From: a phage
Length of the DNA: 64,000 nt
Sequence record: NC_104726.1
Strand: one strand, 5' to 3'
Shown: positions 1-64,000 of the stretch, in pieces
How the letters are laid out: every line of letters begins with the position of its first letter
Position numbering within the stretch: the first letter of the stretch is position 1
Position numbers and translations under genes: made by a program
The notes under the pieces: model-generated
What the model saw: the letters and a program-made list of their open reading frames with translations, nothing else
Databases searched by the model: none
What the model was told of the DNA's origin: nothing

Positions 1-469
1 CACGTAGCCAACTGATCCCTCTACCTATCATGTCAGGTGACCATGATGGGCAGTGTGTACCCATGAAAGGATCAGATGTTTTTCTGTCGTTATGTAGCTC
101 CCACGATACCAGATCTCCATACGAGGAAATAGGATTACCGTCGATAAGTATATCTTCTATACCTTCCAGAGGGTGATTGGCAAGAACAATAGCACAATGG
201 AGGGTTCTGTCGCTATCCTGCTCCAAAAACGCAAGCAATCCAGATGTGCGTGTCTTTCCATACACTACAGAGCAAGGTGCAGCAGAAGATCTGAGAAGCT
301 TTTGTCTATCTTGCTGACTTCTGTAAGATTTGTTGCCCTCAAAAATCTTATCCAGAGTTCTGGTGGTAACAGTGTTCAGGCTGTCAGCCAGAGCTGCCTT
401 GGATGCGTTCCAGTCATAACTTGAAGATCTTGCAGAAGCAACGATGTTATCAATCATTGCAATTGGCAT
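1..469 (-). CDS. tail-module protein, 5' portion only (gene runs off left edge of window)
   Basis: minus-strand frame open from ATG at 469-467 (TAATG overlap with upstream stop) to base 1; translation begins MPIAMIDNIVASARSS; not in ORF track because no in-window stop. Confidence 0.4.
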   Translation of the reverse strand, partial: MPIAMIDNIVASARSSSYDWNASKAALADSLNTVTTRTLDKIFEGNKSYRSQQDRQKLLRSSAAPCSVVYGKTRTSGLLAFLEQDSDRTLHCAIVLANHPLEGIEDILIDGNPISSYGDLVSWELHNDRKTSDPFMGTHCPSWSPDMIGRGISWLR

Positions 470-906
470 TAATACCTCCAGACATCAACAACGATAGAAT
501 CTTTCATATCGAACATAAAGACCCCTTTATCACCTTTCGCCCAAATCTGGTTGTTCCAGAACACACCAGCGGTGAGCCCGTTCAGACCATCGAAGATAAC
601 AATATCGCCACGCTGAACCTGTTTAGGAGTATCTAGTCGAGTCATAAAGAGATCAAAAATAGTAGGCAGGTGTGTGGTTTTGAAACGGAGCATGCACCAT
701 CTTTTGCTTTCCAACTCTGTTTTATACGTTCCTTCGAAGTTAGAAAGAAAATCTGTTCCGTATTGGGCATCAACACACTTAGCTGCAAAGGTGCAGCAAT
801 CGTGGAATCCCCATTCAAAAGGTATGGTGGCCTCTTCGTCAAACACTTTCCACAATCTTTCTTGCCAATCCACTAAACGAGGGTGTGTGCTCATTAAACC
901 TCCCAA
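469..906 (-). CDS. hypothetical tail-module protein (Cys/His-containing, possibly peptidase-like)
   Basis: 145-aa ORF in tail gene block; FHDCC motif; no confident family assignment. Confidence 0.35.
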   Translation of the reverse strand: MGGLMSTHPRLVDWQERLWKVFDEEATIPFEWGFHDCCTFAAKCVDAQYGTDFLSNFEGTYKTELESKRWCMLRFKTTHLPTIFDLFMTRLDTPKQVQRGDIVIFDGLNGLTAGVFWNNQIWAKGDKGVFMFDMKDSIVVDVWRY

Positions 907-1460
907 ATGATCGGGCGGCTCGCCACCTGATCCACATATTTAAAAAATCTGTCATTATCGTTTCTTGAGCTGTGGCTTTCCTCCGTGTACCGATAAGGAA
1001 AACCTCTTAACCAACTGTTGAAGATGGAAGAGATGGATATGGACAAAGCACTGTTCTCACCTGTCTGAATAGCCATATCTGTTATAAGGCCGTCAAACAA
1101 GCCATTAGTTGTAACAGGCAGACCATTCTCCATAGCGGTAATATACAACGTGGCACGACAACCAGAATACTCCGTCTTCAGTAGATCACCAACATACTTA
1201 GGATCAAACCCGTTCAATGTTGCTACCACAGATCCGAAGTTGGTGGCATCTTTCTCAGACACAGCAGTTAATGTTGCTGATCCACCTATCCCTATAAAAT
1301 GTTGCCCCTCAATTACTACAACACCAGTGCCTGAGCACACCCTGACAGTTCCTGTCGGTAGCTCCAGCTTTGCAGCAATTAAGATCTCAACACCATCAAG
1401 CTCCAGCTTTTCAAGAAATAAATTATCTAATGGCGCTCTGATCATCTTAGAAATCCTCAA
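894..1460 (-). CDS. hypothetical tail protein
   Basis: 188-aa ORF, co-oriented and tightly packed with tail fiber genes. Confidence 0.35.
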   Translation of the reverse strand: MRISKMIRAPLDNLFLEKLELDGVEILIAAKLELPTGTVRVCSGTGVVVIEGQHFIGIGGSATLTAVSEKDATNFGSVVATLNGFDPKYVGDLLKTEYSGCRATLYITAMENGLPVTTNGLFDGLITDMAIQTGENSALSISISSIFNSWLRGFPYRYTEESHSSRNDNDRFFKYVDQVASRPIIWEV

Positions 1461-2037
1461 AGAAGGTGATAACTATATTATCACCTTTTTGCATAGCATC
1501 GACTTTTTGCTTAATTTTATAAATATCTCTGATATGAAACCTACCCTTTGGGGATTGAGTTATTATCTTCATAGTATCCCCTGCGGCAATAGGTTTTCTA
1601 AGTCTTGGAGATATGCTTATAACAGCAGACCCAACACCATCGCTGCGCACTGGAGCTGTTACCACTTTCAACTCATCATTGACAGATATTTTATCCCCAG
1701 CTCTGGCTATGTCTCTGTTTGGCTCCCACCCAACCGTCTTCAAAAAATCGTCGTTACCAGTAGGCCCAAGGGCGATTGGCTCATTAGCTGTAACTGAGTG
1801 ACCGTAAGTTTTAATAAGAAAGATGTTTCCATCTTTATACACCTGATCAACAAAGCTCTTAAGCTCTAGCAACTGTGACTCGCTGATATTGGAAACCGTC
1901 AAAGTGCCTTTCCAGTTAGGTGTGGCATAGGTTACTTTTTGCGTTTTACCTGTAAACGGACTTTTAAACGTAACAATATCTGCCAGCAGCTCCAATCTAA
2001 TATCTGGAAGGTATCTAGGCCTTTCCCATAAAAACAT
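1447..2037 (-). CDS. hypothetical tail protein
   Basis: 196-aa ORF immediately downstream of long tail fiber gene, 14-nt overlap with next ORF. Confidence 0.35.
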   Translation of the reverse strand: MFLWERPRYLPDIRLELLADIVTFKSPFTGKTQKVTYATPNWKGTLTVSNISESQLLELKSFVDQVYKDGNIFLIKTYGHSVTANEPIALGPTGNDDFLKTVGWEPNRDIARAGDKISVNDELKVVTAPVRSDGVGSAVISISPRLRKPIAAGDTMKIITQSPKGRFHIRDIYKIKQKVDAMQKGDNIVITFFEDF

Positions 2038-2100
2038 TGTGCCTCCAGGTTAAACAATCATGATAGTTATTTTACCAGATTTTAAGTTAATACGCAATAC

Positions 2101-2129
2101 AAACAAAAAGCCCCCGCCGAAGCGAGGGC
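2101..2129 (-). terminator. rho-independent terminator after long tail fiber gene
   Basis: minus-strand hairpin GCCCTCGC-TTCG-GCGGGGGC followed by UUUUUGUUUG. Confidence 0.55.
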
Positions 2130-2136
2130 AAAACAG

Positions 2137-5100
2137 TTACTTCAGTTTCTCTTGCAACCCAGTAACAACCTCTGTCAATTTTTTAACCTGCTCCTCAAGG
2201 GCGGTTATTTTATCGTCCTGTTCCCTGCAAACCTGGACAAGCAAGCCTGTTACGGCTGCGTAATCCACGCTATAGAATCTTTCCTCTGTTATCAAAGGAG
2301 TTCCATCTTGATCAGAGTTTGGGATTTCCTTTCTTTGCACGAAAGAGCTAACTGCTTCCGGCAGCGCTTCAAGCACTTCTTGTGCTATAACACCTGCATA
2401 AGGCATACCGTTCTCTTTAAGAGTGTAAGTATAACCCTTCATCTTCCGGATAGCTTCTAACGCATCAGGAATAACAGCTATGTTGTCTTTCAGGTCTCTG
2501 TCAGAGCTCTGATTGACAGATGTGCAATTCACTGCACCGTTTACAGAAAGATATCTTGATTTATCCGGCAAGGTACCGCAATGCCATACCCAATTTGCTT
2601 GAGACTCGTCAAGAACCTTAAACTCTAACACGTTTGGACGAGCCCCTGTGCTGCCGTTACCCCAATAATGCATATGGGCGGCATTAGCAGGCATGTTGCC
2701 ACCGTTATTAGTAACATGGCTTCCAGAAATATACACCTTTAACTCTGGGGTAGGTATTTCCCCTTCTGGGGTTGTTCCTCCATACCTGAAGCTAACACCA
2801 TTACCACCTGTTTGGGTCCACGGTCCCCAAGTGAAGACCTGTTTCACCATATTCCCATAACGTGTAAATCTATCGCCATGATAGGTAATATACTCTTGAA
2901 CACACCCATTACCATTATTGGCGTTATTTTGCAACACAATAAGTGTTCCGGCCTCATTTACGGGATAATGACGATCATATGTTGCATCATTATTTGCAGG
3001 CTGATGGTAAATACCTTCCCACAATCCGTGATAGGTGTTAAGGTCTGAAGTACCAAGACCCTGACCCCTGTGTTGCATAGCCTTATTCCAGGGATGGTGA
3101 TTACCACCTTCTATAGACCTGGTATACAAGTTACTTTGTCTGCCAGCAATCTGGAAAGCGTAGTTTCCAGAGAATCCTACAGATAAACCGCCTACAACCA
3201 TGGTATCTTGTGGGCCGTTAACATTACCAGCTATTATTTTTGACGGGTTGTTAGGCCCAAACTGGTTGTTCCAGTCTGCACCCGTGTGGCATACAAAACC
3301 ACCAGGAGCTGAGAAAGTGCCATCTTTGTTGAAATTGTAGAACTTATGAGCTGTACCTACAACATCGCGAACGATAACTTGACCAGCTTCCGGAGTAGAT
3401 CTGAACTCTGCCTGGCCTTGCAGTCTTGCACCATTACCACATTTAGAGGTAAAGGTGTTGTTGATCAGATCCTCTGTTCCTTCCGATGCAGCTTGGAACC
3501 CTGCGTTAGAGAACAGTGCTTTTCTAGTGGTCTGACTGCCAGGACAAATGTAGTCAATACCGTCTGCCCATAGCTCGACTTTTGGCATATTCATTTTGCT
3601 CATCACAGCATAGCGTTCAGCAGTGCCTATATAGTGCCACTGTGTGCCGCCACCAGTGTAGAACCCTGAAGTCCCTTTGAAGTCAACAATAGGTCTGGTG
3701 TTGGTATTATTATCTCCAAGAACAGCAAGATTCAAATCTGCTGACTGGAGAGGTGCAACGAACTTAACACCGTCCTGATTGTCTGTTACAGAGCCAACCT
3801 GGTAATCTTGCTCCCTGGTAAACACCTCGACAACATTTCTACTTGCGTATATGCTGACAGGGAAAGCACGCGCCTCTGCATAGAAAGCAACATATTCTTG
3901 TTTACCCCTTGTTGGAGCAACCATCCCAAGAAGTGCTTTTTCATTCTGGTAGAAATTTACTACCCCGTAGAAAGAGTCTCCTCTGTTTGTCCAACCACCA
4001 GTTCTATAGTGACACTGTAAGGTCGCACAGTTCATAGGGTCATTTCCAGATGAAGACCTGGTGACTATAGTAATATCTGTACCTGTCGAAGGGGCGTAAT
4101 ACGGATCTGTTCTAACGATGATTGGGTAGTATTTCCCATCTTCCATCCCTGCGGTTCTTGGCAGTGTTAAGAAGTCTTTTACACCTGCTGCTATAGGAAC
4201 TTTGAACAGATTCTGAGCGTCTGCTAAAGTTGTAGCCCCAGTGCCACCTGCGGCTTGAGGTAGAGGTTCCCACTTGGCCTTCCGGTTGTTATAAACACCC
4301 CATTCAAGCGTTCCTTCACCTTGCTCGTCCATACCGCCATCCCAGACAACCATCTTGGCGGCTTTCTTGGACCCCCAGAAACCTCTTTCTGCCCCTGAAC
4401 TACGGATCCACTCTCCAAGTCCCCAGTTTGCCAGCTGACCGTTCAGATCACCAACCTGCATATATTTAGGACAATCTAAGACCCCATCCTCACGGAAGCC
4501 TAAATAGCTATGAGTTTCAGATCCTTTTGCGCCTTTGTGCAGGTGGATTGTCAACCAAGCCTTATTGTCGTTTCTTACCTCAGAGTAGATCCTATACCCA
4601 TGCTCAAGGACACCGTCAGCGCCGTATTTATCCCCATGGAGAATACCTGATGGAGACTTAACCTCAGAAGTGCTTTGAGATAGGTAAAGGTTCCCGAAGG
4701 TAGGGGTATTTCTAGACCCGAGACCGATGTGCGATCTAAAGGTATCATCGTTACGAGGTCTGACCATCGGCTGCCATGCAGTCCACTGATTTGTGTTGGC
4801 CTGATAGGTTCTCAAATACCAAACATCTACGTTAGAGAATGGATAGTATTCCTGACGACAACCTGTACCGCCGTTAGCATTGTTCTGCCAGACAATCAAG
4901 TGACCAGCACCAGAACCTGCAGGGTAACCATTTGCCTCAGTTGCATAAGCAGTCATCGGCTGGTAGTATACACCATCCTGATTACCAGTCAAGTTATTGA
5001 TATTGAAATTTGGCTCAAGGGCTGCACGTTGCTTATAGAAAGCACCGATATTGATACGGACCCCAGCGGCATCTCTAGCCCCTGTGCCGCCTTGCTCTAT

Positions 5101-5955
5101 AGCAAGAGGTTGCCACGAAGCTGTTTGTTGGTTCCACATACCCCAACGGCCTGTTGCATCAAGCTGCAAGTACCCTGCCGTATTTAAATCATCTCCAGCA
5201 CGGATAACTGTTCTTGTTGGGTTGTTTGCCTCTAGGCGTTTAAATTCATCACGAAGTGCTATTCTTTTCGTTGTTGCTACACCGTTGGTTACTGCAATGG
5301 TGTACATGGCTCCGGTGGTAGCGCCACGGAAAATACCATCAACAGTTGTAGTATCACGACGAGATACCACACCGTTCAGAAATTTTTCACCAGCTGCTAC
5401 AGAAGGGTAGTTGGTAGTTCTTCCCTCTTCAATAACTGCAGGGCCAACAAAGTTATCAAGGTGAATAACATCGCCTACAGTGTGCACTGTACCAAAATCT
5501 ACACGCTGTGCAAGTGCTTTGGCATCGTTAGCTGTCTGAACAGTAACATCCATTACATCCTGGACAGACTGCCCTTCGGCTGTCATGATCATAGATGCGC
5601 CAATGGTAGATTCCAGCTCCTCCCTTAAGGACGGGTCAGTATATACCATCCATGCAGCATCAGTGATCCCACCATCGGAGTACGGTGAAGACAGTGCAGG
5701 AACAGTGTGCGGAAATTCGCCTTTCCAACGTAGGTAGAGGTCTTCCTCTTCGAAGTAGGCAAAATCCATTGGGCCGTTTAACTTACCACCTTCCTTAAAG
5801 GAGATTACATGAGAAACAGTCCCATCCACATGGACAACATCGCCAATTTTTACACGACGGGTCAGGTCTGGTTGTTGAACAACCAGGTAATCATCCTCTG
5901 TCACTGCGGTAGTGGCAGGAAGAGATTCAATTCTGACAACTTTAATATCAGCCAT
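2137..5955 (-). CDS. long tail fiber / tailspike with C-terminal intramolecular chaperone (peptidase S74-like) domain
   Basis: 1272 aa; N-terminal anchor MADIKVVRIESLPATT...YLVVQQPDLTRRVKIGDVV; C-terminal ~120 aa (SDRDLKDNIAVIPDALEAIRKMKGYTY...coiled coil) typical of auto-cleaving fiber chaperone; internal duplicated segment NNANGGTGCRQEY / NNANNGNGCVQEY. Confidence 0.8.
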   Translation of the reverse strand: MADIKVVRIESLPATTAVTEDDYLVVQQPDLTRRVKIGDVVHVDGTVSHVISFKEGGKLNGPMDFAYFEEEDLYLRWKGEFPHTVPALSSPYSDGGITDAAWMVYTDPSLREELESTIGASMIMTAEGQSVQDVMDVTVQTANDAKALAQRVDFGTVHTVGDVIHLDNFVGPAVIEEGRTTNYPSVAAGEKFLNGVVSRRDTTTVDGIFRGATTGAMYTIAVTNGVATTKRIALRDEFKRLEANNPTRTVIRAGDDLNTAGYLQLDATGRWGMWNQQTASWQPLAIEQGGTGARDAAGVRINIGAFYKQRAALEPNFNINNLTGNQDGVYYQPMTAYATEANGYPAGSGAGHLIVWQNNANGGTGCRQEYYPFSNVDVWYLRTYQANTNQWTAWQPMVRPRNDDTFRSHIGLGSRNTPTFGNLYLSQSTSEVKSPSGILHGDKYGADGVLEHGYRIYSEVRNDNKAWLTIHLHKGAKGSETHSYLGFREDGVLDCPKYMQVGDLNGQLANWGLGEWIRSSGAERGFWGSKKAAKMVVWDGGMDEQGEGTLEWGVYNNRKAKWEPLPQAAGGTGATTLADAQNLFKVPIAAGVKDFLTLPRTAGMEDGKYYPIIVRTDPYYAPSTGTDITIVTRSSSGNDPMNCATLQCHYRTGGWTNRGDSFYGVVNFYQNEKALLGMVAPTRGKQEYVAFYAEARAFPVSIYASRNVVEVFTREQDYQVGSVTDNQDGVKFVAPLQSADLNLAVLGDNNTNTRPIVDFKGTSGFYTGGGTQWHYIGTAERYAVMSKMNMPKVELWADGIDYICPGSQTTRKALFSNAGFQAASEGTEDLINNTFTSKCGNGARLQGQAEFRSTPEAGQVIVRDVVGTAHKFYNFNKDGTFSAPGGFVCHTGADWNNQFGPNNPSKIIAGNVNGPQDTMVVGGLSVGFSGNYAFQIAGRQSNLYTRSIEGGNHHPWNKAMQHRGQGLGTSDLNTYHGLWEGIYHQPANNDATYDRHYPVNEAGTLIVLQNNANNGNGCVQEYITYHGDRFTRYGNMVKQVFTWGPWTQTGGNGVSFRYGGTTPEGEIPTPELKVYISGSHVTNNGGNMPANAAHMHYWGNGSTGARPNVLEFKVLDESQANWVWHCGTLPDKSRYLSVNGAVNCTSVNQSSDRDLKDNIAVIPDALEAIRKMKGYTYTLKENGMPYAGVIAQEVLEALPEAVSSFVQRKEIPNSDQDGTPLITEERFYSVDYAAVTGLLVQVCREQDDKITALEEQVKKLTEVVTGLQEKLK

Positions 5956-5968
5956 TCTTTCTCCTGAA

Positions 5969-5987
5969 AGGGGGCAAACAGCCCCCT
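5969..5987 (-). promoter_or_regulatory. GC hairpin between tailspike and tail fiber genes, immediately 5' of fiber RBS
   Basis: AGGGGGC-AAACA-GCCCCCT; on minus strand followed by TTCAGGAGAAAGA-ATG; weak U tract. Confidence 0.35.
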
Positions 5988-5990
5988 ATG

Positions 5991-8588
5991 TTAAAGGTAC
6001 AATCCACGGTATTGAGCATAAAGGCCCAGACCGCGAAGGATTTCGCCAGAGTGATAGCCAACCGGATCAGAAACTGCCCAGCAGCCGTTTAAAACATTAT
6101 CCCCATTAATGAAGTGGTGCTTTTGCAGTAGCTTCACACAGGCTTCTACAACAATATCTATTTGAGGTATTGTCTCTGAATACCCGCACAGACCTAGCCA
6201 GCAGCAACCTGCAAGCCATTCACCTACCACCCACATCCTGTCTCCTCTGTCCTGATAAGAATATCCCCCAGAGGTGTTAAAGTCTGTAGGTAGATTTCCT
6301 GAATGAGATGACTGGAATCTGTTGAGGAACCATGCCCATTTCTGGCAGAACAGGAACAGTCTTTCATCAACAGGTTCTTTATGTTTCTTGAGCTCATATA
6401 TTGTGCGGCACGCAGCAACAAAAGATCTTGACTGGAGCTTAGAGTTATCTACCATCTCCCACCAACCAGTCAACCCTTCATTACCTCTCTGCCATACATA
6501 ACGTGAGGCAACTGGACCCTCTGTCTTAAATGTATTATTATACCAGACTTGAGCGTCATACAGAAAGCCTATTGTATTTGACAATCTATGGCGATCTATG
6601 TTTTCTGCACCCATGCAGTAGACTGCTGGGTATTGCATGCCTGGGTAGGGCCAATTTGGCCTTTCCTCTAAGAGATAGTTTTCCTTATCTATCACCTTTC
6701 CGGCAGGGAACACACCTGGTGTGTGCCTGTATGCACCTTGCTTGTAGTTTCTGACATAGCAATCACCAACCTTAGCGGTTGATTCTGTCTTGCTTGCCAT
6801 CCATACGCTAAACCAGATTAGATAAGCATCCCTATCTGCAATATAGAATTGCGGCAGTGTGTTGACGCAATATAGATCAAACAAGCCATTACCTATCTGC
6901 CTGTCGCTTAGGCTGAAATCTACAGAGGTGAGTCCCTTAGGATTAGCAAAGAAAGGTTTAATCTCTTCTTCAGTGTGATGAGGTTGTGTCGGATCTAGTT
7001 TGAAATCTCCTAGAGTAAGAGTTTCTGTTATCCATTGTCCATTAGTGGCATATAGATCAGCATACCATAACCACCTGTCTTTGTCAAGAAATTTGACCCT
7101 TACCATCTCATCATCTGATCGATAAGTTACTGAGTTTAAAGAAATCTCTCTTCCAAAATTGAAAGTTACTTTGCCTCTTGCTATATTACAACGGGTGAAG
7201 TTGTCAGAGTGGTTGTAAATGTCAGTATCGTACTGCATACTAACACTGGCACCACCGCTCACGGCAATGTTTTCCTCTTTAGGTAAGAGGTACGGATTAC
7301 CGTCTTTACCAACTACCTCTACGAAATCAGTAACCTTGGCAACTATTTCTGTTACCTCTGCCCCTCCAAAAGGAACCCCTATCCTGTACTGTTTTTTGTT
7401 ATTGTTGCCATCATTAAGGATGAAATGTGGCTGGAACAGAACCCCTTCTCCTCCGAAATTCATAACAATTTCAGCATCTCTGCCTATTTTGTATGTAGTC
7501 CCTTTTTGAATTATTTCGCAAGGCTGGCGTGCGTTCATTCTAAAATTGATATACCCGTCACTGTCCCTACTCATGACAGGAACTGTTCCTGCAACAAGAC
7601 AAGTACCATCTGTGAACGGTGCCTTAATCAACGTGGTCTTTCTAAACAGTTTGTCGTAGGCGTTTATGTCACTGAAATTAAGCAACTTGTTGTAAGACTG
7701 TTTAAACGCGGTGTAATACTTTTCTTCACCTGTCAAGGTGTAGAGTTGATAACAAGCGTCACACCACATTTCTTCCCCGTCCAACTCTGGGGCCTGATTA
7801 TCTGCAACCACGTTTATAGGATTTACAATTACAGGGGATCCAGCAGGTATCACCGATCCACCCTGCTCTTGAGGTAATCTTACACAATAGGTCACCTTGT
7901 GGCTTCCTGTAACACCCTTATCTTGTAATTGGATTGTGCCGAACTCTATAGACGTATGCCCACTGTCGGCTATGCTCCCGTTATCCCAATAGCGGTTACC
8001 ATCCCATGCTATGTACCACTCAACCCACCAACTTAATCCGGATGTTGTCCAATCTGGGTTAGCATCTGTGCCACCGTAAACATCAGAGTCTACAGTGTTT
8101 CTTCCTAACACACCGTTATACGCTTGGAATGCCTTGTCCAGGTATTCCCCCCATGTCGGAGATCCAGCTGGGATTTTTCCTCTACCGTTGGTAAAAGACA
8201 CTACCACATCTTTAAACCCACCGTGTGATGGAACCCCATCTGTGGATAGAGGGTAGTGGGACAATCTTTGCATTTTACTTTCTACGGCATATGCACCCAG
8301 AAGATGACTATTGTAAGCTTCCCAAGCATCTTTTGCCCTATCCAGATAGAAATCGCTTTTCGATGCCCTGTATGCTTCAATGTATCCCAGAATCAACACA
8401 GCTTGGGACTCATGCATTGCCCAATCGTTATTTATCTTATTACCTGCCCACCCTGCAGCTATAAGACCATCAGGGTTTACTAGCTTATTTTGTGTAGGTG
8501 TGTTGGTAATACCTGTGTTGTTATCGAGGCACTTCCTGTGCCCCTCAATCATCTGAAATACGTTATCAATGTTGTGTTGAATACGCAT
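5991..8588 (-). CDS. putative tailspike / receptor-binding protein with glycoside-hydrolase-like region
   Basis: 865 aa, between two fiber genes; N-terminal region has an alpha/alpha-barrel glycosidase-like flavour; assignment by position and composition only. Confidence 0.35.
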   Translation of the reverse strand: MRIQHNIDNVFQMIEGHRKCLDNNTGITNTPTQNKLVNPDGLIAAGWAGNKINNDWAMHESQAVLILGYIEAYRASKSDFYLDRAKDAWEAYNSHLLGAYAVESKMQRLSHYPLSTDGVPSHGGFKDVVVSFTNGRGKIPAGSPTWGEYLDKAFQAYNGVLGRNTVDSDVYGGTDANPDWTTSGLSWWVEWYIAWDGNRYWDNGSIADSGHTSIEFGTIQLQDKGVTGSHKVTYCVRLPQEQGGSVIPAGSPVIVNPINVVADNQAPELDGEEMWCDACYQLYTLTGEEKYYTAFKQSYNKLLNFSDINAYDKLFRKTTLIKAPFTDGTCLVAGTVPVMSRDSDGYINFRMNARQPCEIIQKGTTYKIGRDAEIVMNFGGEGVLFQPHFILNDGNNNKKQYRIGVPFGGAEVTEIVAKVTDFVEVVGKDGNPYLLPKEENIAVSGGASVSMQYDTDIYNHSDNFTRCNIARGKVTFNFGREISLNSVTYRSDDEMVRVKFLDKDRWLWYADLYATNGQWITETLTLGDFKLDPTQPHHTEEEIKPFFANPKGLTSVDFSLSDRQIGNGLFDLYCVNTLPQFYIADRDAYLIWFSVWMASKTESTAKVGDCYVRNYKQGAYRHTPGVFPAGKVIDKENYLLEERPNWPYPGMQYPAVYCMGAENIDRHRLSNTIGFLYDAQVWYNNTFKTEGPVASRYVWQRGNEGLTGWWEMVDNSKLQSRSFVAACRTIYELKKHKEPVDERLFLFCQKWAWFLNRFQSSHSGNLPTDFNTSGGYSYQDRGDRMWVVGEWLAGCCWLGLCGYSETIPQIDIVVEACVKLLQKHHFINGDNVLNGCWAVSDPVGYHSGEILRGLGLYAQYRGLYL

Positions 8589-8589
8589 C

Positions 8590-9258
8590 TTAGATAGCTC
8601 CTGCGATAATCAGTGCCCCGTACCAAGTTAACCCGTTGTCGTAGGTTTCCAACTTGAAAATGTCTGTTGCACCAGCTGTAAATGTTAGGATAGGATCTCT
8701 TCCGTAGGACCATTTAACATTACCAGGCCAATAGACTTTGTTGCCGCCAGAGGTCTGAGTAATGCATACGGTTATAGTTCTCGCCACCCCTTCAAGACCT
8801 TCTGTTTGATTTTCAAAAGAGATTGTGGTATTTGAAGTTAGTCGAACCTTAAAGGTATCCGCAACTTCAAGATCCATATCAAGCTGACCACCGATAGATC
8901 CGTAATCAACTATTCTGCCAGAAGAAGTTGCAGCAAGCTCACCAAAAACAGACCAGGCGTTTGCAGACACACCCCCAGCACCCTCTACAGTGGAGTCTGG
9001 GAGGATTATTTTAGGATAATCCCCGTTCCACGTGTAGTAGCGCTTAGTTTCTGGATCATAAGCAAAGTCCTTCTTGCTCTTAAGATAACCACCCTCTGTG
9101 AAATAGACTATTTTAGTAATGCTGAGATCGTTGACAACATCATCAATCTTAGCCTTTCTTGTCCCATCAGTCTGGTTGACAACCAAGAAGTCATCACTCA
9201 GGACTGTTTCTGCATCTTCAAGATCTGGAATTGGTATTGTAGGATAAGCTACAGCCAT
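8590..9258 (-). CDS. short tail fiber protein
   Basis: 222 aa; N-terminus (DAETVLSDDFLVVNQTDGTRKAKIDDVV) is paralogous to N-terminal anchor of the 1272-aa fiber. Confidence 0.5.
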   Translation of the reverse strand: MAVAYPTIPIPDLEDAETVLSDDFLVVNQTDGTRKAKIDDVVNDLSITKIVYFTEGGYLKSKKDFAYDPETKRYYTWNGDYPKIILPDSTVEGAGGVSANAWSVFGELAATSSGRIVDYGSIGGQLDMDLEVADTFKVRLTSNTTISFENQTEGLEGVARTITVCITQTSGGNKVYWPGNVKWSYGRDPILTFTAGATDIFKLETYDNGLTWYGALIIAGAI

Positions 9259-9267
9259 GATTTCTCC

Positions 9268-9984
9268 TTAGTTAACATCAATAGCACGACCAGACTGGTT
9301 GGCAATAGCCTCATCATTGGAGGTAGCAATAACACCAGAGTATTCGCGCTCATCTGGAGCAAGCGTCCAGGTATTGCGGTTAATGGTTTGTTCTGCCTCA
9401 GTCATCAGCAGATCTTTATCCTGAGTCAACAGAGAGCCTACAGGGATCGGGTTTTCCATCTCAGGACCAGCATACTGGTTCCACCATGTGGCATCTCCGG
9501 TTCTAGGCAATCTGAAGTTGATCAGGTAGTACAGTTTATTAGCCCACTTAATCCAACCCTCATCATCACAGAGAGAGGTTGTCCCAGAATCAGGTTGTGG
9601 GTAGGTAAACTGATCAAGACCTACGAAAGCCAGCCTTACAATCTCGTTCTCTTTGGTAACAACCTCAAAGAACGCTTGGTATGTTCTCGATCTTCGATCC
9701 ATGGTAGACTGGAAGTTTACGATGTTTAGCACATCCGGCTCTTGTCTTGCCACTTCCATAATCTTGTTATCAAGAACAGTCTTCATGACCTTCTTACTGA
9801 GAAAGTCCATATAAGGGAAGCCAAACAACTCGTCAAAGTACCAGCTCCCCTTCCACGTATTAAACCTCATCCACAAGCGCTGGCGCAGACTTACCTGGTT
9901 TGAATCTATCAACTCAAGACCTTTGTCTATCGCCAAATCGCCTGTCTGTGGGTCCATCAATATATCACTATAAAGCGTAGCCAT
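9268..9984 (-). CDS. putative baseplate wedge protein
   Basis: 238 aa, position between spike and fibers. Confidence 0.3.
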   Translation of the reverse strand: MATLYSDILMDPQTGDLAIDKGLELIDSNQVSLRQRLWMRFNTWKGSWYFDELFGFPYMDFLSKKVMKTVLDNKIMEVARQEPDVLNIVNFQSTMDRRSRTYQAFFEVVTKENEIVRLAFVGLDQFTYPQPDSGTTSLCDDEGWIKWANKLYYLINFRLPRTGDATWWNQYAGPEMENPIPVGSLLTQDKDLLMTEAEQTINRNTWTLAPDEREYSGVIATSNDEAIANQSGRAIDVN

Positions 9985-9996
9985 GAAAGCCCTCTA

Positions 9997-10674
9997 TTAG
10001 TGCGGTCCACTTGTCTCGCCATCAGGGCAAGAGTGGGTATGACCTTTATATTCTGCATAGAATGAATCCAAATCCACACCAGCAGCAGTTATAATTCTAC
10101 CAGATGGGTCTATTGTGGCACCATTCATTCTGATATTTCCATCCACAGCAGCTCGCAAATTGGCAGCCCCGTTAGTAAAAGAGAACTCCCCGCTGCTGTC
10201 GCACCGTAGTGTTCCACCCGGTGTCTGAAGCTCAAAATCGCCAGAAGGTGTCAGTTTAAAATAAACCCTATCATTCCATAACTCTACGTTATCAGGATCG
10301 ATCTGTAAAGCGTTTGAGTCTGAATGAACGGAGGTGATTGCCCACCCTGGAAACAGGCCGTGAGTTTGTTGATCGTCGTTATTGTTTTCATTCCTCTCTG
10401 AAAACTGCAATCCTACAACATCTCCGGCCTTAATAGGAAGTGTTAACCTTGCCTTTCCGCTGTTTGCAGACATTACCTGAATTGGAACGTCATAGATAAG
10501 AGGGTATCTCTCCACATCTCCGTCATCAAACGTGGTTTCAGCTATTGGCTGCACGGCTGCAGAAGGGATACTGTAGTCTACACTGACAACTCTGGCCCTG
10601 ATACTGGTGTGGTAGTCCCTCATTATTTTTTCTATAAAGGATCTTACAGCAGCATCTTTCCTATTTATTGCCAT
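9997..10674 (-). CDS. baseplate central spike protein (HxH apex motif)
   Basis: 225 aa; C-terminal YKGHTHSCPDGETSGPH resembles the HxH metal-binding apex of P2 gpV / Mu gp45-type spikes. Confidence 0.5.
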   Translation of the reverse strand: MAINRKDAAVRSFIEKIMRDYHTSIRARVVSVDYSIPSAAVQPIAETTFDDGDVERYPLIYDVPIQVMSANSGKARLTLPIKAGDVVGLQFSERNENNNDDQQTHGLFPGWAITSVHSDSNALQIDPDNVELWNDRVYFKLTPSGDFELQTPGGTLRCDSSGEFSFTNGAANLRAAVDGNIRMNGATIDPSGRIITAAGVDLDSFYAEYKGHTHSCPDGETSGPH

Positions 10675-11678
10675 TATACCTCCTCAGTTTTGTCAACAAC
10701 TCCACCCACTGTTTCCCCAAGGCCAAGCTCTGTAGTGTAATCACCACCTTCTATGGTGCCCTTATGATGTACCGTGATCACCTTATAGAAGCCTGTATAT
10801 TGCTTGCTTTTAAGATAAATAGTGGACTCTGGGAGGATAGCTCCGTTAAGGCATGTGGTTACAGTAAGGCCAACATCCTCTCTCGGGTTTTTCTTTTTCT
10901 TTTTAGATGTCGAACCACCTTTGGCAGCAGCTTTAGCTTTTCGTTTTTTAGCAGGTTCTGGGTTTTTAGGGGTAGGAGATCCGTGCATCCCAGACTCTGC
11001 ACTTATTTCAAACACAGAGTCTTTGAACCTTTTCCCAACCTTGGTCCAATACAAAGCCCCATCCTGAACGCTAAATGTTGAGTTGGTCAGCCTTGCAAAC
11101 CTGCGGAGGTTCTCTGCAGTGTTTCCAGAGAAAGCCATAGAGTATTGTAGAGTCTGGTTTCCAAAACCCACAACCCTACCTTTTGGCAAGTTCATATCCT
11201 TCAGTAGGTCATTAAGCACAGAGTTCAGAGGTGTGCCTTTCTGATAAGATCTTGTGCTTTGGCACTTAATGATGTTCTCAGTGCCATCCCCAAAGATGAA
11301 CTTAGTTTTTCTGGTCGGACCTTCCCACCTGTCTTCAACAAACTCCACAGTTCCGGAGAATATCAACTGGTTCTCATTATCATAGCCAGCTTCAAACATA
11401 ACTGCAAGGGCATCAGCCTGATGCATATCCAGATAGTTAACTGTATCGTCAGACAGGTTGTAAACTGTCACATAACCTTTGTTTGGCTCTTTGGTATTGT
11501 CCTTTTGTATGTCAAACTCTATATTGGCAGCACCAGTGTCTGAGCTAACTTCATAAACTCCGGAATCACTCTCCCCTTTCTTTTCAACAGATTTTGGGAT
11601 ATTGGTTTTTGATTTACCGCCATGTTCTACAGGACGACCAAACAATAATCGCCATGTTCTACGTCTGTACTCTGCCAT
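10674..11678 (-). CDS. putative baseplate hub protein
   Basis: 334 aa; Lys-rich linker KKRKAKAAAKGGSTSKKKKK; position upstream of spike. Confidence 0.3.
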   Translation of the reverse strand: MAEYRRRTWRLLFGRPVEHGGKSKTNIPKSVEKKGESDSGVYEVSSDTGAANIEFDIQKDNTKEPNKGYVTVYNLSDDTVNYLDMHQADALAVMFEAGYDNENQLIFSGTVEFVEDRWEGPTRKTKFIFGDGTENIIKCQSTRSYQKGTPLNSVLNDLLKDMNLPKGRVVGFGNQTLQYSMAFSGNTAENLRRFARLTNSTFSVQDGALYWTKVGKRFKDSVFEISAESGMHGSPTPKNPEPAKKRKAKAAAKGGSTSKKKKKNPREDVGLTVTTCLNGAILPESTIYLKSKQYTGFYKVITVHHKGTIEGGDYTTELGLGETVGGVVDKTEEV

Positions 11679-12058
11679 TATTCTAACCCTTGCTGTTCCT
11701 TGTAAAGATCAACCGGGGTGCCGTATACAAGTTGTAGCTCAGATCTCGCCCCAAGGTTATATCTTCCAACCCTACCCCAATATTGATCGTCTTTAAACGA
11801 CAGCGCCATCAGTCTACCTTTCGGTAAATCATCTCTGTAATGCAGTCCGTCTAAAATATCTTGACAAGCTGTTACTTTTCTGGTTACTAAAGGGCTGTCA
11901 CCTACTGGACCAAGAGATAACCACCAGGACTCATCCCTCTCATTCCATTGCATACGCATTTCATACGTTTCATTGTCTAAAACAACACGCATGGTTTGAT
12001 CAGGAAAGCCGTCAATGTCCCACACAAAGGTGATTATGCACCAATCTTTAAGCTCCAT
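11678..12058 (-). CDS. hypothetical tail protein
   Basis: 126-aa ORF, start/stop overlap with neighbours. Confidence 0.3.
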   Translation of the reverse strand: MELKDWCIITFVWDIDGFPDQTMRVVLDNETYEMRMQWNERDESWWLSLGPVGDSPLVTRKVTACQDILDGLHYRDDLPKGRLMALSFKDDQYWGRVGRYNLGARSELQLVYGTPVDLYKEQQGLE

Positions 12059-12070
12059 TATACGCTCCCC

Positions 12071-12982
12071 TTATTTCCCGTTAACTTTGTTGTAGTTCCC
12101 CTGCTCAGATGGGACTATGGTAGAAGGTCTTCCATATTCCTGATAATACCAATCCGCAGCCGATTGGGTAACACCGTTTTCATCTGTCCACATCATGGAT
12201 TTGTATGGCTGCCACTCCTCTGCAGCATTTGTGGATGCAGTGTCTGCGAATGCTCCTGTGTCCCTCTTGTTACCTACGTTACTACCATTCTTACAGTCGT
12301 TGACAGCACCTTTTTGCTGGGTTTTGCCTACTTTCTTAGGATTGCTGTATACAGTTGCATTAACAACCTTATTCAAGTAGAATGTGCGGAACTCTGTAAG
12401 TTCTACATCAAACACCATTGCAGCGCCTTCACCAACAGACTTGTTGGCAGAAAGACTGGTTATGATGTAGTTCTCAAGAAGTCTCTCCTCGGTAACCAAA
12501 GAAACCAACTGTCGTTTATTGATAATCTCAGTCAAAGCCTCCAATGCAGCGCCTGGTCGCATAGATGCTGCAGGGTTTTTAGAGTCAGTATTCCTGTCGA
12601 TGTAGTTTTGCTCATAGATTATGTGTGGGGACGTATTTACCCTACCAGTAAAAGAAAACACACCATCTTTAATTACAGCGTGGTCTGACAGGGTAGATTT
12701 ATCTTCCACCGCAAACCCAGTCTTATCAACAGAATGTTTGAAAGAGTAATTCTCAACCTGATCGAAGATAATGGCAAGATCGTTAGTAAAGTTTTTACCC
12801 TTCATCTCCGTATTGCGACCACCATAGTTAAGACCGCTGACAAACATAGTGTACTTTACATCGCTTTCAGTTTGCTGCTCTGCCTTTTCAGCCTTTGGAG
12901 ATTTAACCTCTTGAGGCTTGTACAGGTCTTTTTCATCAACTATATTGCTTGGCATAACCTCTCCAGGACACTCCGATACCAT
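12071..12982 (-). CDS. tail protein downstream of tape measure
   Basis: 303-aa ORF immediately after tape measure gene. Confidence 0.3.
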   Translation of the reverse strand: MVSECPGEVMPSNIVDEKDLYKPQEVKSPKAEKAEQQTESDVKYTMFVSGLNYGGRNTEMKGKNFTNDLAIIFDQVENYSFKHSVDKTGFAVEDKSTLSDHAVIKDGVFSFTGRVNTSPHIIYEQNYIDRNTDSKNPAASMRPGAALEALTEIINKRQLVSLVTEERLLENYIITSLSANKSVGEGAAMVFDVELTEFRTFYLNKVVNATVYSNPKKVGKTQQKGAVNDCKNGSNVGNKRDTGAFADTASTNAAEEWQPYKSMMWTDENGVTQSAADWYYQEYGRPSTIVPSEQGNYNKVNGK

Positions 12983-13020
12983 CTAGATATTGTATCATAA
13001 AATAGCCGTTTTTACAACAC

Positions 13021-13049
13021 CGATAAAATAAAGGGGGCCGGAGCCCCCT
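13021..13049 (-). terminator. rho-independent terminator after tape measure gene
   Basis: hairpin AGGGGGC-CGGA-GCCCCCT followed by U-rich tract on minus strand. Confidence 0.5.
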
Positions 13050-13059
13050 GCACAGTTTA

Positions 13060-15399
13060 TTACCAAAGGTCGGTAGACATGAAGTTGATATCTTTATTGT
13101 TCTCCCACTCAAGTTTTGCATCAAATATTTTGTTAAACTCACCCTCATCTATTGAAATCGTGATTTTCCCATCACTGATCTCTAAAGGTAGCATTTCCAT
13201 AGTTCTTAATTGAGAAGCAAAACCAGGACCACCTGGCAACGGAAGAGTCCCGCCCGGTAAGGTGTCCAAAGGATTGACAAACCCGTTACCACCCGATATG
13301 ATATCTTTGCGAATCATATCGCTGATAGTATCCAACTGCTGATTTCTTTCACTTAGTGGGTTGAAACGGTCATTAAATAATTCCCCGGCACTCAGTATTG
13401 TACCGATAATGCCCAGCTTACCGAGAAGACCAACTTTGCCACCAGGTGTCTTGAGGCCACCTCCCCCTTTTCCTGCCGGAGCGCCACCACCACCAGATCC
13501 TTCTGTAGTAGCTGCACCTGCTACTCCAGCCGCCCCCCTTAGAGAGCTAAGGAATTTAAAGGTTTTTACAAGCATGGATGCCATGACAAAACCTTTTGTT
13601 AGGGCGTTCACTACCAGCATGATGGCAGCAGCAAACCCTGCCCATTTAGCATAGCTAAAGGTGTCATGAAGCTCTTCAGAATATTCCTTCGTCTTAGCTG
13701 TTATGAATCCCCATTTGATTCCCCATTCAAGGAAAAACATACGGATCTTGACTATAGTGTTGTTTAGTTCACCAACTACCCAGTTAAGACCTCTCACAAA
13801 CCCGCTAACAAAATCACCAGATGCATCCCACACAAATTGCAGAGTCTCACCAGTGCGGATCAGTGTATAATAGAACTCTGTTAGTTCGTCAGACCAACGG
13901 GTGAACAGTTTCTGACGAGTCAGTTCGATGAAGGTTTTCAGTCTGTTTTCTGCCAGCACGTTAGACTTCTGCATTCTTTCATAACCAGCTGCAGATGCCT
14001 CGTTCATGTACTTAGCCACATACTTCATGATCTTGGCTGTTTTAACCTCACCTTTCTTCATCATGTCCATGAACTGATCCATGGAGAGTTCAGAAAGACC
14101 AAAAGCCTCTTTGGTAGCCTTGATAAAAGGTTCGTATGCACCAGGTAATGCTTCAGCAAGTTGTTGCTTCAGTTCTTCGGACATTACTTGCCCTTTACCG
14201 AGCATCTGTTGGATTGCCATAATACCGCGCTGGTATTTTACCTCATCAGCACCATAAGCAGCAGCATACTGGGAGTATGCAGAAAACAGCTCATGCACTT
14301 CCTGATTTGTCATCTGGTTTTTGGCGTTTACCGACATCTGGGCGTAACCTTGAAGACCAGATTTGAGATCAAAACCAAGACGCATAGCCTCTTGCTGGAC
14401 AAACGCAACCTCACTGTTGGCTTTGTTTGGATCTCCAGTAACAGCAGTAAGAGCAGCACTTGCCCCCTCCATCATGTGACCGGATCTGTTAACCGCAGCA
14501 AATCCAGAAAAAGCTGTATACGCAGCTGTTGCATTAATAACAGATCTACGTAAGTCTCTCATGGCATCGCCTAGTGTAAGCGTTTGGCTGGTGGCACTTT
14601 TAAATCCAGACTGCAGCGCTGACAGGTGGGCGTTAAAGGTTGACTTTTTCATCTCCCCGCGAGCAAACCTAGACTCTAACTCTGAGTATCCTGGCAAGCT
14701 TCCACGGAATCCGGCCCCATACTTGGCAGAAAGTCTTATCGCGGAGTTGTAGAGGTGGGTTCTTCTTGCCTCACGATCCGACATAAGCCTATTATCCATA
14801 CCAGCTTTACTGTCTCTTCTTAGCTGTCTATGATAACGATTCATAGCGGCTGTCTGAGCTTTCACAAGGTTAGGGTCGGAAGCCACACCACCCATATTAG
14901 GGTTACCGGGGATATATTTGAAAGATTTGGCATTAGCCAAAACTCTTGCCTTAGGTGCCTTATAACCACCGTAAGACACTGGTGCAGATTTGGCAGCCTT
15001 TTTGGCCTCTTTAGCTTGCTGCTGGTAGAACTTACGCATCCTAGCCATTTCTGGATTTTTAGCGGTAAGATTACCTACAGCTTGTTTACGTCTCGCATTC
15101 TCCCTACGTTCTATTGCAGCCCTTACTGCAGCCTCTTTCTTGGCCTGCGCTACGCTCTCCCTATGCAGCTTAGCATTTGCCTGAGATTGCTGTCTGGCAA
15201 CCCGCTGCATTGTCTGCTGGGTTTTAACAGCTACCGCCTGCCATCTACTCATGGGGTTGGCTGAGTTAAAATCTTCGCCCAGTTTCCTGAACTCTCTCCC
15301 AATACTGCGAATTTTCTCTACAGCTTTTTTGTAGGAGGAGTTCTCTATCTCAAAGCCAATCTTGTTGACTGTTGTGGCAACTATTTTGTTTGTAGCCAT
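13060..15399 (-). CDS. tail tape measure protein
   Basis: 779 aa, long helical Ala/Lys/Gln-rich protein with Gly-rich tract (GAAGVAGAATTEGSGGGGAPAGKGGGG); located after tail chaperones. Confidence 0.75.
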   Translation of the reverse strand: MATNKIVATTVNKIGFEIENSSYKKAVEKIRSIGREFRKLGEDFNSANPMSRWQAVAVKTQQTMQRVARQQSQANAKLHRESVAQAKKEAAVRAAIERRENARRKQAVGNLTAKNPEMARMRKFYQQQAKEAKKAAKSAPVSYGGYKAPKARVLANAKSFKYIPGNPNMGGVASDPNLVKAQTAAMNRYHRQLRRDSKAGMDNRLMSDREARRTHLYNSAIRLSAKYGAGFRGSLPGYSELESRFARGEMKKSTFNAHLSALQSGFKSATSQTLTLGDAMRDLRRSVINATAAYTAFSGFAAVNRSGHMMEGASAALTAVTGDPNKANSEVAFVQQEAMRLGFDLKSGLQGYAQMSVNAKNQMTNQEVHELFSAYSQYAAAYGADEVKYQRGIMAIQQMLGKGQVMSEELKQQLAEALPGAYEPFIKATKEAFGLSELSMDQFMDMMKKGEVKTAKIMKYVAKYMNEASAAGYERMQKSNVLAENRLKTFIELTRQKLFTRWSDELTEFYYTLIRTGETLQFVWDASGDFVSGFVRGLNWVVGELNNTIVKIRMFFLEWGIKWGFITAKTKEYSEELHDTFSYAKWAGFAAAIMLVVNALTKGFVMASMLVKTFKFLSSLRGAAGVAGAATTEGSGGGGAPAGKGGGGLKTPGGKVGLLGKLGIIGTILSAGELFNDRFNPLSERNQQLDTISDMIRKDIISGGNGFVNPLDTLPGGTLPLPGGPGFASQLRTMEMLPLEISDGKITISIDEGEFNKIFDAKLEWENNKDINFMSTDLW

Positions 15400-15410
15400 G
15401 GTTTCCTCAT

Positions 15411-15449
15411 AATAAAAAGGGCCAGATCCCAGAAAAGGAATCCGGCCCT
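15411..15449 (-). terminator. candidate terminator/attenuator between chaperone and tape measure genes
   Basis: imperfect GC hairpin AGGGCC...GGCCCT followed by U tract on minus strand. Confidence 0.35.
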
Positions 15450-15453
15450 TAGA

Positions 15454-15702
15454 TTATCCTCTCCTGCGCTTAGCTTTCGCAGCAGCTGCGGCAGCCTTCT
15501 GCTCCCGCTCCATTTCCCTGTTTTGGACGGTATCTAGGAATTCTTCGATATCAAGATACTCACAGAGCTTCAAGAAATACGCCATATCTGCAAGATTTAG
15601 CGATTCAAAATTTTCCCCTTTGAAATTCTTGAGCACCCTGCACCAAAGAAAGTCGAACCAGTTAAGTGAACTGTTCTTAGCTGCCCACTCACTGGCCCTC
15701 AC
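15454..15702 (-). CDS. tail assembly chaperone, downstream frame
   Basis: 82-aa ORF between tube-proximal chaperone and tape measure; frame stays open upstream into preceding ORF. Confidence 0.4.
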   Translation of the reverse strand: MRASEWAAKNSSLNWFDFLWCRVLKNFKGENFESLNLADMAYFLKLCEYLDIEEFLDTVQNREMEREQKAAAAAAKAKRRRG

Positions 15703-15713
15703 AACAACCTTGC

Positions 15714-16187
15714 TTATTCCTGCTCTTCCGGAGTCTGATCCAGGTTGTTCACCTGCTGAATCATACCCATCTGCTGTAACATCTCCAGAAGGCTTCCTAA
15801 ACCGTCTTGTGTGAAAAAACAGCCGTAGTTAACCTCCAGAACCTTACCTGCCAGCTTAATCATCTCCAGCAGATGCCCTGCAAACACAACATCCGGGTTA
15901 AGCTTATCCACACCATCTACGGTAATATCTTCGAACAAGATTTTAAATAGCTCTTCAATAGAGTTATCATCAAGTTCTTGGAACAGGTAAGCCAGAGCAG
16001 TAGGAAGGACCTCTGCCATGTTCTGACCGCCTGAGATAATAGATCCACCGATAGCACCTAGCGGGACAGCCACAATCTTACCGATTTTAGGCATGTTTTT
16101 CATTGCTTTCATCGGTCCCCAGTGGGTGATCACAAAGTTGTGCCCTGCTAAATCAATCTCTGTTGTAGGTCTAAAGTTTATAGCCAT
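15714..16187 (-). CDS. tail assembly chaperone
   Basis: 157-aa acidic protein between tube and tape measure genes. Confidence 0.45.
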   Translation of the reverse strand: MAINFRPTTEIDLAGHNFVITHWGPMKAMKNMPKIGKIVAVPLGAIGGSIISGGQNMAEVLPTALAYLFQELDDNSIEELFKILFEDITVDGVDKLNPDVVFAGHLLEMIKLAGKVLEVNYGCFFTQDGLGSLLEMLQQMGMIQQVNNLDQTPEEQE

Positions 16188-16230
16188 TTTATAGCATCCT
16201 TATTAGTCATGTTGTGCACCATATTTGTGT

Positions 16231-16259
16231 ATTTTACCATGATTATGGTGCATTGTCAA
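16231..16259 (-). promoter_or_regulatory. sigma70-like promoter for tail chaperone/tape-measure operon
   Basis: minus strand TTGACA-17 nt-TAAAAT; flanked by inverted repeat TGCACCAT/ATGGTGCA. Confidence 0.5.
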
Positions 16260-16290
16260 TTTAACCTTTCAAGCAATTCAAGAACGTGTG

Positions 16291-16324
16291 TCAAAACCAT
16301 AAAAGCAAAAAGCCCCACCCGAAG
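16291..16324 (-). terminator. rho-independent terminator after tail tube gene
   Basis: hairpin AGCCTCACC-TTCG-GGTGGGGCT plus U tract (minus strand). Confidence 0.55.
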
Positions 16325-16349
16325 GTGAGGCTTATGCTAAAGTGTGCCC

Positions 16350-16823
16350 TTAGATAATACCTGCAAGACCTGCGAGGCCAGTAAGAGCACCAGTGATGTT
16401 ATCACGGTTGAGCCATGCATCCAGAATACCGATATCCCAGTCCAGTTGACCTACTTCGGTTCCGTAAGTCAGGTCAGGCTGTTTCTGGATCCAACCGATT
16501 GTAGAAATACCAGGGCCCTGGCTACCTTCCAGCAGAACCGGGAAGAATACCAGGCCAGTAATCGATGCCTGTTTCTGCCAGTCAGAAAGGTAAGCGTTCC
16601 ATACAGAAGTGTTCTGCAAAGATACAGTCATAACACCAGATTGGTTACGAGACAGGGCCGCAGACATTTCTCCATCCACACCAAAGTGAGGGTAGATGTT
16701 GTCTTCGTTTCTTGAAACAACGATCTTGGTGTCAGCAGCGAAGCCAGTGACACGCTGCTGCATCAGGTACAGTTTGACCTTTTTAGGGTCATAAGCATAA
16801 GGAGTTAAAATTTGAGTTTCCAT
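16350..16823 (-). CDS. tail tube protein
   Basis: 157 aa immediately downstream of sheath gene. Confidence 0.7.
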   Translation of the reverse strand: METQILTPYAYDPKKVKLYLMQQRVTGFAADTKIVVSRNEDNIYPHFGVDGEMSAALSRNQSGVMTVSLQNTSVWNAYLSDWQKQASITGLVFFPVLLEGSQGPGISTIGWIQKQPDLTYGTEVGQLDWDIGILDAWLNRDNITGALTGLAGLAGII

Positions 16824-16833
16824 CTAGTCTTCC

Positions 16834-18210
16834 TTATTCAGTCATTGCAACAGCATTGGTGGATTTAGAACCAACTTTGTCAAGAAGGACGTTGATCCGG
16901 ATACGAACGAAGTGCAGGGCGTTGTTATACACCAGTTCTACTTTCACACCTTCCAGAACACGAGCAGCTAACTGATTGGTTGGGATTTCTGCACGTTTAG
17001 GAACTGTGATGATCGGGTCGTAGAATACATTATTGTCTTCGTCGAAACCTGTCAGGATCGCACCATTCTTAATGCCAGTGTTGATCGGGTTGTTCATCAG
17101 AACAGACTTGATAACCGGAAGATCATCATCAGACATCTTCATGCTTAAACCCATGTTAGAGCGGCGATGCATGTACCCAAACATAGATTCTTCAGATCTG
17201 AACTTGATCCAGTGTGCAAAACGAATAGCGTCTGCATACTGACCTGAAGCACACTTACCTTCCCAGAAAGCGCCAACACCGTTAATCATTCTGTAGAAGT
17301 TAACGTGGTTTTCCCAAATAGCCATACGCTGAGTTAAAGTCAGAGATGGTGCAATCACACCAGGCATCTGTTTTAAATGCAAGCTGTCGCCATAGGACGG
17401 ATCGTTAGATGCCATAGCGCCTATGATACCACCCTCTGGAAAATCTTTATCAGCACGAGGGTCGTACATGCCAACACTGTCATATTGTGCAGCCATCAGT
17501 TTGGTGGCGATGTTATTATCTTTACCAGTCACATCTTCTGCAGTAGAGTAGACATGCAGTTTGTAGTTAGCCTGAGCCCACTTAGCACATGCTTCAATAT
17601 CTGTGTGGTCTTCATGGCACAGGAAGTACCAATTATCCCGCTCAGCATTGATCTTGTCGATCACGGTAGAAGGTTTTTCAGCATTGGCGATATTTTTGAT
17701 TGTATAGTTACCAGTGTGATAACCAACAGTACAGTCACCAGTGATGGTGATAACACCATCGGCAGCCTCTACAGTGATATCGTCCAAGTTATCATCTGCT
17801 TCGATCTTAGTCTTCATTGACTCTGCAATCTGAGTTGCACCTGTTCCACCAGAGATAGGTACTATCAAAGAAGTATTGTAGCTACCTTTTGCAATAGTCA
17901 TTACGACATCGGTATCGGCTGCGGCAGCAATACCTTTAAAATCTACAGTGGTTTTTTCTTTAGCCTGTCTGCCGATCATAACATATTGTGGAGGGAATAC
18001 ACCACCAAAAGCTTTTGCTGCAAACTCATACGCTGCAGAGCCTTGTGCGAAACCATCTTCCACCATCTGATCCAGCTCAGCATATACGCGAGCTCTCTCA
18101 GTAAAGTTGTTGTGGATAGCGATGAACAGGGGAGTTTCGAAACCTACAGTGTCAATAGGCTGGGTTCCGAGGTTAACTGTAACATCTACCACTTTATCTA
18201 AATATGGCAT
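16834..18210 (-). CDS. contractile tail sheath protein
   Basis: 458 aa, size/position and sequence character typical of myoviral sheath. Confidence 0.8.
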   Translation of the reverse strand: MPYLDKVVDVTVNLGTQPIDTVGFETPLFIAIHNNFTERARVYAELDQMVEDGFAQGSAAYEFAAKAFGGVFPPQYVMIGRQAKEKTTVDFKGIAAAADTDVVMTIAKGSYNTSLIVPISGGTGATQIAESMKTKIEADDNLDDITVEAADGVITITGDCTVGYHTGNYTIKNIANAEKPSTVIDKINAERDNWYFLCHEDHTDIEACAKWAQANYKLHVYSTAEDVTGKDNNIATKLMAAQYDSVGMYDPRADKDFPEGGIIGAMASNDPSYGDSLHLKQMPGVIAPSLTLTQRMAIWENHVNFYRMINGVGAFWEGKCASGQYADAIRFAHWIKFRSEESMFGYMHRRSNMGLSMKMSDDDLPVIKSVLMNNPINTGIKNGAILTGFDEDNNVFYDPIITVPKRAEIPTNQLAARVLEGVKVELVYNNALHFVRIRINVLLDKVGSKSTNAVAMTE

Positions 18211-18282
18211 TTGTTTCCTCTTAATATCTGTGCACGGATATCAAACACGCAGTGTAATCATTACACTACACAATTATAACGA

Positions 18283-18834
18283 TTACTGACCACTGTCTGT
18301 AACCGCTTTACCAGAATTGGGTGAAGGGAAGTGTGTGGTTATTTCAGCCTTAATTCCCTGAAGATCCTCAAAAGCCCCAATGTCTGTTTCAACAAACCTT
18401 ACGTTAAATGTCAGCATTACAGTGGCTCTATTTTCATACGTCTGCTTATTCAACGGCACTCTTTGAGGTGAGATTGTTGAATTGTTAGAGTAGGCAAAGC
18501 ACGATCCTAGAGGGAAATACTTGTCATAAAACATTGGAAGGTTTATTGCTTGCAATACTCTGCTAAGTGCAACATATGCCCTGCCACGATAAGCTGTTAA
18601 CAGATAAGTAACAGTGTAGCTGTGGGTGACGTAAGCATTACCCTCCGCATCTTGAAACTCATTATCTTCCCAAGTGGTGGGATTGATCGCCAAGGTTTGT
18701 AAAAGTACAAACTCACCTTCCGGCTTCGGTATGGTGGAGCTTTCTGCCAGAACTACAGTTCTTCCTGTGGCAACCTTGACGAGCTTAGCAATGGTTGTTT
18801 CAAGATCAGAAAAAACTTTTTCGAAAGCTTCCAT
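18283..18834 (-). CDS. hypothetical neck / tail completion protein
   Basis: 183-aa ORF between head and sheath genes. Confidence 0.3.
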   Translation of the reverse strand: MEAFEKVFSDLETTIAKLVKVATGRTVVLAESSTIPKPEGEFVLLQTLAINPTTWEDNEFQDAEGNAYVTHSYTVTYLLTAYRGRAYVALSRVLQAINLPMFYDKYFPLGSCFAYSNNSTISPQRVPLNKQTYENRATVMLTFNVRFVETDIGAFEDLQGIKAEITTHFPSPNSGKAVTDSGQ

Positions 18835-19259
18835 CAGTTCTCTCCTTCAGGCTCTTCTACCACAAAAAATCTATATCTCCCACCACCAGAGGTAACATAT
18901 GCATCGCATTTTAAAACGGTAAACCATTTCAAGTCACCACGGATGTCAGGTAGCTGAATTTGGTCAGCCATTGCATATGTTCCTTCGTCCGGACTATACA
19001 ACTTGGTTGAGGAGTAAACTGTAAAAGCCTCGTACTGTCTGTCACCTTCAGGGTTTATTTGAGAGGAGTAATCTTTAGCTGCCCTTCCTGTCAACGGCTG
19101 CACAACACACTCTAAGACATCAAACTCTTCATACTCAAGCTCTAACCCCTCGTTGACAAAAGGACCACCAACTGTTTTGTTATACACTCTGTGGCGACCT
19201 TTGAATGTTTTACGAGGTATCAGTCTGTTCTTTCCTATCAGCTTATAACCTGCTGCCAC
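18834..19259 (-). CDS. hypothetical neck protein
   Basis: 141-aa ORF, overlapping stop/start with neighbours. Confidence 0.3.
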   Translation of the reverse strand: MAAGYKLIGKNRLIPRKTFKGRHRVYNKTVGGPFVNEGLELEYEEFDVLECVVQPLTGRAAKDYSSQINPEGDRQYEAFTVYSSTKLYSPDEGTYAMADQIQLPDIRGDLKWFTVLKCDAYVTSGGGRYRFFVVEEPEGEN

Positions 19260-19276
19260 TCAACCCCCCTTATTTT

Positions 19277-19747
19277 TTACTGTCCGATTTTAAAGGTTGC
19301 AGATTCAAGCAGCACATCGTAATGCCGCATAGCCTCGTTGAAGCCCTTTTCTTGTGCCCACTGCTCACTAACAGTAGGATTACTAAACTGACCAGCCTCA
19401 ATAACAAACTGGATAGCTTTGGCCCCTGTGTCCCCCATCTGCTTAAGAATAGCCTCTGCACTTGACCCTCTAGCCATAGCTCTCAACAATTTTTCTGTCA
19501 AGGTCTGTAGTTGAGTGCTGTGAAATGCAAAGGCTGTCTCCATGAAATTGCGAACAGGCAGCCCGTTCCAACCGAAGTTGTGAATAGCTGCCAATGTTGC
19601 CATATTTAAGCCTGACGGGTGAGGTTCGTCATAAAAGCCGTAGGTTATTGTTTTACTTTCAAGTCTCACAAGTTCTTTGTAGAAGCGATCTAAACGCTTT
19701 AGGTTGAACCTTGTTTGACATTTAACCTTTAGCATTATATCCCTCAC
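19277..19747 (-). CDS. hypothetical head-tail joining protein
   Basis: 156-aa ORF in head-tail connector region. Confidence 0.3.
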   Translation of the reverse strand: MRDIMLKVKCQTRFNLKRLDRFYKELVRLESKTITYGFYDEPHPSGLNMATLAAIHNFGWNGLPVRNFMETAFAFHSTQLQTLTEKLLRAMARGSSAEAILKQMGDTGAKAIQFVIEAGQFSNPTVSEQWAQEKGFNEAMRHYDVLLESATFKIGQ

Positions 19748-19788
19748 TAATGTATTTTACCACAAAGATACATCAAAAGCAACAATTT

Positions 19789-20466
19789 TTAAAAACTGCG
19801 TTTGCGCCTTGGGTGGCGAGGAGGTTGGTTATTTAGACCACTGATAGGTGTAATACCCTGGACATCGAACGGTCCGTTGCTGTTTTCATTAAATTTAACC
19901 CGAATTCCTTCGTCTACACGAACACCACCAATGATAATCATTCTGCTGTAAGCATCTAGCTCAGAATCTACATAGTCGGGGTGTGCCAGCAGCCAATCAA
20001 GGAAATCTTTCCATTGAGCGTAGGAAGATCCACCACGAATCTCTATAGTCTCATCACCTATTTTTTCCAGACGGGAAGTTATACTTGCATTACCGCTGGA
20101 CACTTCCTGCATCATCAGCCACCGCACAAGTTGCACAAGCACATTGTACTTAAGCAGAGGTAGCTTATCAGGATCTGCCGGATAATTTAGTTTCAACTTC
20201 TCCATGTCAAGGAATGTTTTAATTACCTCATCAGGGAGAGTTTCCTCATCAACATTGCCGAGCAACAACCTCATAATATTAATAAGAGATTGGTCTGGAT
20301 CAGGTTCCGGAAGTACAGGATCTTCTTTTGGTGGTTCTTCTGGGGTATCGACTACACCATCATGGTTAGGCGGTGACGGGATAATCTCTTCATCTTCATA
20401 CCATGCCATTTGAAAATACCTCGTAAAAATAAAGCCCCATTCCTGATTTGGAAGGGGCCTTAACAA
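19789..20466 (-). CDS. hypothetical structural protein
   Basis: 225-aa ORF, acidic/Pro-rich N-terminal half. Confidence 0.3.
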   Translation of the reverse strand: MLRPLPNQEWGFIFTRYFQMAWYEDEEIIPSPPNHDGVVDTPEEPPKEDPVLPEPDPDQSLINIMRLLLGNVDEETLPDEVIKTFLDMEKLKLNYPADPDKLPLLKYNVLVQLVRWLMMQEVSSGNASITSRLEKIGDETIEIRGGSSYAQWKDFLDWLLAHPDYVDSELDAYSRMIIIGGVRVDEGIRVKFNENSNGPFDVQGITPISGLNNQPPRHPRRKRSF

Positions 20467-20468
20467 AA

Positions 20469-21296
20469 TTATGCCAGTGCAGCCTCAAAATCTTTCATCA
20501 TATTTTGGAAAGTTTTTGCCTTACTTAAGGTAACACCGTACTCTTTAGCGAAGGTTTGGAGTGCATCTTTTGAACCACTTTTGTCATCTTCGTTGTTAAG
20601 AGCTGCGGCCTGTTTAAGGATTTCATCCTTATTCTCAATGGCTAAAAATGAGGAAGAGGATACAGTCACATCTTGCGGATCTGCTACAGTAACTTCACCG
20701 TCACCACCAGGTTCAGTAGGACCTACAGGCGGCTCCGGCTCTGGTTCAGGCGGTGGAGCTATCGTAGAAACCAGTCCAAGATTTACAACCTGAGAACGTT
20801 TCTTAGGCCACTCAATGGTGAAAGTTTGGGTATCTTCTTCATAAACAATGTTGCATTGCTCATCGTTTATGGTCACTTTTTTAGGCATCCCTACAGGGTC
20901 CCATAGATGCCCCTCTGCCACGGAAACTTGGAAAGCAGCATCTACCTCTTTAAACACTGACGGGGTGAGGGTGATATTGACATCCCCGCTTTGCAGTGTT
21001 AAAGTGCTTTCATCAAGGTTCTCTGTGAAGAACAGAAGAATAACACCCATACGGATAGTTGAAATACCAGTATCAATTGGCAGGCCTGTATGTTTTGCAA
21101 TCTTCTCAAAGAAGTCTACAATCGTTCTACATGGATAGTGAACACTGCCAATAACGAATTCTGTTGGTGGCAGCAGGGCTGATAAACCAACATTGATTTC
21201 TGGGTTATATTGTGCTAAAAATTGATAAAAACTTAACTGATTGTTGAAAACTCTTAATAGCGGATCATACTCAACTGGATATACGGCTCTCTTCAC
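20469..21296 (-). CDS. hypothetical structural protein
   Basis: 275-aa ORF downstream of major capsid gene; PEPEPEPP linker. Confidence 0.3.
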   Translation of the reverse strand: MKRAVYPVEYDPLLRVFNNQLSFYQFLAQYNPEINVGLSALLPPTEFVIGSVHYPCRTIVDFFEKIAKHTGLPIDTGISTIRMGVILLFFTENLDESTLTLQSGDVNITLTPSVFKEVDAAFQVSVAEGHLWDPVGMPKKVTINDEQCNIVYEEDTQTFTIEWPKKRSQVVNLGLVSTIAPPPEPEPEPPVGPTEPGGDGEVTVADPQDVTVSSSSFLAIENKDEILKQAAALNNEDDKSGSKDALQTFAKEYGVTLSKAKTFQNMMKDFEAALA

Positions 21297-21317
21297 GGGA
21301 CACTCCTGTTAAACCCT

Positions 21318-21353
21318 AATAAATAAAAAGGGGAGGGGGAGAACCCCCTCCCC
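21318..21353 (-). terminator. strong rho-independent terminator after major capsid gene
   Basis: perfect 10-bp stem GGGGAGGGGG-AGAA-CCCCCTCCCC followed by U-rich tract (minus strand). Confidence 0.65.
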
Positions 21354-21377
21354 ATATGGGATGAATCACATCAGTGA

Positions 21378-22388
21378 TTAGTCACCAGCTTTCAGAGTTA
21401 CTTTAACAACCAGCTCTGGGCGGGTGTTAACTGCCAGCATAGAAGTTTCAGATTCAATCTTCTCTTCACGCAGGTATGCAGAGTGTTTATACCACATATA
21501 CAGTTCCTGTGCTGGAGTGTTTGCTTCGTTAACATCGTCTGCCGGAGCAAAGTGCAGTTGGAACATCTGATCAATACCCATCGGCAGAATGCGAGCTTCT
21601 TTCTTAGGAATATTGCCAGAGATATCTTCGATAAAGGTGATACCTTTATGTTCGAACACACGATAAACGCTGTCCTGACCGCCAGCACCCAGACGACGAC
21701 GCAGAGGTTCCTGAGCAGAACCGTAGTAGGTGTATGCCAGTTCTACCAGCGGGTGATGGGTAATAGCACTGAAGAACTCTGGTGAGCACAGGGCTACAAT
21801 ACGATAGCCAGCTGCATTATCGCCAGCTTGCAGCGCGATGTGCAGACGAGCTTCTTCCAGAACCTCCATAGGATCCTGATCTGCTTTTGCAGGGTCGATC
21901 TCAACAGATTTCTGAGACACACCCCATAGAGTGTAGTAATCATACTGGCAGGTAGCGTCACCAGGTGCATAGGATTTACCCAGAATAGCCTGGAACAGAG
22001 CTTTCTCACGCAGTGCTTCATGAGAAACACGGATACGACGAACAACGCGGGTTACTACGTCCTGAACAGTTTTCGGAGCATCAGGAGTGAAGTAACGACG
22101 GAAGTTCTGAACATCTGCGGCAGTGATGCCTTTGTCCAGAGGGAAGAACGGGATGTTCAGGTTTTTAACCTGAGCACGTTCACTACCAACGTAGTTACGC
22201 TCACCACCACGACGGCGTGCCGGAATGTCGGTTACAACTTCATCAACACGCTCGATCTGAGCAATTGTTGAGGTGCCGAGACGAGTTTCGAACAGATCCA
22301 TACCGGTAATCAGGCGAAATTGACGCGGAACAAGGTCCAGGGTAGCACCTAAATCGACAATGCCAAATTCATCTTTACGAGTAATCAT
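21378..22388 (-). CDS. major capsid protein
   Basis: 336 aa, follows decoration and scaffold genes in canonical portal-scaffold-decoration-capsid order; strongest terminator directly downstream. Confidence 0.65.
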   Translation of the reverse strand: MITRKDEFGIVDLGATLDLVPRQFRLITGMDLFETRLGTSTIAQIERVDEVVTDIPARRRGGERNYVGSERAQVKNLNIPFFPLDKGITAADVQNFRRYFTPDAPKTVQDVVTRVVRRIRVSHEALREKALFQAILGKSYAPGDATCQYDYYTLWGVSQKSVEIDPAKADQDPMEVLEEARLHIALQAGDNAAGYRIVALCSPEFFSAITHHPLVELAYTYYGSAQEPLRRRLGAGGQDSVYRVFEHKGITFIEDISGNIPKKEARILPMGIDQMFQLHFAPADDVNEANTPAQELYMWYKHSAYLREEKIESETSMLAVNTRPELVVKVTLKAGD

Positions 22389-22439
22389 TTATTTCTCCAA
22401 AGTAAAACTTAAATATTTTCCCGAACAATTTAGGGCTTA

Positions 22440-22826
22440 TTATTCAACAAGAGTCTGGACGTGAACTTTGTTACCTAAAGCTTCCAACTTATCCAGAATT
22501 CTTTGGTCTGCTTTAGCTCCATCTGCACCTAACAGCATGTCTTTTGCAAAGGTAACACCATGGACGGCAACAACCAGGTTATAGGATTGACCTACTTCTA
22601 AAGGTTTTGCAAGATGAACCGTACCAGCATCTTTGACAAGAGCACGGTCAACAAGAACGCCGTACACATCAGAACCGTCTGCGTTAGCGATGGTACCTGT
22701 TTTTGTTACAACAGTGCCAGCGTGGTGATGCTCTGTCAGTGTTACCTTAATCTCTTTAAAATTGTAGCCAGCATCGCTAGAATCAACTTTGCCGAGCACG
22801 ATATCAGAATATTGAGCGGTAATCAT
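22440..22826 (-). CDS. head decoration protein (lambda gpD-like position)
   Basis: 128 aa, immediately upstream of major capsid gene. Confidence 0.45.
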   Translation of the reverse strand: MITAQYSDIVLGKVDSSDAGYNFKEIKVTLTEHHHAGTVVTKTGTIANADGSDVYGVLVDRALVKDAGTVHLAKPLEVGQSYNLVVAVHGVTFAKDMLLGADGAKADQRILDKLEALGNKVHVQTLVE

Positions 22827-22846
22827 TTATTTCCCCCGTTAATGTC

Positions 22847-23824
22847 TTATTTGTTAGATTCTGCACGTGCACGAGCAAGTGCTTTTGCAACGTTTTCAGC
22901 AAGAATTTCTTCTGCGGATTTTGCAATATCATCCACAACAGGTTCGCCATCATTACCATGTTCAGTGGTGGCAAACTCTTCTTTAGTTTTATGCACCTCT
23001 GCTTCCAGCTCTTCAATTTTTGCTTGAGCTTTCTCCAGCATAGCTACGATAGGTTCGTTAGCTTTTTCCAGCATGAAGTCAACTAGGGTTGCGTGATCTT
23101 CTTCACCAACAAAGCTTAAAGCTTGAGCCTTAGTCAGCATTTTAGCTTTTTCAACTTCAACCTGGGCCTTGATGATTTCTTCAGCTTTACTCTGGGTTGC
23201 TTTCAGCTCTTCTACTTGCTTCAGCAGATCCAGATACTCTTTAGTTTTGGTTACGTCCACCGGATTCTCCTCGGTATTTGCGGATTTTGCAACATCATCC
23301 ACCTCGGTAGTTTTATCCACCTCAGCAGGTTCCTGTACCGCCTTGATCAGGTTCCCTTCTTTATCGAAGAGATCAGCGGTTACTTGTTCAAAAATCTGTT
23401 GTGTTTTTAACAGGCTGTACTGATCTACCACACTAAGCTGCTTGCCTTCTTTTGCAGCCTTATGAATGGTCACGTTATCACAACGCTCTTCCAGCCATGC
23501 AATACAAGACTCTGCGTCAGCTTGCGCCCATTCCCAATCAGGATGCTCTTTAGCCCAAGCCTCCTCTTCAATCTCAAAACCAAGCATGTGTGCAAGTGCT
23601 TTAGCATCATCATACCACATATCGAAGAAACGACGCAGGTATTCTTCAAAACTAAGCTCCACAGTAACTTGGCGAAGTGCCTTAACAATATCGTCTGTTA
23701 ACTGCTCAGGCTTAAGATCACTCTTCATCAAAAGAGATACAGGTCTATTGTTAGCGCTATAGCCTTGCGCCTTGTGGCACAGGGCAATCCCCTTCTCTTT
23801 AATAGTAATCGTTTTTTCAGACAT
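22847..23824 (-). CDS. scaffolding protein
   Basis: 325 aa, C-terminal half strongly helical and Ala/Glu/Lys-rich; between portal-proximal gene and decoration gene. Confidence 0.5.
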   Translation of the reverse strand: MSEKTITIKEKGIALCHKAQGYSANNRPVSLLMKSDLKPEQLTDDIVKALRQVTVELSFEEYLRRFFDMWYDDAKALAHMLGFEIEEEAWAKEHPDWEWAQADAESCIAWLEERCDNVTIHKAAKEGKQLSVVDQYSLLKTQQIFEQVTADLFDKEGNLIKAVQEPAEVDKTTEVDDVAKSANTEENPVDVTKTKEYLDLLKQVEELKATQSKAEEIIKAQVEVEKAKMLTKAQALSFVGEEDHATLVDFMLEKANEPIVAMLEKAQAKIEELEAEVHKTKEEFATTEHGNDGEPVVDDIAKSAEEILAENVAKALARARAESNK

Positions 23825-24243
23825 TATTCATTGCCCTCTTCTACAACACTGATCCCGAAGTTTACGTTGGTAATTTCACCAGTTTCTTCATCAACATTAC
23901 CTGTTGCCTGAATGCTTAGGCCACCAACAATGCCAGCCTTCTTAGCTTCCCATAGTTCAGGATTATTGTATTTAACTTTAGCAACCCAAGAGCCAGCCTT
24001 GATGACCTGCTCAGTGCCAATTACTACAACATCAAACTCTTCTTGAATCCACGTTTTTTCAATGGTGAAAGCATCTGTAGAGGTCAAGTGGAAAAGGTTC
24101 TCAGAAACTAGGCCTGCGGCGTATGCTGCGTCCCAGTTATCTTTAGCCTTTTTGATGGTGTCTTTACTCATCCACTCACCGTGAGCATCTTTAGTGTCAG
24201 GCTCGTAGATGATTTCGTAGGAAATCATTTCTTCCTGTGGCAT
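23824..24243 (-). CDS. head morphogenesis protein (possible prohead protease)
   Basis: ORF track 23824..24399 trimmed to Met at 24243 (GGGGA RBS, avoids overlap with portal); position between portal and scaffold. Confidence 0.3.
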   Translation of the reverse strand: MPQEEMISYEIIYEPDTKDAHGEWMSKDTIKKAKDNWDAAYAAGLVSENLFHLTSTDAFTIEKTWIQEEFDVVVIGTEQVIKAGSWVAKVKYNNPELWEAKKAGIVGGLSIQATGNVDEETGEITNVNFGISVVEEGNE

Positions 24244-24310
24244 ATTATTCCCCATGTGGATTATTTTATCACGCCAAAGGAGGTTTTGCAACCCCCTGTG
24301 TTGATAATTT

Positions 24311-25867
24311 TTAATTTTCCATGTTGGATATGGAATTATCTCTGGTTGATGACATCTTAGAAGTGCCGTTACCAGTGGATCCTGCAGCCATTCCATCACC
24401 AGCCCTGCTGATGTCCTGGCCCAAGAGCTTCATCAGCTCTTCCTGATCCATGTCCTCGTCAAATCTTTCATCAAACCCGCCTACTTCAAGAATCTTATTA
24501 ATTACTGCAGGAGTTTTTGGCAAGTAACCTACAGCACCGATCCTCTGGACAAACTTGGAGAAGCTCTCCATATCCACTTCTTCAATCAGACCAGGTTTCA
24601 GTTTAGGCATATCATCATCTTCAAGGATGATACCATTCAATGCCAGAAGCTGTGGAATAAGATCTTTATTGAAGGCCTCAGTGATAATATCTATATCACG
24701 CTGAACAAAATGACCATGGATAGACTGTTTTGACTCAGACAGAGAGAAAGATCCAACGTTATCGTTACCGAGGTTAATAAAGCCAGCACCGAAACGGTCA
24801 AGAATCGCCTTCTTACGGGCATCGATCAAATCTTTAGTGGAATATTGCTTACCCATACCGTCAACCCCCTTCAGGGTCATGGAGTAAAGCTCTTTACCAG
24901 ACTTATCTCTATCAGACGGAAGTATAAAGAAACTTTGCTCACCACTATGGGCGTTTGCTGCGTCAAGCATAAGGTCTGCAACCATTCTCCCTTCCATTGA
25001 ATTCGGGTCAATGCTGGCCTTGTTCAAAATATTGGAAGGAATTTTCAGCTCAAGCACACCACCAAGGTCTTTGGAACAGCCAACAACCTCAAGGTTTTCA
25101 ATCAGAACTTTCTCACGGAAAGATCTGTAGCAACCTATCATCGGTGACACACCTGCAGGGTTAGATTCTGTTCCTGACAGGGTCATGAGCATAAGCTTTT
25201 TAGCAGGGATGAAAATTTCAGGCTCATTAAAGCCTTTTGAAGGCATTGCAGCAAGAGGTCCAGCCCAGCGTGCATTCTGAGTGTTTAGAAATGCATTAGG
25301 TGACTGATAAATACCTGTCAGTGTTCTACTATTCTTGTCAAAGACAAACGGCTCTGATCTGGACAAACTGGCCTGAGGTCGGAATGCAATTTTATCAATA
25401 AGAAGCATCCCGGCATATTTACCTTCTTTCTCTCTGCGGTATACTTTCTCAAACAGTGAAAAACCATACTCGTTAAAGGTAGCTGCGCTTCTTGCAATAT
25501 CTCGAAGAGTTTGTTGGTTTGCCAAATTACGCAAAGAATACTCTATAAGCTCGGCAGCTTTCTTAGAGTCTTCACTTTTAACATTATAAAGGATCTTAAA
25601 ATCATTAAATGCTTTCGTGATGAAAACATATTTTGTATCTAAGGCAGTAGCAACTGTGGAATCACATTTCATAGTCTCCACTGTAGCAATCAGCTGAGGC
25701 CAACGCAATTCCTCAACCATCATAGATTGCGATTCTGCCATAATTTGGGAAAGTGCGCCAGAACCGATCTCACTCATACGAACATTATGAGTTGGTGCGC
25801 CTGCGTTCCCAGATTTATTCACAGTTTTGGCTGTGGCGTTGTGTTTCCTGCGGTTCTTTTTGGACAC
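24311..25867 (-). CDS. portal protein
   Basis: 518 aa directly downstream of terminase large subunit; size and position typical. Confidence 0.75.
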   Translation of the reverse strand: MSKKNRRKHNATAKTVNKSGNAGAPTHNVRMSEIGSGALSQIMAESQSMMVEELRWPQLIATVETMKCDSTVATALDTKYVFITKAFNDFKILYNVKSEDSKKAAELIEYSLRNLANQQTLRDIARSAATFNEYGFSLFEKVYRREKEGKYAGMLLIDKIAFRPQASLSRSEPFVFDKNSRTLTGIYQSPNAFLNTQNARWAGPLAAMPSKGFNEPEIFIPAKKLMLMTLSGTESNPAGVSPMIGCYRSFREKVLIENLEVVGCSKDLGGVLELKIPSNILNKASIDPNSMEGRMVADLMLDAANAHSGEQSFFILPSDRDKSGKELYSMTLKGVDGMGKQYSTKDLIDARKKAILDRFGAGFINLGNDNVGSFSLSESKQSIHGHFVQRDIDIITEAFNKDLIPQLLALNGIILEDDDMPKLKPGLIEEVDMESFSKFVQRIGAVGYLPKTPAVINKILEVGGFDERFDEDMDQEELMKLLGQDISRAGDGMAAGSTGNGTSKMSSTRDNSISNMEN

Positions 25868-25884
25868 AAGCTTTACCCCTCAAA

Positions 25885-25919
25885 ACAGTATAACAAAATA
25901 GCCCTCGTGTTAGAGGGCT
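25885..25919 (-). terminator. candidate terminator between terL and portal
   Basis: hairpin AGCCCTC-TAACAC-GAGGGCT followed by U-rich tract on minus strand. Confidence 0.4.
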
Positions 25920-25969
25920 AGTATCTCCGATTACTCTATTCTACCACATCTAATTAAGATTGGCAACAC

Positions 25970-26774
25970 TTAGATAAAACGCTTGAACATAGAAGGTGAT
26001 GAGATTGATGGAATCACACAAGGAAGTGCTACCTCCTCTTTCTCCAGGAAATTAATCGCAGAAGCTACACAGTCTGCCCAGTCGTCTTTTCTGTTAAATG
26101 TTGATCTTTCCCCGTTGAATTTTTCAAGTTCAGTCAGAAATGCTTCCAGAGTATCAGGATGGAAACTGGATTTTACAATTCTCACCATTCCTTGTTGGGC
26201 AAGATTGGCAAAAGGTGAGAACCTTGTCAGTTTAGATTTGTTGGAAGGCATTGGGTCTTCTTCAACCCTAAACCCTTCGGCGAGCAGGGATCTGGAGGAG
26301 GTTAAGAACTCACTCTTACCTGCCTGCCCTGGGTCCACAGAGAAGACGATTATGCAATCATCACCATCGAACTGCGCCTGTTTCCTGATGATCACATCTC
26401 GTTCACCAGCCTTTTTACAGAACTTGCCTTCCAATCCTGTGGAATACCTCCCGTCATCCACGTTCTCAGGACAATAATCACCTGACAGGTAATAAAAGCC
26501 GTCGCTATCTTTACTTACCTTAATACTGGCAGTAAAGTCAGGAAATTTATTACCGGAAGTTCTCTCGGTTCCTGCCTTATCCCATGCCCTGCAAGATACT
26601 GATCCAAGGGGTACTCTATCGGCATCACGAAGGAAAGATCTTTGAAAATAGTTTGCACCCTCAGGCTTTGCAAACCAGTTACCATGGAGAAGCTGAGCTT
26701 TTTCCAGCTCTGGTAGACCTTCGAGGAAAGCAAGGTATTCTGGGTTGTCTCTCAAACAGACAGGATTATCGAAT
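25970..26774 (-). CDS. terL: terminase large subunit, exon 3 (nuclease domain)
   Basis: continues FDNPVCLRDNPEYLAFLEGLPELEKAQLLHGNW...; frame open upstream of annotated start to 26774; joins exon 2 in phase. Confidence 0.7.
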
Positions 26775-27753
26775 CCTTATATTCAAAGGTGGTCGCAACA
26801 CCACCCTCCGCACCATTACGTGCCGCTGCATGTTACCATGCAGAGTAGACTATATCACCACCCATCTCAGGGTGCTTCGCTTTTCGAGCGCCATAGGCTT
26901 GCGCCCTACTCCCTCTCGGGATAGTCGTTGAACTACATTACCAATCGTAATTGTTTGAAATATAGGTGTAAGTCTTACGGTCTTTTATTCCTTTAACAAC
27001 ACTAAAACTTACGCCCCACTTCTTAGCTATTTTATTTACACACAAAACCCTATCACTAAGATCCTCGCAGATACCTATTATCTTGTGCTCACTTATCCTA
27101 TTAGAGGTTGGCACTTTTCTAAAGTTAAACTCTTTAGAAATATCTGGGTATACTGAGCCATTCTTTATACCACTTACAAGTGGTTGATTGACACCAAACA
27201 TTTCACAAATGTCTTTTACCCTTGCACCTTGCTCTAACAGTCTACATATTTCAAGAGCAGTGGCATCATCTAGGGACCTGTATTTATTGACATAGTCCTT
27301 TTTAAGTCCCATTTCATGAGCATGATGTGTGTTTTCCTCAGGTGTTGTCCACTCAAGGTTCCATGCGGCGTTATTCAACTTATTGCCATCAAGGTGATTT
27401 ACTTGAGTTTTCACGCTGGGATTATCATTATCAACAAAAGTCATAGCAATCACTCTGTGAACGAGCACTTGGAACTTTTTACCGTCCTCGCACAAAGTTA
27501 CCATAGCATAGCCAGTCTTTTTCTGCACATTAGGATGGAGGAATTTATTAGAATACAGACTGTAAATTCTGCCATCGTATGTAGCACAATAATGATTGTA
27601 GCCTAAAAAGCCTAAATTTTTCATTTCAAACATCTCCCTACTACAGGTTCGGAAGGGTAATTATAGCTGCTGATTGTCCGTTTAGCAATCGGATTTTCCA
27701 GCAATTAACGAAGTTATTCGACGTGCATTTCTGCACGAAGCCACTATCATTTA
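26775..27753 (-). mobile_element. group I intron 2 in terL, carrying HNH homing endonuclease ORF
   Basis: interrupts terL between ...SFSFIGATI and FDNPVCL...; coding strand carries R-like GTTCAACGACTA (26933-26922) and S-like GATATAGTC; exon ends in U, intron ends in G; boundaries +/- ~15 nt. Confidence 0.6.
26938..27633 (-). CDS. intron-encoded HNH homing endonuclease
   Basis: 231 aa; HNH motif HRVIAMTFVDNDNPSVKTQVNHLDGNKLNNAAWNLEW; lies wholly inside terL intron 2. Confidence 0.75.
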   Translation of the reverse strand: MFEMKNLGFLGYNHYCATYDGRIYSLYSNKFLHPNVQKKTGYAMVTLCEDGKKFQVLVHRVIAMTFVDNDNPSVKTQVNHLDGNKLNNAAWNLEWTTPEENTHHAHEMGLKKDYVNKYRSLDDATALEICRLLEQGARVKDICEMFGVNQPLVSGIKNGSVYPDISKEFNFRKVPTSNRISEHKIIGICEDLSDRVLCVNKIAKKWGVSFSVVKGIKDRKTYTYISNNYDW

Positions 27754-28073
27754 ATGGTTGCGCCTATGAACGAGAATGACAACGGTCTTGGCTTGATCTC
27801 TACGCCAAGTCCGTTAACCGTGGTGTATTTCTCTATCAACTCTTCTTTAGAATCTCCCCATATAAATTCACCGTCGCGTCGGATAAAATATCTTTTCTTA
27901 CCGCATTTCTCCGGATCTGGATACCCTTCATCGTCCAACCACCATCTAACCAGTTTGGCAAGCATGTGTTCTGAATCTGGGTTACAGCTGATAACCATTC
28001 TTGATGGATACTTTGACTGAGATCGCAGACGAGACATCAGATAGTCTATCTGCTCCCATTCGAATTGTGTCGT
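27754..28073 (-). CDS. terL: terminase large subunit, exon 2
   Basis: TTQFEWEQIDYLMSRLRSQSKYPSRMVISCNPD...; in-frame continuation upstream of the annotated Met. Confidence 0.65.
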
Positions 28074-28390
28074 CTATGTTCGGGCAAGGTCGCTAGTCTT
28101 GCCCCGCCATTTTTCAGGCAGCTGCATGTCTCCATGCAGACCAGACTATATCTTATAAGCGACAACAACCGCTTACCCTCCCGTTTCGAATCGCTTGATT
28201 CTACGTCTTTCGACTAGTCGTTGAACGTTCATCCTCTCGGATGCTTCGCTGCGGATTATCTAAATTAACACACTGTTACCATACCTTCGATCTCTCTTCG
28301 AAGCCTCTATCATGTTACCATGACAGGTTGGTGGTGTCAATAATAAAGATTTCCCCGCAATTAGGGAGGTTTTACGAGAGCTACAAATTA
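28074..28390 (-). mobile_element. group I intron 1 in terL (no ORF)
   Basis: separates Walker-B exon (…MVCFDEG) from exon 2; coding strand has GTTCAACGACTAG (28225-28213) and AAGATATAGTCTGG (28154-28141); begins after U, ends with G; shares CTGCATG-N5-CATGCAG hairpin with intron 2. Confidence 0.6.
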
Positions 28391-28816
28391 ACCCTCATCG
28401 AAGCAAACCATGGTGTACTCAAGCCCTTGATGGTTAAGCTTATCTTGTACATACTCCATGTGGCAGTATTTTACAACAGCTCCCTTTTTGCTTCTATCCC
28501 ACTTACCAGTGTTAGGATCAAACCGTGGAAAAATGAACTTATGATCCTTCTCTCTGAACTTTGGCTTAATGTTTTCAGGCAGATCACTATAAATAGCTAC
28601 TGCTTTAGGCCATAGTCCACCCTCACCCTCCAACTGTGGAGTTGTTCTTCGGAACATAACCACAGAGCTGTGGGGGTCATCAATAATTTTAAGCGGCATC
28701 AACTGCAAAAGGAACGACTTGCCAGACCCTGCGGCACCGCCGATTACCAAAATATCTGCATCGTTTTCGAGGATCATCTTCTGCTTTTCAGAACACGGTC
28801 CGTAAATCTTAGACAT
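28391..28816 (-). CDS. terL: terminase large subunit, exon 1 (ATPase N-terminus)
   Basis: Walker A GGAAGSGKS and Walker B MVCFDE; ORF track 28388..28816 ends at an in-frame stop that is the first codon of the intron. Confidence 0.75.
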
Positions 28817-29103
28817 TAACCTCTCTCCTTTGGAAACAGTGTTCTAATATAGTCTTGCAAAATGATCAATTTAGCTCTATCATTGCTACAAGACAGATTA
28901 TTATCCCTCATAATGCCAGAATTCACCGCATCTGGCGCACCTTTCTTTAAAGGTATAGCTTTAGCAGGTGGTTTCATGGCACCTTCCGGGGGTTTAACAA
29001 TCAACCTTCCTACATCTGGAGGGTCAATCTTGTATTCTTTCTCAACACTGGTTGCACACCCACATAATAACAAGCACGCAATAAACAGTGTAGCAACTCT
29101 CAT
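28816..29103 (-). CDS. o-spanin (Rz1-like outer-membrane lipoprotein)
   Basis: 95 aa; signal peptide with lipobox LLLCGC; Pro-rich; downstream of i-spanin. Confidence 0.6.
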   Translation of the reverse strand: MRVATLFIACLLLCGCATSVEKEYKIDPPDVGRLIVKPPEGAMKPPAKAIPLKKGAPDAVNSGIMRDNNLSCSNDRAKLIILQDYIRTLFPKERG

Positions 29104-29498
29104 CGATCCTCCTGATTGATACTCTCATTATAAATATCTATAAGCTGATCAGGGAGTGTTGACTTCTTACCTTCAGGTGATTGGAGGTAGATAATCTGCT
29201 TTTCTTTACCTGCCTTCTCAGCCATGTTTAATTTATCCTGTAGGTCAGAAAGAGATTTTTCAAGGTTTTTAACCTCCTCTGCGTGGCCCATTTTAATTTT
29301 GTCGGCCTGCTTTTGTTGCTGATCAAGGATCCGTTCCCACTTTAACTCTGTTGCTGACACACCCTCTTGGTAGGCATCATTAAGCTTAGAGTTAAACCAA
29401 TACACGGCCCCAAGATAAGCTGTACCTATAGCCGCTGCAAAAACTAAACCTTTTATGATCCCTCTATACCTACTCAGCCATGTTAAACCTGAAATCAT
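29100..29498 (-). CDS. i-spanin (Rz-like)
   Basis: 132 aa; N-terminal TM helix then coiled-coil (QQQKQADKIKMGHAEEVKNLEKSLSDLQDKLNMAEK). Confidence 0.6.
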   Translation of the reverse strand: MISGLTWLSRYRGIIKGLVFAAAIGTAYLGAVYWFNSKLNDAYQEGVSATELKWERILDQQQKQADKIKMGHAEEVKNLEKSLSDLQDKLNMAEKAGKEKQIIYLQSPEGKKSTLPDQLIDIYNESINQEDR

Positions 29499-29510
29499 TT
29501 TAAGGCTCCA

Positions 29511-29547
29511 GAAACGAAAAAACCCCGCAGCTATACAGCTAACGGGG
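29511..29547 (-). terminator. candidate terminator upstream of spanin genes
   Basis: CCCCG...CGGGG hairpin followed by UUUUUU on minus strand. Confidence 0.4.
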
Positions 29548-29603
29548 CGGGTTAAAATTGAGTAACCTAAATAGATCGAAACTAACTAAAAGGAGACTAA
29601 TAC

Positions 29604-29873
29604 TTATCGAGGCACTCGGTGGATGATTCTAACAGTAACTGCATTTTCATTCATCAAGTATGCATCTACATCTCTGTAAATATAAAACTTCTGCTCACTA
29701 TCAACAACACAAGCTACTGCCCCTTCAGAGTTGTCTTCAAAAAAGACCACCACTGCATCGCAGCTGAGTTCATGATATGACTCTCGAAGATTTACAGCCA
29801 GAGGATTGAAATCGTCACGAAAATCTACGGTATGGGTTGGATTTACACGCTCTACAATTTTAAGTGTATACAT
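29604..29873 (-). CDS. hypothetical protein
   Basis: ORF 29604..29963 trimmed to Met at 29873 (AAGGAA RBS) because longer form overlaps tRNA-Pro. Confidence 0.4.
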   Translation of the reverse strand: MYTLKIVERVNPTHTVDFRDDFNPLAVNLRESYHELSCDAVVVFFEDNSEGAVACVVDSEQKFYIYRDVDAYLMNENAVTVRIIHRVPR

Positions 29874-29919
29874 TTTAAAGGTTCCTTTTGTTTGTATATG
29901 TTTAAAGTATAACTGAAAG

Positions 29920-29996
29920 TGGTCTCCACGGAGTGATTCGAACACTCGACCTCCTGATCCCAAATCAGGCGCTCTACCAAGCTGAGCTACGCGGAG
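29920..29996 (-). tRNA. tRNA-Pro (anticodon UGG)
   Basis: manual fold: acceptor CTCCGCG/CGTGGAG, D arm GCTC..GAGC, anticodon loop TTTGGGA, T loop TTCGAAT, encoded CCA. Confidence 0.75.
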
Positions 29997-30007
29997 TATT
30001 TACTATT

Positions 30008-30082
30008 TGGTGGCCCTGGGTGGAATTGAACCACCGTCTGGCGATTATGAGTCGCTTGCTTGAACCTTCCAGCTACAGGGCC
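30008..30082 (-). tRNA. tRNA-Met (anticodon CAU; Met/Ile2 type undetermined)
   Basis: manual fold: acceptor GGCCCTG/CAGGGCC, anticodon loop CTCATAA, T arm GGTGG-TTCAATT-CCACC, encoded CCA. Confidence 0.7.
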
Positions 30083-30083
30083 T

Positions 30084-30159
30084 TGGTGCTGATGGCAGGA
30101 CTTTAACCTACAACCTATTGATTACAAATCAATTGCACTACCGATTTTGCTACATCAGC
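30084..30159 (-). tRNA. tRNA-Thr (anticodon UGU)
   Basis: manual fold: acceptor GCTGATG/CATCAGC, anticodon arm ATTGA-TTTGTAA-TCAAT, encoded CCA. Confidence 0.7.
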
Positions 30160-30164
30160 AAAAA

Positions 30165-30263
30165 GGTGCTAGGTGATGGAATCGAACCACCTATGTATTC
30201 AACGACTACCTCGTCTATTTTCAGGATTAAAAATCCTCGCCCTTGCCAAAGGGCTTACCTAGC
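30165..30263 (-). tRNA. atypical tRNA-Lys (anticodon UUU) with ~29-nt extra hairpin in variable region
   Basis: acceptor GCTAGGT/ACCTAGC, D arm GCCC-TTTGGCAA-GGGC, anticodon arm AGGA-TTTTTAA-TCCT, T arm GGTGG-TTCGATT-CCATC; 99 nt, extra segment AAAATAGACGAGGTAGTCGTTGAATACAT between anticodon and T arms. Confidence 0.5.
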
Positions 30264-30361
30264 TCAGTATGTTGACCATGTTGCTAGTCGGCGATGACGA
30301 CTGTAACATTTGATAATCCGGTTCTGCTTCCGACTTTCGCTTAATTACAAGGTCAACAATG

Positions 30362-30452
30362 TGGCGGAGAGTAATGGAATCGAACCATCATCGAGTCATC
30401 CTCAACGGGACGGTTTTCAAGACCGCTTGAGCACCATTGCTCCCTACCCTCC
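30362..30452 (-). tRNA. tRNA-Ser (anticodon UGA), type II
   Basis: acceptor GGAGGGT/ACTCTCC, anticodon arm GCGGT-CTTGAAA-ACCGT, long variable arm, encoded CCA. Confidence 0.7.
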
Positions 30453-30566
30453 TTTATAAATAATACTGATAATGACACTGATTTTCGAGCAGTTAGTGAC
30501 TAGTATAAACGACGATAAATATCAATGCCATTATCTGTATTATTTATGCATCTAAAAATATAAATT

Positions 30567-30653
30567 TGGTGGGGAGTGGTGGAGTCGAACCACCCGAGTC
30601 GCAATGACAATAGATTTACAGTCTACACCGCTACCTCTACGGGATAACTCCCC
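30567..30653 (-). tRNA. tRNA-Tyr (anticodon GUA), type II
   Basis: acceptor GGGGAGT/ACTCCCC, anticodon arm GTAGA-CTGTAAA-TCTAT, long variable arm, T arm GGTGG-TTCGACT-CCACC, encoded CCA. Confidence 0.65.
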
Positions 30654-30657
30654 AATT

Positions 30658-30732
30658 TGGCACCCCGTACTGGACTCGAACCAGTGTCAACGGCTTAGAA
30701 GGCCGCTGCTTTATCCACTAAGCTAACAGGGC
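30658..30732 (-). tRNA. tRNA-Arg (anticodon UCU)
   Basis: acceptor GCCCTGT/ACGGGGT (two G-U pairs), D arm GCTT..AAGC, anticodon arm GCGGC-CTTCTAA-GCCGT, encoded CCA. Confidence 0.65.
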
Positions 30733-30790
30733 ACTGGGTGGCTTTCTTTTACACCTTAGCCGCCAGAAAAGGTGGGAGACCATGTTTACA

Positions 30791-30819
30791 ATATTACACT
30801 GTTAAGCAAAGTTTGTCAA
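30791..30819 (-). promoter_or_regulatory. sigma70-like promoter upstream of tRNA cluster
   Basis: minus strand TTGACA-17 nt-TAATAT, ~60 nt upstream of tRNA-Arg 5' end. Confidence 0.5.
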
Positions 30820-30828
30820 GAAAATATT

Positions 30829-31167
30829 TTAACTATTGCCAACAGGCTGTATTTCTGTGGTGAATGGCATAAAAGGTGCTGGTTTTTCAGCCTCTTCTAC
30901 TACCACCTCTTCCTCTTCACCAAACATCTCATCATATTCTTCCTGCATTCGGTCTGCCTTATCAAGAACATACTCTGCAATGCTTTGACGAATATTTTGT
31001 TTGGTTTTCGGGTCCAACATCAGCTCTCTTAAAACTTTGTGAGCTTCTGGAACCATCGCTATAAAAGATTCCTTCATATCAAGGATGTTCTTCTCTAGCT
31101 GAATGGCGTTGGACTCCTCTTTCAGAGGTCTGCCTCTACGGCGACGCTTTTTAGTTGTATCCGCCAT
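30829..31167 (-). CDS. small DNA-binding protein with AT-hook-like motif (possible terminase small subunit or regulator)
   Basis: trimmed to Met at 31167 (GGAGGA RBS); KKRRRRGRPLKE motif; acidic C-terminus. Confidence 0.4.
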   Translation of the reverse strand: MADTTKKRRRRGRPLKEESNAIQLEKNILDMKESFIAMVPEAHKVLRELMLDPKTKQNIRQSIAEYVLDKADRMQEEYDEMFGEEEEVVVEEAEKPAPFMPFTTEIQPVGNS

Positions 31168-31511
31168 GTTTCCTCCATTATCACGTGATAGGTGGATTTT
31201 ATCATAGCAAATACTGATTGTCAAGTTCGCCGCAGGGTGGTATTCCCTGCGACTTGTCCAGCGTCCTGGACCAGCAAGACCCAACAAGTGGGTTACCAGA
31301 GCCCATTACCGCACTTTGGCTCGACCTTATTACAGGTTGGCTGGGGTCACATCGTCATGTGCTGGCTGCCCCTACCATTTTAAGTGTGGTACACTATCAA
31401 GCCCTCTAAGGGGAACTCAGCCTTCTCCGAACCCTGTTTCAAAGCATCCGGAGATAAAGCCATCAAATTCATCTTTAAATTGGATATTCATCATGATACA
31501 CGAAAACAACC

Positions 31512-31754
31512 TCATTGTAAAGCACAAATAAATAAAACATACTTAATTTGTTTGTTATCAGGCTCAGGGTAGAAGTAGAAGATCTTGCTATCACCGATCT
31601 GAACACCACCATCCCAACAGCATAGCCCATAACCCGTATTCATACAAGCTAAGTCGTTGGCAAAATCTATTGCATCATCCAGTGCACGAAATTCACCTTC
31701 ATCTTCTAAATAATCCTCATTCATGGAACGAAAAACGAGCTTAACCTTAAACAT
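31512..31754 (-). CDS. hypothetical protein
   Basis: 80-aa ORF. Confidence 0.3.
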   Translation of the reverse strand: MFKVKLVFRSMNEDYLEDEGEFRALDDAIDFANDLACMNTGYGLCCWDGGVQIGDSKIFYFYPEPDNKQIKYVLFICALQ

Positions 31755-31830
31755 AGCATTACCTGTAGACCTCGTAAGTTAAAATTGCATCACATCATAT
31801 TGCAGATCTTATCAGGTAACACTATTTTTG

Positions 31831-32040
31831 TCAACAGATTCCGGCCTTATACTTCCTGTCTGCGTATTCTTTAATCGCAACCTCATCTGCATTAGTGACC
31901 AGGTCTTCAAAGTAACCCTCAAGCTCCTCGTCAATGTCAGGAGACCAGCTCTTTTTCCTGTCAGTGTGAATTGCAGACTTGTTGAACTTATTACAGTTCT
32001 TTGCTACCGGGTTGTTCATTAAGCGCTCCTCAGCGTTCAT
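31831..32040 (-). CDS. hypothetical protein
   Basis: 69-aa ORF. Confidence 0.3.
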   Translation of the reverse strand: MNAEERLMNNPVAKNCNKFNKSAIHTDRKKSWSPDIDEELEGYFEDLVTNADEVAIKEYADRKYKAGIC

Positions 32041-32608
32041 AGTAAATCTTATTTAACATTACCTCATCCTTTGCAGAAAGGATATCAAGATATGCATCAC
32101 CAAATCTTCCTGCAACAACCTCTGCATGATACATCACTTCGTTAACATCGTCAAGAGTGATAACCGGATGACCATATCTTTCTGAATATTGTCTCAGGGT
32201 GCGATGTAACGAGTCGTCATCATATGCAGACTTTTTAATATCACAAACACGACGAATAGCCTTGATGTCGAAAAAACCTGTGCGATACCACCCAAGAAAA
32301 AGGTTTCGTGCAGTGTCAACATCTACATTGATACCATCAAGAACCTTATCTACAAGATAGCTGTCATCCTTTGGACCAGCGTCCTTAGTGCGAATGTAGT
32401 TGCCATCTTTTCCAGGCGACATCTCCTTCTCATCCCCAACCTGCATGCCATCATTTGGCGGTGTTAGCCACTTATCCGGATGCTTACGATCACGAGCGTT
32501 AGAATGATTACGCTGGAAACCGGGCTTCCACTTGAAAGTTTTCTCCATCTGTTCTTCATTCTGATAACGTTTTGCAATCTTTTCACGGTCATCTTTGCGT
32601 GAACCCAT
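32030..32608 (-). CDS. hypothetical protein
   Basis: 192-aa ORF with GAAGAGGAGG RBS; long non-coding leader upstream. Confidence 0.4.
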   Translation of the reverse strand: MGSRKDDREKIAKRYQNEEQMEKTFKWKPGFQRNHSNARDRKHPDKWLTPPNDGMQVGDEKEMSPGKDGNYIRTKDAGPKDDSYLVDKVLDGINVDVDTARNLFLGWYRTGFFDIKAIRRVCDIKKSAYDDDSLHRTLRQYSERYGHPVITLDDVNEVMYHAEVVAGRFGDAYLDILSAKDEVMLNKIYYER

Positions 32609-33000
32609 AGCTGCCTCCTCTTCAAGTTATAGAAAAACTCACTGTATCGCTTTGTAACGAGCTTTTCTATCAAACTGGTGCGATTGCATTACCTGGTATA
32701 GTTTATATAGTTGTGGAGCGATTTAGGGGCCTTCTTGTCAGTTTCCACACATAAACTTCATCCAAGCTCGCGCGGGAGACTCTCAACCGACTCCTTACGG
32801 CGCTGGCAAGCTTTCGTCGGTGGTCCACATCAGTGCTCGGCCTTTGGCCTGCGCTATCGCTTCGCTCCCACACATGTTAACAGACCTGCATGTATGAACT
32901 TCTGTTATTGTGTGCACCAAGGAGGCCCGGCATCTCGCCCCTCGTAGGCGAGTGCCAATGAAGGGCCGACACTGCCCATAGTAAGTAATAAATTTAAAAC

Positions 33001-33070
33001 ATGGTACTTAGGATCTAGTATATTCTACATAAGTTAAGTATATGTACTTAGTACCATAAGTACTAGATCT
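33001..33070. repeat. AT-rich ~70-bp imperfect palindrome
   Basis: nested inverted repeats ATGGTACT/AGTACCAT and GGATCTAGTA/TACTAGATCT. Confidence 0.5.
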
Positions 33071-33110
33071 TTTATTTTTTATTATTTAGTTATTTTAGTT
33101 ATATTCTTTA

Positions 33111-33194
33111 TGTGTCCGTATCACGGACAGTTAGTGTCCGTATTACGGGCAGATGTGTCCGCGTGACGGACAGTAGTGTCCGTATCACGGACAG
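33111..33194. promoter_or_regulatory. array of four tandem 21-22-bp units each containing a 17-bp palindrome (operator/iteron-like)
   Basis: TGTCCGTATCACGGACA (33113-33129), TGTCCGTATTACGGGCA, TGTCCGCGTGACGGACA, TGTCCGTATCACGGACA (33177-33193); centre spacing 22/21/21 bp. Confidence 0.6.
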
Positions 33195-33268
33195 TTAATA
33201 GTATCCGTTCCATGGCGAACATAAAACATACGAATCCTTATAGTACAGATATTTAAGTTTTTACTGGT

Positions 33269-33619
33269 CTAACCAGTTGTTGACATCCGAATAACTTCTT
33301 CTGGTGGCAAAACTTTGGAAAATGTGCATCTTTTACCTCTCCCTTGTGTGGATGTTTCAACCACTCCTGCACATTCTAAAGTTTTAACGCACGCTGCTGC
33401 TTTTGTTTTCTTTATCCCAACATCTGCTGCAATTTTCCTTGTGCTTGGTGTGAAGCGTGAATTTCCTCCAAGCTTATACCAGTTGTGCAGGTAGCAGTAT
33501 ACGATCTTGTCATACAAGTCAAGAACAACAACCTCCCCAGTTGTGTCATTCAAAACTTTTGACATAGATAGTATTTCAAGGGGGACTTTAAGATATAGCA
33601 GCTTATCCCCATCTTTCAT
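33269..33619 (-). CDS. putative HTH DNA-binding protein
   Basis: 116 aa; segment TPSTRKIAADVGIKKTKAAACVKTLECAGVVE resembles a helix-turn-helix; gene ends 75 bp from palindromic site array. Confidence 0.35.
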   Translation of the reverse strand: MKDGDKLLYLKVPLEILSMSKVLNDTTGEVVVLDLYDKIVYCYLHNWYKLGGNSRFTPSTRKIAADVGIKKTKAAACVKTLECAGVVETSTQGRGKRCTFSKVLPPEEVIRMSTTG

Positions 33620-33666
33620 ATCTCCTGATTCTCCTTGTGTGGCAATTTTCTTTAAAATAGCAGGGA

Positions 33667-34221
33667 TTACTCCCTGCTGTCAATATCAAAACTCATTGCA
33701 ATACGGTATGCCTCTTCTAATTGTAAGAGTCTCCCCCACACATCCCAACCGACATCAAGCTGCCTGCCAAACAACTGTTGTGTGGTTCCGTGAGCATGAC
33801 CGAACAGTTGGACTGATCCGTGAGGCTTTCTGTTCCACTTTGCAAACTGGTAATGGCTCATACAGATCAAATTCTTGTTGTGGCGAAGCTCGTAATAATC
33901 TACAACCTCATGACCGAACTCTTTCATAATTCTGACAGTCGTCCTTGTGTCATGGTTGCCACGAACAAGAATAATATGTCCGTTCAACATATTTAGAATA
34001 TCTGGAAGTAAGTTGTTGATATTCTTATCATTAGTGCACGCAATATCTCCCAAGTGGAACACAGTGTCTGCAGGTGACACAACAGAGTTCCACTCGGCGA
34101 TGATTCCCGCATTCATACTGTCAAGATTGTGATCATACTGAGATCTGTGTTTTTGACATGAATCAAACTCCATGACCCGCTGGTGGAGAAAGTGTGTGTC
34201 GCTTGTTACAAAGTATTTCAT
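33667..34221 (-). CDS. calcineurin-like metallophosphoesterase (Pnkp-type phosphatase candidate)
   Basis: ORF 33667..34326 trimmed to MKYFVTSDTHF; motifs DxH (SDTHF), GDIA, GNHD, GHAHG. Confidence 0.6.
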   Translation of the reverse strand: MKYFVTSDTHFLHQRVMEFDSCQKHRSQYDHNLDSMNAGIIAEWNSVVSPADTVFHLGDIACTNDKNINNLLPDILNMLNGHIILVRGNHDTRTTVRIMKEFGHEVVDYYELRHNKNLICMSHYQFAKWNRKPHGSVQLFGHAHGTTQQLFGRQLDVGWDVWGRLLQLEEAYRIAMSFDIDSRE

Positions 34222-34228
34222 ACATTCC

Positions 34229-34639
34229 TCATTTAAGTTTAATGCAGTTTTTAAGCTGGCGTTCCATACGATCCACAACCTTGTCTGGAACATCATGAAT
34301 GCTTTTATTACCGTGGCGGTTTTCAACCACGATCACGGTATAACTATACCCATGAGTGATTGCCATGTCAACATATTCCTGCACATGTTTTTCTTTTGTA
34401 AACGTATTACTTACCACGATACGGTCGTATCCCATACGCATCATATCTTCTACGTTATCTTTGCACCATTTTGCTGCGAGTGTTACTTTACTTGCATCCC
34501 AGTTGTAATTGCCGTCATCGTCATACCAGAACATGTCGTTCTCAAAATGTGGATACAGACCCTCTAAAGATAGCGCATTTGCCAGTGTTGATTTGCCAGA
34601 CCCTGGTAGACCACGCACGATATATAGCATTTTAGACAT
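34229..34639 (-). CDS. P-loop polynucleotide-kinase-like protein
   Basis: trimmed to MSKMLYIVRGLPGSGKST (GGAGGG RBS); Walker A close to T4 Pnk GCPGSGKST; small single-domain kinase. Confidence 0.55.
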   Translation of the reverse strand: MSKMLYIVRGLPGSGKSTLANALSLEGLYPHFENDMFWYDDDGNYNWDASKVTLAAKWCKDNVEDMMRMGYDRIVVSNTFTKEKHVQEYVDMAITHGYSYTVIVVENRHGNKSIHDVPDKVVDRMERQLKNCIKLK

Positions 34640-34667
34640 AGCGACCCTCCGTTTTAATTTCAACGGT

Positions 34668-34696
34668 AGTATACCTAACTGTTTTGTTAATTTCAA
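34668..34696 (-). promoter_or_regulatory. sigma70-like promoter for kinase/phosphoesterase genes
   Basis: minus strand TTGAAA-17 nt-TATACT; back-to-back with plus-strand TTGACA at 34700. Confidence 0.45.
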
Positions 34697-34699
34697 GTG

Positions 34700-34730
34700 T
34701 TGACACTAAGTTATTTGTGTGGCAGGATAG
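34700..34730 (+). promoter_or_regulatory. candidate promoter for RNA ligase gene (weak -10)
   Basis: TTGACA at 34700-34705; downstream GGATAGACT as imperfect -10. Confidence 0.3.
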
Positions 34731-34739
34731 ACTGACAAA

Positions 34740-35675
34740 ATGACAAATGAGGAACATATAATGAAGTATTTTAATGCAGACGACCTAGTTGACAAAGGTC
34801 TTGCAACCAGTAGGTATTACCCAGATCTCGGGTTAAAGATCTATAAATATGCTAGAAAAGTATTTTACAACAATTTATGGCATTTGTCCCCTCGTTTACT
34901 GGAGTGCCGAGGCATTGTTGTAGGTAATGAAGGAAATGTTGTGGCATGGCCCTTCACAAAAGTGTTTAACTTGGGAGAAAACTCCACCAACCTGCCTGAC
35001 AATAAGCTTGTGACTGCGGTAGAGAAAAAGAACGGATTCCTTGGTGTGGTATCATCTCATAAAGGTGACCTATTGTTCTCAACAACCGGGTCTCTTGATT
35101 CTCCATATTGTAACCTTGCAAAGGAAACCATCCAAGAGCAATGTGGTAATTTAGATCTTATCAAGAAGGTTATGGGCAATGAAAACATGACATTCATGTT
35201 TGAAATTTGTCACCCTTCAGATCCGCATATTGTTCAAGAAGACCATGGCGCATATTTGATAGGTTGCAGATATAATGATTCTGGAATAATGCTACCAGAA
35301 GCAGCTTTAGATGGGATTGCCAAATACCTTGGTGCAAAACGTCCTAACACTGTGCGTGAAATTCCGTTCAGCTATGCAAAAGAATTAGCTGCAGAAACAA
35401 GAGGTGAAGGGTATATGATTCGTAAGCCTTACTACCCTTATGATCTGCAGCTGAAGATCAAGTCTCCATACTATCTGGCACGGAAGGCAGTAATGAGGGG
35501 TAAAGCTTGGAAGATTTGGGATGATGATATCTTTAAACGTGTTGACGAAGAGTTTTACGGTATGGTAAAATTTATTCGTAGCAACTATACAGAAGATGTG
35601 TGGAATTGCTTATTAGAGCAGGAGCGTCGTGAGATACTGGACTACTATTTCCACAACGAGGACTATATGCAATGA
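34740..35675 (+). CDS. rnlA: RNA ligase 1 (T4 RnlA-like)
   Basis: 311 aa; LLECRGIVV and VFNLGEN match T4 Rnl1 ALECRGIMF / FFNLNEN; nucleotidyltransferase motif I KKNG; motif V LKIKS. Confidence 0.7.
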   Translation: MTNEEHIMKYFNADDLVDKGLATSRYYPDLGLKIYKYARKVFYNNLWHLSPRLLECRGIVVGNEGNVVAWPFTKVFNLGENSTNLPDNKLVTAVEKKNGFLGVVSSHKGDLLFSTTGSLDSPYCNLAKETIQEQCGNLDLIKKVMGNENMTFMFEICHPSDPHIVQEDHGAYLIGCRYNDSGIMLPEAALDGIAKYLGAKRPNTVREIPFSYAKELAAETRGEGYMIRKPYYPYDLQLKIKSPYYLARKAVMRGKAWKIWDDDIFKRVDEEFYGMVKFIRSNYTEDVWNCLLEQERREILDYYFHNEDYMQ

Positions 35676-36022
35676 AGAAGTGGATTGTGTGGCTTGATGA
35701 TTTTAGAGATCCGTCAGATTATGGACTCCCAGACGCTCTGTGGCTAAAGAATTCTTCTGAGTTTATGGATTTTCTTAATGATAAGAGAAAGCTCTACAGA
35801 CGCGTATCTGAGTGGTATTTTGACAATGATCTAGGTGAAGTGCTTGAAGGGTACGACTGCTTCTCTGCGCTAGAGGAGAAACTTGTATTCGGAAAGCCAC
35901 CACTTATTGACAACGTGATTATTTTCGTGCATACTTCTAATCCATCGGCAGCTCGTAAATTTATGCTTGCTGCTGACTCATTCAAGAAGTTTGGAATAGA
36001 GATTAAACAAAACATCTACTGA
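35672..36022 (+). CDS. hypothetical protein, receiver-like alpha/beta fold suspected
   Basis: 116 aa; N-terminal MKKWIVWLDDFRDP resembles beta1-DD of CheY-like receiver; translationally coupled (ATGA) to RNA ligase. Confidence 0.3.
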   Translation: MKKWIVWLDDFRDPSDYGLPDALWLKNSSEFMDFLNDKRKLYRRVSEWYFDNDLGEVLEGYDCFSALEEKLVFGKPPLIDNVIIFVHTSNPSAARKFMLAADSFKKFGIEIKQNIY

Positions 36023-36030
36023 GGACACTT

Positions 36031-36792
36031 ATGCGACGACTGATTATTATCTCCGGTGCTGGTTTGAGCGCTGAATCTGGTATTCCCACTTTCCGATCTG
36101 GTAGCACTGCAATGTGGGAGAATTTCAGCATCGATGAGGTGTGCAACATCCACACCTTTGCCAAGAATTACTATAAGGTGCATGACTTTTACAATGCACG
36201 TCGTGTAGCTCTGGGCAGTGTTGATCCTAACCTTGCACATCTTCGGATCGCTGAGTGGTATTCCCGCTGGTCTGGTCGTGTGATCAACCTTACCACCAAT
36301 GTAGATGATTTGCTGGAGCGTGCTGGTGTAAAACATGAAGATATTTTACATGTCCACGGGTATTTGCCTGAAATCACCTACGAAGATGCTGAAGGTAATG
36401 ATGTAATTAAAAATATCGGATACACGGAGGTAGATACAGGCAAGTATACCTGGGTTAAGCCCAATGTAGTGTTATTCGGTGAGGTTGCTCCTAAGTATAC
36501 AGACATGTATGACCTGTTGACATCTCTCACAAGCAATGATATGGTGATCCTAGTAGGTTGTTCTAACACAGTTATTAATTTTAACTGGGAATTGTTTCCT
36601 GCTACTTGTAAAGGCACAAAACTGCTGATTGTAAACAAGTATGACTCGCAGAGTGCAGATGGAAGTGGCATTTCACGTAGCGACCTTTATCAATATGAGG
36701 ATCGCGGGATCCCTGTATGGTTTAACGGTGCTGTTGACGCTTTCTCTGATAAAGCATTTATTGAAACTGTAGAAAACTTTATGGAACTTTAA
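36031..36792 (+). CDS. Sir2-family NAD-dependent enzyme (sirtuin-like, no zinc ribbon)
   Basis: 253 aa; GAGLSAESGIPTFRSG, TTNVDDLLERAG, catalytic HVHG, VLFGE; lacks CxxC...CxxC zinc-binding module. Confidence 0.7.
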   Translation: MRRLIIISGAGLSAESGIPTFRSGSTAMWENFSIDEVCNIHTFAKNYYKVHDFYNARRVALGSVDPNLAHLRIAEWYSRWSGRVINLTTNVDDLLERAGVKHEDILHVHGYLPEITYEDAEGNDVIKNIGYTEVDTGKYTWVKPNVVLFGEVAPKYTDMYDLLTSLTSNDMVILVGCSNTVINFNWELFPATCKGTKLLIVNKYDSQSADGSGISRSDLYQYEDRGIPVWFNGAVDAFSDKAFIETVENFMEL

Positions 36793-36805
36793 AAGGAGAC
36801 CTTTA

Positions 36806-37519
36806 ATGCTGAATACTAAACTGATCGACAACCTGGAAAAACTGTCTCAGCCTGAAAACTACCTTTGGTCTGCCAACTGGGTGGAAAACTGGAACCGTGT
36901 GGCAGCTAAAGTGAAAAAATCATACACACCATTCGAATTACAGCTTAGCTTCATTGAGGAAGAGTTCAATGAGGTTTTGGAAGAGCTGGAGAAAGGTGAT
37001 GGTGGAGATCACCTGCTAAAAGAGGCCTGCGATCTTCACGTTGTCACAAGTTATGCCGCTTATCTTGTTAATGATAATCACGAAAAGTGGTCAAACCTGT
37101 TTGATAATCCACGAGGTCTTAAGTTCAAGATCGGTGAGTTCTATGATACACTGATCGCTGCGAAAAACACATCCAAGCAAAGAGCGTCAGCTTACCGCTT
37201 AGCGGAGTTGTCAACAGCTTTGCTGTTCCAGCTTCGCGGCGATGTGTGTGGGATGATGCGGAAGGTTCTCAAATCTAATGACAGCAAGTTTGCACGGATC
37301 AACCATCTACGATATTCTCACGGTGCCAGTGCAGATATGTCTACTGAATTGCTCATAGAGTTAGAGATTGAAGATCTTGAGCGTCGTTTTGGTGGTCGCT
37401 ACGAAGGTTTCGTTGCTAAAGAGGAGTTCTACAACGGTAATAAAGTTATTATATTCCTTGACAGTAAAGGTAAGATTATGAAGCCTTCGAGCTTCAAGGA
37501 TGTAACAGAGTATATTTAA
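36806..37519 (+). CDS. MazG-like nucleotide pyrophosphohydrolase domain protein
   Basis: 237 aa; N-terminal all-alpha segment with acidic EExxE-type motif (FIEEEFNEVLEELEK...LKEACDLHVV); C-terminal half unassigned. Confidence 0.4.
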   Translation: MLNTKLIDNLEKLSQPENYLWSANWVENWNRVAAKVKKSYTPFELQLSFIEEEFNEVLEELEKGDGGDHLLKEACDLHVVTSYAAYLVNDNHEKWSNLFDNPRGLKFKIGEFYDTLIAAKNTSKQRASAYRLAELSTALLFQLRGDVCGMMRKVLKSNDSKFARINHLRYSHGASADMSTELLIELEIEDLERRFGGRYEGFVAKEEFYNGNKVIIFLDSKGKIMKPSSFKDVTEYI

Positions 37520-37525
37520 CAACAT

Positions 37526-37550
37526 AGCCGGGATTACCCGGCTTTACTTA
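37526..37550 (+). terminator. rho-independent terminator after MazG-like gene
   Basis: hairpin GCCGGG-ATTA-CCCGGC followed by TTTACTTATT. Confidence 0.5.
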
Positions 37551-37581
37551 TTATGGAAAGTATGCAGTGAGGTAGTTAGTT

Positions 37582-37890
37582 ATGTACAAGCATTCCAGAG
37601 ATCTTGAAAAAGATGCTGTGTTTGGCGACCAGATGAAGGAGCTGATCAAACTTATAGGTAGAATGGAAGATAAGTTTGACACTAAAATCTACATCGATAG
37701 CAAGATCTTCAACCACAAAATATGGACAAATGTGTGTGTTGGGCTACATGGTGATAAAGATATTGTAAATTTGGTTGTAATAAAGTTCATAGTGTGGCAG
37801 AATAGGACTATACGTTATTCCGATCCACACTTACTTGTTTATCCTATAAAAGACCTACTACAGAAGGAGGACTGCAATGCCGTTATTTAA
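37582..37890 (+). CDS. hypothetical protein
   Basis: 102-aa ORF. Confidence 0.35.
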   Translation: MYKHSRDLEKDAVFGDQMKELIKLIGRMEDKFDTKIYIDSKIFNHKIWTNVCVGLHGDKDIVNLVVIKFIVWQNRTIRYSDPHLLVYPIKDLLQKEDCNAVI

Positions 37891-38146
37891 TCTTGCTAAA
37901 CCTGTAGAAGCACACCAGTTTGATGGAAGCTCTTCATCAGTATCTGATCTGCAACGGTGGATTGATACAGGTGTGTTTACATCGTCACCTGTTCGGACCA
38001 GAGATATTCGTCGCATGTGTGAGCTTGTTGAGCCGTTTGGCAACTTGGTTTTGTACCAGGGAGATTGGTTAGTTGACTTTATGGGAGACTGGTTGGTAAT
38101 GAGTAAAGAAGAGATGTTTAAAATTTTTAAGGAAGAGGCCGAGTAA
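37877..38146 (+). CDS. hypothetical protein
   Basis: 89-aa ORF, overlaps neighbours at both ends. Confidence 0.35.
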   Translation: MPLFNLAKPVEAHQFDGSSSSVSDLQRWIDTGVFTSSPVRTRDIRRMCELVEPFGNLVLYQGDWLVDFMGDWLVMSKEEMFKIFKEEAE

Positions 38147-39429
38147 TGCATCAAATCAAAACAACACTGTACGCACTGAACAAAGATGGCAGCTACCAAC
38201 AGTGGAAAGTATTCACTGATGGCGAAAAGGTTATCGTAGAGTTTGGCAAGCTTGACGGTAAATTGCAGTACAAAGAGACGGTATGCACACCTAAAAACGT
38301 AGGTCGTGCCAACGAGACTACAGCTGAGCAACAGGCCGAGCTTGAGGCTATCAGCAAGTGGGAAAAACAAGTCCGTCTGGGGTATGTTGAAAACATGGAA
38401 GATTGCGAGCAGGGTGTTGATCTTTTACCTATGCTGGTGCATGACTACCTGAAGCGTGGCAAGGCACTTAAATTACCTTGCTGGATCTTGCGTAAGTTAG
38501 ATGGCCTTCGTCTGCTTGTTGTTTTCCAAAATGGTGAGCCTAAATTTATTTCCCGTGGTAATAAGTCCTACCCTATTCAAGGAAAGCTTTTAGAGCAACT
38601 TCGTTCTTTCCATTCTACCACTGGGATTAAACAACTTGATGGGGAACTATACATTCATGGTCTTCCTTTGCAGAAAATAGTGTCTCTTGCTAAACGGTGG
38701 CGCACACAGGAAGAGATTCAGGCCGAGATCGATAAAGACTATGAGGCAGATAAAAAACGCCGTCATGCAGCAATTAAGGCAGGCTTATCAACATACAAAA
38801 ACTTCAACAAGGTAGATATTCCTGTCGATGTTGAGCCTGTTCGTGATGATTTGCGTTACGGTGGATACTGTAGCTACGATCTGGAGTATCACATTTTTGA
38901 TATTCCTAGCGACAAGGTGTGGTGGGATCCAGAAACAGAGTCTGGACGCTGCAAGGATCTTATGGATGCAGAGGATACCGTTACCACTCTGATGCTTGAT
39001 CATATCAAGGTTGTTGACGCAGAGCTTGCGTACACAGTTGATCATTGCGAAGAATCTGTTGGTATATTCATGTCCGAAGGATATGAAGGTACTATCATGC
39101 GTAATTTCTGCGGTAAATATGAGTATGGTCAGCGAACATCTGAAGCATTGAAATGGAAAAAGTTCAACGACGCAGAGGTGAAAGTTATTGACGTTGAGAA
39201 AGATAAGAATGATGAAGGTGTTCTTATCTGTGTTGACAAGGAAGGTATTGTTGTTAAAATGAAGATGAAAGGTACGCACGAGGAGCGTAGCTATGACAGA
39301 ATGCAGGAAATGATCGGCAAGTTTGTCACCTTCAAATATCAAGCAAGGACAGAAGACAACAACTACCAATTCCCTGTCGGTATCTGCGTCCGAAATGTTA
39401 ACCCAGATACTTGGGAGGTTCTGGAATGA
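38146..39429 (+). CDS. ATP-dependent DNA ligase
   Basis: 427 aa; adenylation motif I KLDGLR (cf. T7 ligase KYDGVR); N-terminal extra domain. Confidence 0.6.
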   Translation: MHQIKTTLYALNKDGSYQQWKVFTDGEKVIVEFGKLDGKLQYKETVCTPKNVGRANETTAEQQAELEAISKWEKQVRLGYVENMEDCEQGVDLLPMLVHDYLKRGKALKLPCWILRKLDGLRLLVVFQNGEPKFISRGNKSYPIQGKLLEQLRSFHSTTGIKQLDGELYIHGLPLQKIVSLAKRWRTQEEIQAEIDKDYEADKKRRHAAIKAGLSTYKNFNKVDIPVDVEPVRDDLRYGGYCSYDLEYHIFDIPSDKVWWDPETESGRCKDLMDAEDTVTTLMLDHIKVVDAELAYTVDHCEESVGIFMSEGYEGTIMRNFCGKYEYGQRTSEALKWKKFNDAEVKVIDVEKDKNDEGVLICVDKEGIVVKMKMKGTHEERSYDRMQEMIGKFVTFKYQARTEDNNYQFPVGICVRNVNPDTWEVLE

Positions 39430-39457
39430 TGTAGGATGGTTTAGTAGGTAACGGTAG

Positions 39458-39484
39458 CCAATTGAATGATGGTTTTTCAATTGG
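39458..39484 (+). promoter_or_regulatory. 9-bp-stem hairpin after DNA ligase gene (no U tract)
   Basis: CCAATTGAA-N9-TTCAATTGG. Confidence 0.3.
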
Positions 39485-39554
39485 CACCTACATAACCACA
39501 CCACACAGTGGTGCTGATCGGGGCTCGTTATGAGTGAACTGGAGAGTATGAAAA

Positions 39555-40052
39555 ATGAAACTTGATAAAAATATTCAACGAAAAGCTTTCTTGGATCTTA
39601 TTGGCTGGGCAGAGGGAACAACAACCCACCCTGCCACCAAATGTGGAGGATACGATGTTGTAGCATACGGGATGGACGGAAAACCTGAAATCTTTACAGA
39701 TTTTTCTACACACCCTTTTGCAAACGGTCGCCCTGGTAAAGTGTTTAACTCAAAAGGGCAAAGAACTACAGCCTGCGGTAAATATCAATTTCTTGTCAAA
39801 TACTGGGAACACTACAAAAAACAGCTTAAGTTGCCGGATTTTGGACCAGATAGCCAGGATAAGTGGGCAATCCAGTTGATCAGGGAACGTAAAGCACTTG
39901 AAGACATAGATAACGGTCATATTAAATCTGCTATACGTAAGACCTCAAATATTTGGGCTTCGTTCCCATACAACCAGTACGACCAAAATCCAAAAACCAT
40001 TGACAAGTTGCTTAAGAAATTTGTAGAGTTTGGAGGTGTTGTTCTGGATTAA
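39555..40052 (+). CDS. endolysin, lambda R-like lytic transglycosylase
   Basis: 165 aa; NIQRKAFLDLIGWAEGT...GYDVVAYG...FTDFSTHP...GKYQFL...SNIWASFP closely parallels lambda R. Confidence 0.75.
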   Translation: MKLDKNIQRKAFLDLIGWAEGTTTHPATKCGGYDVVAYGMDGKPEIFTDFSTHPFANGRPGKVFNSKGQRTTACGKYQFLVKYWEHYKKQLKLPDFGPDSQDKWAIQLIRERKALEDIDNGHIKSAIRKTSNIWASFPYNQYDQNPKTIDKLLKKFVEFGGVVLD

Positions 40053-40059
40053 TGATCAA

Positions 40060-40086
40060 AAGGTAGGCCACTCGCCTACCTTTCTA
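40060..40086 (+). terminator. rho-independent terminator after endolysin
   Basis: hairpin GGTAGGC-CACTC-GCCTACC followed by TTT. Confidence 0.5.
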
Positions 40087-40106
40087 CACCAGAGGTGTGT
40101 TGAGAT

Positions 40107-40868
40107 ATGAAGATACATTTCTTTTTTAATGATCATTACCCTTATTGGTACAAGGATGGTGATCTAATCTTTTGGAAACCTGGCTACAGTAGGAATGGAA
40201 ATAGGGCTGGACACTACAACAAAAAGACTGGATATTTCCAAGTGTACAATAAGCTGACAAATGTTAAACGTGGCAGACATAGGGAAATTTTTGACATGTT
40301 TTACGGATGTGTCACAGATACTTGGCATATCGATCATATCGTATCTAAGAAAAATTCTACTAACGGAGTGCCTGTAGACAAGATAGAAAACCTTCAAATG
40401 TTGAAGCCATGGGATAACTACTGTAAGAGAGCCTTGGAAAATGTACAAAGCAATAATACCTCTACAGTGACTGGTGTGGTATGGCTGAAAAGAGAGGGTA
40501 AGTGGAGGGCAAGTAGAAGGATAAATAGGGTAAATGTTAGGTTGGGAGATTTTGACACTTTCGAAGAGGCTAAATCTAGGATTGAATGGTCGATAGCCAA
40601 CCCGGAAGAGGCTTTAAAGATAGTTCCAAACCCGCACAAGAATAATATCCTGCCCGGTATTGATTGGTCTAAGAAAGATACCTGTTGGAGGGCACGAGAT
40701 AACAAAGGAAGAAACTTAAGGTGCTTCAACGACAGGAAGTGGCTAAATCCGTGGTGGGAGGCAGTTTGTGCAAGAAAGTCTTGGGAAGTAAACTGTCTCT
40801 ACGGAGAGATGTCACTAACTGAGTGGAAGTTATCCAGAGGCTATCCAAGACCTTGTGTTAAGGATTGA
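40107..40868 (+). CDS. free-standing HNH endonuclease with AP2-like DNA-binding domain
   Basis: 253 aa; HNH core WHIDHIVSKKNSTNGVPVDKIENLQML; AP2-like segment TGVVWLKREGKWRASRRINRVNVRLGDFDTFEEAKSR. Confidence 0.6.
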   Translation: MKIHFFFNDHYPYWYKDGDLIFWKPGYSRNGNRAGHYNKKTGYFQVYNKLTNVKRGRHREIFDMFYGCVTDTWHIDHIVSKKNSTNGVPVDKIENLQMLKPWDNYCKRALENVQSNNTSTVTGVVWLKREGKWRASRRINRVNVRLGDFDTFEEAKSRIEWSIANPEEALKIVPNPHKNNILPGIDWSKKDTCWRARDNKGRNLRCFNDRKWLNPWWEAVCARKSWEVNCLYGEMSLTEWKLSRGYPRPCVKD

Positions 40869-40871
40869 TCA

Positions 40872-40900
40872 TTGACATAACCACACGGACGTGGTATTGT
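40872..40900 (+). promoter_or_regulatory. candidate promoter
   Basis: TTGACA-17 nt-TATTGT; spacer contains CCAC...GTGG inverted repeat. Confidence 0.35.
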
Positions 40901-40931
40901 TACCTCATAAAATGTTTAGGAGGGTTTAACC

Positions 40932-41138
40932 ATGAAAGATTTTCTGTTGGCAATTTTGTTCATGGCAGCATGTCTGGCCTGTGGTGTCGTGTTTGCAGGT
41001 GAAACAGCGTATCTTGTCGATGTATACCGGGACAATGGTAAACGTATTTGCCTTTATGAGACAAGTCAAGGTGAGCTCTACGAGCTTGTGAAACAAGGCG
41101 AGGCTGGATCTTGTCCTCGCACCCATTTCTTTGAATGA
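40932..41138 (+). CDS. small secreted/lipoprotein-like protein
   Basis: 68 aa; N-terminal hydrophobic segment FLLAILFMAACLACG (possible lipobox). Confidence 0.35.
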   Translation: MKDFLLAILFMAACLACGVVFAGETAYLVDVYRDNGKRICLYETSQGELYELVKQGEAGSCPRTHFFE

Positions 41139-41147
41139 GGAGAATAC

Positions 41148-41612
41148 GTGGAAGACGGACGTTTAATGAAGTCTGAACGCAGGCTTATTGTGCAACTGAT
41201 CCCAGAAACAGCTTGGTATAATAACCTCCGAAACGCTGTAAAGAAGAGTGAGTGGGATAAGATCCGCAAGAAGTGCTATAGAGAAGCCAACTACACCTGT
41301 GAGGTGTGCGGCGGTAAAGGCAGCAAACACCCAGTGGAGTGTCATGAACTTTACACTTTCGAAGAGGGAGTGATCCGGCTTGTCGGACTGATAGCGTTGT
41401 GCCCAGATTGTCACACATCGGTGCATCCTGGGTTAGCAAATATCCGTGGAAAGTATGCTCAGGCAGTTAATCAGTTGGCTAAGGTGAATAAGATCACCAA
41501 AGGTATGGCAGAGGCGTATTACCGAGACTGCTTTGCAGAGTGGCGTGAGCTTAGTAAAGTTCCAGAATGGAAGACTGACTTTTCGTGGATAGAGGGGTAC
41601 CTTGATGGCTAA
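41148..41612 (+). CDS. zinc-finger protein, HNH-like
   Basis: 154 aa, GTG start after AGGAGA; CEVCG...ECHELY...CPDCHTSVH arrangement. Confidence 0.35.
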   Translation: MEDGRLMKSERRLIVQLIPETAWYNNLRNAVKKSEWDKIRKKCYREANYTCEVCGGKGSKHPVECHELYTFEEGVIRLVGLIALCPDCHTSVHPGLANIRGKYAQAVNQLAKVNKITKGMAEAYYRDCFAEWRELSKVPEWKTDFSWIEGYLDG

Positions 41613-41895
41613 GAGACCTGTAAAAGAGAAATTCGATAAGACAGCTTTTGTATTCGATACACCTCTGGACGATATCATCAGAGGTATGCAAGCCTTGTAT
41701 CGGAAGGCTGAATCTGAGCAGTTGTCTGAATCAGAACTTTACTGGCTTGGTTGGTGGGAGTTAAACCTGCCTAAAGCTGAAAGTTCTTGTCTGAGAACTG
41801 TTAAAACGTGCGCCCAAGAAAACGCTGCACTTGGAATCTACCACAAAAGGAAAAGATCAACAAAAAGCTCTCCAAGAAAGACTAAAAAGTCTTGA
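41602..41895 (+). CDS. hypothetical protein
   Basis: 97-aa ORF with basic C-terminus. Confidence 0.3.
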   Translation: MMAKRPVKEKFDKTAFVFDTPLDDIIRGMQALYRKAESEQLSESELYWLGWWELNLPKAESSCLRTVKTCAQENAALGIYHKRKRSTKSSPRKTKKS

Positions 41896-41921
41896 CAAAA
41901 GTGTTATTAATCTGATATTAT
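41892..41921 (+). promoter_or_regulatory. early promoter (TTGACAAA ... TATTATCGG family)
   Basis: TTGACA-18 nt-TATTAT. Confidence 0.5.
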
Positions 41922-41954
41922 CGGTCAGATATCTATAAACTAGGAGAACCAGAT

Positions 41955-42263
41955 ATGCTTAAAATTTTTATTATTGAAGATAAAGATATTGTCCAGTTGT
42001 ATGCAAACGAGAATCATAAAGGTATGATTCTGAAGAAGGCAAGTAACCTTCATGAAAACACAATTCAACCTGGTGATGTAATTAAGATCTGTGGTTATAT
42101 GATACCAGACTCCTTGATGAAAATAACCCACCACTGGGGGTCTAATCCGTTCCTTTTTGAAAAGTATTGGGATGTTGAGTCACTTATTGCAGAGAGTGAT
42201 GATGCATTCCATTACAGCATCCAACCATCTTGCAGAATAACTAACAGGAGGGTCTTTGAGTAG
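41955..42263 (+). CDS. hypothetical protein
   Basis: 102-aa ORF. Confidence 0.35.
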   Translation: MLKIFIIEDKDIVQLYANENHKGMILKKASNLHENTIQPGDVIKICGYMIPDSLMKITHHWGSNPFLFEKYWDVESLIAESDDAFHYSIQPSCRITNRRVFE

Positions 42264-43395
42264 AGAATATCCACTTATTGAGTCCATAGATTGTCTGGCT
42301 GATCTTCTTGAACCTGACGCTATAGTTTATTATGACTTCGATCAGGTTGCATATCAAGCTGCAGCAAGTTGTGAAAAAAGGACAATTGAGGTAACACACA
42401 AAGCCTCCGGACGTAAGAAGATGTTTAAAACACGAACAGAGTTCTGGGGGCGGCAGAAGAACACCGTTGGTGGTTGGTTAAAAGCTGAGAATACCAACCG
42501 TGAAGCTGCATGTAAAAAGGCTGGCAAGGAGTTTATTCCGTGGACACGAGAAGATTTCGATGTCTTGGATATCCAAACCCCTGATCCTGTAGAGAATTGC
42601 TTGCACACAATTAAGTGTAAAGCTAATGCAGTCCTTAATTATCTCGGTATTCCGGAAGATCGGTGCGTGGGGGTACTTGGAGGCACAGGTAATTTCAGAC
42701 TAGATCTTCCCATGCCGGAAAGATATAAAGCCAACCGTAACAATACTCTTCGACCACTGCTGCTTGGAGATGCAAGACAGTATCTCCAAAAGCAGTATAA
42801 TGCTCAAGTGATCAACGGTATCGAGGCTGATGACTGGTTAGCTATCCAGCAATTTGAAGGTTGGAACCACTACCAAAAAACAGGTAAGTTCAACAAGTTT
42901 ATTATCTCTATTGATAAGGACCAAAGAACACTACCGGGGCTTGTGTTCGATCCCATGCGAAACGATAAGGGAGATTTTGTAAGGGAAACCCCTATGCTGA
43001 TCGATAACGGTATGGGGAACATCTTCATGAAGCCTAATGGAGAGGTTGGTGGTTACGGAATGCTGTTCTTCGGATACCAAATGCTGTGTGGTGACTCTGC
43101 TGACAACATCAAGCCGTATCAAGGACTTATCGGTAAGGGTAAGTTCGGGGATGCCTCAGCATTCTACCTACTGTCTCAGTGCAGCACTCCAAAGGAGATG
43201 TGGGCGGCTATTATTGATCAGTACAAGAAGTGGTTCCCGAAAGGTGTTGTTAAGTATACTGACTTCAATGGTATTGATCGTAGAATTTCCGTAGGTCAGT
43301 GGATGAGTATAATTTTTGACTGTTTGTATATGAAGCGAACATTCAATGATCGAACAAAACTTGTTAACGTTCTTAGAAATGTTGGAGCAATTTGA
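42256..43395 (+). CDS. 5'-3' exonuclease / flap endonuclease (T4 RNase H-like)
   Basis: 379 aa; AIVYYDFDQVAYQAA, GIEADDWLAIQQ, GDSADNIKP parallel T4 RNase H ICLIDFSQIALSTA, KYEADDHIAVLVK, GDKKDNVAS; TTG start. Confidence 0.6.
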   Translation: MSREYPLIESIDCLADLLEPDAIVYYDFDQVAYQAAASCEKRTIEVTHKASGRKKMFKTRTEFWGRQKNTVGGWLKAENTNREAACKKAGKEFIPWTREDFDVLDIQTPDPVENCLHTIKCKANAVLNYLGIPEDRCVGVLGGTGNFRLDLPMPERYKANRNNTLRPLLLGDARQYLQKQYNAQVINGIEADDWLAIQQFEGWNHYQKTGKFNKFIISIDKDQRTLPGLVFDPMRNDKGDFVRETPMLIDNGMGNIFMKPNGEVGGYGMLFFGYQMLCGDSADNIKPYQGLIGKGKFGDASAFYLLSQCSTPKEMWAAIIDQYKKWFPKGVVKYTDFNGIDRRISVGQWMSIIFDCLYMKRTFNDRTKLVNVLRNVGAI

Positions 43396-43727
43396 TGACT
43401 AAAAATTCTGTAGATAATGCAATTATGGAAGCTGTTTTTGAGGATGATCATACAACAGGGACCATTAAAACAAAAAATACATTTATTGTTGCCACAGGTA
43501 TGTGGCGGTTGTATGAAGATGACACTATTTCATACATCCTGTACACAGATGATTACGCAGATGACCGTGTATGGTCTGCTGTTTTAAAAGAGGATTGTGA
43601 GTTGATTGAGGGCGAGCGGTTATGCATGTTCACCAGTGTGGAAACAGATGTTAAGCTTTGCTCTCTCGTCCTGTTCAAAGATAAGGCTTATGCTCCTGAT
43701 GAAGGAGAGGAGGATGAGGAAGCATGA
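43392..43727 (+). CDS. hypothetical protein (acidic C-terminus)
   Basis: 111-aa ORF. Confidence 0.35.
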   Translation: MMTKNSVDNAIMEAVFEDDHTTGTIKTKNTFIVATGMWRLYEDDTISYILYTDDYADDRVWSAVLKEDCELIEGERLCMFTSVETDVKLCSLVLFKDKAYAPDEGEEDEEA

Positions 43728-44353
43728 GAGAGCGTCTATTATCCATAGACCAGTCGTTGACACACACAGCTTGCGTTGTATGGGACGATGGAAAGCCTGT
43801 TCATAAGGTTGTGTTACGAACTCAAAGCTCATCTGCAAAAGAGAAGAAACCAGGGACGGTTTCTTTTGCAACAGCTGCTGAGCGTATTGACTGGATCTGC
43901 AAACAGGTCAGATATTATATCCACACGCACGGCGTTGACACCGTGGTTATGGAAGGGCTTTCCTTTGGATCACGCGGGGATGCCACACGTGAACTGGCTG
44001 GGTTGTTTTACGGTCTTGAAGTTATGCTTTGGGATGCTTTGGCTGATTGTGAAAATGACGGCCTGTTTAAGGTCCACACAGTGACACCAACAACTGCCAA
44101 AAAGTTTGCTCGTAGTCATCTTCCTGAGGAACTTGCTTTTGAGGAGAAGAAAAAGCTTGACAAAAAGACAGGTAAAGAGCATACTGTGAAGAAACCTGTT
44201 ACGATGGATAAAAAGTTGATGGTTAAGGCCTGCGAAGTATCTGAACCAGGGTTCCTAGATGGGATCAATTTGGTACAAGGTAAGGCCGATCTCGCAGATG
44301 CTTATTGGATAGGCAGGGCGCATCTGGAGGGATTATCGCAAAGCGTAAAATAA
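43724..44353 (+). CDS. RuvC-like Holliday junction resolvase
   Basis: 209 aa; N-terminal LSIDQSLTHTACVVW and C-terminal DAYWIGRAHL resemble RuvC catalytic motifs. Confidence 0.45.
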   Translation: MRERLLSIDQSLTHTACVVWDDGKPVHKVVLRTQSSSAKEKKPGTVSFATAAERIDWICKQVRYYIHTHGVDTVVMEGLSFGSRGDATRELAGLFYGLEVMLWDALADCENDGLFKVHTVTPTTAKKFARSHLPEELAFEEKKKLDKKTGKEHTVKKPVTMDKKLMVKACEVSEPGFLDGINLVQGKADLADAYWIGRAHLEGLSQSVK

Positions 44354-44910
44354 GAAAGAAAGCTGTCAAAGCCCCAGTTCATAACGGGTGGTTAAAAGAT
44401 TCTAAGGACATAGCCAACTTTCGAAAAGAATTGTCAGAGGAGCAAGATGGTCTTGATCCGATCTTGTGCGAGCCACTTCGTAAGCCTTGTCTAGATCATG
44501 ATCATCTGACTGGTCGTTGCAGGGGTGTTTTGTCTCAGTGCACTAATACCTTTGAGGGGTATGTGCTTAAATACTGGATGAAATACTGTAACGAGTATAC
44601 AGATTGCAGTTTATCAGAGGCGTTGCGCCGGATGGCTGACTATCTGGAGAAAGACTACAGCGACTTCCCGCTCCACAAAAACTACAGAGATGATATGACA
44701 AAGTTCTTGAGGAGATGCTCTAAAGCTACGATCATTGCACGAGCAGAATCAGATCTCAATCTTGTCATTAATCCAGAGTGCACCAAGCATGAGGCTATTG
44801 AGTTCTACATGCAGGAGTTTATAAAGAAAACTGAGGAGAGAGATTTCTATGGGGATGAAAAAGGTATTCAATCCTTGCGATTCAGTTCTGATCAGGATGA
44901 AATACCGTAA
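44305..44910 (+). CDS. endonuclease VII (T4 gp49-like) resolvase
   Basis: 201 aa; CLDHDHLTGRCRGVLSQCTN matches Endo VII zinc/HDH core. Confidence 0.65.
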   Translation: MDRQGASGGIIAKRKIRKKAVKAPVHNGWLKDSKDIANFRKELSEEQDGLDPILCEPLRKPCLDHDHLTGRCRGVLSQCTNTFEGYVLKYWMKYCNEYTDCSLSEALRRMADYLEKDYSDFPLHKNYRDDMTKFLRRCSKATIIARAESDLNLVINPECTKHEAIEFYMQEFIKKTEERDFYGDEKGIQSLRFSSDQDEIP

Positions 44911-45070
44911 CTGGAAAGGTGTTGTTGCAGATCGCTGCGTTACTGAGCCTAATTTATGGTTTGGCTCTACAGAATATCATAAAGAAGAGCAGTGGTTGAT
45001 GCATGCCTTCGATGTAGACAAGGGCGAATATCGTGACTTCGCTTTAAAAGACATTCTTCAGTTTTACTAA
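44849..45070 (+). CDS. hypothetical protein
   Basis: 73-aa ORF with GAGGAGAG RBS; overlaps 3' end of Endo VII gene in another frame. Confidence 0.3.
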   Translation: MGMKKVFNPCDSVLIRMKYRNWKGVVADRCVTEPNLWFGSTEYHKEEQWLMHAFDVDKGEYRDFALKDILQFY

Positions 45071-45076
45071 GGAATC

Positions 45077-46066
45077 TTGACGATGATGACAAAGTTAACT
45101 CTTGAGCAAATTTTAACACTAAAGCAACAGGGATACACTAATAGACAAATTGCTCGTGAATTTTTAGGCCGTGAGTCACGTGAGAGCTGGATCCGACTAC
45201 AGCTTAAACGTGCACAAGAGAATATGTCAGAGATTGTAGGAGAAGCAACGGAGCGCTTCCTTGAAGAGCACAAAGGCGCTAAAGTTTGGGTGTATGATAC
45301 AGAGACATCCCCAACAAACGGCTGGTTCTTTGGGCACTATAAGACCAACATTCAAACCTGTGGTATTGAAGTTATGCCTTATATGCTAACTTTCGCAGGT
45401 AAGTGGTTAGACAGTCCTAGTGTGGTTGACTGCGCTCTTCCCGATTACAAAATGTGGGATGAGGATATTCACAATGACCTCGAATTGATTCAGGACTTGT
45501 GGTATTATCTGGATAAATGTGATGTCGCAGTAGCCCACAATTCAGGTTTTGACTGTGGGTGGGCAAACCAACGATTTGCATTTCACGGGTTGCCTCCAAC
45601 AAGCCCATACAAAGAGGTTGACACCCTTAAAATGATCAAGAAGGCATTCCGTTTGAATGCAAACACTTTGGAGTATGCATGCAAATACTTCCAACTTGCC
45701 AGACAGAAACTGATTGACCACACATTTGAAATGTGGATCAAGTGTGTTCATGGTGATCTTGAGGCGTTTAAACAGATGCGGGAGTACAATGTTGGTGATA
45801 TCCTATCTCTGGAAGGCCTGTATTTGCTGGCACGCCCGTTTGCTAAGCAGCACCCCAACATGTCATTGTACTACCAGGATGAGGAGCCAAAAGTTCGTTG
45901 CCCACGCTGCGGTGGAGAACACCTTCACGAGGAAGAAGCTTTGGCGTATACTCAACTGAGTGCATTTAAAACATATCGCTGCGAAGGTTGTGGATCTGTT
46001 GTTCGTGACCGTAACAACATCCGTACCAGAGAAGAAATGAAAAACACCCTGATTCAGATAATCTAA
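45077..46066 (+). CDS. DEDD-type 3'-5' exonuclease with N-terminal HTH and C-terminal zinc ribbon
   Basis: 329 aa; HTH-like LKQQGYTNRQIAREF; Exo I VWVYDTETS, Exo II HNSGFD, Exo III YNVGDILSLEGLY; CPRCGG...CEGCG. Confidence 0.5.
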   Translation: MTMMTKLTLEQILTLKQQGYTNRQIAREFLGRESRESWIRLQLKRAQENMSEIVGEATERFLEEHKGAKVWVYDTETSPTNGWFFGHYKTNIQTCGIEVMPYMLTFAGKWLDSPSVVDCALPDYKMWDEDIHNDLELIQDLWYYLDKCDVAVAHNSGFDCGWANQRFAFHGLPPTSPYKEVDTLKMIKKAFRLNANTLEYACKYFQLARQKLIDHTFEMWIKCVHGDLEAFKQMREYNVGDILSLEGLYLLARPFAKQHPNMSLYYQDEEPKVRCPRCGGEHLHEEEALAYTQLSAFKTYRCEGCGSVVRDRNNIRTREEMKNTLIQII

Positions 46067-46075
46067 TCAAGTATA

Positions 46076-46103
46076 GGGAGGCTTGCGCCTCCCTTTTCCT
46101 TTT
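46076..46103 (+). terminator. rho-independent terminator after exonuclease gene
   Basis: hairpin GGGAGGC-TTGC-GCCTCCC followed by TTTTCCTTTT; overlaps 5' end of ORF 46083..46931. Confidence 0.55.
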
Positions 46104-46112
46104 GGAGGCACT

Positions 46113-46931
46113 TTGAGCAAGAAAGAGTCCAACGACAAATATTACACAAACCCTGAGTATGCAGAATATCTTGTTGGTAAAGTAAAAGATAAGTATGGAA
46201 ATTGTGCATACGTTGAGCCTTCTGCTGGAAGGGGTTCTTTTTCAAAACTATTTTCAGAGATACTGTCTTACGATCTAGTACCAGATCCTGAATTTGAAGG
46301 ACCAACACCGTGCATTCAGGCAAACTTCTTGGAGGTGCATCCCAAGGCAGATGTCTTCATAGGTAACCCACCATTTGGCAAGAATTCATCTTTAGCTTGC
46401 AAATTCTTTAACCATTGTGCATCATTGCTAGAGCTTGGAGGGGCTATAGCCTTCATCTTGCCACGGACATTTGAAAAAATATTTTTTGCAAACAAACTGG
46501 ACATGTCGATGCACCTTGTCTACAGTGAAAGGTGCCCTAAGAACTCGTTTCTACTTAATGGCAAACCTTATGACGTGCCGTGTGTTTTCCAAATTTGGGA
46601 GAAAAAGGCGTGCAACAGGGATCCTGTAGAGATTGGGGAGAATAAGTTATTTTCTTTTAGCACTCCAGATGACTACGACTTCTGTGTAAGACGTGTTGGG
46701 TATAATGCTGGAAAAGTATTGGGGGAGGATGACCCAAAATCTGAAGAATCTACATATTTCATAAAATCTTTAGTTGACGGTGTTGACAGAGTGTTTGCTG
46801 AATGCTATTCTTCTTTTCAAGAAGAAGCAGGTAAGACTGCTGGAATGAAGAGTATAGGCAAGAAAGAACTACAATACATTTTGGAGACCCGGTATGATCA
46901 AAAGCATAGACTTGACCAAAGAACTTACTGA
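46113..46931 (+). CDS. N6-adenine DNA methyltransferase (NPPF motif)
   Basis: motif I EPSAGRGSF, motif IV FIGNPPFG; start moved to in-frame TTG at 46113 because upstream part is a terminator hairpin. Confidence 0.6.
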   Translation: MSKKESNDKYYTNPEYAEYLVGKVKDKYGNCAYVEPSAGRGSFSKLFSEILSYDLVPDPEFEGPTPCIQANFLEVHPKADVFIGNPPFGKNSSLACKFFNHCASLLELGGAIAFILPRTFEKIFFANKLDMSMHLVYSERCPKNSFLLNGKPYDVPCVFQIWEKKACNRDPVEIGENKLFSFSTPDDYDFCVRRVGYNAGKVLGEDDPKSEESTYFIKSLVDGVDRVFAECYSSFQEEAGKTAGMKSIGKKELQYILETRYDQKHRLDQRTY

Positions 46932-47352
46932 TGCAAAAGCTTTTGGTGAGACAGCGGTACAAAGAGGCCAGGCTATGGGACTGGCACTACCTTTCGTCTT
47001 AAAAGAGCACTTTACAGATTTTCAACTTATCAAGGGTGATAAGGGAATTCTTATCCTGGAGCATAAGTTGAGTAAGAAACGCTATAAAGTTGTTTTTAAT
47101 TCTAAAGCTCCAACAAAACTGGGATTCAGAACTTACAATCTTAACCCATCCTACACTAAGGGTGTAGGAAGAGTAGAACAACAGCATTTCAGTGCCAGAG
47201 CTTCTTTAGCCCCTTTGATGCTAAATTTTTCAGGGGTGGCTTTAGGATACCTTGACAAGAAAAGAGTTCTTCATGTCCGTTTCACAGACTTTGTAACGCT
47301 TTTAGCTAACAATGAGGTAGATGAAAAGGGACGTGTAAAAACAAACTTCTAA
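46894..47352 (+). CDS. hypothetical protein
   Basis: 152-aa ORF. Confidence 0.35.
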   Translation: MIKSIDLTKELTDAKAFGETAVQRGQAMGLALPFVLKEHFTDFQLIKGDKGILILEHKLSKKRYKVVFNSKAPTKLGFRTYNLNPSYTKGVGRVEQQHFSARASLAPLMLNFSGVALGYLDKKRVLHVRFTDFVTLLANNEVDEKGRVKTNF

Positions 47353-47367
47353 TAACGCATAGTATGA

Positions 47368-47571
47368 TTGGAGACAGCAATGACACTAAAGTTAACAGTT
47401 CCAGACAGCTTTTCAGAAAACTTTATCCCAGAAATGATGGATAAGATGCGATCATTGCTTGATCAGATTGAAGAGGCTGTTTGGGAAGACGATGCTGTAG
47501 TGGCTAACGAGCTGGTAGATAAGTGTAAAAGTATTATTGATGCAGTTGAAGAATACCACGGAGGTTTTTGA
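47368..47571 (+). CDS. hypothetical protein
   Basis: 67-aa acidic ORF. Confidence 0.3.
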   Translation: METAMTLKLTVPDSFSENFIPEMMDKMRSLLDQIEEAVWEDDAVVANELVDKCKSIIDAVEEYHGGF

Positions 47572-48185
47572 TGGATATTATTGTTCTTAACGCCCCACCT
47601 AGTAGTGGTAAGGATCACATTGCAGATCTCTTGTTGGAAGCTATTCCTAACTCACACCATCATGAGGTTAAGGAGATGCTCTTCAGCGTGGCAATTAAGG
47701 CAGCTGGTGTAACTCCTCAACTCTGGAATGCACTTTATGACCGCCACTACAAAGAAGAGCCTTGCCCTTTCTTAATGATAGACGGTAAGCATGTTTCTCC
47801 GCGAGAGTGGATGATCCATTGTAGTGAAAATCTGATTAAACCTATCTTTGGTGAAGATGCTTTCGGTAAGGCCGCAGTCACATCCTTGAAGAAAGATTTC
47901 CCTAAAGGTAAAGGGGTTGTTGTTTACTCCGATGGTGGATTCAAAGAGGAGCTGGCATGCCTTAGTGAGTACGCATACAGCACAGGTGGAGATCTGTTGT
48001 TGTTCCGTATTCACCGTGTCGGATATGACTGGGGAAATGATTCCAGAACCTATCTAAGTCTGGAAAAGAACGGAATAAAAGGGATTGAGTTCGATGTTGT
48101 AAACCCTGAAGGTGCACCTTGGGAGTGTGCATCGGAGATTGTGTGCAAGTATATTGATGCTAAAGAGGCCCAAGAAGAATGTTAA
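47568..48185 (+). CDS. deoxynucleoside monophosphate kinase (T4 gp1-like)
   Basis: 205 aa; N-terminal IIVLNAPPSSGKDHIADLLLEA parallels T4 gp1 LIFLSGVKRSGKDTTADFIMSN. Confidence 0.5.
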   Translation: MMDIIVLNAPPSSGKDHIADLLLEAIPNSHHHEVKEMLFSVAIKAAGVTPQLWNALYDRHYKEEPCPFLMIDGKHVSPREWMIHCSENLIKPIFGEDAFGKAAVTSLKKDFPKGKGVVVYSDGGFKEELACLSEYAYSTGGDLLLFRIHRVGYDWGNDSRTYLSLEKNGIKGIEFDVVNPEGAPWECASEIVCKYIDAKEAQEEC

Positions 48186-48772
48186 TCGGAATTGATGTAG
48201 ATTTGACACTGGTAGATTCAGGAACAGCATGGTGGGAGTGGTTGGAGCGTTTGTATGGTCCAGCCAGTAAGACAGTCGCTAAACCTTCTAATGGACTGAT
48301 GTATTACGATCTGTCAAAGTATTGGCCTGATCGCCCCAAAGAAAACATCATAGGGCCTTTTGATTTCTGGAGTGACCCATTCCTCTACGACTTTCTTAAG
48401 CCTGAAGAGGGGGCTATTGAGGTTATGAAAGATTTGGTGGCTCGTGGTCACAAGCTTGCATTTATCTCGGTATGCAAGAAAGGTCACCTTGCATCTAAAT
48501 CAAGGTTCTTAAAGCGTTGGACCAGTGATTTTATGGATCTGGACGATCACACCCAGGGTCACGGCTTCTACGCCACACATTTCAAAGGAAATGTGGCTGT
48601 AGATGTTATAATTGACGACAGGCATGAATACCTCAACCAATTCGCTTCACGACCTGAAGTTATTAAAATCCTAAAAGATACGCCTTATGAGCAATTCGAG
48701 GAGTTAAAGGTCAGTATTGACTATACCGCCAATAGCTGGTATAAAATAGGAAAGTTTTTAGAAGGTATTTGA
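48179..48772 (+). CDS. HAD-superfamily 5'(3')-deoxyribonucleotidase-like phosphatase
   Basis: 197 aa; DxDxT motif IGIDVDLTL; later DVIIDDR. Confidence 0.5.
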   Translation: MLIGIDVDLTLVDSGTAWWEWLERLYGPASKTVAKPSNGLMYYDLSKYWPDRPKENIIGPFDFWSDPFLYDFLKPEEGAIEVMKDLVARGHKLAFISVCKKGHLASKSRFLKRWTSDFMDLDDHTQGHGFYATHFKGNVAVDVIIDDRHEYLNQFASRPEVIKILKDTPYEQFEELKVSIDYTANSWYKIGKFLEGI

Positions 48773-48773
48773 A

Positions 48774-48974
48774 ATGGGCAGATGTTCTAAAGGTGGCGAT
48801 CCTGTAGTCAGATACGGAGACTGGCTAGAGGTATATAATCTGGAGGGAAAGCTAGTGTATGCTTCCAGGATCACCCAGGATATGTGCTCTGATATGTTTA
48901 ACAGGTACCTTGCATTTAAGGCCAACATAAACCCAGACGAAATTTCCAAAATTAAAACAAGGAGAGCTAAATAA
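48774..48974 (+). CDS. hypothetical protein
   Basis: 66-aa ORF. Confidence 0.3.
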   Translation: MGRCSKGGDPVVRYGDWLEVYNLEGKLVYASRITQDMCSDMFNRYLAFKANINPDEISKIKTRRAK

Positions 48975-49957
48975 TGCTAAAACTGTGCACTGCAAAGATT
49001 ATTGCTGACAGCATTTCCGAGAAAGGTAAGCGTATAACCACTTTTGAGCTAGAGTATCCTAGAATCATTCACTCTGAACTCATGACACACCGAGTTTTCA
49101 GCAGAAACGCCATGTCCTCTCGTGCAGTACCTGTTAACAAAATGCTGCAGCAGGTTGTGGAAAATCCTGCAATGCCAGTTCGTTTTGGTGTAAACCAGCG
49201 AGGTATGGAGGATGGTGGCGATCACGATCAGAAGATCCGTGTAGAGTATACTGATCTTGAGTTCTCTCCTGAAGAGTTCTGGAAAGAAGCTGCCAAAAAT
49301 GCAGCCTGGCATGCAGAGAAGTTCGCACTTGCTGGTTACCATAAGCAAGTGTGTAACCGCTTAGTGGAGCCTTTTCAACGCATGAAAACAGTTGTAACAA
49401 GCACAGAGTGGAATAATTTTTTCCATCTCCGTTGCTGGCACGATGCGGATCCTACGATTCAGATGTTGGCTAATTGTATGTGGGAAGCTCTTGTGAATAG
49501 CACTCCTGAAATCCTTAAACCAGGGCAATGGCACACTCCATATGTAGAGCACGTTTATTTGGACGGAGAGTTTAACTACGCTGTACTTGACACAGAAGGA
49601 AAGCTCTGCATTCTCGATACTAAAGAAGCTCTGTCTATCAGTGCTAGTTGCTGTGCACAAGTATCTTATCGAAATATTGACAGCACGTTTGAAAAGGCAG
49701 ACAGTGTGGCTAAAAAATTGATTGGTGGGGATCGTATCCATGCAAGCCCTTACGAGCACCAGGCAACACCTATGGATCACGATAACGCAATGGAACGTTT
49801 AAACTACTACCTGTCTTCATGTGAAATCACACAAGACAGCTGTGTTTGGCAGGAAGGTGTAACCCATCAAGACCGTGATGGTAAATTCTGGTCTGCCAAC
49901 TTTTGTGGGTGGGTTCAGCACAGACAACTGCTTAATAACCACTTCGTGAAATGTTAA
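48974..49957 (+). CDS. thyX: flavin-dependent thymidylate synthase ThyX
   Basis: 327 aa; ThyX signature RHRVFSRNAMSSR. Confidence 0.7.
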   Translation: MLKLCTAKIIADSISEKGKRITTFELEYPRIIHSELMTHRVFSRNAMSSRAVPVNKMLQQVVENPAMPVRFGVNQRGMEDGGDHDQKIRVEYTDLEFSPEEFWKEAAKNAAWHAEKFALAGYHKQVCNRLVEPFQRMKTVVTSTEWNNFFHLRCWHDADPTIQMLANCMWEALVNSTPEILKPGQWHTPYVEHVYLDGEFNYAVLDTEGKLCILDTKEALSISASCCAQVSYRNIDSTFEKADSVAKKLIGGDRIHASPYEHQATPMDHDNAMERLNYYLSSCEITQDSCVWQEGVTHQDRDGKFWSANFCGWVQHRQLLNNHFVKC

Positions 49958-49986
49958 TCCTATCACAGCGATAGGTAACTTTTGTG

Positions 49987-50015
49987 TTGACTAATAGTAT
50001 CAGATAATCTATAAT
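49987..50015 (+). promoter_or_regulatory. sigma70-like promoter
   Basis: TTGACT-17 nt-TATAAT; preceded by palindrome CCTATCACAGCGATAGG. Confidence 0.55.
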
Positions 50016-50055
50016 AATGGCTCACTTTGTTGGTGAGCCAGAAATGGAGACAGAT

Positions 50056-50517
50056 ATGAGTAATGTTATGATTCCTAAAAAGACATTTATTTCAGTTACT
50101 TTAGATTTCCTAGCTACCGTCCCTGGGTTTAACGTTCGCACACGAAACGGTCTCCGAGCTGCACTCTTTGCCGTAGGGTTTGATTTAAAAAGTATTGATG
50201 TTCTTCGTGGAAAAAACGTTCGATGCAAAAATAAGCCAACACATTATCGAAAGGCAGATGTATTTGCTGGTGTTATGCGTGCAGACTTTAGATACCCGCA
50301 AATGTATAACGGTGTAGATATTTTAGATGTGGATAAAGCACCTGGTGAGGCAATGCTTGTTCAAGATCTCCCGTATGATATCCCAGTAGAGGATCGTGTT
50401 AATGTAAGAAAGTATACAAAACAATCTGAAAAGGCTGAAGATATTCATATTGTTGATGAACCTTTCAATTTTGAAGATCTGCATCGCCTGGAAAAATTAT
50501 TCGGTATTGAAAGCTAA
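50056..50517 (+). CDS. hypothetical protein
   Basis: ORF 50017..50517 trimmed to Met at 50056 (GGAGA RBS) because upstream Met lies inside predicted promoter. Confidence 0.35.
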   Translation: MSNVMIPKKTFISVTLDFLATVPGFNVRTRNGLRAALFAVGFDLKSIDVLRGKNVRCKNKPTHYRKADVFAGVMRADFRYPQMYNGVDILDVDKAPGEAMLVQDLPYDIPVEDRVNVRKYTKQSEKAEDIHIVDEPFNFEDLHRLEKLFGIES

Positions 50518-50527
50518 GGTGGTGAAG

Positions 50528-50758
50528 ATGAGTCATAACTCCAAGTGGAAGGATCTTGGTTTTGCAAGTCGGGCAGAATATGTTGGTTGGCTTTGGTTCA
50601 ACGGCCTGACAAACGATATTAAAATGTATGATGATGTTTATTATGACGAGTATACAGGCAAAATTATAAATATCTCTGTAGAAGAGGATACCTTTATCCA
50701 GCAAGATACTGATACCTGCCTTGATAAATACGTTAATGAAGTGGAGGAAGCAAATTGA
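50528..50758 (+). CDS. hypothetical protein
   Basis: ORF 50450..50758 trimmed to Met at 50528 (AAGGTGG RBS). Confidence 0.3.
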   Translation: MSHNSKWKDLGFASRAEYVGWLWFNGLTNDIKMYDDVYYDEYTGKIINISVEEDTFIQQDTDTCLDKYVNEVEEAN

Positions 50759-53070
50759 TCACCAAGGTAATTAAAAGCAACGGATGTGAAGTGGCATTCG
50801 ATCCAGAACGTTTAAATAAGGCAGCTATTTTCGGTGACGACGGTAACGGCAATTGGTCACATATTGCACTGGATGCATACAAACGACTGTATGATGGATG
50901 CACAACCAAAGAAGTTAACCAAGCTATTATAGACTCCTGTGTTAGCCGTAAAGACGAAGCACATTCCCGTATGGCTGGTCGTGTTCTTATTGGTCAGATT
51001 TATAAAGAGGCTTTTGGAGGGTTTACAAAGATCCCTTCCTTACCATCATTTTACAACGACATGGTTGAGAAAGGGTATTGGGAGGATATGGGTTATAGCT
51101 TTACCGAGTTAAACACTTTAGGCACTGTTATTGATCACAGTAAAGATCTCGGTTATGGCTATGCAGTCCTTAAACAGTTTCGCGACAAATACGGGATCAA
51201 GGATACTCTTAAAGACACCTTGTTTGAATCTCCTCAGATGATGTTTATGGGGATAGCAATGGCTGTCATGAAGAATATGCCGAAAGAACGTCGTATCAAC
51301 GATGTTGTAAAATTATACACTTATCTGTCCGACTTAAAGATCAATGCCCCGACACCGTACTTAAACGGTCTGCGCACAGGTAAGACAGGGTATGCATCTT
51401 GTTGTGTAATAAAAGCTGACGATACAGCAAAATCTATTGGTGTGGCACGTGAAGTTGCGTACACAATGACGGTTAACCAAGCAGGTATCGGCTACTACTT
51501 ATCCTCAAGATCTGCAGGCGATGGTGTTCGTGGTAACACTATTAAACATATGGGTAAGATTCCATATTATCGAGGTATTGATGCTGGGGTTAAGGAGAAC
51601 AGACAACAATCACGTGGTGGTTCTGCAACAGTATCATTCCTTGCACTGGACCCGCAGATTGATGAGCTAATCCGTTTGAGAAACCCTATGACTGTTGCTT
51701 CAAAAAGAATCAACACCATGGACTACTCCATCGGTATTAATAGGTCGTTTATCAACCGTGTGGCTAAGAATTTGGATTGGATGCTTGTTTCTTATAAGCA
51801 CGCGCCTCAACTGCATGAGGGTATCTTCACCATGTCTATGGAGGAGTTTGATGCAGAGGTTGATCGTATCGCTAAAGATGACAGTATTCCTAAAACATGG
51901 ATCCGAGCTAGAGATCTTGCTGTTGAGCTGATCACGCAGCGTACCGAGGTGGGAAGACTGTACGTATACTGGACAGATGAGATGAATAGACATACACCTT
52001 TTAAAGATGTGATCTATTCAAGTAACCTGTGTGCAGAAATAGCTCTCCCGACAAAAGGCTATTCAGATATGCGTAATATCTTCAAGCACGATGTTGATGA
52101 TGGCGAAGTTGCATTGTGCTTCCTGTCATCTCTTGTAGCTGGGAGGGTTACCCCAGAGGAGTATGAGGATGTTGCATACTACACGGTGCTTATGATTGAC
52201 AATGTTATGGAAATCATGACATATCCGTATGAAAATATGGAGAGCACTGTTAAAAAACGCAGATCCATCGGGGTTGGCCTTACCAATGTTGCACATTTTA
52301 TTGCCAGCCACAAGGTTACTTACGGATCTCCTGAAAGTAAACAGCTTGTTCACGATCTTGCAGAACTTCACAGCTACAGCTTGCATAAGGCAAGTTTACG
52401 GTTGGCAAAAGAGCGTGGTGTCTGCGAGTGGATGCATAAGACAAAATATCCAGAAGGTTGGTTACCAATCGACACCTATAACAAAGAGGTCGATAGCGTG
52501 GTGAAAGATCCTTCTCTTAAACAGGATTGGGAAGGGTTACGTAAAGAGATCATTGAAAATGGTGGGCTACGTAATAGCGTTCTTGAAGCATATATGCCTA
52601 ATGAAAGCTCTTCGCTGGCAACAAACACCACTAACGGGGTTTATCCTGTCCGTGAGCACATTATCTTTAAAAAGTCGCCACAAGGGCAGGTGCTGTTTAT
52701 CGTTCCTGACTATGATGAGTTGAAAGAGTATTACACTTCGGCTTGGGATGTTGATACTAACGACATGATCGATATGTATGCTGTGATTCAAAAATTCACA
52801 GGTCAGGCAATCAGCGCGGATTTGTACATAGACTACACCAAGTTGAAAGATGGTAAAATTTCAATGAAGGAGCAGCTAGGGTACCTTATCCGTGCCACTA
52901 AATTCGGAATGAAGACATGGTATTATTTAAACTCTAGGGTTGGTGCTGGCGACTCCTTGGCAGAGGAACTTCATGCCAAGAAACAGGCTGAAGATGAAAC
53001 CAGAAAGAACTATCCTTTGAATGCAGATAGTTCAGTTGAAGATCAGTATTGCGAAAGTTGTGCACTATAA
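50755..53070 (+). CDS. nrdA: ribonucleotide reductase class Ia large subunit
   Basis: 771 aa; N-terminal ATP-cone; active-site SNLCAEI; C-terminal CESCAL. Confidence 0.85.
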   Translation: MITKVIKSNGCEVAFDPERLNKAAIFGDDGNGNWSHIALDAYKRLYDGCTTKEVNQAIIDSCVSRKDEAHSRMAGRVLIGQIYKEAFGGFTKIPSLPSFYNDMVEKGYWEDMGYSFTELNTLGTVIDHSKDLGYGYAVLKQFRDKYGIKDTLKDTLFESPQMMFMGIAMAVMKNMPKERRINDVVKLYTYLSDLKINAPTPYLNGLRTGKTGYASCCVIKADDTAKSIGVAREVAYTMTVNQAGIGYYLSSRSAGDGVRGNTIKHMGKIPYYRGIDAGVKENRQQSRGGSATVSFLALDPQIDELIRLRNPMTVASKRINTMDYSIGINRSFINRVAKNLDWMLVSYKHAPQLHEGIFTMSMEEFDAEVDRIAKDDSIPKTWIRARDLAVELITQRTEVGRLYVYWTDEMNRHTPFKDVIYSSNLCAEIALPTKGYSDMRNIFKHDVDDGEVALCFLSSLVAGRVTPEEYEDVAYYTVLMIDNVMEIMTYPYENMESTVKKRRSIGVGLTNVAHFIASHKVTYGSPESKQLVHDLAELHSYSLHKASLRLAKERGVCEWMHKTKYPEGWLPIDTYNKEVDSVVKDPSLKQDWEGLRKEIIENGGLRNSVLEAYMPNESSSLATNTTNGVYPVREHIIFKKSPQGQVLFIVPDYDELKEYYTSAWDVDTNDMIDMYAVIQKFTGQAISADLYIDYTKLKDGKISMKEQLGYLIRATKFGMKTWYYLNSRVGAGDSLAEELHAKKQAEDETRKNYPLNADSSVEDQYCESCAL

Positions 53071-53075
53071 TTTTA

Positions 53076-53098
53076 AAGGGGCTTCGGCCCCATTTTAG
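53076..53098 (+). terminator. hairpin attenuator/terminator between nrdA and nrdB
   Basis: GGGGC-TTCG-GCCCC followed by ATTTTA. Confidence 0.4.
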
Positions 53099-53109
53099 AG
53101 GTTAGAATA

Positions 53110-54198
53110 ATGGCTGTATTTAATGCTGAGAACACCGCTCATAAAACTGGTGACTATCCGCTGTTTCTAGGACAGCAAATGGGTATGTACGACTCTATCA
53201 ACAAAAAATATCCACAACTGTTTGAACTATACAAAAAACAAAAAGAGCAAGATTGGGCAGAGGATGAAGTGGATTTGTCGCAATCTATTTCAGATTTTGT
53301 AACATGCTCAAAGTCAACTTATGACGTGATGGTGCAGACCTTGATGTGGCAATGGGAGGCTGATAGCGTTGCGGCAAGATCGATCATCTGCCTCTTTTCA
53401 CCATTCATCACTAATAGTGAGCTTTTCACTCTATTGATGAAACAGTCAGAGATTGAAGTTCTTCACGCACTAACTTACTCAGAGATTGTTAGACAATGCC
53501 TCCCCAATGCCCGTGAGATTATAGAAGAGATTCAGGAAAACCAAAACGTTCTGAGCAGATCCGGCGTTATTGTCAAATACATGCAAGAGCTTGAGGTTAT
53601 TGGTGCAAAATACCGCCTGGATCCTTCTAGTGTTGAAGAAGATATTGTGCGGAAATGCATTCTTAGAGCGCTTTTTGCACTTTTAGCCCTGGAAAGTATT
53701 GAGTTTATTGCAAGTTTTGCATGCACTTTCGCAGTAGCTGAACAGGGTATTTTTGTTCAGGTGGCGCAGCTTGTTCAAAAAATCATGCTTGACGAAATGC
53801 TACATTCGAAAGGTGATTTTGCCATCATTGATATCTTGCTTAACGATCCCGCATGGGAGAAAAGCTTCCTGGAGATAAAAGGGGAGTTAAAAGAGATTCT
53901 TGATGAAGTACGAACCAAAGAGTACGGTTGGAGTGACTATATTTTCAGCGAAGGAAGAGCGATTATAGGTCTTAACTCACCGTTGCTTAAAGAATGGGTT
54001 GACTATAACTGCTCACCGATTTATGATTACTACGACATCGACAAAGACTTTGTGCCGCCAACAAAGGACCCGCTACCGTTTATGCAGGTGTGGATGAAAC
54101 CTTCATTGCAACAGACGGCGAACCAAGAAATGTCGAACACTGACTACCGCGTCAACACAACTGTTAACGACGCTGAAGAAGAAATTTGGGAGTTTTAA
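53110..54198 (+). CDS. nrdB: ribonucleotide reductase class Ia small subunit
   Basis: 362 aa directly downstream of nrdA; helical ferritin-like composition with E/H-rich motifs. Confidence 0.75.
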   Translation: MAVFNAENTAHKTGDYPLFLGQQMGMYDSINKKYPQLFELYKKQKEQDWAEDEVDLSQSISDFVTCSKSTYDVMVQTLMWQWEADSVAARSIICLFSPFITNSELFTLLMKQSEIEVLHALTYSEIVRQCLPNAREIIEEIQENQNVLSRSGVIVKYMQELEVIGAKYRLDPSSVEEDIVRKCILRALFALLALESIEFIASFACTFAVAEQGIFVQVAQLVQKIMLDEMLHSKGDFAIIDILLNDPAWEKSFLEIKGELKEILDEVRTKEYGWSDYIFSEGRAIIGLNSPLLKEWVDYNCSPIYDYYDIDKDFVPPTKDPLPFMQVWMKPSLQQTANQEMSNTDYRVNTTVNDAEEEIWEF

Positions 54199-54201
54199 TA
54201 T

Positions 54202-54480
54202 ATGAGCTGCGAAAAATCTTTTTTCATCATCATTTACGGTAAGGATAACTGCCCACATTGTGTCAGAGCAAAAGAATTTGCAATCAGCAAAGGTCTGCCT
54301 TTTGTATATAAGACACTTGGCGAGGGCTACACAAAAGAAGAGCTTATTGAGAAGTGTAGTCCAATCGTCCCCCGAACGTTGCCGCAGATCTTCTTAGAAA
54401 GCGATCTTGACAGTATCCATATAGGCGGTGCCGACGATTTCATCTCTTTTGTTAAGAATGGTTTTGGAGAGAAAAAGTGA
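54202..54480 (+). CDS. glutaredoxin-like protein (NrdH/Grx)
   Basis: 92 aa; CPHC redox motif near N-terminus; between nrdB and nrdD. Confidence 0.65.
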   Translation: MSCEKSFFIIIYGKDNCPHCVRAKEFAISKGLPFVYKTLGEGYTKEELIEKCSPIVPRTLPQIFLESDLDSIHIGGADDFISFVKNGFGEKK

Positions 54481-55337
54481 AAGTTGTAAAACGGGACGGT
54501 AGAGAAGAGTTCTATAACGGAATTAAGGTGATCAAGGCGGCAGAGTCCGCCTTACTTGAGTCTGGACATACTGAAGAAGAAGCTTACCGGATCGCTTGTG
54601 CGGTTAATGAAGTTGTTGCTAACAATCTGCCAACCGACCAGTGCACGATCTCTGTAAAAAATATCCATATCCTTGTTGAAGATGCTCTTATGGATATGGG
54701 TTTAAAATGTGCAGCCAGAGAATACATCCAGTATAGACAGACAAGAGATAATAACAGAGAGGCAGGTGGAAAACTGCTTGCAGATATTAGTGGCTTCTTG
54801 GATCGAACTTGTGATGAATTTACAAAAGAAAACGCAAATAAGCCTACTAATCATGTACACACTCATCGCGACCTGCTTGCAGGTATTCTTAGCAAACACC
54901 TTGCATCAACACAGATCCTGCCAGACCGTGTCTCCGAAGAGCACAATAAAGGCTTCATCCATGTGCATGATCTTGACTACTTGATCAGTCCGTTAACAAA
55001 CTGTTGCTTGGTAAATTATCCAGATATGTTGGAAAACGGATTCAACATTGGTAACGCCCATGTCAGTAAGCCGAAGTCAATAGGGGTTGCAACAACAATC
55101 CTTAGCCAAATCTCTAGTGCGGTAGCTAGTGCTCAATATGGTGGTCAGACTATGAGCCATATTGATCATTATCTGGCACAGTATGCTGAAGCGACCTATG
55201 AGAAGAACCTTAAATTTTGCCAGGAACATTGGTTGCCAGATGCTGAAACTGTTGCAATGCAAATGACAGATAAAGACGTGTTTGACAGCATGCAGACGTT
55301 GCTTTATCAGATCAACACACTAACCTCGGTAAACGGT
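54477..55337 (+). CDS. nrdD: anaerobic ribonucleotide reductase, exon 1
   Basis: GTG start overlapping grx stop; ATP-cone; ...FIHVHDLDY...TNCCLVNY...; ends ...QINTLTSVNG, colinear with T4 NrdD ...VNTLFSSNG. Confidence 0.75.
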
Positions 55338-55594
55338 TAACAAACTGGCCGTTTTAAAACTCTGCTAACCTTAGTATGAGGGGTCAGCTGATCGCTGGCT
55401 AACGGGGAACGCTAAGGCGAAAGCTATGCCAATCCCGTGACTAGCTTCACAAGGAGTGAGGCGGTTGTAACGACTAACCTTTTGGTGTAGGGATTATGGA
55501 AGATTCCGAAACGCAGGGGTCTGATTAAGAATCACACGGTGTGATTTCAGGCAAGAGATAGTCTGGCCTTGTGGAAACATAAGGGTGGGGACCG
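55338..55594 (+). mobile_element. group I intron in nrdD (no ORF)
   Basis: 257 nt with stops in all frames between exon 1 (...SVNG) and exon 2 (QTPFITL...); exon ends in U, intron ends in G; R-like GTTGTAACGACTAA and S-like AAGAGATAGTCTGG. Confidence 0.6.
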
Positions 55595-56857
55595 CAAACC
55601 CCTTTTATCACATTAAGTTTAGGACTGGATACCTCGGTCTTTGGTAGAATGATTACCAAAAATTACTTGAAAGTCCACAAAATGGGTCTTGGTGAAGAAC
55701 GGATCACACCTGTGTTCCCTAAAGTGCTGTTCTTCCTAGAAGAGGGTGTCAACATGAACCCTGAGGATCCTAACTATGATTTGAAACGATTAGCTCTGGA
55801 ATGCTGTGCAGAACGTATCTACCCTGACTTCGTATCTGTACCACTAAATAGAAAAGTGACAGGCTCGACAGATGGCAAAGTAACGAGCATGGGTTGCCGG
55901 AGTTTTCTTAGCAAATACAGTGACTTGGAAACAGGCGAGGAGAAATATCTTGGCAGATTTAACTTAGGCGTTGTTAGCCTTAACCTACCAATGATTGCGG
56001 CAAAAGCTAAGACGGAAGGTGTTGATTTCTTTGCAGTTCTTGACGAATACTTGGATCTTGCATACGAGGCTCACCTTGTAAGGGTTAACCGTCTAAAAGG
56101 AACAAAGGCAGGGCAGAACCCCATCATGTGGTGTGAAGGAGCTCTTGCTCGCCTGGATCCTGAAGAGAGTATTGATAAACTCTTCTATGACGGGTACGCT
56201 TCCATCAGCATTGGGTATATTGGTGTGTATGAAACCTGTCAGATTTTGGGTAGAGAGGGTGACAAGGCTTTAGCTCTTGGAATCCTTCAGCACATGAGAG
56301 ATGCTTGTGAGCGATACAAGAAGGAAAGTAGACTAGCGTTTAGCTTGTACGGCACTCCTTCTGAGAGTCTATGCTATAAAGCTGCAACCTGTCTGGATCG
56401 TGAATATCCGGAAGTGTTGAAGCACGAGCATGAATATCTCACCAACAGTTTCCATCAGCCAGTATGGATCAATAGCTCTCCTTTTGATAAGTGGGAGTAT
56501 GAGGAAGGTTTTGCTATGATCTCCTCCGGTGGCAACATCGGATACGTAGAGACACCTAACCTGAAAAACAACCTTGATGCTTTAGAGGCTCTTGTTGACT
56601 TCGGGTATAAACACATTATGTATTTTGGTATTAACCAACCTGTGGATAAATGTCTCAAGTGTGGTTTCTCTGGTGAGTTCAGTGCAACAGCTAAAGGGTT
56701 CTGCTGCCCTGCGTGCGGATGCCACGATGAACAATATATCTCAGTGATCCGAAGAGTGTCTGGATACCTTTCCAGTCCTAACTCCCGTCCTTACAATAAA
56801 GGTAAGCAAGCGGAAGTTATCGAGCGAGTTAAGCACTACGGAAGTTGTGGTTGCTGA
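55595..56857 (+). CDS. nrdD: anaerobic ribonucleotide reductase, exon 2
   Basis: QTPFITLSLGLDTS... colinear with T4 NrdD QTPFVTITFGTGTD; C-terminal zinc site CLKCGF...CPACGC and glycyl-radical motif RVSGYL. Confidence 0.75.
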   Translation, partial: QTPFITLSLGLDTSVFGRMITKNYLKVHKMGLGEERITPVFPKVLFFLEEGVNMNPEDPNYDLKRLALECCAERIYPDFVSVPLNRKVTGSTDGKVTSMGCRSFLSKYSDLETGEEKYLGRFNLGVVSLNLPMIAAKAKTEGVDFFAVLDEYLDLAYEAHLVRVNRLKGTKAGQNPIMWCEGALARLDPEESIDKLFYDGYASISIGYIGVYETCQILGREGDKALALGILQHMRDACERYKKESRLAFSLYGTPSESLCYKAATCLDREYPEVLKHEHEYLTNSFHQPVWINSSPFDKWEYEEGFAMISSGGNIGYVETPNLKNNLDALEALVDFGYKHIMYFGINQPVDKCLKCGFSGEFSATAKGFCCPACGCHDEQYISVIRRVSGYLSSPNSRPYNKGKQAEVIERVKHYGSCGC

Positions 56858-56923
56858 TACTTGACAAAAGCCACAAGGATGTGGCACCCTTAGTTCAAAG
56901 ACGAGAACTAAGAGGATTCAGCA

Positions 56924-58084
56924 GTGAGAAAACTTACAACCGAAGATTTTATAGAGGGGGCGAAAGCAGTTCATGGTGATAAATATGATTATTCCAAAGT
57001 CAAATATGTGGGTGCACACACCAAGGTTGTAATTATATGCCCTGAGCATGGAGAATTTAAGAAAACTCTTGGAGATCACCTCCGTAAAAAACAGGGTTGC
57101 CCAAAATGTCAGATTGAAGCAGAAAGAGCGGCTTCTGCTGAAAAATTTAAAGCGGAGGCCGAGGCTAAGTATAATTATAAATATGATTACTCTAAGGTAG
57201 AGTATGTAAATGCTAAAACTAAAGTTGTGATTGTTTGTCCTGTTCACGGCGAGTTTGAGCAAAAGCCTGATAACCATCTCCGCGAGGGGGGTTGCCGTAA
57301 GTGTGGAGGAACTGAGAGAAAGACTACTGAAGAGTGGATCGCTGAGGCAAAAGCGCTTCATGGCGATAAGTATGATTACTCTCTTGTAAATTATAAAACC
57401 GGTAATGATAAAGTGGAGATAATCTGTAATACATGTGGTGCTCACTTCCCACAAAGACCTCATGACCATGCACCAAGTGGAAAAGGTTGCCCCGAGTGCG
57501 GGAAGAAGAAGGTGGCCGAGGTTAGTAGGAAGACGCAGAGAAAGAAAGCATCTGAGGTAGCTAAAAGGTTTGAGGCAAGAGCCAGAGCTATCCATAAAGA
57601 TAAATACGATTATTCCGGGGTGGAATATGTTAATAGGGAGACAGAGGTCACTATCATCTGTCCGATTCACGGGGAGTTCACACAAAAACCGTTTGTCCAC
57701 ATCAACCAAAAAGCTGGCTGTCAAAAATGTGCTAAAGTCGGCTTCTTATCTCATGAACATGGTAGCCTTTATATCATGGTTGACGATCTGGAAGTACCAA
57801 CTATGATGAAAATTGGTGTGAGTGTCCGGGTAGATGAACGAAGAAAAGATGTGTTAAAAAGAGCTAAAAAAGCTGGTGCTAGATTCTCTGATCTACATGT
57901 TATAAAAACTTGGGAAGGAACAACAGACGACATGCAAACTTTAGAAAAAGCTATGCACCAAGCCTTGAGCCAATACAAAATCAACTTCACAGAGAAGTTT
58001 GATGGCTGTCGAGAGTTCTTCTACTACAGACCGGAGGTATTCGAGCTAGTAGAAGAACATTTGAAGAAATTTGCTAATAAATAA
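56924..58084 (+). CDS. homing-endonuclease-like protein: four zinc-ribbon repeats plus C-terminal T5orf172-type domain
   Basis: 386 aa, GTG start; repeats HGDKYDYSKVKYV...ICPEHGEF...GCPKC x4; C-terminal ...GCREFFY resembles T5orf172 domain. Confidence 0.55.
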   Translation: MRKLTTEDFIEGAKAVHGDKYDYSKVKYVGAHTKVVIICPEHGEFKKTLGDHLRKKQGCPKCQIEAERAASAEKFKAEAEAKYNYKYDYSKVEYVNAKTKVVIVCPVHGEFEQKPDNHLREGGCRKCGGTERKTTEEWIAEAKALHGDKYDYSLVNYKTGNDKVEIICNTCGAHFPQRPHDHAPSGKGCPECGKKKVAEVSRKTQRKKASEVAKRFEARARAIHKDKYDYSGVEYVNRETEVTIICPIHGEFTQKPFVHINQKAGCQKCAKVGFLSHEHGSLYIMVDDLEVPTMMKIGVSVRVDERRKDVLKRAKKAGARFSDLHVIKTWEGTTDDMQTLEKAMHQALSQYKINFTEKFDGCREFFYYRPEVFELVEEHLKKFANK

Positions 58085-58145
58085 TAACACACAAAGGGCC
58101 AGCTTTATTCTAGCCCTTCAGTCCGTTGTAAATTAAGGAGTTGTT

Positions 58146-58271
58146 ATGTCATCTGGTGGCTTTAAAGTAAAAATTTGTAAACACTGCGGTTGTAAGTGCA
58201 ATCTTCGTTGGTGCAAGGCACTGGACGATTTTATTTGGCATTGCCCTAAATGTGATGCGGAGTATCTATGA
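58146..58271 (+). CDS. small zinc-ribbon protein
   Basis: 41-aa ORF MSSGGFKVKICKHCGCKCNLRWCKALDDFIWHCPKCDAEYL, stop overlaps nrdG start (ATGA); below ORF-track size cutoff. Confidence 0.35.
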   Translation: MSSGGFKVKICKHCGCKCNLRWCKALDDFIWHCPKCDAEYL

Positions 58272-58741
58272 ATATTGCCGGATACACAGAAATATCTTAC
58301 ACCGAAGGGCCAGGTATTAGAACTGCCTTATGGGTATCTGGGTGCCCACACGCTTGCCCTGGTTGCTTTAATCAGGCATTTTGGTCAAAAGATAAGGGGA
58401 GAGAGTTTACTGAAGAAGACTTGCAAAAAATCTTGTCAGATTTAGATAACCCGTCTGTGTGCGGTATCTCTCTGCTGGGTGGAGAACCCTTAGCATACTA
58501 TAATGAGCCAGATATTATTAGCCTGATGGAGAAAATTAAGGAAAAATTTGGTGACAAGAAAACTATTCTTGTATATACTGGGTTCACATTTGACCATATC
58601 TCTAGTAATGTTCTTAAACTGGCTGATATCATCATTGACGGTAAGTATGTAAAAGATTTACCAACCAAGAAACCGTTCCGAGGTAGCGATAACCAAAGAA
58701 TGTTTAAAAAAGTAGCAGGCGGTTGGGTCCAGGTAGACTAG
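58268..58741 (+). CDS. nrdG: anaerobic ribonucleotide reductase activating protein (radical SAM)
   Basis: 157 aa; CPHACPGC radical-SAM cysteine motif. Confidence 0.75.
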   Translation: MNIAGYTEISYTEGPGIRTALWVSGCPHACPGCFNQAFWSKDKGREFTEEDLQKILSDLDNPSVCGISLLGGEPLAYYNEPDIISLMEKIKEKFGDKKTILVYTGFTFDHISSNVLKLADIIIDGKYVKDLPTKKPFRGSDNQRMFKKVAGGWVQVD

Positions 58742-58744
58742 TTG

Positions 58745-58774
58745 TTGACAAAGCTTTGTTTAGATAGGTATAAT
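58745..58774 (+). promoter_or_regulatory. early promoter (TTGACAAA ... TATAAT family)
   Basis: TTGACA-18 nt-TATAAT, followed by AGGAGG RBS of small ORF. Confidence 0.55.
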
Positions 58775-58805
58775 TATCGTAAAATGAAAGCAGAGGAGGT
58801 GCCAA

Positions 58806-58919
58806 ATGGCTAAAAAAGCCTTGAAGAAGGCGTACAAGAAAGAGATTGCGCTTGAGCTTAAGAAAAAACACAAGCGTGAAAAGAAACATCATGAAGATGA
58901 AGAGGGGGTGCAACAGTGA
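58806..58919 (+). CDS. small basic protein
   Basis: 37-aa ORF MAKKALKKAYKKEIALELKKKHKREKKHHEDEEGVQQ with strong RBS; stop overlaps next start. Confidence 0.35.
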   Translation: MAKKALKKAYKKEIALELKKKHKREKKHHEDEEGVQQ

Positions 58920-59266
58920 CACAAGAACGTATCGATTTGGCTAATAAGTTTGTAGATCTCATTTTGCCACGGTTAGTTACTCAACATGCAGATGCTATTT
59001 CTACTAATCTTGATGGCTTACGTCTAATGCTGAATCGCACAGATGACCCTCGTATTCGGGCTGATTTAGAAGCCTCTGCCAACAAACTGGAAAAGTTCTT
59101 GCAAGTAGGTACGCAAGAAGCCTTACACAAGATTATGGTGGAAGGTTTCTCTAAAGAATTTACCATTAAAGAGCTTAAGGAGCTGATCCACCAAGAAGAG
59201 ATGAATATCCGAGTTCAGGCTGTTGCAAGCAGCATGGAAGCGGCTATTGAAAAACTGTTGCAGTAA
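58916..59266 (+). CDS. hypothetical protein
   Basis: 116-aa helical ORF, GTG start. Confidence 0.35.
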   Translation: MTQERIDLANKFVDLILPRLVTQHADAISTNLDGLRLMLNRTDDPRIRADLEASANKLEKFLQVGTQEALHKIMVEGFSKEFTIKELKELIHQEEMNIRVQAVASSMEAAIEKLLQ

Positions 59267-59304
59267 AAGTTCCAGACACATCTCAATCTGAAAGGAGTCC
59301 CAAC

Positions 59305-60099
59305 ATGGGTCGAGCTAAAGAAACAAAACGCATGCGTGATGAAGCTAAAGAGGCTCGCAAATCTGATCGCCTGCGTAAAGCTGCTGAGAAATTTGCTGAA
59401 GAACGAGAGCACACAGCTCCAGCTCTCCGACCGATGAATAAAAAACAAGAGTATTATCTCCACCTTCTTAAAACTAAACAGTTAGTGATCGCAACAGGGC
59501 TGTTTGGCACAGGCAAGTCGTTTATGGCTGCAGCTTATGCTGCAGACCTGCTTCGTAAGAACGAGATTGATAGAATTATTGTTTGCCGCCCAAATGTTGA
59601 ATGTGGAAGCCATGGCACGGGGTTCAAACCTGGAGGTGTATTACAGAAAAACGAACCTTTCTTAAAATCAATTTTAGAAACTCTCAAAAAACGACTCGGA
59701 CCTGGTGCTTATAGTACGTTATTGGGAGACGGTCAGACTGGGCGCATCGAGGTGCAAGAGGTTGCAACAATCCGAGGTCGAGATTTCTCTGATCGTTGCA
59801 TCATCCTAGTTGATGAGTTTCAGTTGACAACCTGTGCAGAGGCTTTGGCAATTGCCACACGGCTTGGTGAGCATGCACAAATGATTTGCATGGGAGACTT
59901 ACGACAGAACGATCTCAAAGGCACCTCAGGACTTCAGTGGCTGATCGACTTTGTAACGAGGCACGAAATCAACGGTGTTGGTATCGTAGATTTTGACGAG
60001 CCAGAAGATGTGGTTCGCTCAGGTATTGGTAGACTGTTTGCACTAGGCCTTATGACTGACCGTAATAAAGGTGTGTGGACCCCTGAGGCAGGTTTATAA
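59305..60099 (+). CDS. phoH: PhoH-like ATPase
   Basis: 264 aa; Walker A GLFGTGKSF; Walker B ILVDEFQ. Confidence 0.7.
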   Translation: MGRAKETKRMRDEAKEARKSDRLRKAAEKFAEEREHTAPALRPMNKKQEYYLHLLKTKQLVIATGLFGTGKSFMAAAYAADLLRKNEIDRIIVCRPNVECGSHGTGFKPGGVLQKNEPFLKSILETLKKRLGPGAYSTLLGDGQTGRIEVQEVATIRGRDFSDRCIILVDEFQLTTCAEALAIATRLGEHAQMICMGDLRQNDLKGTSGLQWLIDFVTRHEINGVGIVDFDEPEDVVRSGIGRLFALGLMTDRNKGVWTPEAGL

Positions 60100-60111
60100 T
60101 ATATATAGGAG

Positions 60112-60135
60112 AGAGGGTGATATTATTCACCCTCT
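60112..60135 (+). terminator. hairpin after phoH
   Basis: perfect inverted repeat AGAGGGTGA-TATTAT-TCACCCTCT. Confidence 0.35.
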
Positions 60136-60142
60136 ATTTAAG

Positions 60143-61072
60143 ATGCGTTTAGGAGAACAGTTATCACGAGAAGAAGTGTTTATCAAGAAAGCTACTGATA
60201 AGCATGGTGACAAGTATGATTACTCCAAAGTTGTATACAAAAACAACACAACACCTGTGAATATAGTGTGCAACAAGTGTGGTACAGTTTTTAGTAAAAC
60301 TCCTAAGTCTCACCTTATAGGCGCAGGATGCCCAGATTGTAAGAACAGGGAGTTAAGTGAGAGATTCCGAATGTCTAAGGAGGAGTTTGTAAAAAGGGCA
60401 ACAGAACTGCACAAGGGGAAGTATGACTACTCTCTTGTAAAAAGTTTTTCTAACAGGAACGACACTGTTACTATTATTTGCCCCATCCACGGAGAGTTCA
60501 AGCAGACAGTTGCAAATCATTTAGCTGGTGGGTGCTACAAGTGTGGAAAAAGAGCGACAGCTAAAAAGATGAGGAAGTCTAAAGATAGATTCATAGAGGA
60601 TGCTACTCAACTACACGGAGACATATATGACTATTCAGAAGTGAAGTATGTGAATACCCACACTCCTGTAACCATTATCTGCAAGTCTTGCGGGTGTAAG
60701 TTTCTTCAACAGCCTGCAAACCACCTGTGCGGTAACGGTTGCCCAGAATGCTCTACTTCAGGATTCAGGCAGAGTACTAAAGAGAGCTGTCTGTACCTTC
60801 TTGTTGATGATCTTACCATTCCCACGGTTATAAAAGTTGGGGTGACTATCAATCTACAGAGCAGACTATACAACATAAGAAGGAACACAAATTTTCCTGT
60901 TCACGTGCTTAAAGTATTTACTTTCGAGCAGGGGTGTGCTACCATGCAGATTGAAAAATTGGTGCATAAAGTCTTTGCAGATCGCAACTGCCACTTCGAA
61001 GGTTTCGACGGGGCAACGGAGTGGTTCTGGTACTCTCATGATATTGTAGAGTTTCTAGAAGACAATTGTTGA
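60143..61072 (+). CDS. homing-endonuclease-like protein, paralog: three zinc-ribbon repeats plus T5orf172-type domain
   Basis: ORF 60071..61072 trimmed to Met at 60143 (after hairpin); repeats HGDKYDYSKVVYK...CNKCG...GCPDCK x3; C-terminal ...GATEWFWY. Confidence 0.55.
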   Translation: MRLGEQLSREEVFIKKATDKHGDKYDYSKVVYKNNTTPVNIVCNKCGTVFSKTPKSHLIGAGCPDCKNRELSERFRMSKEEFVKRATELHKGKYDYSLVKSFSNRNDTVTIICPIHGEFKQTVANHLAGGCYKCGKRATAKKMRKSKDRFIEDATQLHGDIYDYSEVKYVNTHTPVTIICKSCGCKFLQQPANHLCGNGCPECSTSGFRQSTKESCLYLLVDDLTIPTVIKVGVTINLQSRLYNIRRNTNFPVHVLKVFTFEQGCATMQIEKLVHKVFADRNCHFEGFDGATEWFWYSHDIVEFLEDNC

Positions 61073-61097
61073 CAAACAGATAAGCTTTAGGTATTAT
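61069..61097 (+). promoter_or_regulatory. early promoter (TTGACAAA ... TATTATCGG family)
   Basis: TTGACA-17 nt-TATTAT; near-identical architecture to promoters at 58745 and 41892. Confidence 0.55.
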
Positions 61098-61127
61098 TAT
61101 CGGACAAAACAAGGAGAAGGAGATAGT

Positions 61128-61439
61128 ATGGCTACAATACAAGAGAGACTGAATAAAATATACTGCCTGTTTGTCTATAACGGCGAGACAATTTTGGCAA
61201 ATAAAGGATCCAAGAATGTGTGGATCAAGGACAGTGGTGGTAATATAATCAACTTAGCGTTGCTACGTGAGCGCCGACACAGATTCTTTATCGAGTCTCG
61301 GATTATTGAAAGCAGCACCTGCTACAGAACAGGCGATAAAGTAATTGTTGACAATGATACGTGGTATGTGGTAGACTGGCAATCATTGAGCTGTGATGCT
61401 TCTGACAATCGTAAGTATTCCCTAGTGATTGCTAAATAA
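61128..61439 (+). CDS. hypothetical protein
   Basis: 103-aa ORF with GGAGAAGGAG RBS. Confidence 0.4.
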   Translation: MATIQERLNKIYCLFVYNGETILANKGSKNVWIKDSGGNIINLALLRERRHRFFIESRIIESSTCYRTGDKVIVDNDTWYVVDWQSLSCDASDNRKYSLVIAK

Positions 61440-61499
61440 AGGTAAATGTGAATCAGTTTTAAATAAATAGCTTTCAACTTCCAATATTAAGGATTTCTC

Positions 61500-62549
61500 A
61501 TGAATTTAACACCTCGCAGCACCATGGTACACGGCATGAAAGAAAAACAGAACGGTTTCGAACCTATGAGTAATAAAATGTTTGGTATGCCGGGTGGTAT
61601 TATGGAAACATACAGCTACCCAACACCTGTTGTTGACCACGTTCTTTATATCGACGATTTGGAAGACTTACAAGATCATATGTCTCGTCTGCAGACGATC
61701 CGTATGGCTCAGCCAGAAGAAAGTATCCGTGTAATCATTAACAGTCCTGGTGGTTGCGTTCACATTGCTATGGCGTATTTGCAGGCATTCCGCGAGTCTC
61801 AGGCAAGCGTTGTTGCACATGCTGAAGGGATGTGCTGCTCTGCTGGAACAATCTTATGGCTTGGTTGTAAAGAACGTACTGTGGCTCCGGACACAGAGTT
61901 TATGTTCCACTACTATCAAGGTGGCACTTATGGTAACGGTGTGAACATGAATACTCAGGTCAGCTACTGGAAAAAACGTTTTGAACGCCTGATCGAAAAA
62001 TACTACGGTGGGGTGCTGACAGAAGATGAGATCGCATCCATCACAGCTGGTGGCGAAGTGTGGTTGGACGGAGAAGAGCTGGCAGCACGCACTGGAGCTA
62101 TTATTCTGGATGAAGGCAACATACAACGCATCCAGAACGGACAAAAACCGAAAAAGCTTCTGGCAAAAGGTGATGAAGAAGGCGTGTTAGGTGAAGCAGG
62201 TCTTCCGGAGATTCACCAGTGCACATCTTTAGATGAGTTAGTTCATGCTGTTGAATCTGCAAAAGCGGGTGGTTCGAAAGGTGATGTTCACACTGTGTTC
62301 CTGAATCTGCAGATGGAGAGTGGCGAGACCGTCAGAATTGCCCTGGGTGAGATTACTTCAGAAGATCTGCAGAGATTCTCTGTCGTTGAACTTCAGGATA
62401 TTCTGTCTCAATTGAAGACTACTCTGAACGGCGGTGAAGAGGTTAAGGTGAAAGATAAGACTCGCAAGCGTCTGGTGGACAATATTATTAAAACAGCAAA
62501 AGAGCTCAATGAAAAAATCCTGGGTGCAGGAATTGTCGAAGAAGCTTAA
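61500..62549 (+). CDS. ClpP-like serine protease with C-terminal helical extension
   Basis: 349 aa; VIINSPGG, GMCCSAGT (Ser), FMFHYYQGG (His); ~150-aa charged helical C-terminal region. Confidence 0.6.
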   Translation: MNLTPRSTMVHGMKEKQNGFEPMSNKMFGMPGGIMETYSYPTPVVDHVLYIDDLEDLQDHMSRLQTIRMAQPEESIRVIINSPGGCVHIAMAYLQAFRESQASVVAHAEGMCCSAGTILWLGCKERTVAPDTEFMFHYYQGGTYGNGVNMNTQVSYWKKRFERLIEKYYGGVLTEDEIASITAGGEVWLDGEELAARTGAIILDEGNIQRIQNGQKPKKLLAKGDEEGVLGEAGLPEIHQCTSLDELVHAVESAKAGGSKGDVHTVFLNLQMESGETVRIALGEITSEDLQRFSVVELQDILSQLKTTLNGGEEVKVKDKTRKRLVDNIIKTAKELNEKILGAGIVEEA

Positions 62550-62562
62550 ACATTAATTCTAA

Positions 62563-62586
62563 AGCCCTCTTCGGAGGGCTTTTATG
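62563..62586 (+). terminator. rho-independent terminator after ClpP-like gene
   Basis: hairpin AGCCCTC-TTCG-GAGGGCT followed by TTTTA. Confidence 0.6.
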
Positions 62587-62600
62587 ATCTGGAGATTTGC

Positions 62601-63134
62601 ATGACTTGTGCTAGAAAACCTGATGAACAACGTAACGCCTACGATGAGTATGTGACACCGGAGTGGTGTGCAGAAGGGCTGTATGACCTTATTCCGTTCC
62701 CAGAAGACTGGACCTACTTAGAGCCTTGCAGGAATAGTGCCTCAGGTGTGTTCTACTCCCGTATGCCGTTAGGATCTGCATGGGGAGAAATACAAGAAGG
62801 TGTTGACTATCTGAATACAGAATACAACCATGTTGACTGTATTATCACCAACCCACCATACAGCCTGGCTCGTGAGTTTGTAGACAAGGCGTTGAAAGAT
62901 GCTGACGTAGTTATTATGCTTTTGCGTCTTAATTTTCTGGAAAGCAAAGCCAGATTTGAATGGTGGCTTGATAATGCACCTACTACTGTGATCACAATAT
63001 CTAAGCGTCCATCATTTCAATCAAACGGCAGAACTGACGGGCAAGCATATGCATATTTTGTGTGGGATAAGAAAAACCGTTTAGACTTGCCGCCGTTTAT
63101 GTGGTTGGCACCCCCAGAGGTAGACCTGAAATGA
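62601..63134 (+). CDS. phage-type N6-adenine DNA methyltransferase (NPPY motif)
   Basis: 177 aa; IITNPPY catalytic motif; small single-domain enzyme. Confidence 0.6.
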   Translation: MTCARKPDEQRNAYDEYVTPEWCAEGLYDLIPFPEDWTYLEPCRNSASGVFYSRMPLGSAWGEIQEGVDYLNTEYNHVDCIITNPPYSLAREFVDKALKDADVVIMLLRLNFLESKARFEWWLDNAPTTVITISKRPSFQSNGRTDGQAYAYFVWDKKNRLDLPPFMWLAPPEVDLK

Positions 63135-63415
63135 AAATGAGTGCTAAGGACAAATTACACCATCTAGCGCTAAAACGCCCTGTAACGCTCCCTGACGAGC
63201 TTAACTCCATTTATGATGCGATTGTAGGGGAGATACAAAATAAAGCGTTAGCAGGCTTTCTGGGGTGCGGATTTTCGATAAATCTACCCTCGCATCTCTC
63301 AGATTACTTCCCGCACATTGTTGGAGATTTAAGGGCAGGAGGTCTGCAGGTAGATGTTGTTGGGATCTCCCCAGAGAAAAATAATACGGTTGCCTACTTG
63401 ACAGTAACCTGGTAG
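63131..63415 (+). CDS. hypothetical protein
   Basis: ORF 63101..63415 trimmed to Met at 63131. Confidence 0.3.
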   Translation: MKMSAKDKLHHLALKRPVTLPDELNSIYDAIVGEIQNKALAGFLGCGFSINLPSHLSDYFPHIVGDLRAGGLQVDVVGISPEKNNTVAYLTVTW

Positions 63416-63451
63416 TTGTGTATTGTTGTTTTCAACAAGAGGGGGTCATTT

Positions 63452-63691
63452 ATGTACAAGTCATTTTCAATCTACTCAAGACAGGCGAAACACTACACAG
63501 AGATCCTGATCACTCAGAAAAAATCTGTGGAAGGTGAGTGGGAATATCACCATAAAATGTTGCGTCCAGACTGGGTTTTTGATAGACTTATTGCTATGAT
63601 CCCTCTCGGAGAAGTATACCCTCTGACAGCCCATCGCGATGCTTGGGATTTAATTGATTACATAGATTCATTTAAGGAGCCTAGATTATGA
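63452..63691 (+). CDS. hypothetical protein
   Basis: ORF 63416..63691 trimmed to Met at 63452 (AGAGGGGG RBS). Confidence 0.3.
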   Translation: MYKSFSIYSRQAKHYTEILITQKKSVEGEWEYHHKMLRPDWVFDRLIAMIPLGEVYPLTAHRDAWDLIDYIDSFKEPRL

Positions 63692-64000
63692 AGATTGAGA
63701 TTACTAAAGAAGGTAAGAAAGTGTCCGGCAACTATGCAACAGTAATTCGGGATTTAATGTTTGAAGCCACCAAGATCGGTACATCTAAAGTTGGTCAAAC
63801 TGTTAGTGTGAAAAGTAATATCTCCACAGGAGAGAAGGTATTCATTGTGGTCAAAGGGCAGGATCCCGTGGAAGGAACAGTGGGCCGAGGTGGCTACCTG
63901 TGCATTTCTGAAGAGCCGCGTATGTTAGTGGCTGACGCTACTATGGGTGGGAAACGTGTGTGCGAGGCGGATGAGGTAATGATTATCCAACCTGTTGATC
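63688..64000 (+). CDS. hypothetical protein, 5' portion (continues beyond right edge of window)
   Basis: ATG at 63688 (ATGA overlap), frame open to 64000: MKIEITKEGKKVSGNYATVIRDL... Confidence 0.35.
   Translation, partial: MKIEITKEGKKVSGNYATVIRDLMFEATKIGTSKVGQTVSVKSNISTGEKVFIVVKGQDPVEGTVGRGGYLCISEEPRMLVADATMGGKRVCEADEVMIIQPVD

Follow-up and report, generated by a model that had tools for sequence, protein, structure and literature searches.

A group I intron in the large terminase gene has been described in the Lactobacillus phage LL-H (Mikkonen and Alatossava, 1995, cited in PMC3606486). The TerL intron of Certrevirus CB7 bears an HNH gene, and its splicing was shown by RT-PCR (PMC7344957). 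In phiTE, also a Certrevirus, we found by tblastn that TerL is split and that an HNH gene lies between the pieces. These phages resemble the locus studied here in carrying a group I intron in terL, but they have a single intron and not two. The twin-intron terL is itself already known: it is annotated in NC_011041/DQ832317 and was published for rV5, whose terminase introns are treated in the section "Introns in terminase" of Kropinski et al. (2013; Virol J 10:76; PMC3606486).

We analyzed a stretch of phage DNA of 64,000 nucleotides (NC_104726.1; hereafter the window), for which a preliminary description had proposed a terL gene of three exons separated by two group I introns. The window belongs to a Vequintavirus (rV5-like coliphage) and is 97.5% identical in DNA sequence to phage V5 across 2847 nt. 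In rV5/V5 the same gene, rv5_gp065 (ORF64ABC), has the same two insertion sites, an ORF-less intron 1 and an HNH-bearing intron 2. It differs from that of the window by point changes only, including an extra A in intron 1 (320 nt in the window, 319 nt in rV5) and a substitution at the 3' end of this intron (ATAGACG in the window, ATAAACG in rV5). Judging from sequence comparison, we consider it about 95% probable that terL of the window is a minus-strand gene composed of three exons and two group I introns.

Exons of terL and the spliced product

The ORF list of the region includes three minus-strand ORFs, at 28388-28816 (containing Walker A and Walker B), 27747-28037 (the middle part) and 25970-26755 (the nuclease domain). 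Their interpretation as consecutive parts of one TerL is supported by the single Terminase_6N match and the identity to rV5 TerL that appear after splicing. Searched against Pfam unspliced, the fragments scored 25.6 and 19.1 bits with Terminase_6N and 29.3 bits with Terminase_6C.

Exon 1 (28391-28816, minus strand, 142 codons) was delimited from the ORF, the Pfam Terminase_6N match and the junction seen in the intron-1-less allele of phage PDX. It contains the Walker A motif GGAAGSGKS at 28738-28715 and the Walker B motif MVCFDE, which ends at 28394, and terminates with ...GAG GGT, so that U is at position -1. Exon 2 (27754-28070, minus strand, 317 nt) was defined by allele comparison and by the extension of Terminase_6N across both junctions; its first codons are ACA CAA TTC (T Q F) and its 3' end is ...GCA ACC AT, again with U at -1. 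Exon 3 (25970-26774, minus strand, 805 nt with the stop codon) begins with A TTC GAT AAT (..I F D N) and encodes the RNase H-like nuclease domain, recognized as Pfam Terminase_6C. One insertion site directly follows Walker B; the second falls within GATIFDNP, a conserved segment.

Removal of both introns yields a CDS of 1548 nt encoding a TerL of 515 aa, rather than the 1551 nt and 516 aa first proposed, with the junctions reading ...CFDEG-TQFEW... and ...GATIFDNP... in the protein. The former had been given as ...CFDEG-TTQFEW..., which agrees neither with the natural alleles nor with ABI79304.1, the annotated three-exon TerL of rV5. The spliced protein is 100% identical to ABI79304.1 and also to TerL of phage bov10K2, which is encoded by an uninterrupted gene. 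It holds GGAAGSGKS and MVCFDE, with the ATPase and nuclease domains on one polypeptide. Terminase_6N (PF03237) gave one match of 72.2 bits to residues 25-294, which therefore crosses both exon junctions, and Terminase_6C (PF17289) matched residues 394-489 with 27 bits. In tblastn searches the spliced protein aligned full-length and in a single piece with the uninterrupted TerL of Seunavirus, phi92, Felix O1-like and ICP1 phages. A PDB sequence search with the spliced protein returned nothing at E ≤ 0.01, and hence TerL has no solved close relative at this threshold.

The two introns and their predicted splicing

Intron 1 (28071-28390, minus strand, 320 nt) contains no ORF and matches the Rfam group I model RF00028 with 84 bits (E 6.4e-20), exceeding the gathering score of 50 bits. 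Motif searches located J6/7-P7 (GTTCAACGACTA / GUUCAACGACUA) at 28226-28215, one position from the 28225 given previously, and J8/7-P7' (AAGATATAGTCTGG / AAGAUAUAGUCUGG) at 28154-28141, followed by the P9 hairpin (28139-28122). In the Rfam alignment P1 forms between GAGGGU at the exon end and the internal guide sequence, GCUCUC (28381-28376), and places a U·G wobble at the splice site; the intron ends with the omega-G, at 28071. In comparison with rV5, a compensatory change from C-G to U-A was revealed in the P5-extension hairpin.

Intron 2 (26775-27753, minus strand, 979 nt) was defined by its RF00028 matches and by the junction in phage magaca, where this intron is absent. At the gathering threshold (50 bits) only intron 1 was found in the window, and intron 2 surfaced at the E-value threshold as two partial matches of 31.2 bits (E 9e-6 locally) and 24.4 bits. 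The low score is explained by a 711-nt ORF insert, which fills the P6 loop and splits the match: a natural ORF-less allele of 268 nt from phage RudolfGeigy scored 95.6 bits (E 4.6e-24), and in the alignment of the alleles the ORF block takes the place of the P6 hairpin while the rest is nearly identical. The scores of both introns are far beyond chance, in agreement with their initial assignment to group I.

The guide sequence of intron 2, AUAGUGGCU, is located at 27747-27739 and forms P1 with exon ACCAU and intron UA; the Rfam alignment pairs ACCAU(UA) with (UA)GUGG(C)U, leaving one A·C mismatch in the extension. P3-P5 occupy approximately 27715-27666. The loop that bears the ORF is closed by P6, a helix in which 27665-27655 pair over a long range with 26944-26934. 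According to motif searches, J6/7-P7 (GTTCAACGACTA) is at 26933-26922, where the preliminary description had placed it, and P7' (GATATAGTCTAC) is at 26856-26845, followed by P9 at 26843-26826. The omega-G at 26775 is invariant in all intron-bearing alleles examined. The minimum free energy (MFE) fold of a mini-intron 2 with the ORF removed recovered P6, the P4/P5 hairpin, P7 and P9; since the P3/P7 pseudoknot is beyond MFE folding, this fold was used for checking the long-range P6 alone. P10 pairings are weak in both introns (about 3 bp).

The splice-site rule holds for both introns, with U at -1 and G at the intron end. According to the proposed mechanism, terL would be transcribed as one minus-strand pre-mRNA, in which each intron, folded into a group I core (P1-P9), would bind guanosine and be excised by two transesterifications. 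The cuts at intron 1 would follow U 28391, the last nucleotide of the exon, and G 28071, the last of the intron, and those at intron 2 would follow 27754 and 26775, giving a 1548-nt mRNA translated into the 515-aa TerL. An in-frame TAA, inside intron 1, directly follows its 5' splice site, and a TGA stands two codons past that of intron 2. Unspliced RNA would therefore yield a truncated protein, and packaging would depend on both splicing events. We infer from sequence and comparative evidence that the introns are self-splicing.

Natural terL alleles and alternative explanations

To describe the variation of the locus, we used a spread choice of 50 full-length vequintavirus terL loci. The gene was uninterrupted and exactly 1548 bp long in 26 of them, aligning with the spliced CDS in a single piece by megablast. 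The other lengths in the sample (1867, 2431, 2135, 1816, 2846 and 3410 bp) represent every combination of the intron forms; a length of 2527 bp was also found. Intron 1 is either absent, or ORF-less, or 883 nt long, its P8 then bearing an endonuclease-VII-like gene (Pfam PF02945, 76 bits), while intron 2 is either absent, or ORF-less (266-268 nt), or 979 nt long with HNH. The window carries the ORF-less form of the intron 1 that holds the endonuclease-VII-like gene in sister phages, and it has the rarer V5 configuration.

Relatives lacking intron 1 (e.g., PDX), intron 2 (e.g., magaca) or both are exactly colinear with the spliced CDS; in magaca the continuous ORF reads ...SFSFIGATIFDNPVCLRDNPEYL... 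at the site of intron 2. In RudolfGeigy/Bas52, HdK5, rV5_ev146, PDX, magaca, I29 and FFH2, among others, the insertion sites are the same as in the window, and the introns, where present, are more than 95% identical. When introns were cut out at these junctions, all 12 loci examined gave a 515-aa TerL with 0-2 differences. The presence of introns is patchy even though the terL exons are 93-98% identical among the phages. Intron-1-plus alleles have GGT|ACA and intron-1-minus alleles GG(A/C) ACG, the -1 U being confined to the intron-bearing ones; similarly, ACC AT in intron-2-plus alleles corresponds to ACA AT in intron-2-minus alleles. The variants are synonymous; those that accompany intron 1 provide its -1 U, and those that accompany intron 2 add a C-G pair to its P1.

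Could the three ORFs encode separate polypeptides of a split terminase, with the spacers being intergenic, a free-standing HNH gene in one of them, and no splicing? The pieces are often entered in GenBank as separate "terminase" CDSs (e.g., magaca_90/91, HdK5), and protein databases contain many TerL fragments, of 142, 249, 261 and 362 aa. However, separate CDSs are the usual output of automatic gene callers at introns. Furthermore, the exon 3 ORF as listed starts at a TTG inside the domain and has no proper start, both spacers match the group I model, one Pfam domain bridges both junctions, and in roughly half of the sister phages sampled the gene is uninterrupted, at 1548 nt, all of which makes a split terminase very improbable. 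We regard it as equally improbable that decay has deprived one or both introns of splicing, so that terL is a pseudogene of a defective or assembly-artefact genome. Such decay might be suspected because intron 2 of the window scores below the Rfam threshold and intron 1 has two private changes (an additional A and, close to the 3' end, a change from A to G). Yet the same configuration exists, at 97.5% identity, in plaque-forming V5/rV5 and in O157 typing phage 5, and P3, P4, P6, P7 and P9 are intact and nearly identical to those of alleles scoring 84-96 bits. Purifying selection on the exons is strong, the window and rV5 having no amino-acid differences.

The remaining alternative accepts two introns and concerns the 3' end of intron 1. 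Both ends of intron 2 and the 5' end of intron 1 were borne out as originally proposed, but the 3' end of intron 1 had been set at G 28074, which makes the intron 317 nt long and adds one Thr codon (3 nt), giving a 516-aa TerL with ...DEGTTQFEW.... This position is indeed G in the window and is preceded by AUA, and the following ACGA could slightly lengthen P10 with the guide region. On the other hand, 28074 is A in four of the five other intron-1-bearing phages examined (rV5, HdK5, rV5_ev146 and RudolfGeigy), whereas the G at 28071 is invariant in all five. The gap relative to PDX is 320 nt, not 317 nt, and all intron-1-minus alleles encode EGTQFEW. The 516-aa sequence was not found in a collection of 15 billion proteins, while that of 515 aa is identical to the curated protein of rV5. 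On allele comparison and the exact-sequence look-up we rejected the candidate splice site at 28074, which we consider highly unlikely, in favor of 28071.

The HNH gene and comparison with known systems

An HNH homing endonuclease gene of the I-HmuI type, missing from the preliminary description, is located wholly within intron 2 (26938-27633, minus strand). It encodes 231 aa from the ATG at 27633, but the ATG at 27624 (228 aa), 9 nt after GGGAG, is the more likely start. Its stop codon UAA sits within the 3' strand of P6. Pfam HNH_3 was detected at residues 57-102 with 28.0 bits (cut-off 24.8), and matches to helix-turn-helix (HTH) models at residues 119-154. The rV5 counterpart is annotated as an HNH homing endonuclease (rv5_gp066).

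Presumably, the HNH enzyme would nick or cut the intron-less terL of co-infecting phages, leading to homing by recombinational repair. The patchy distribution of the introns and the synonymous differences in their flanks are circumstantial signs that endonuclease-driven homing may operate at this locus. It can also be tentatively proposed, as a possibility we consider rather less than even, that the natural terL alleles of vequintaviruses show the stages of a complete homing cycle side by side, and that the intron-linked synonymous changes both tune P1 and make the intron-bearing alleles immune to the endonuclease. If this is true, the HNH and endonuclease-VII-like enzymes would be weapons between co-infecting phages, cutting the essential packaging gene of a rival, and the window would be merely one ordinary allele of the homing system.

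The main importance of the finding lies in annotation quality: automatic gene callers cut TerL into two or three fragments, and the correct product is the 515-aa TerL from three exons.

Among introns of other genes, that of T4 td, a self-splicing phage group I intron, is similar to intron 1: the J8/7-P7-P9 region is 81% identical over 79 nt, and the P9 hairpin CUGCAUGGnGACAUGCAG is common to both. The ORF of I-TevI is located in P6 of the td intron, as is the endonuclease ORF in intron 2 here. The differences are that the host gene of the td intron is thymidylate synthase, that I-TevI is a GIY-YIG enzyme and not an HNH one, and that intron 1 has no ORF and, in the Rfam alignment, no P2.

The protein encoded in intron 2 aligns with I-HmuI, the HNH nicking homing endonuclease from the DNA polymerase intron of Bacillus phage SPO1 (PDB 1U3E; E 3.1e-11, residues 11-154), the alignment including the region of the HNH motif, and like I-HmuI it has a C-terminal HTH DNA-binding region. 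The sequence identity between them is low, and the host gene and target site are different. As the rV5 system was described first, in 2013, no new principle emerges from the window; with mobile group I introns residing in conserved regions of an essential gene, this phage offers a textbook case.

Exon-intron structure of terL and the predicted spliced product

The preliminary description had read three minus-strand ORFs as parts of one TerL, and all were found in the ORF listing with the motifs quoted for them: 28388-28816 (142 aa; GGAAGSGKS and MVCFDE), 27747-28037 (96 aa; SCNPDSEH) and 25970-26755 (DNPEYLAFLEGL and HGNW). Taken singly, the pieces gave weak Pfam matches (Terminase_6N, 25.6 and 19.1 bits; Terminase_6C, 29.3 bits). 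The segments between them are indeed closed in the TerL frame, in intron 1 by a TAA immediately 3' of exon ...GAG GGT and in intron 2 by a TGA two codons past exon ...ACC AT.

Natural alleles fix the intron borders: site 1 of phage PDX is shorter than that of the window by exactly 320 nt, and magaca, without intron 2, has the uninterrupted reading frame ...SFSFIGATIFDNPVCLRDNPEYL... there. On the minus strand the gene is composed of exon 1 (28816-28391, 426 nt), intron 1 (28390-28071, 320 nt), exon 2 (28070-27754, 317 nt), intron 2 (27753-26775, 979 nt) and exon 3 (26774-25970, 805 nt). The exon-U/intron-G rule holds at both introns, each having U at exon position -1 and G as the last intron base. 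The 3' end first proposed for intron 1, 28074, lies 3 nt too early: this base is A in rV5, HdK5, rV5_ev146 and RudolfGeigy (ATAAACG), whereas the G at 28071 is invariant among the alleles compared.

Conceptual splicing gives a coding sequence of 1548 nt, which aligned by megablast in one piece, over a span of exactly 1548 bp, with the terL of many genomes that have no interruption, and 12 of the 12 terL loci examined yielded a 515-aa TerL with 0-2 differences. This product is identical to ABI79304.1 ("terminase large subunit [Escherichia phage V5]"), whereas the 516-aa form proposed earlier is in no database. It has one Terminase_6N match (72.2 bits, residues 25-294) spanning both junctions, and is colinear with the intron-less genes of other phages, each aligned as a single tblastn piece: Seunavirus (69% identity), Klebsiella phages (66-67%), phi92 (40%), Felix O1-like phages (34.5%) and ICP1 (34%).

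It should be mentioned that an o-spanin (Rz1-like lipoprotein) gene (28816-29103, minus strand) overlaps the terL start codon at 28816 through ATGA; the spanin pair is therefore located directly upstream of the terminase gene and not in a lysis cassette, as was also described for rV5, CB7 and PVP-SE1 (PMC7344957). The tRNA cluster upstream of terL includes an odd 99-nt tRNA-like gene (30165-30263, minus strand), called tRNA-??? with a 4-base anticodon (atcc) by ARAGORN and scoring just 35.5 bits with the Rfam tRNA model. Possible readings are a pseudo-tRNA, a tRNA with an intron or one resembling a frameshift suppressor.

Structure of the two introns and their endonuclease genes

Both inserts proved to be group I introns by comparison with Rfam RF00028, and the core motifs quoted earlier were located in both. 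Intron 1 gave a full-length match (28400-28122; 84 bits, E 6.4e-20), with GTTCAACGACTA at 28226-28215, AAGATATAGTCTGG at 28154-28141 and a P1 of GAGGGU and GCUCUC including the U·G wobble (RF00028 alignment). In its P5-extension hairpin, CUGUCAUGGUAACAUGAUAG in the window replaces CUGUUAUGGUAACAUAAUAG of rV5, a compensatory C-G to U-A change that supports the predicted fold. Two further changes relative to rV5 are private to the window: one additional A (CUGAAAAAUGG) and, 3 nt ahead of the omega-G, G in place of A.

Many sister phages have an intron 1 of 883 nt that contains a 196-aa ORF of the endonuclease VII family (PF02945, 76 bits), e.g., at 2476-3066 of the HdK5 locus (L005) and 1497-2087 of the rV5_ev146 locus (L006). 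This ORF is inserted in P8, where the window has a hairpin (about 28165-28148); the window intron 1 is the ORF-less state.

Intron 2 of the window gave no match to RF00028 at the gathering threshold and two partial matches (31.2 and 24.4 bits) at a relaxed one, because a 231-aa ORF (27633-26938) lies inside it. The same intron without the ORF in RudolfGeigy (268 nt) scored 95.6 bits (E 4.6e-24). The second copy of GTTCAACGACTA is located at 26933-26922 and GATATAGTCTAC at 26856-26845; P1 comprises ACCAU and GUGG(C)U, including the U·G wobble (RF00028 alignment). In the alignment, the 711-nt ORF block takes the place of a short hairpin that forms P6 in the ORF-less allele. A predicted long-range helix between CUAUA(A)UUACC (27665-27655) and GGUAAUGUAG (within 26944-26934) would close the ORF-bearing loop, with the ORF stop codon in its 3' strand.

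Judged by its matches to Pfam HNH_3 (28 bits), an HTH motif and PDB 1U3E (E 3.1e-11), the intron 2 ORF encodes a putative I-HmuI-type HNH homing endonuclease. Its start at 27633 (231 aa) follows the rV5 annotation, and the second ATG at 27624 (228 aa, HdK5 annotation) has better spacing from a likely ribosome-binding site, GGGAG. The latter is part of a small hairpin predicted in 27624-27665 (CCCUUCC...GGGAG; minus strand), which may control translation of the endonuclease, as in T4 I-TevI.

Intron states in vequintaviruses

The terL region of the window is 97.5% identical to that of Escherichia phage V5/rV5, and terL was found in about 120 vequintavirus genomes. Even sampling of 50 full-length loci gave 26 without an intron (1548 bp) and one, from phage V18, with a span of 1556 bp. 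Intron 1 alone was present without an ORF in seven loci (1867 bp) and with the endonuclease-VII-like gene in nine (2431 bp); intron 2 alone, ORF-less, was found in two (1814-1816 bp). Both introns occurred without ORFs in three loci (2135-2136 bp), in the V5 and window configuration in one (2846 bp) and each with an endonuclease gene in one (3410 bp). Intron 2 alone with the HNH gene (2527 bp) was seen outside this sample. Direct inspection of representative loci confirmed the intron content given for the 2431, 2135, 1814 and 3410 bp classes. This spread is the pattern expected if mobile introns are gained, lose their endonuclease genes and are themselves lost, in repeated cycles.

Synonymous exon differences follow intron presence perfectly in 12 loci: GGT|ACA with and GG(A/C) ACG without intron 1, ACC AT with and ACA AT without intron 2. 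At intron 1 they provide the -1 U and at intron 2 a C-G pair of P1. Co-conversion in homing, or selection either for splicing or for immunity to the endonuclease, would be consistent with them, the choice being a matter of inference. On sequence grounds, the arrangement is best explained by one terL pre-mRNA that would splice itself at both sites in the ordinary group I manner; synthesis of TerL, and hence packaging, would then depend on both events, while the HNH enzyme would drive intron mobility. The nearest experiment on such splicing is RT-PCR for the HNH-bearing TerL intron of Certrevirus CB7 (PMC7344957).

In about 18-19 GenBank records (MG0656xx, "Campylobacter phage A142, C12, C2 ..."), whose labels name Campylobacter jejuni as host, terL and nrdD show 96-98% identity to those of E. 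coli vequintaviruses and share their intron polymorphisms; this host label looks doubtful.

Previous annotation and the nrdD intron candidate

The twin-intron arrangement is correct and already known. The rV5 reference record (NC_011041/DQ832317) gives terL as a three-piece join, "ORF64ABC", with an HNH homing endonuclease within, and Kropinski et al. (2013; PMC3606486) included a section "Introns in terminase", acknowledging D. Shub's help with finding the intron. Joins are also annotated in RudolfGeigy (a BASEL phage) and rV5_ev146. The preliminary observation is thus confirmed and its interpretation supported with a 3-nt correction. Beyond that short published statement we add small points only: the intron 1 junction as corrected against the preliminary description, the placement of the endonuclease genes in P6 and P8, the intron-linked synonymous changes and the tally of allele configurations. 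Because the introns went unrecognised, mis-annotation of TerL is widespread: fragments of 142, 249, 261 and 362 aa form hundreds of separate "terminase family protein" entries, some with E. coli or Shigella as source organism, and terL is split in records including magaca, HdK5 and navn.

A candidate for a third group I intron, without an ORF, is located in the anaerobic ribonucleotide reductase gene nrdD (55328-55584, plus strand), separating ORFs 54477-55340 and 55649-56857. Its RF00028 score of 29.8 bits is below threshold (local E 3.6e-5). The region measures 2381 bp in the window and 2124 bp in sister phages, a 257-nt difference equal to the Rfam match length, and longer forms with HNH genes are found in other phages. 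This candidate recalls the nrdD (sunY) intron of phage T4.

Follow-up and report, generated by a model that had tools for sequence, protein, structure and literature searches.

The two introns of an rV5-like phage terL gene are very probably independent, separately mobile members of a widespread T4-like group I class

Phage genes with multiple group I introns are exemplified by orf142 and nrdE of Twort, and the introns of phage T4 were reportedly placed in one structural family by Shub and colleagues in 1988. Multi-intron essential phage genes, some of them with HNH ORFs, include bnrdE/F of SPbeta and the DNA polymerase gene of CB7, which has two HNH introns (PMC7344957). The closest described counterpart of the locus analyzed here is the terL locus of Escherichia phage V5/rV5 (DQ832317), in whose record the "terminase large subunit, ORF64ABC" is a join of three pieces and an "HNH homing endonuclease, ORF65" is annotated within that join. 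The split terL of rV5 and its HNH were published and annotated in 2013 (Kropinski et al. 2013, Virol J 10:76, PMC3606486), and in the part of that paper available to us we found no analysis of the relation between the two terL introns. The present work compares these two introns with each other, with their alleles in sister phages and with introns of other phage genes.

The DNA under study, hereafter the window, is a stretch of 64,000 nucleotides from sequence record NC_104726.1. The 3-kb region 25900-28900 shares 97-98% identity from end to end with Escherichia phage V5/rV5 and with many other Vequintavirus genomes, and on this identity the window belongs to an rV5-like Vequintavirus. Its terL locus is the same as that of DQ832317: the whole 3-kb region aligns in one piece with 97.4% identity, and no structural difference was observed, intron 1 being one base longer in the window. 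Joins of terL are also annotated in several sister genomes, and the three-exon terL with an intron-encoded HNH is already known. The gene lies on the minus strand and is made of three exons and two group I introns. The junctions were set by comparison with relatives that miss one intron, namely PDX (no intron 1) and LL12 and WalterGehring (no intron 2). The features are as follows:

28816..28391, minus strand: terL exon 1, from the ORF list, Pfam Terminase_6N; boundary from the intron-less PDX, FFH2 and I29 alleles
28390..28071, minus strand: intron 1, 320 nt, ORF-less, assigned to group I (IA2, T4-like)
28070..27754, minus strand: terL exon 2, 317 nt
27753..26775, minus strand: intron 2, 979 nt, assigned to group I (IA2), with an ORF in the P6 loop; boundaries from the intron-less LL12, FFH2 and I29 alleles
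27633..26938, minus strand: putative HNH homing endonuclease ORF, 231 aa, I-HmuI family, with two C-terminal HTH-like repeats; intron nt 121-816
26774..25970, minus strand: terL exon 3, nuclease domain, Pfam Terminase_6C

Exon 1 encodes amino acids 1-142, from Walker A to Walker B, and ends in ...VCFDEG; its final base is a T, which enters the U.G pair of P1. The joined exons yield an uninterrupted 515-aa TerL that matches Terminase_6N as well as Terminase_6C and is collinear with intron-less alleles, and excision of intron 1 leaves an exon length equal to that of these alleles. Positions 26775 and 28390, between which an earlier reading of the letters alone (the sequence-only reading) had placed the two introns, coincide precisely with the 3'-terminal base of intron 2 and the 5'-terminal base of intron 1 as fixed from intron-less alleles. 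An alternative 3' splice site of intron 1, located 3 nt upstream (after ...CAUAG), was rejected: it adds a codon relative to the intron-less alleles, and the G in question is an A in V5 and others.

Intron 1 scored 84 bits on Rfam RF00028 (gathering score 50). Intron 2 of the window gave no match at the Rfam gathering threshold, owing to its ORF, and an E-value search recovered two half-matches of 31.2 and 24.4 bits, split by the ORF; the ORF-less intron 2 allele of phage RudolfGeigy scored 95.6 bits on the same model. In P1 the exon sequence GAGGGU pairs with AGCUCUC of intron 1, and CCAU(UA) pairs with UAGUGG of intron 2; both pairings place a U.G at the 5' splice site, and the terminal base of both introns is a G. 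The two RF00028 scores of 84 and 95.6 bits, the U.G and terminal G, and the restored reading frame together argue for group I membership. By minimum free energy, both 3' domains fold into P7, P7.1, P7.2, P8, P9, P9.1 and P9.2, which is the T4-like IA2 layout, marked by extra hairpins P7.1 and P7.2 that stand between P7 and P3' and by a 3' extension of P9, P9.1 and P9.2. Furthermore, both introns can be aligned, column by column, with the td intron of T4 type and other phage introns, and the nrdB 3' domain has the same elements. On these scores, folds and alignments, both introns are assigned to subgroup IA2 (T4 td/nrdB-like). The elements used below are:

28266..28345, minus strand: intron 1 P5 extension (~80 nt) with two hairpins that have GUAA loops; inserted when aligned to the Rfam model
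28215..28226, minus strand: R element of intron 1, GUUCAACGACUA (P6'/P7)
28122..28152, minus strand: S element (GAUAUAGUC) and P9 hairpin CUGCAUGG-AG-ACAUGCAG of intron 1; hairpin itself 28122-28139
26922..26933, minus strand: R element of intron 2, GUUCAACGACUA; begins at intron nt 821, 4 nt past the HNH stop codon
26826..26856, minus strand: S element and P9 hairpin CUGCAUGG-UA-ACAUGCAG of intron 2; hairpin itself 26826-26843

The sequence-only reading held that the two introns have R and S core elements in common and a near-identical hairpin, and both statements were borne out. The 12-nt R element, GTTCAACGACTA, is identical in the two introns (28215-28226 and 26922-26933), the hairpin CUGCAUGG-NN-ACAUGCAG occurs in both (28122-28139 and 26826-26843; chance expectation in the window, 0.02), and the block from S to P9 is identical at 30 of 35 bases. 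The same reading took the introns to be paralogs, one lineage at two sites of the gene with one copy ORF-less; that is, one intron would have been copied to a second site in terL, and the copy at site 1 would have lost, or never had, the HNH ORF. Beyond the R element and the S-P9 block, such an origin is favored by the UAA with which both introns start, by the common 3' architecture (P7.1, P7.2, P8, P9, P9.1, P9.2), and by a stretch in the P5 extension of intron 1 that looks like the 5' end of intron 2. However, each shared block is matched equally well or better in introns of other genes and other phages.

The likeness of the cores does exceed chance, and this part of the reading holds: local alignment of intron 1 with intron 2 scored 45, compared with 17.8 ± 2.3 for shuffled sequences (reached in 0 of 500). 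The similarity is limited to Q/P4, the R element and the S-P9 block. When one intron was run against the other with blastn at default settings (word 11), no HSP resulted, and a small word size and the Smith-Waterman algorithm were needed to detect it. The specific kinship does not hold. When R and S-P9 were masked, the 3' domains scored 14, relative to 14.9 ± 2.4 for shuffled sequences, 368 of 500 of which reached that score; a lack of similarity beyond the R/S consensus had been named beforehand as speaking against paralogy, and this is essentially what was observed.

Comparison with other introns led to the same picture. Under one scoring scheme, intron 2 ranked 14th of 15 comparators for the 3' domain of intron 1, and intron 1 ranked 13th of 15 for that of intron 2, although these 15 had been chosen as hits to either intron and form a biased set. 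The bias was avoided by harvesting 123 unique virome introns with exact copies of the R and S elements that introns 1 and 2 share: 22 of them are nearer to intron 1 than intron 2 is, and 45 are nearer to intron 2 than intron 1 is. All phage and virome 3' domains (138 in total) were then placed in a joint alignment of 156 columns, a short alignment that does not settle the deeper branching order. Introns 1 and 2 differ by a p-distance of 0.42, the median of all pairs being 0.45; intron 2 is the 32nd nearest of 137 neighbors to intron 1, intron 1 is the 60th nearest to intron 2, and in 0 of 2000 column bootstraps were they nearest neighbors. Judged by these distances, the two terL introns are demonstrably not each other's closest relatives.

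The nearest relative of intron 1 is the phiKZ-type intron (p-distance 0.27), which matches it across the entire 3' domain (E 9e-21; 130 of 156 aligned bases identical). The T4-type td intron matches at 81% over its 3' end, and the introns of Jarilo pol, T4-type td and nrdB are all nearer to intron 1 than intron 2 is. Intron 2 is nearest to the terL intron of Pseudoalteromonas phage J2-1 (MF988720), with a p-distance of 0.26 and 125 of 151 aligned bases identical (E 3e-19). It also matches the introns of CB7/phiTE nrdA, SPbeta nrdE, PhAPEC7 and the phi92-like nrdD (85%), and those of CB7/phiTE nrdA, PhAPEC7, SPbeta nrdE and nieznany nrdD are nearer to it than intron 1 is. The P9 hairpin follows the same pattern. 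It is found exactly in T4-type td and nrdB, the phiKZ-type intron, the PVP-SE1 helicase intron, nieznany nrdD, CB7 nrdA and PhAPEC7, and with one or two changes in Yepe2, 10AMN and J2-1. Among the 123 R/S-matched virome introns the stem is exact in 6 and has at most two mismatches in 15. The combination of this rare P9 stem with the exact R element in both introns points to the same sub-clade as T4 td/nrdB; on its distribution, the hairpin puts both introns into the td/nrdB-like sub-family and does not link them to each other. A distant common ancestor of introns 1 and 2, in the broad sense, is certain. What the two have in common in R, S and P9 is conserved at the level of the class and is no evidence of a duplication within the gene. 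In the same window, nrdD is split at ~55.3-55.6 kb by a further group I intron candidate, the third, which scores below threshold; it has no special similarity to either terL intron.

The two introns are also unlike in their periphery, which speaks against a copying from one terL site to the other: intron 1 has no P2 and carries the ~80-nt P5 extension, whereas the P2 of intron 2 comprises 6 bp and its P5 is short. Intron 1 was found in 52 phage records. In HdK5, WalterGehring and other sister phages it contains a 196-aa ORF of the Endonuclease VII family (PF02945, 76 bits), which replaces the P8 loop. The ORF associated with intron 1 is thus an EndoVII-type gene in P8 and not an HNH gene in P6, and the ORF-less intron 1 is not the same element minus its HNH, contrary to what had been proposed.

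The P5 extension is missing from the nearest relative of intron 1, the phiKZ-type intron, and in the phage collection searched it is confined to the 52 Vequintavirus records. One stretch of it resembles the 5' end of intron 2 at 17 of 18 positions (reached in 0 of 500 shuffles), a match that was found post hoc and involves simple GNRA hairpins; it could reflect some sequence exchange between the introns. Likewise, the first ~52 nt of intron 2 (IGS, P2 and P3) are 85% identical to the DNA-polymerase intron of WalterGehring, which stands behind the same 5'-exon ending, ACCAT, while in its 3' domain intron 2 is like the introns of J2-1 and CB7; its ORF-less and ORF-bearing alleles are not alike in the P6 region. 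From these observations it can be asked whether the introns are partly chimeric, with modules swapped in a Vequintavirus pool and with the P5 extension, which also resembles the P9 loop of intron 2, as a captured intron-2-like piece. The shortness and post hoc nature of the P5 match count against this, and no donor of the extension, as a twintron or captured fragment, was found in the phage collection. We consider such a mosaic origin possible but doubtful.

The 231-aa ORF of intron 2 (26938-27633) had been described as ending 4 nt before the R element and as placed like I-TevI in the T4 td intron. The distance is exact, the stop codon ending at intron nt 816 and R beginning at nt 821, and comparison with the td intron of RB3 confirmed the placement in the P6 loop, abutting R. 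The ORF product matched Pfam HNH_3 (PF13392) with 28.0 bits (cut-off 24.8) and gave additional HTH hits. It aligned with I-HmuI (PDB 1U3E) over residues 11-154 (E 3e-11), including the NH...N...N motif. Compared at full length, the protein shares 35% identity with the HNH of the J2-1 intron (E 2e-43), and it is 40% identical to the HNH of the DNA-polymerase intron of the sister phage WalterGehring. Among close relatives the element is polymorphic in presence and absence, ORF-less intron 2 alleles and intron-less alleles both being found. By its domain and its residence in an apparently mobile intron, the ORF product is classed as an I-HmuI-type HNH homing endonuclease.

The location of this gene inside terL, together with the precedent of HNH proteins that aid terminases (Kala et al. 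2014, cited in PMC7344957), could instead suggest a packaging accessory of the HK97 gp74 type. That idea was rejected on intron location, patchy presence and I-HmuI kinship: the HNH is encoded in an intron, within its P6 loop; roughly 85% of closely related phages do not have it; intron 2 alleles without the ORF exist; HNH_3 and the HTH repeats place it in the I-HmuI family; and it has homologues in introns of DNA polymerase and of J2-1 terL. A packaging role is, in our estimate, hardly credible, and a homing endonuclease is the preferred assignment.

Occupancy of the two sites was surveyed in 50 full-length terL genes, chosen as a spread sample of Vequintavirus, with the following result:

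No intron: 27 of 50 genomes
Intron 1 with EndoVII only: 9 of 50 genomes
ORF-less intron 1 only: 7 of 50 genomes
Both introns, both ORF-less: 3 of 50 genomes
ORF-less intron 2 only: 2 of 50 genomes
Intron 1 plus intron 2 with HNH (the V5/window arrangement): 1 of 50 genomes
Both introns, both with ORFs: 1 of 50 genomes

Genomes with only intron 2 and its HNH also exist, e.g., PDX. The sequence-only reading had named such a survey of related phages as a check, and the outcome speaks against paralogy: the two sites are filled independently, and about half of the genomes are intron-less. Intron 1 was present in 5 of the 7 genomes with intron 2, compared with 16 of the 43 without it, and these counts are small. 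The wobble bases around each site covary with the intron. Site 1 reads GGT|ACA (the bar marking the insertion point) when the intron is present and GG(A/C) ACG when it is absent, and site 2 reads ACC AT|A and ACA AT(A/T), respectively. This covariation is as would be expected from P1 pairing and from co-conversion during homing. With independent occupancy added to the neighbor ranks, the chance-level masked domains and the differing architectures, the copying of one intron to a second terL site is very improbable, and we regard that reading as largely refuted.

It is very probable, from the comparisons above, that the terL gene carries two independent, separately mobile IA2 introns of the T4 td/nrdB-like class that is widespread in phage genes. 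In this model, each intron would fold after transcription and excise itself, with the 5' site after the U.G of P1 and with ωG as the last base, and splicing would give a 515-aa TerL collinear with what the intron-less alleles of about half of the sister phages encode. Self-splicing is suggested by the intact cores, the precise collinearity and the essentiality of terL. Intron 2 would be a composite of an intron and an I-HmuI-type HNH encoded in the P6 loop. In a mixed infection the enzyme would cut or nick an intron-less terL near codon 247, and repair from the intron-bearing allele would copy in intron 2 together with adjacent exon bases (homing); the HNH family membership and the presence/absence pattern point to this route. 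Intron 1 of the window would be the ORF-less form of an element whose P8 holds an EndoVII-type endonuclease in about half of the phages that carry it. It would persist by splicing, and it would spread only with an endonuclease supplied in trans (the EndoVII type of sister alleles) or by co-conversion with intron 2, 317 bp away.

A further reading is that intron 2 with its HNH is a lineage caught in the act of moving between ectopic sites. It would account for a 5'-module relative and a 40%-identical HNH in the DNA polymerase gene of a sister phage, behind ACCAU, for a 3'-domain relative and a 35%-identical HNH in a Pseudoalteromonas phage, where they occupy a third site in terL, and for the ~80-nt P5 extension of intron 1, perhaps a fragment captured from such an intron. 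We hold this to be unlikely; were it true, the gene pool would record IGS-target-guided transposition (reverse splicing) and module exchange between introns.

The terL gene of the window is an ordinary, if neat, case of mobile introns in an essential phage gene, and the importance of the locus beyond housekeeping is small. The useful outputs are a negative answer on paralogous introns, the exact splice junctions, and a small survey of independent site polymorphism. The Vequintaviruses, about half of the relatives being intron-less, would be suited to mixed-infection homing experiments. For annotation, the locus is a reminder that split terL ORFs in such phages are intron-interrupted genes and not pseudogenes.

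Among known systems, the terL intron of J2-1 resembles the 3' domain of intron 2 most closely, with a homologous HNH over its full length and a stop codon placed alike in P6. It differs in its site, at ~codon 127 of the window TerL, which lies upstream of the intron 1 site by 14 codons and of the intron 2 site by ~120, and in its host protein, which is only 36% identical to the window TerL. The intron-encoded I-HmuI, the HNH nicking enzyme of the SPO1 DNA polymerase intron (1U3E), shares with the window HNH the N-terminal DNA-binding sheet and the HNH motif; the window protein is longer (231 versus 174 aa) and carries two HTH-like C-terminal repeats. The IA2 introns of T4 td, nrdB and sunY (nrdD) have the core and 3' architecture seen here: R, P7.1/P7.2, S, the P9 hairpin CUGCAUGG-NN-ACAUGCAG, P9.1/P9.2 and a 3' end of the form ...GAACAUAnnG. 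In T4 td the I-TevI ORF lies in P6 and abuts R, as does the window HNH. The T4 introns, in contrast, reside in nucleotide-metabolism genes and not in a terminase gene, and their endonucleases are the GIY-YIG I-TevI/II, whereas those of the terL introns are an I-HmuI-type HNH and an EndoVII type.

The synonymous exon bases beside both terL insertion sites covary with intron presence among the relatives L003, L005 and L141-L144. The flanks concerned are:

28388-28394 (minus strand), intron 1 site flank, GGT↓ACA vs GG(A/C) ACG
27750-27757 (minus strand), intron 2 site flank, ACC AT↓A vs ACA AT(A/T)

The covarying flanks fit co-conversion and the demands of P1 pairing.

The intron 2 allele of phage RudolfGeigy (L004) is ORF-less, and its comparison with the ORF-bearing allele of the window delimits the following segment:

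26934-27665, P6 arm difference between the intron 2 alleles

The P6 arm measures 21 nt in RudolfGeigy and 732 nt in the window. The entire arm has been replaced, and the difference between the alleles is not a clean insertion. The P6 3′ strand of intron 2 (GGUAAUGUAG) includes the stop codon of the HNH gene.

Intron 1 carries an extension of its own:

28266-28345 (minus strand), P5 extension of ∼80 nt, intron 1 nt ∼46-125

In the phage collection this extension was observed only in intron 1 of Vequintavirus terL (52 records), and it was not found in the closest relative of intron 1, a phiKZ-type intron. Nucleotides 74-92 of intron 1, in the P5 extension, match the 5′-terminal 18 nt of intron 2 at 17 of 18 positions, a score that none of 500 shuffles reached, and the P9 stem-loop of intron 2, CATGGTAACATG, is identical to nt 69-80 of intron 1, also in the extension. 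The P5 extension could be an intron fragment that was captured, or the likeness may have arisen by chance.

A further candidate was detected outside terL:

55328-55584 (plus strand), third group I intron candidate, ORF-less, RF00028 29.8 bits

The match to RF00028, the Rfam group I intron family, falls short of the gathering score, with E 5e-5 in a search of 3 kb. The candidate sits between the ORFs 54477..55340 and 55649..56857, and the anaerobic ribonucleotide reductase gene nrdD appears to be split by it. It is not particularly similar to intron 1 or to intron 2 of terL.

At least six tRNA genes are clustered at 29923-30732 (minus strand), directly upstream of the spanin/terL operon, and two more tRNA-like matches are sub-threshold. 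Separately, 18 "Campylobacter phage" records of the phage collection (GenBank MG065635-MG065690) match rV5-like coliphage terL at 96-98% identity, with the introns as part of the match; probably the host or organism is mislabelled, or there was contamination of the preparations.

Two introns of other phages share features with intron 2:

L010 locus ∼710-1665, intron-2-like intron with HNH (Pseudoalteromonas phage J2-1, MF988720)
L145 locus ∼1794-2635, DNA polymerase intron, 842 nt (Escherichia phage WalterGehring, MZ501111, 71295-74939)

The J2-1 intron occupies a third terL position. On the TerL of the window this corresponds to about codon 127, which lies 14 codons upstream of where intron 1 is inserted. 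The J2-1 intron encodes an HNH protein homologous to the window HNH over the full length (35% identity), and its P1/IGS (GAAGGGU / AGCUCUU) is similar to that of intron 1. The intron of the sister phage WalterGehring is absent from the window. Over its first ∼52 nt this intron shares 85% identity with the 5′ end of intron 2, and the exon before it likewise ends in ACCAT. Its HNH is 40% identical to the window HNH, but its 3′ domain is unrelated. Given this combination, the WalterGehring intron looks like a mosaic or a partial paralogue.

What the first reader, a model, noticed from the sequence alone, without database searches (positions are those of the whole stretch)
29920..30732. Seven-tRNA cluster dominated by U34 anticodons, several matching known anticodon-nuclease targets
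Manual folding gives tRNA-Pro(UGG), Met(CAU), Thr(UGU), Lys(UUU), Ser(UGA), Tyr(GUA), Arg(UCU), all on the minus strand behind a TTGACA-17-TAATAT promoter (30791-30819). Five of seven have U at the wobble position. Lys(UUU), Tyr and Arg isoacceptors are classic targets of bacterial anticodon nucleases (PrrC/PARIS-type, colicin E5/D-type). The cluster lies 3-4 kb from an RNA-repair cassette, consistent with a tRNA replacement/repair counter-defence role, beyond codon-usage compensation.
Basis: partly seen in the sequence, partly recalled or inferred. Interest (0 to 1): 0.5.

Follow-up and report, generated by a model that had tools for sequence, protein, structure and literature searches.

The report
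Phage tRNA operon with odd Lys-like RNA
This is the already-annotated tRNA operon of an rV5-like E. coli phage, mostly explained by codon supply, but its supposed lysine tRNA is a 99-nt member of an apparently undescribed tRNA-shaped RNA family whose anticodon loop differs between phage lineages.

Summary
Seven tRNA-type genes lie at 29920-30732 (minus strand) behind a TTGACA-17-TAATAT promoter. A metallophosphoesterase, a kinase, an Rnl1-type RNA ligase and a cREC domain lie 3-4 kb away. The window is an rV5-like Vequintavirus, and six of the genes were published in 2013. Two identities need correcting. The CAU tRNA is almost certainly Ile2 (lysidine, reads AUA), not Met. The "Lys(UUU)" gene is not an ordinary tRNA-Lys. 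It is a 99-nt L-shaped RNA with A8, a 6-bp D stem, a 4-bp anticodon stem and a 30-nt variable region. It belongs to a phage-only family found in five Vequintavirinae genera and one N4-like podovirus. The family's fold is proven by covariation, including a G19:C56 to U19:A56 tertiary swap. Its anticodon loop varies by lineage: UCC or GCC, UCA, UAU, and UUU here. Only Vequintavirus combines UUU, U33, A37 and A73. Codon usage explains Arg, Ile2 and Thr strongly (AGG, AGA, AUA, ACA are the four most over-used codons), Tyr moderately, Ser and Pro weakly, and Lys not at all. Rare natural deletions remove the Tyr-Ser-Lys-like block. A counter-defence role is plausible for that block only and is untested.

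The parts
30791..30819 (-). Sigma-70 promoter of the tRNA operon (TTGACA, 17 nt, TAATAT)
   Evidence: Consensus scan gives 10 of 12 matches. The same site is annotated P(tRNA) in rV5 record DQ832317. Transcription from it is inferred, not shown.
30658..30732 (-). tRNA-Arg(UCU), reads AGA and AGG
   Evidence: ARAGORN. Rfam tRNA 67.8 bits. AGA and AGG are 7.9x and 10.5x over-used in late genes versus E. coli.
30567..30653 (-). tRNA-Tyr(GUA), class II, 87 nt
   Evidence: ARAGORN. Rfam tRNA 29.9 bits, just above the gathering score. 70% identical to E. coli tyrU with an identical loop; pair 28-42 is U-A here and C-G in the host and in a second Vequintavirus allele.
30453..30566 (-). Tyr-Ser spacer holding a long AU-rich hairpin (about 30456-30547)
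   Evidence: MFE -30.3 kcal/mol, z -5.5, 0 of 200 shuffles fold as well. Only wobble-compatible single changes among close relatives. The spacer diverges 12-13% in distant Vequintaviruses. Function unknown.
30362..30452 (-). tRNA-Ser(UGA), class II, 91 nt, G73, CCA encoded
   Evidence: ARAGORN only. Rfam tRNA-Sec model 41.5 bits, below its gathering score. 73% identical to T4 tRNA-Ser.
30264..30361 (-). Ser to Lys-like spacer; weak cloverleaf-like fold closed by an 8-9 bp helix
   Evidence: z -1.55, not significant. Diverges like a spacer.
30165..30263 (-). 99-nt non-canonical tRNA-like RNA with a Lys-type anticodon loop (UUU at 30231-30229). A8; 6-bp D stem with UGGC loop; 4-bp anticodon stem flanked by a G.G mismatch; 30-nt variable region (30221-30192) with a hairpin at 30215-30201; A73; CC but no encoded A76.
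   Evidence: calls and fold. Family alignment and covariation. Covariance model R1 gives 104.3 bits, against at most 29 bits for ordinary tRNAs. Divergence within the genus is 3-4%, like the tRNAs, against 12-13% for the spacers.
30084..30159 (-). tRNA-Thr(UGU), reads ACA (and ACU/ACG by wobble)
   Evidence: ARAGORN. Rfam 70.6 bits. Differs from E. coli thrU by C28U/G42A and C32U, and retains UAAUC|A. This window's allele has private C13A and C56A changes.
30008..30082 (-). tRNA-Ile2(CAU, lysidine expected), reads AUA. It is not Met.
   Evidence: 76% identical to E. coli ileX. GCGACUCAUAAUCGC is identical to ileX, and C4-G69 and C5-G68 are present. The TilS requirement comes from PMC1635315. 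The BASEL depositors also annotate it as Ile. AUA is 4.3x over-used in late genes.
29920..29996 (-). tRNA-Pro(UGG)
   Evidence: ARAGORN. Rfam 66.4 bits. 82% identical to T4 tRNA-Pro.
33667..34326 (-). Calcineurin-like metallophosphoesterase (candidate 2',3'-cyclic or 3'-phosphate end-healing enzyme)
   Evidence: Pfam Metallophos_2 / Metallophos, E 2e-6. rV5 ORF80 is annotated 'putative phosphoesterase'. The true start codon is probably downstream of the longest ORF.
34229..34696 (-). P-loop kinase, polynucleotide-kinase-like
   Evidence: Pfam AAA_33, E 1.6e-10. Annotated polynucleotide kinase in Bas48.
34740..35675 (+). T4 Rnl1-type RNA ligase
   Evidence: Pfam RNA_lig_T4_1, E 1e-14. rV5 ORF82 is annotated as RnlA-like.
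35672..36022 (+). cREC_REC (cyclic-phosphate processing receiver) domain protein
   Evidence: Pfam PF20274, E 9e-14.

Best explanation
The segment is the tRNA operon of an rV5-like Vequintavirus. One host-type promoter probably drives a single precursor, which host RNase P and 3' trimming enzymes would cut into six ordinary tRNAs and one unusual tRNA-shaped RNA. The ordinary tRNAs are Arg UCU, Tyr GUA, Ser UGA, Thr UGU, Ile2 CAU and Pro UGG. The ordinary tRNAs work mainly as in T4. They add decoders for codons that this 43% GC phage uses far more than E. coli does, and that the host reads with scarce tRNAs (argU, ileX, thrU). This step is supported by codon statistics. The seventh gene is different. 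It is the Vequintavirus version of a phage-specific family of L-shaped RNAs with a conserved body and a lineage-specific anticodon loop. In this genus, which has no canonical tRNA-Lys gene, the RNA has acquired UUU, U33, A37 and an A73 discriminator, which is the recognition set of lysyl-tRNA synthetase. Inferred: it is charged with lysine and supplies Lys decoding from a body that differs from host tRNA-Lys. The differences are a 4-bp anticodon stem, C41, no U8 and a large extra arm, so nucleases that cut host tRNA-Lys (PARIS AriB, PrrC-type, OLD-type) should recognise it poorly. The nearby phosphoesterase, kinase and Rnl1 genes would repair tRNAs that do get cut. The operon would thus be a codon-supply core (Arg, Ile2, Thr, Pro) plus a usually retained but dispensable block (Tyr, Ser, Lys-like) whose benefit may be defence-related.
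For: Genes and promoter. Phage identity and prior annotation; PMC3606486. Codon supply: AGG, AGA, AUA and ACA are ranks 1-4 of 59 in late genes versus E. coli, and the cognate codons as a set give Mann-Whitney p=0.003. Ile2 identity: and PMC1635315. The Lys-like RNA is a folded, selected molecule. 22 of 22 helix pairs are 100% paired across 22 distinct sequences, 10 pairs change on both sides, and slid controls give 35-50%. The tertiary pair is G:C in 14 and U:A in 8. Family scores are 100-118 bits against at most 29 bits for ordinary tRNAs, with one copy per genome. An independent hit in a Schitoviridae phage scores 107.9 bits. Divergence within the genus matches the tRNAs and is a quarter of the spacers'. 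Lys marks are confined to Vequintavirus: UUU with A73, against U73 in all but one other sequence (one Avunavirus-like contig has C73). Relatives carry canonical tRNA-Lys(UUU) as well as the odd RNA. Lys is not explained by codon demand, and E. coli has many tRNA-Lys genes. Resistance-type features: C41 equals T5's Mut2 (PMC12409363), and a shortened anticodon stem is a resistance factor for OLD (PMC12445682). Repair genes. About 113 of 118 Vequintavirus records keep the Tyr-Ser-Lys-like block, and V18 and typing phage 4 lack it.
Against: No expression, processing, aminoacylation or infection data exist for any Vequintavirus tRNA in the literature searched. CCA and UCA themselves are not over-used (ranks 25 and 19); Pro and Ser fit only through wobble reading of CCU and UCU. 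The Lys-like RNA keeps U39, and AriB resistance in T5 depends most on U39A. Its loop is nearly identical to the host's, so PrrC might still cut it. A8, the 4-bp anticodon stem and the missing A76 could impair ribosomal function. In most family members the loop is 6 or 8 nt, or lacks U33, so the ancestral job of the family is probably not ordinary decoding. The long extra arm could attract seryl-tRNA synthetase instead. The phage tRNA-Thr retains the AriB core site, and C28U/G42A alone did not protect thrU from OLD (PMC12445682). The tRNA-cutting retron Eco2 still defends against Vequintavirinae (PMC12916289).
Confidence: 0.55

Rival explanations
1. One reading: the whole seven-gene cluster exists mainly as a counter-defence kit. 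It would replace host tRNAs destroyed by anticodon nucleases and work together with the RNA-repair cassette, with codon supply secondary.
For: Lys UUU, Thr UGU and Tyr GUA match the three specificities recovered in phage-tRNA suppressor screens against AriB, P2-OLD and PtuAB (PMC12445682). Phage tRNA-Lys rescues from PrrC170 and PARIS (PMC11555353, PMC12409363). Thr and Tyr differ from host thrU and tyrU at pair 28-42, the CNG-motif position. Repair genes lie 3-4 kb away.
Against: Arg, Ile2 and Thr read the four most over-used codons relative to E. coli. The set overlaps T4's in five specificities, and T4-like similarity is direct (Pro 82%, Ser 73%). No known phage-defence nuclease is needed to explain Arg UCU, Ile2, Pro or Ser. 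Colicins are not phage defences. The phage Thr keeps UAAUC|A. The genes that survive natural deletions are the codon-supply ones.
Confidence: 0.2
2. The Lys-like RNA does not decode at all. It would be a tRNA mimic, for example a decoy that soaks up a tRNA-binding nuclease or enzyme, a carrier of an amino acid for a non-ribosomal reaction, or a partner of a phage protein that reads the invariant linkers. The loop would be retuned in each lineage to imitate a different tRNA.
For: Across the family the body is conserved but the loop varies in sequence and length (5-7 nt folded; 6 or 8 nt in Seuna/Mydo). Position 33 is A or C in most members. Relatives carry canonical tRNA-Gly(UCC) and tRNA-Lys(UUU) alongside the odd RNA, so it is redundant there as a decoder. 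ARAGORN calls none of the non-Vequintavirus copies it scanned, and none of the seven scanned with Rfam reaches the tRNA gathering score. The linkers (GAAAA, AAUACAUAGG) are invariant and unpaired in the model, which suggests a protein contact. The authors of PMC12409363 raise the possibility that over-expressed viral tRNAs inhibit AriB.
Against: In Vequintavirus the loop can be a canonical 7-mer with U33 and A37. The discriminator changed to A73 together with the anticodon, which matters for charging rather than for a nuclease decoy. A CCA or CC end and a standard 7/5 acceptor/T geometry are kept. No antisense target for the linker occurs in the window. No partner protein was identified.
Confidence: 0.3
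3. The 99-nt gene is a decaying or insertion-disrupted tRNA-Lys pseudogene with no function.
For: Low Rfam score (35.5 bits), a 26-nt insertion, A8 instead of U8, incomplete CCA, and inconsistent annotation.
Against: 100% pairing with 10 doubly changed pairs and a covarying tertiary pair. Conserved in five Vequintavirinae genera and a Schitoviridae phage. Evolves as slowly as the real tRNAs while the spacers evolve four times faster. Kept in about 96% of Vequintavirus genomes.
Confidence: 0.03
4. It is a suppressor tRNA, as some depositors annotate (tRNA-TERM tta here, sup(tca) in Erwinia phages), used for stop-codon read-through.
For: GenBank annotations. The Henunavirus, Ithacavirus and several metagenomic copies do carry UCA in a 7-nt loop followed by AA.
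Against: In this window a UUA reading requires a stem register with U.C and A.C mismatches. The only register with Watson-Crick pairs puts UUU at positions 34-36 (sequence). The UCA copies have A33 rather than U33. No sign of stop-codon recoding was seen: ORFs in the window are normal under table 11.
Confidence: 0.03

Closest known systems
Phage T4 tRNA cluster (eight tRNAs plus stable species 1 and 2 RNAs, rnaC and rnaD)
   Same: A compact operon of tRNAs in a lytic E. coli myovirus. Five specificities are shared (Arg UCU, Ile CAU, Thr UGU, Ser UGA, Pro UGG), all reading A-ending codons that are rare in the host. There is direct sequence similarity (Pro 82%, Ser 73%, Arg 71%, Thr 70%). Both clusters include non-tRNA stable RNA genes of unknown function, and both phages encode an Rnl1-type ligase and a polynucleotide kinase.
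   Different: T4 has no Tyr or Lys-type gene. rnaC and rnaD are not homologous to the odd RNA: model R1 hits only T4 Thr and Leu, at 22-24 bits. The repair enzymes here are split into a separate kinase and a metallophosphoesterase instead of the fused T4 Pnkp, and a cREC domain protein is added.
Phage T5 tRNA-Lys(UUU), which neutralises PARIS (AriB), and other nuclease-resistant phage tRNAs (Tyr versus PtuAB, Thr versus P2-OLD)
   Same: Same anticodon as the host target. C41 equals T5's protective A41C change. The shortened anticodon stem resembles the OLD-resistance feature. Thr and Tyr differ from the host at pair 28-42 (PMC12409363, PMC12445682).
   Different: T5 tRNA-Lys is an ordinary 76-nt class I tRNA, whereas this RNA has a different architecture. 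U39, whose mutation abolished cleavage in T5, is unchanged here. There is no experimental rescue data for any Vequintavirus tRNA.
Class II tRNAs and bacterial tRNA-Sec (selC)
   Same: A long extra arm, a 6-bp D stem closing a 4-nt D loop, and no 8-14 tertiary pair. Some family members carry UCA followed by AA, as in tRNA-Sec.
   Different: The acceptor/T geometry is 7/5, not 8/5. The discriminator is A or U, not G. The anticodon here is UUU. The extra arm is flanked by long invariant single-stranded linkers (6 and 9 nt). No SelB or SECIS context is known.
allo-tRNAs (Sec-like tRNAs with varied anticodons; recalled from Mukai et al. 2017, not checked here)
   Same: tRNA-like molecules with long extra arms whose anticodon varies between relatives while the body is kept.
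   Different: As I recall, allo-tRNAs are defined by 8/4 or 9/3 acceptor/T structures and occur in bacteria. This family is 7/5 and was found only in phages: 0 matches in 185,579 bacterial and archaeal genomes.

Membership tests
Canonical bacterial tRNA (Rfam RF00005), applied to the 99-nt gene | Score at or above the family's gathering threshold | tested here: met
   35.5 bits against a threshold of 29, but only with a 26-nt insertion and a deleted position 27. The homologues in seven loci from other genera do not reach the threshold.
Canonical bacterial tRNA, applied to the 99-nt gene | U8 with the 8-14 tertiary pair, and a 3-4 bp D stem with a 7-11 nt loop | tested here: not met
   A8 is invariant in all 22 aligned sequences. 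The D stem is 6 bp with a 4-nt loop, and all six pairs are 100% paired.
Canonical bacterial tRNA, applied to the 99-nt gene | D-loop G19 pairing with T-loop C56 (L-shape) | tested here: met
   G:C in 14 sequences and U:A in 8, never mismatched.
Canonical bacterial tRNA, applied to the 99-nt gene | 5-bp anticodon stem and a 7-nt loop with U33 and a purine at 37 | tested here: inconclusive
   In this window the loop UUUUUAA fits (U33, A37), but the stem has only 4 pairs plus a G.G mismatch, and U32-A38 could close it to 5 nt. In most other lineages the loop is 6 or 8 nt, or position 33 is A or C.
tRNA-Lys(UUU) (E. coli type) | LysRS identity set: U34, U35, U36 and A73 (established knowledge) | tested here: met
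   UUU and A73 are present in every Vequintavirus copy. Every other genus has a different triplet and, with one C73 exception, U73. Actual charging is not testable here.
tRNA-Lys(UUU) (E. coli type) | Class I body (about 76 nt, 5-nt variable loop) homologous to tRNA-Lys | tested here: not met
   99 nt with a 30-nt variable region. Only the loop and the T loop align with lysT. E. coli tRNA-Lys genes score about 15 bits with the family model, against 104 for this gene.
tRNA-Ile2 (CAU, lysidine), applied to the gene at 30008-30082 | C4-G69 and C5-G68 required by E. coli TilS; not the fMet pattern (A11-U24, G12-C23) | tested here: met
   G1 G2 C3 C4 C5 pairs with G68 G69 G70 C71 C72, and the D stem has C11 and U12. 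The rule comes from PMC1635315. The anticodon stem-loop is identical to ileX. Elongator tRNA-Met has U4-A69 and A5-U68.
Bacterial tRNA-Sec (Rfam RF01852) | 8/5 acceptor/T helices, UCA anticodon, G73 | tested here: not met
   7/5 geometry in all members. UUU here. Discriminator A, or U in other genera. The 6-bp D stem with a 4-nt loop and the long extra arm are shared.
Nuclease-evading phage tRNA (T5 tRNA-Lys type) | Same anticodon as the host target, with substitutions at the nuclease's recognition or cleavage site | tested here: inconclusive
   C41 is present (A41C 'substantially inhibits' AriB), but U39 is unchanged (U39A abolishes cleavage) (PMC12409363). The anticodon stem is shortened, which is an OLD-resistance factor (PMC12445682).
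Nuclease-evading phage tRNA (T5 tRNA-Lys type) | Rescue of infection or cell growth in the presence of the nuclease | not testable with these tools
   No paper found reports Vequintavirus tRNAs in such assays. The supplement of the 245-tRNA library is not held.
T4-type tRNA repair pathway (Pnkp plus Rnl1) | 5'-kinase, 3'-end-healing phosphoesterase and Rnl1-family ligase encoded together | tested here: met
   AAA_33 kinase, Metallophos phosphoesterase and RNA_lig_T4_1 lie within 2 kb, plus cREC_REC. The phosphoesterase belongs to a different family from the T4 Pnkp phosphatase domain. Activity was not tested.
Codon-compensating phage tRNA set (T4 model) | Cognate codons over-represented in phage (especially late) genes relative to the host | tested here: met
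   Met for Arg, Ile2 and Thr (ranks 1-4 of 59) and for Tyr (rank 10). Weak for Ser and Pro. Not met for the Lys-like gene (rank 35). Set-level Mann-Whitney p=0.003.

The most novel reading that the evidence does not exclude
The 'Lys' gene represents an undescribed class of phage RNA. It would be an L-shaped, CCA-ended tRNA mimic with a fixed body and invariant linkers, plus an exchangeable anticodon loop and discriminator that each phage lineage retunes (Gly-like UCC/GCC with U73, UCA with U73, UAU, Lys-like UUU with A73). It would impersonate whichever host tRNA matters in that lineage, as a nuclease decoy or inhibitor, or as a dedicated aminoacyl carrier, rather than as a routine decoder. 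The family has spread horizontally between unrelated phage families.
Probability: 0.3. Interest if true: 0.8.

Novelty: new variant of a known kind. Interest (0 to 1): 0.55.

Why it matters
Why phages carry tRNA genes has been argued for fifty years, with codon supply and defence evasion as the main candidates. This operon separates the two ideas within about 800 bp. A core (Arg, Ile2, Thr) tracks the most over-used codons. A block (Tyr, Ser, Lys-like) does not, and it is missing in a few natural isolates. Close relatives are in the public BASEL collection (Bas48 onward), and the relevant defence systems are cloned, so the question can be tested directly. Separately, the Lys-like gene reveals a conserved tRNA-shaped RNA family that gene finders miss or mislabel as Lys, OTHER, TERM or nothing. 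Its anticodon loop and discriminator change between lineages while the fold is kept. That is either a rare case of a tRNA scaffold switching identity or a new kind of tRNA mimic. It also corrects two annotations propagated through more than a hundred phage genomes: Met should be Ile2, and six or seven tRNAs should be six tRNAs plus one tRNA-like RNA.

Tried and rejected
1. The UUA (tRNA-TERM) reading of the 99-nt gene was rejected. The only register with Watson-Crick stem pairs gives UUU.
2. tRNA-Sec membership was rejected: 7/5 helices, no UCA here, no G73.
3. The pseudogene idea was rejected by covariation and by divergence rates.
4. Homology to T4 rnaC and rnaD was rejected: about 60% identity or less, and no hit with the family model.
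5. The pattern CCTTTGGCAAGGNCGAGG in viral contigs gave 21 chance hits in GC-rich coding DNA out of 26. The 3' motif worked better.
6. A bacterial origin was tested with the family motif and found nothing in 185,579 genomes.
7. An antisense role for the invariant linker has no support: no complementary site occurs in the window.
8. The long hairpin in the Tyr-Ser spacer shows only wobble-compatible changes and no compensatory pairs, and the spacer is poorly conserved in distant Vequintaviruses, so I make no functional claim.
9. The fold of spacer B is not significant.
10. I looked for Vequintavirus tRNAs in the PARIS, OLD, Schlafen, retron and BASEL papers and found none. The supplement listing the 245-tRNA library is not held.
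11. My first E. coli codon reference used only 17 ordinary genes. I repeated the analysis with ribosomal-protein genes added and with late and early phage genes separated. The ranking of AGA, AGG, AUA and ACA was stable, but the earlier result that all top eight codons were readable dropped to five of eight.
Full report
**What is at the coordinates**

ARAGORN finds seven tRNA-type genes on the minus strand at 29920-30732 and none elsewhere in the 64-kb window. Rfam's tRNA model passes its gathering score for six of them. tRNA-Ser is found only by ARAGORN and, below threshold, by the tRNA-Sec model. A TTGACA-17-TAATAT promoter lies at 30819-30791.

In transcription order the genes are:
- Arg(UCU) at 30658-30732
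- Tyr(GUA) at 30567-30653
- a 114-nt spacer
- Ser(UGA) at 30362-30452
- a 98-nt spacer
- an anomalous 99-nt gene at 30165-30263
- Thr(UGU) at 30084-30159
- a CAU tRNA at 30008-30082
- Pro(UGG) at 29920-29996

The window is 99.6% identical across this region to rV5-like E. coli myoviruses of the genus Vequintavirus, such as phages inoa, isim and Bas48 CarlMeissner. The cluster and its promoter are annotated in the rV5 record. The 2013 rV5 paper reported six tRNAs, explained them by codon usage, and called the Met tRNA "seemingly unwarranted" (PMC3606486).

They are a metallophosphoesterase, a P-loop kinase, a T4 Rnl1-type ligase and a cyclic-phosphate-processing cREC domain, at 33.7-36.0 kb.

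**First correction: the CAU gene is Ile2, not Met**

- It is closest to E. coli ileX (76% identity).
- Its anticodon stem-loop GCGACUCAUAAUCGC is identical to that of ileX.
- It has C4-G69 and C5-G68. Elongator tRNA-Met has U4-A69 and A5-U68.
- These two pairs are required by E. coli TilS (PMC1635315).
- The BASEL depositors also annotate it as Ile reading AUA.

With lysidine at position 34 it reads AUA, so six of the seven genes read A-ending codons.

**Second correction: the "Lys(UUU)" gene is not an ordinary tRNA-Lys**

ARAGORN labels it "tRNA-???". Rfam aligns it at 35.5 bits only by inserting 26 nt in the variable region and deleting position 27. Depositors call it Lys, OTHER or TERM(tta), or omit it.

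Read directly from the sequence, it has:
- a 7-bp acceptor stem
- A8 and A9
- a 6-bp D stem closing a UGGC tetraloop
- an anticodon arm GAGGA-UUUUUAA-UCCUG, which is four pairs flanked by a G.G mismatch
- a 30-nt variable region, made of AAAAUAG, a 4-5 bp hairpin and UGAAUACAUA
- a normal T arm
- A73 followed by CC

The loop differs from that of E. coli tRNA-Lys only at C32U. The UUA reading requires mismatched stems, so I reject it.

**The gene belongs to a family**

BLAST with divergent forms, motif scans and a covariance model recovered homologues in several places:
- five genera of Vequintavirinae: Vequinta-, Avuna-, Seuna-, Henuna- and Mydovirus
- metagenomic contigs of similar size
- the tRNA cluster of an N4-like podovirus, Salmonella phage UTK0002 (Schitoviridae, Ithacavirus), which was not used to build the model and scores 107.9 bits (E about 5e-26)

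The family motif has no match in 185,579 bacterial and archaeal genomes.

On 22 distinct sequences, all 22 tested helix pairs are 100% paired, and 10 pairs change on both sides. Sliding the 3' partners by 1-3 columns drops pairing to 35-50%. The D-loop/T-loop tertiary pair switches cleanly between G:C (14 sequences) and U:A (8 sequences).

The family model scores members at 100-118 bits, with one copy per genome. Every ordinary tRNA scores at most 29 bits, and E. coli tRNA-Lys scores about 15.

Within Vequintavirus the gene diverges 3-4% in the most distant isolates. That equals the bona fide tRNAs, while the two spacers diverge 12-13%. The gene is therefore a folded, L-shaped RNA under purifying selection, not a pseudogene.

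**What varies is the anticodon loop**

In a common alignment frame, U34 is nearly invariant and A37 is invariant. The triplet differs by lineage:
- UCC in most Seuna- and Mydoviruses
- GCC in phage 4MG
- UCA in Henunavirus, Ithacavirus and three metagenomic lineages
- UAU in Avunavirus
- UUU in Vequintavirus

Position 33 is A or C in most members, and the Seuna/Mydo loops are 6 nt (or 8 nt if the closing C-G pair opens).

The discriminator is U73 in every lineage except Vequintavirus, apart from one Avunavirus-like contig with C73. Vequintavirus has A73, the discriminator of tRNA-Lys. NCC with U73, G1-C72 and C2-G71 resembles glycine identity (established knowledge of GlyRS).

Relatives with 20 or more tRNA genes carry canonical tRNA-Lys(UUU), tRNA-Lys(CUU) and tRNA-Gly(UCC) in addition to the odd RNA. 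Among those non-Vequintavirus copies, ARAGORN called none of the ones it scanned. None of the seven scanned with Rfam reaches the tRNA gathering score. Vequintavirus has only seven genes and no canonical tRNA-Lys, and it is the one genus where the RNA wears a full Lys costume.

**Codon-usage test**

I compared 30 late ORFs and 37 early or middle ORFs of the window with 44 annotated E. coli K-12 genes.

| Codon | Late genes vs E. coli | Rank of 59 | Read by |
|---|---|---|---|
| AGG | 10.5x | 1 | Arg(UCU) |
| AGA | 7.9x | 2 | Arg(UCU) |
| AUA | 4.3x | 3 | Ile2(CAU) |
| ACA | 3.3x | 4 | Thr(UGU) |
| UAC | 1.8x | 10 | Tyr(GUA) |
| UCA | 1.4x | 19 | Ser(UGA) |
| CCA | 1.1x | 25 | Pro(UGG) |
| AAA | 0.92x | 35 | Lys-like |

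Ser and Pro fit only through wobble reading of UCU and CCU. As a set, the cognate codons are enriched (Mann-Whitney p=0.003).

Codon supply is therefore the best-supported role for Arg, Ile2 and Thr. It is partial for Tyr, Ser and Pro, and absent for the Lys-like gene. E. coli's only tRNA-Lys is encoded by many gene copies.

The set overlaps T4's in five specificities and shows direct sequence similarity, for example Pro at 82%.

**Counter-defence evidence**

Published work shows the following:
- PARIS AriB cuts E. coli tRNA-Lys(UUU) and tRNA-Thr(UGU) at U36-A-A-U-C|A41. T5 tRNA-Lys escapes through U39A and A41C (PMC12409363).
- Screens of 245 coliphage tRNAs recovered only Tyr(GUA) against PtuAB, Lys(UUU) against AriB and Thr(UGU) against P2-OLD. 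Resistance to OLD came from an altered CNG motif plus a shortened anticodon stem (PMC12445682).
- Phage tRNA-Lys rescues from PrrC170 (PMC11555353).

In this window the signatures are mixed:
- The Lys-like RNA has C41 and a shortened stem, but it keeps U39.
- Thr has C28U/G42A, but it keeps a 5-bp stem and the AriB core site.
- Tyr has U28-A42 where the host, and another Vequintavirus allele, have C28-G42.

Natural deletion variants (V18 and typing phage 4) lack Tyr, Ser and the Lys-like gene but keep Arg, Thr and Ile2, with or without Pro. In V18 the deletion fused the 5' half of Tyr to the 3' half of the odd RNA. About 113 of 118 Vequintavirus records keep the block.

I found no experiment on any Vequintavirus tRNA. 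The tRNA-cutting retron Eco2 still defends against Vequintavirinae (PMC12916289).

**Most likely mechanism**

Shown:
- an operon of six canonical tRNAs and one structured tRNA-like RNA behind a sigma-70-type promoter
- a match between Arg, Ile2 and Thr and the phage's most over-used codons
- the fold, conservation and phage-restricted distribution of the odd RNA
- Lys-type loop and discriminator marks that are specific to this genus

Inferred:
- The RNA is processed, completed by the CCA-adding enzyme and lysylated.
- It serves as a structurally atypical source of Lys decoding that tRNA-Lys-directed nucleases recognise poorly.
- The neighbouring phosphoesterase, kinase and Rnl1 genes repair cut tRNAs, as T4 Pnkp and Rnl1 do.

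The main rival for this one gene is that it does not decode at all. It could instead act as a mimic: a decoy, an inhibitor, or an aminoacyl carrier or protein partner. That would fit the non-canonical loops and the redundancy seen in the other genera.

**Comparison with known systems and novelty**

The operon as a whole is a known object: annotated, published and T4-like. The counter-defence idea is an established hypothesis, not a new one.

Two things are not in Rfam 15 or in any paper I could find:
- the tRNA-like family itself, which combines 7/5 helices, a Sec-like D arm, invariant linkers around an extra arm and a lineage-variable anticodon loop and discriminator
- the observation that the operon splits into a codon-supply core and a dispensable Tyr-Ser-Lys-like block

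I rate this a new variant of a known kind (tRNA-like RNAs and phage tRNAs) with moderate interest. The search for prior descriptions was limited to the held library and to Rfam.

**Limits**

- The E. coli codon reference is 8,510 codons from one 50-kb region.
- Late and early classes were assigned by strand and position using the rV5 annotation.
- Family members were collected by BLAST and one conserved motif, so divergent relatives may be missing.
- Covariation counts sequences, not independent events.
- Aminoacylation, modification, expression and nuclease sensitivity cannot be assessed computationally here.

Noticed in passing
window 28122-28400 (-), with ORF 26938-27633 (-): A group I intron (Rfam RF00028, 84 bits, E 6e-20) lies inside the terminase large-subunit gene. 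rV5 annotates that gene as three joined pieces, with an HNH homing endonuclease in a second intervening segment that Rfam does not recognise as an intron.
   Followed up: no
window 35672-36022 (+) and 36031-36792 (+): A cREC_REC (cyclic-phosphate processing receiver) domain protein overlaps the stop codon of the Rnl1-type ligase gene and is followed by a SIR2-family protein. The RNA-repair module is therefore larger than, and different from, the T4 Pnkp/Rnl1 pair.
   Followed up: partly
window 30456-30547 (-), in the Tyr-Ser spacer: A long AU-rich imperfect hairpin of about 40 pairs (z -5.5; 0 of 200 shuffles fold as well). Among close relatives only U-A to U.G type changes occur. The spacer is 12-13% diverged in distant Vequintaviruses, and some depositors mark it 'repeat_region'. 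It could be an RNase III-type processing site, but nothing shows it.
   Followed up: partly
window 30264-30361 (-), in the Ser to Lys-like spacer: The 98-nt spacer folds into three hairpins closed by an 8-9 bp helix (GUUGACC...GGUCAAC), which is cloverleaf-like. The fold is not significant (z -1.55), and the sequence evolves like a spacer.
   Followed up: partly
L006 852-943 (Escherichia phage V18, NC_041937): A natural deletion fused the 5' half of tRNA-Tyr (through its anticodon arm) to the 3' half of the Lys-like RNA, removing Ser and both spacers. The chimera scores 33.5 bits with the family model. O157 typing phage 4 (L007) has a similar loss.
   Followed up: yes
window 30084-30159 (-): This window's tRNA-Thr carries two changes (C13A in the D stem and C56A in the T loop) that are absent from all six other Vequintavirus Thr alleles examined. 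C56A would break the G19-C56 tertiary pair.
   Followed up: partly
L079 2488-2595 (Salmonella phage vB_SenP_UTK0002, OQ359892): A full member of the odd RNA family (UCA loop, 107.9 bits) sits unannotated in the tRNA cluster of an N4-like podovirus (Schitoviridae, Ithacavirus). It is 88.6% identical to the Erwinia phage Hena1 copy, which points to horizontal transfer of a tRNA-cluster module between phage families.
   Followed up: partly
L004 1199-1283 (Escherichia phage Av-05): A second unusual tRNA-like sequence with a 7-bp acceptor-like helix, a CUUCUAA (Arg UCU-type) loop and a normal T arm, but no ordinary D arm. ARAGORN does not call it, and the family model gives 15.9 bits.
   Followed up: no
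GenBank records MG0656xx ('Campylobacter phage' C15, C2, A12a, A141 and others): Eighteen records labelled as Campylobacter phages are 99-100% identical to E. coli rV5-like phages across the tRNA operon. This looks like a host mislabel or a contaminating coliphage.
   Followed up: no
L065 7862-7934 and L011 5994-6079: ARAGORN calls a CUA-anticodon gene ('tRNA-Pyl', an amber-suppressor type) at the end of a 152-kb metagenomic Vequintavirinae-like contig. It also calls a four-base-anticodon 'tRNA-???(ggca)' in PVP-SE1. These are further non-standard tRNA-type genes in this phage group.
   Followed up: no
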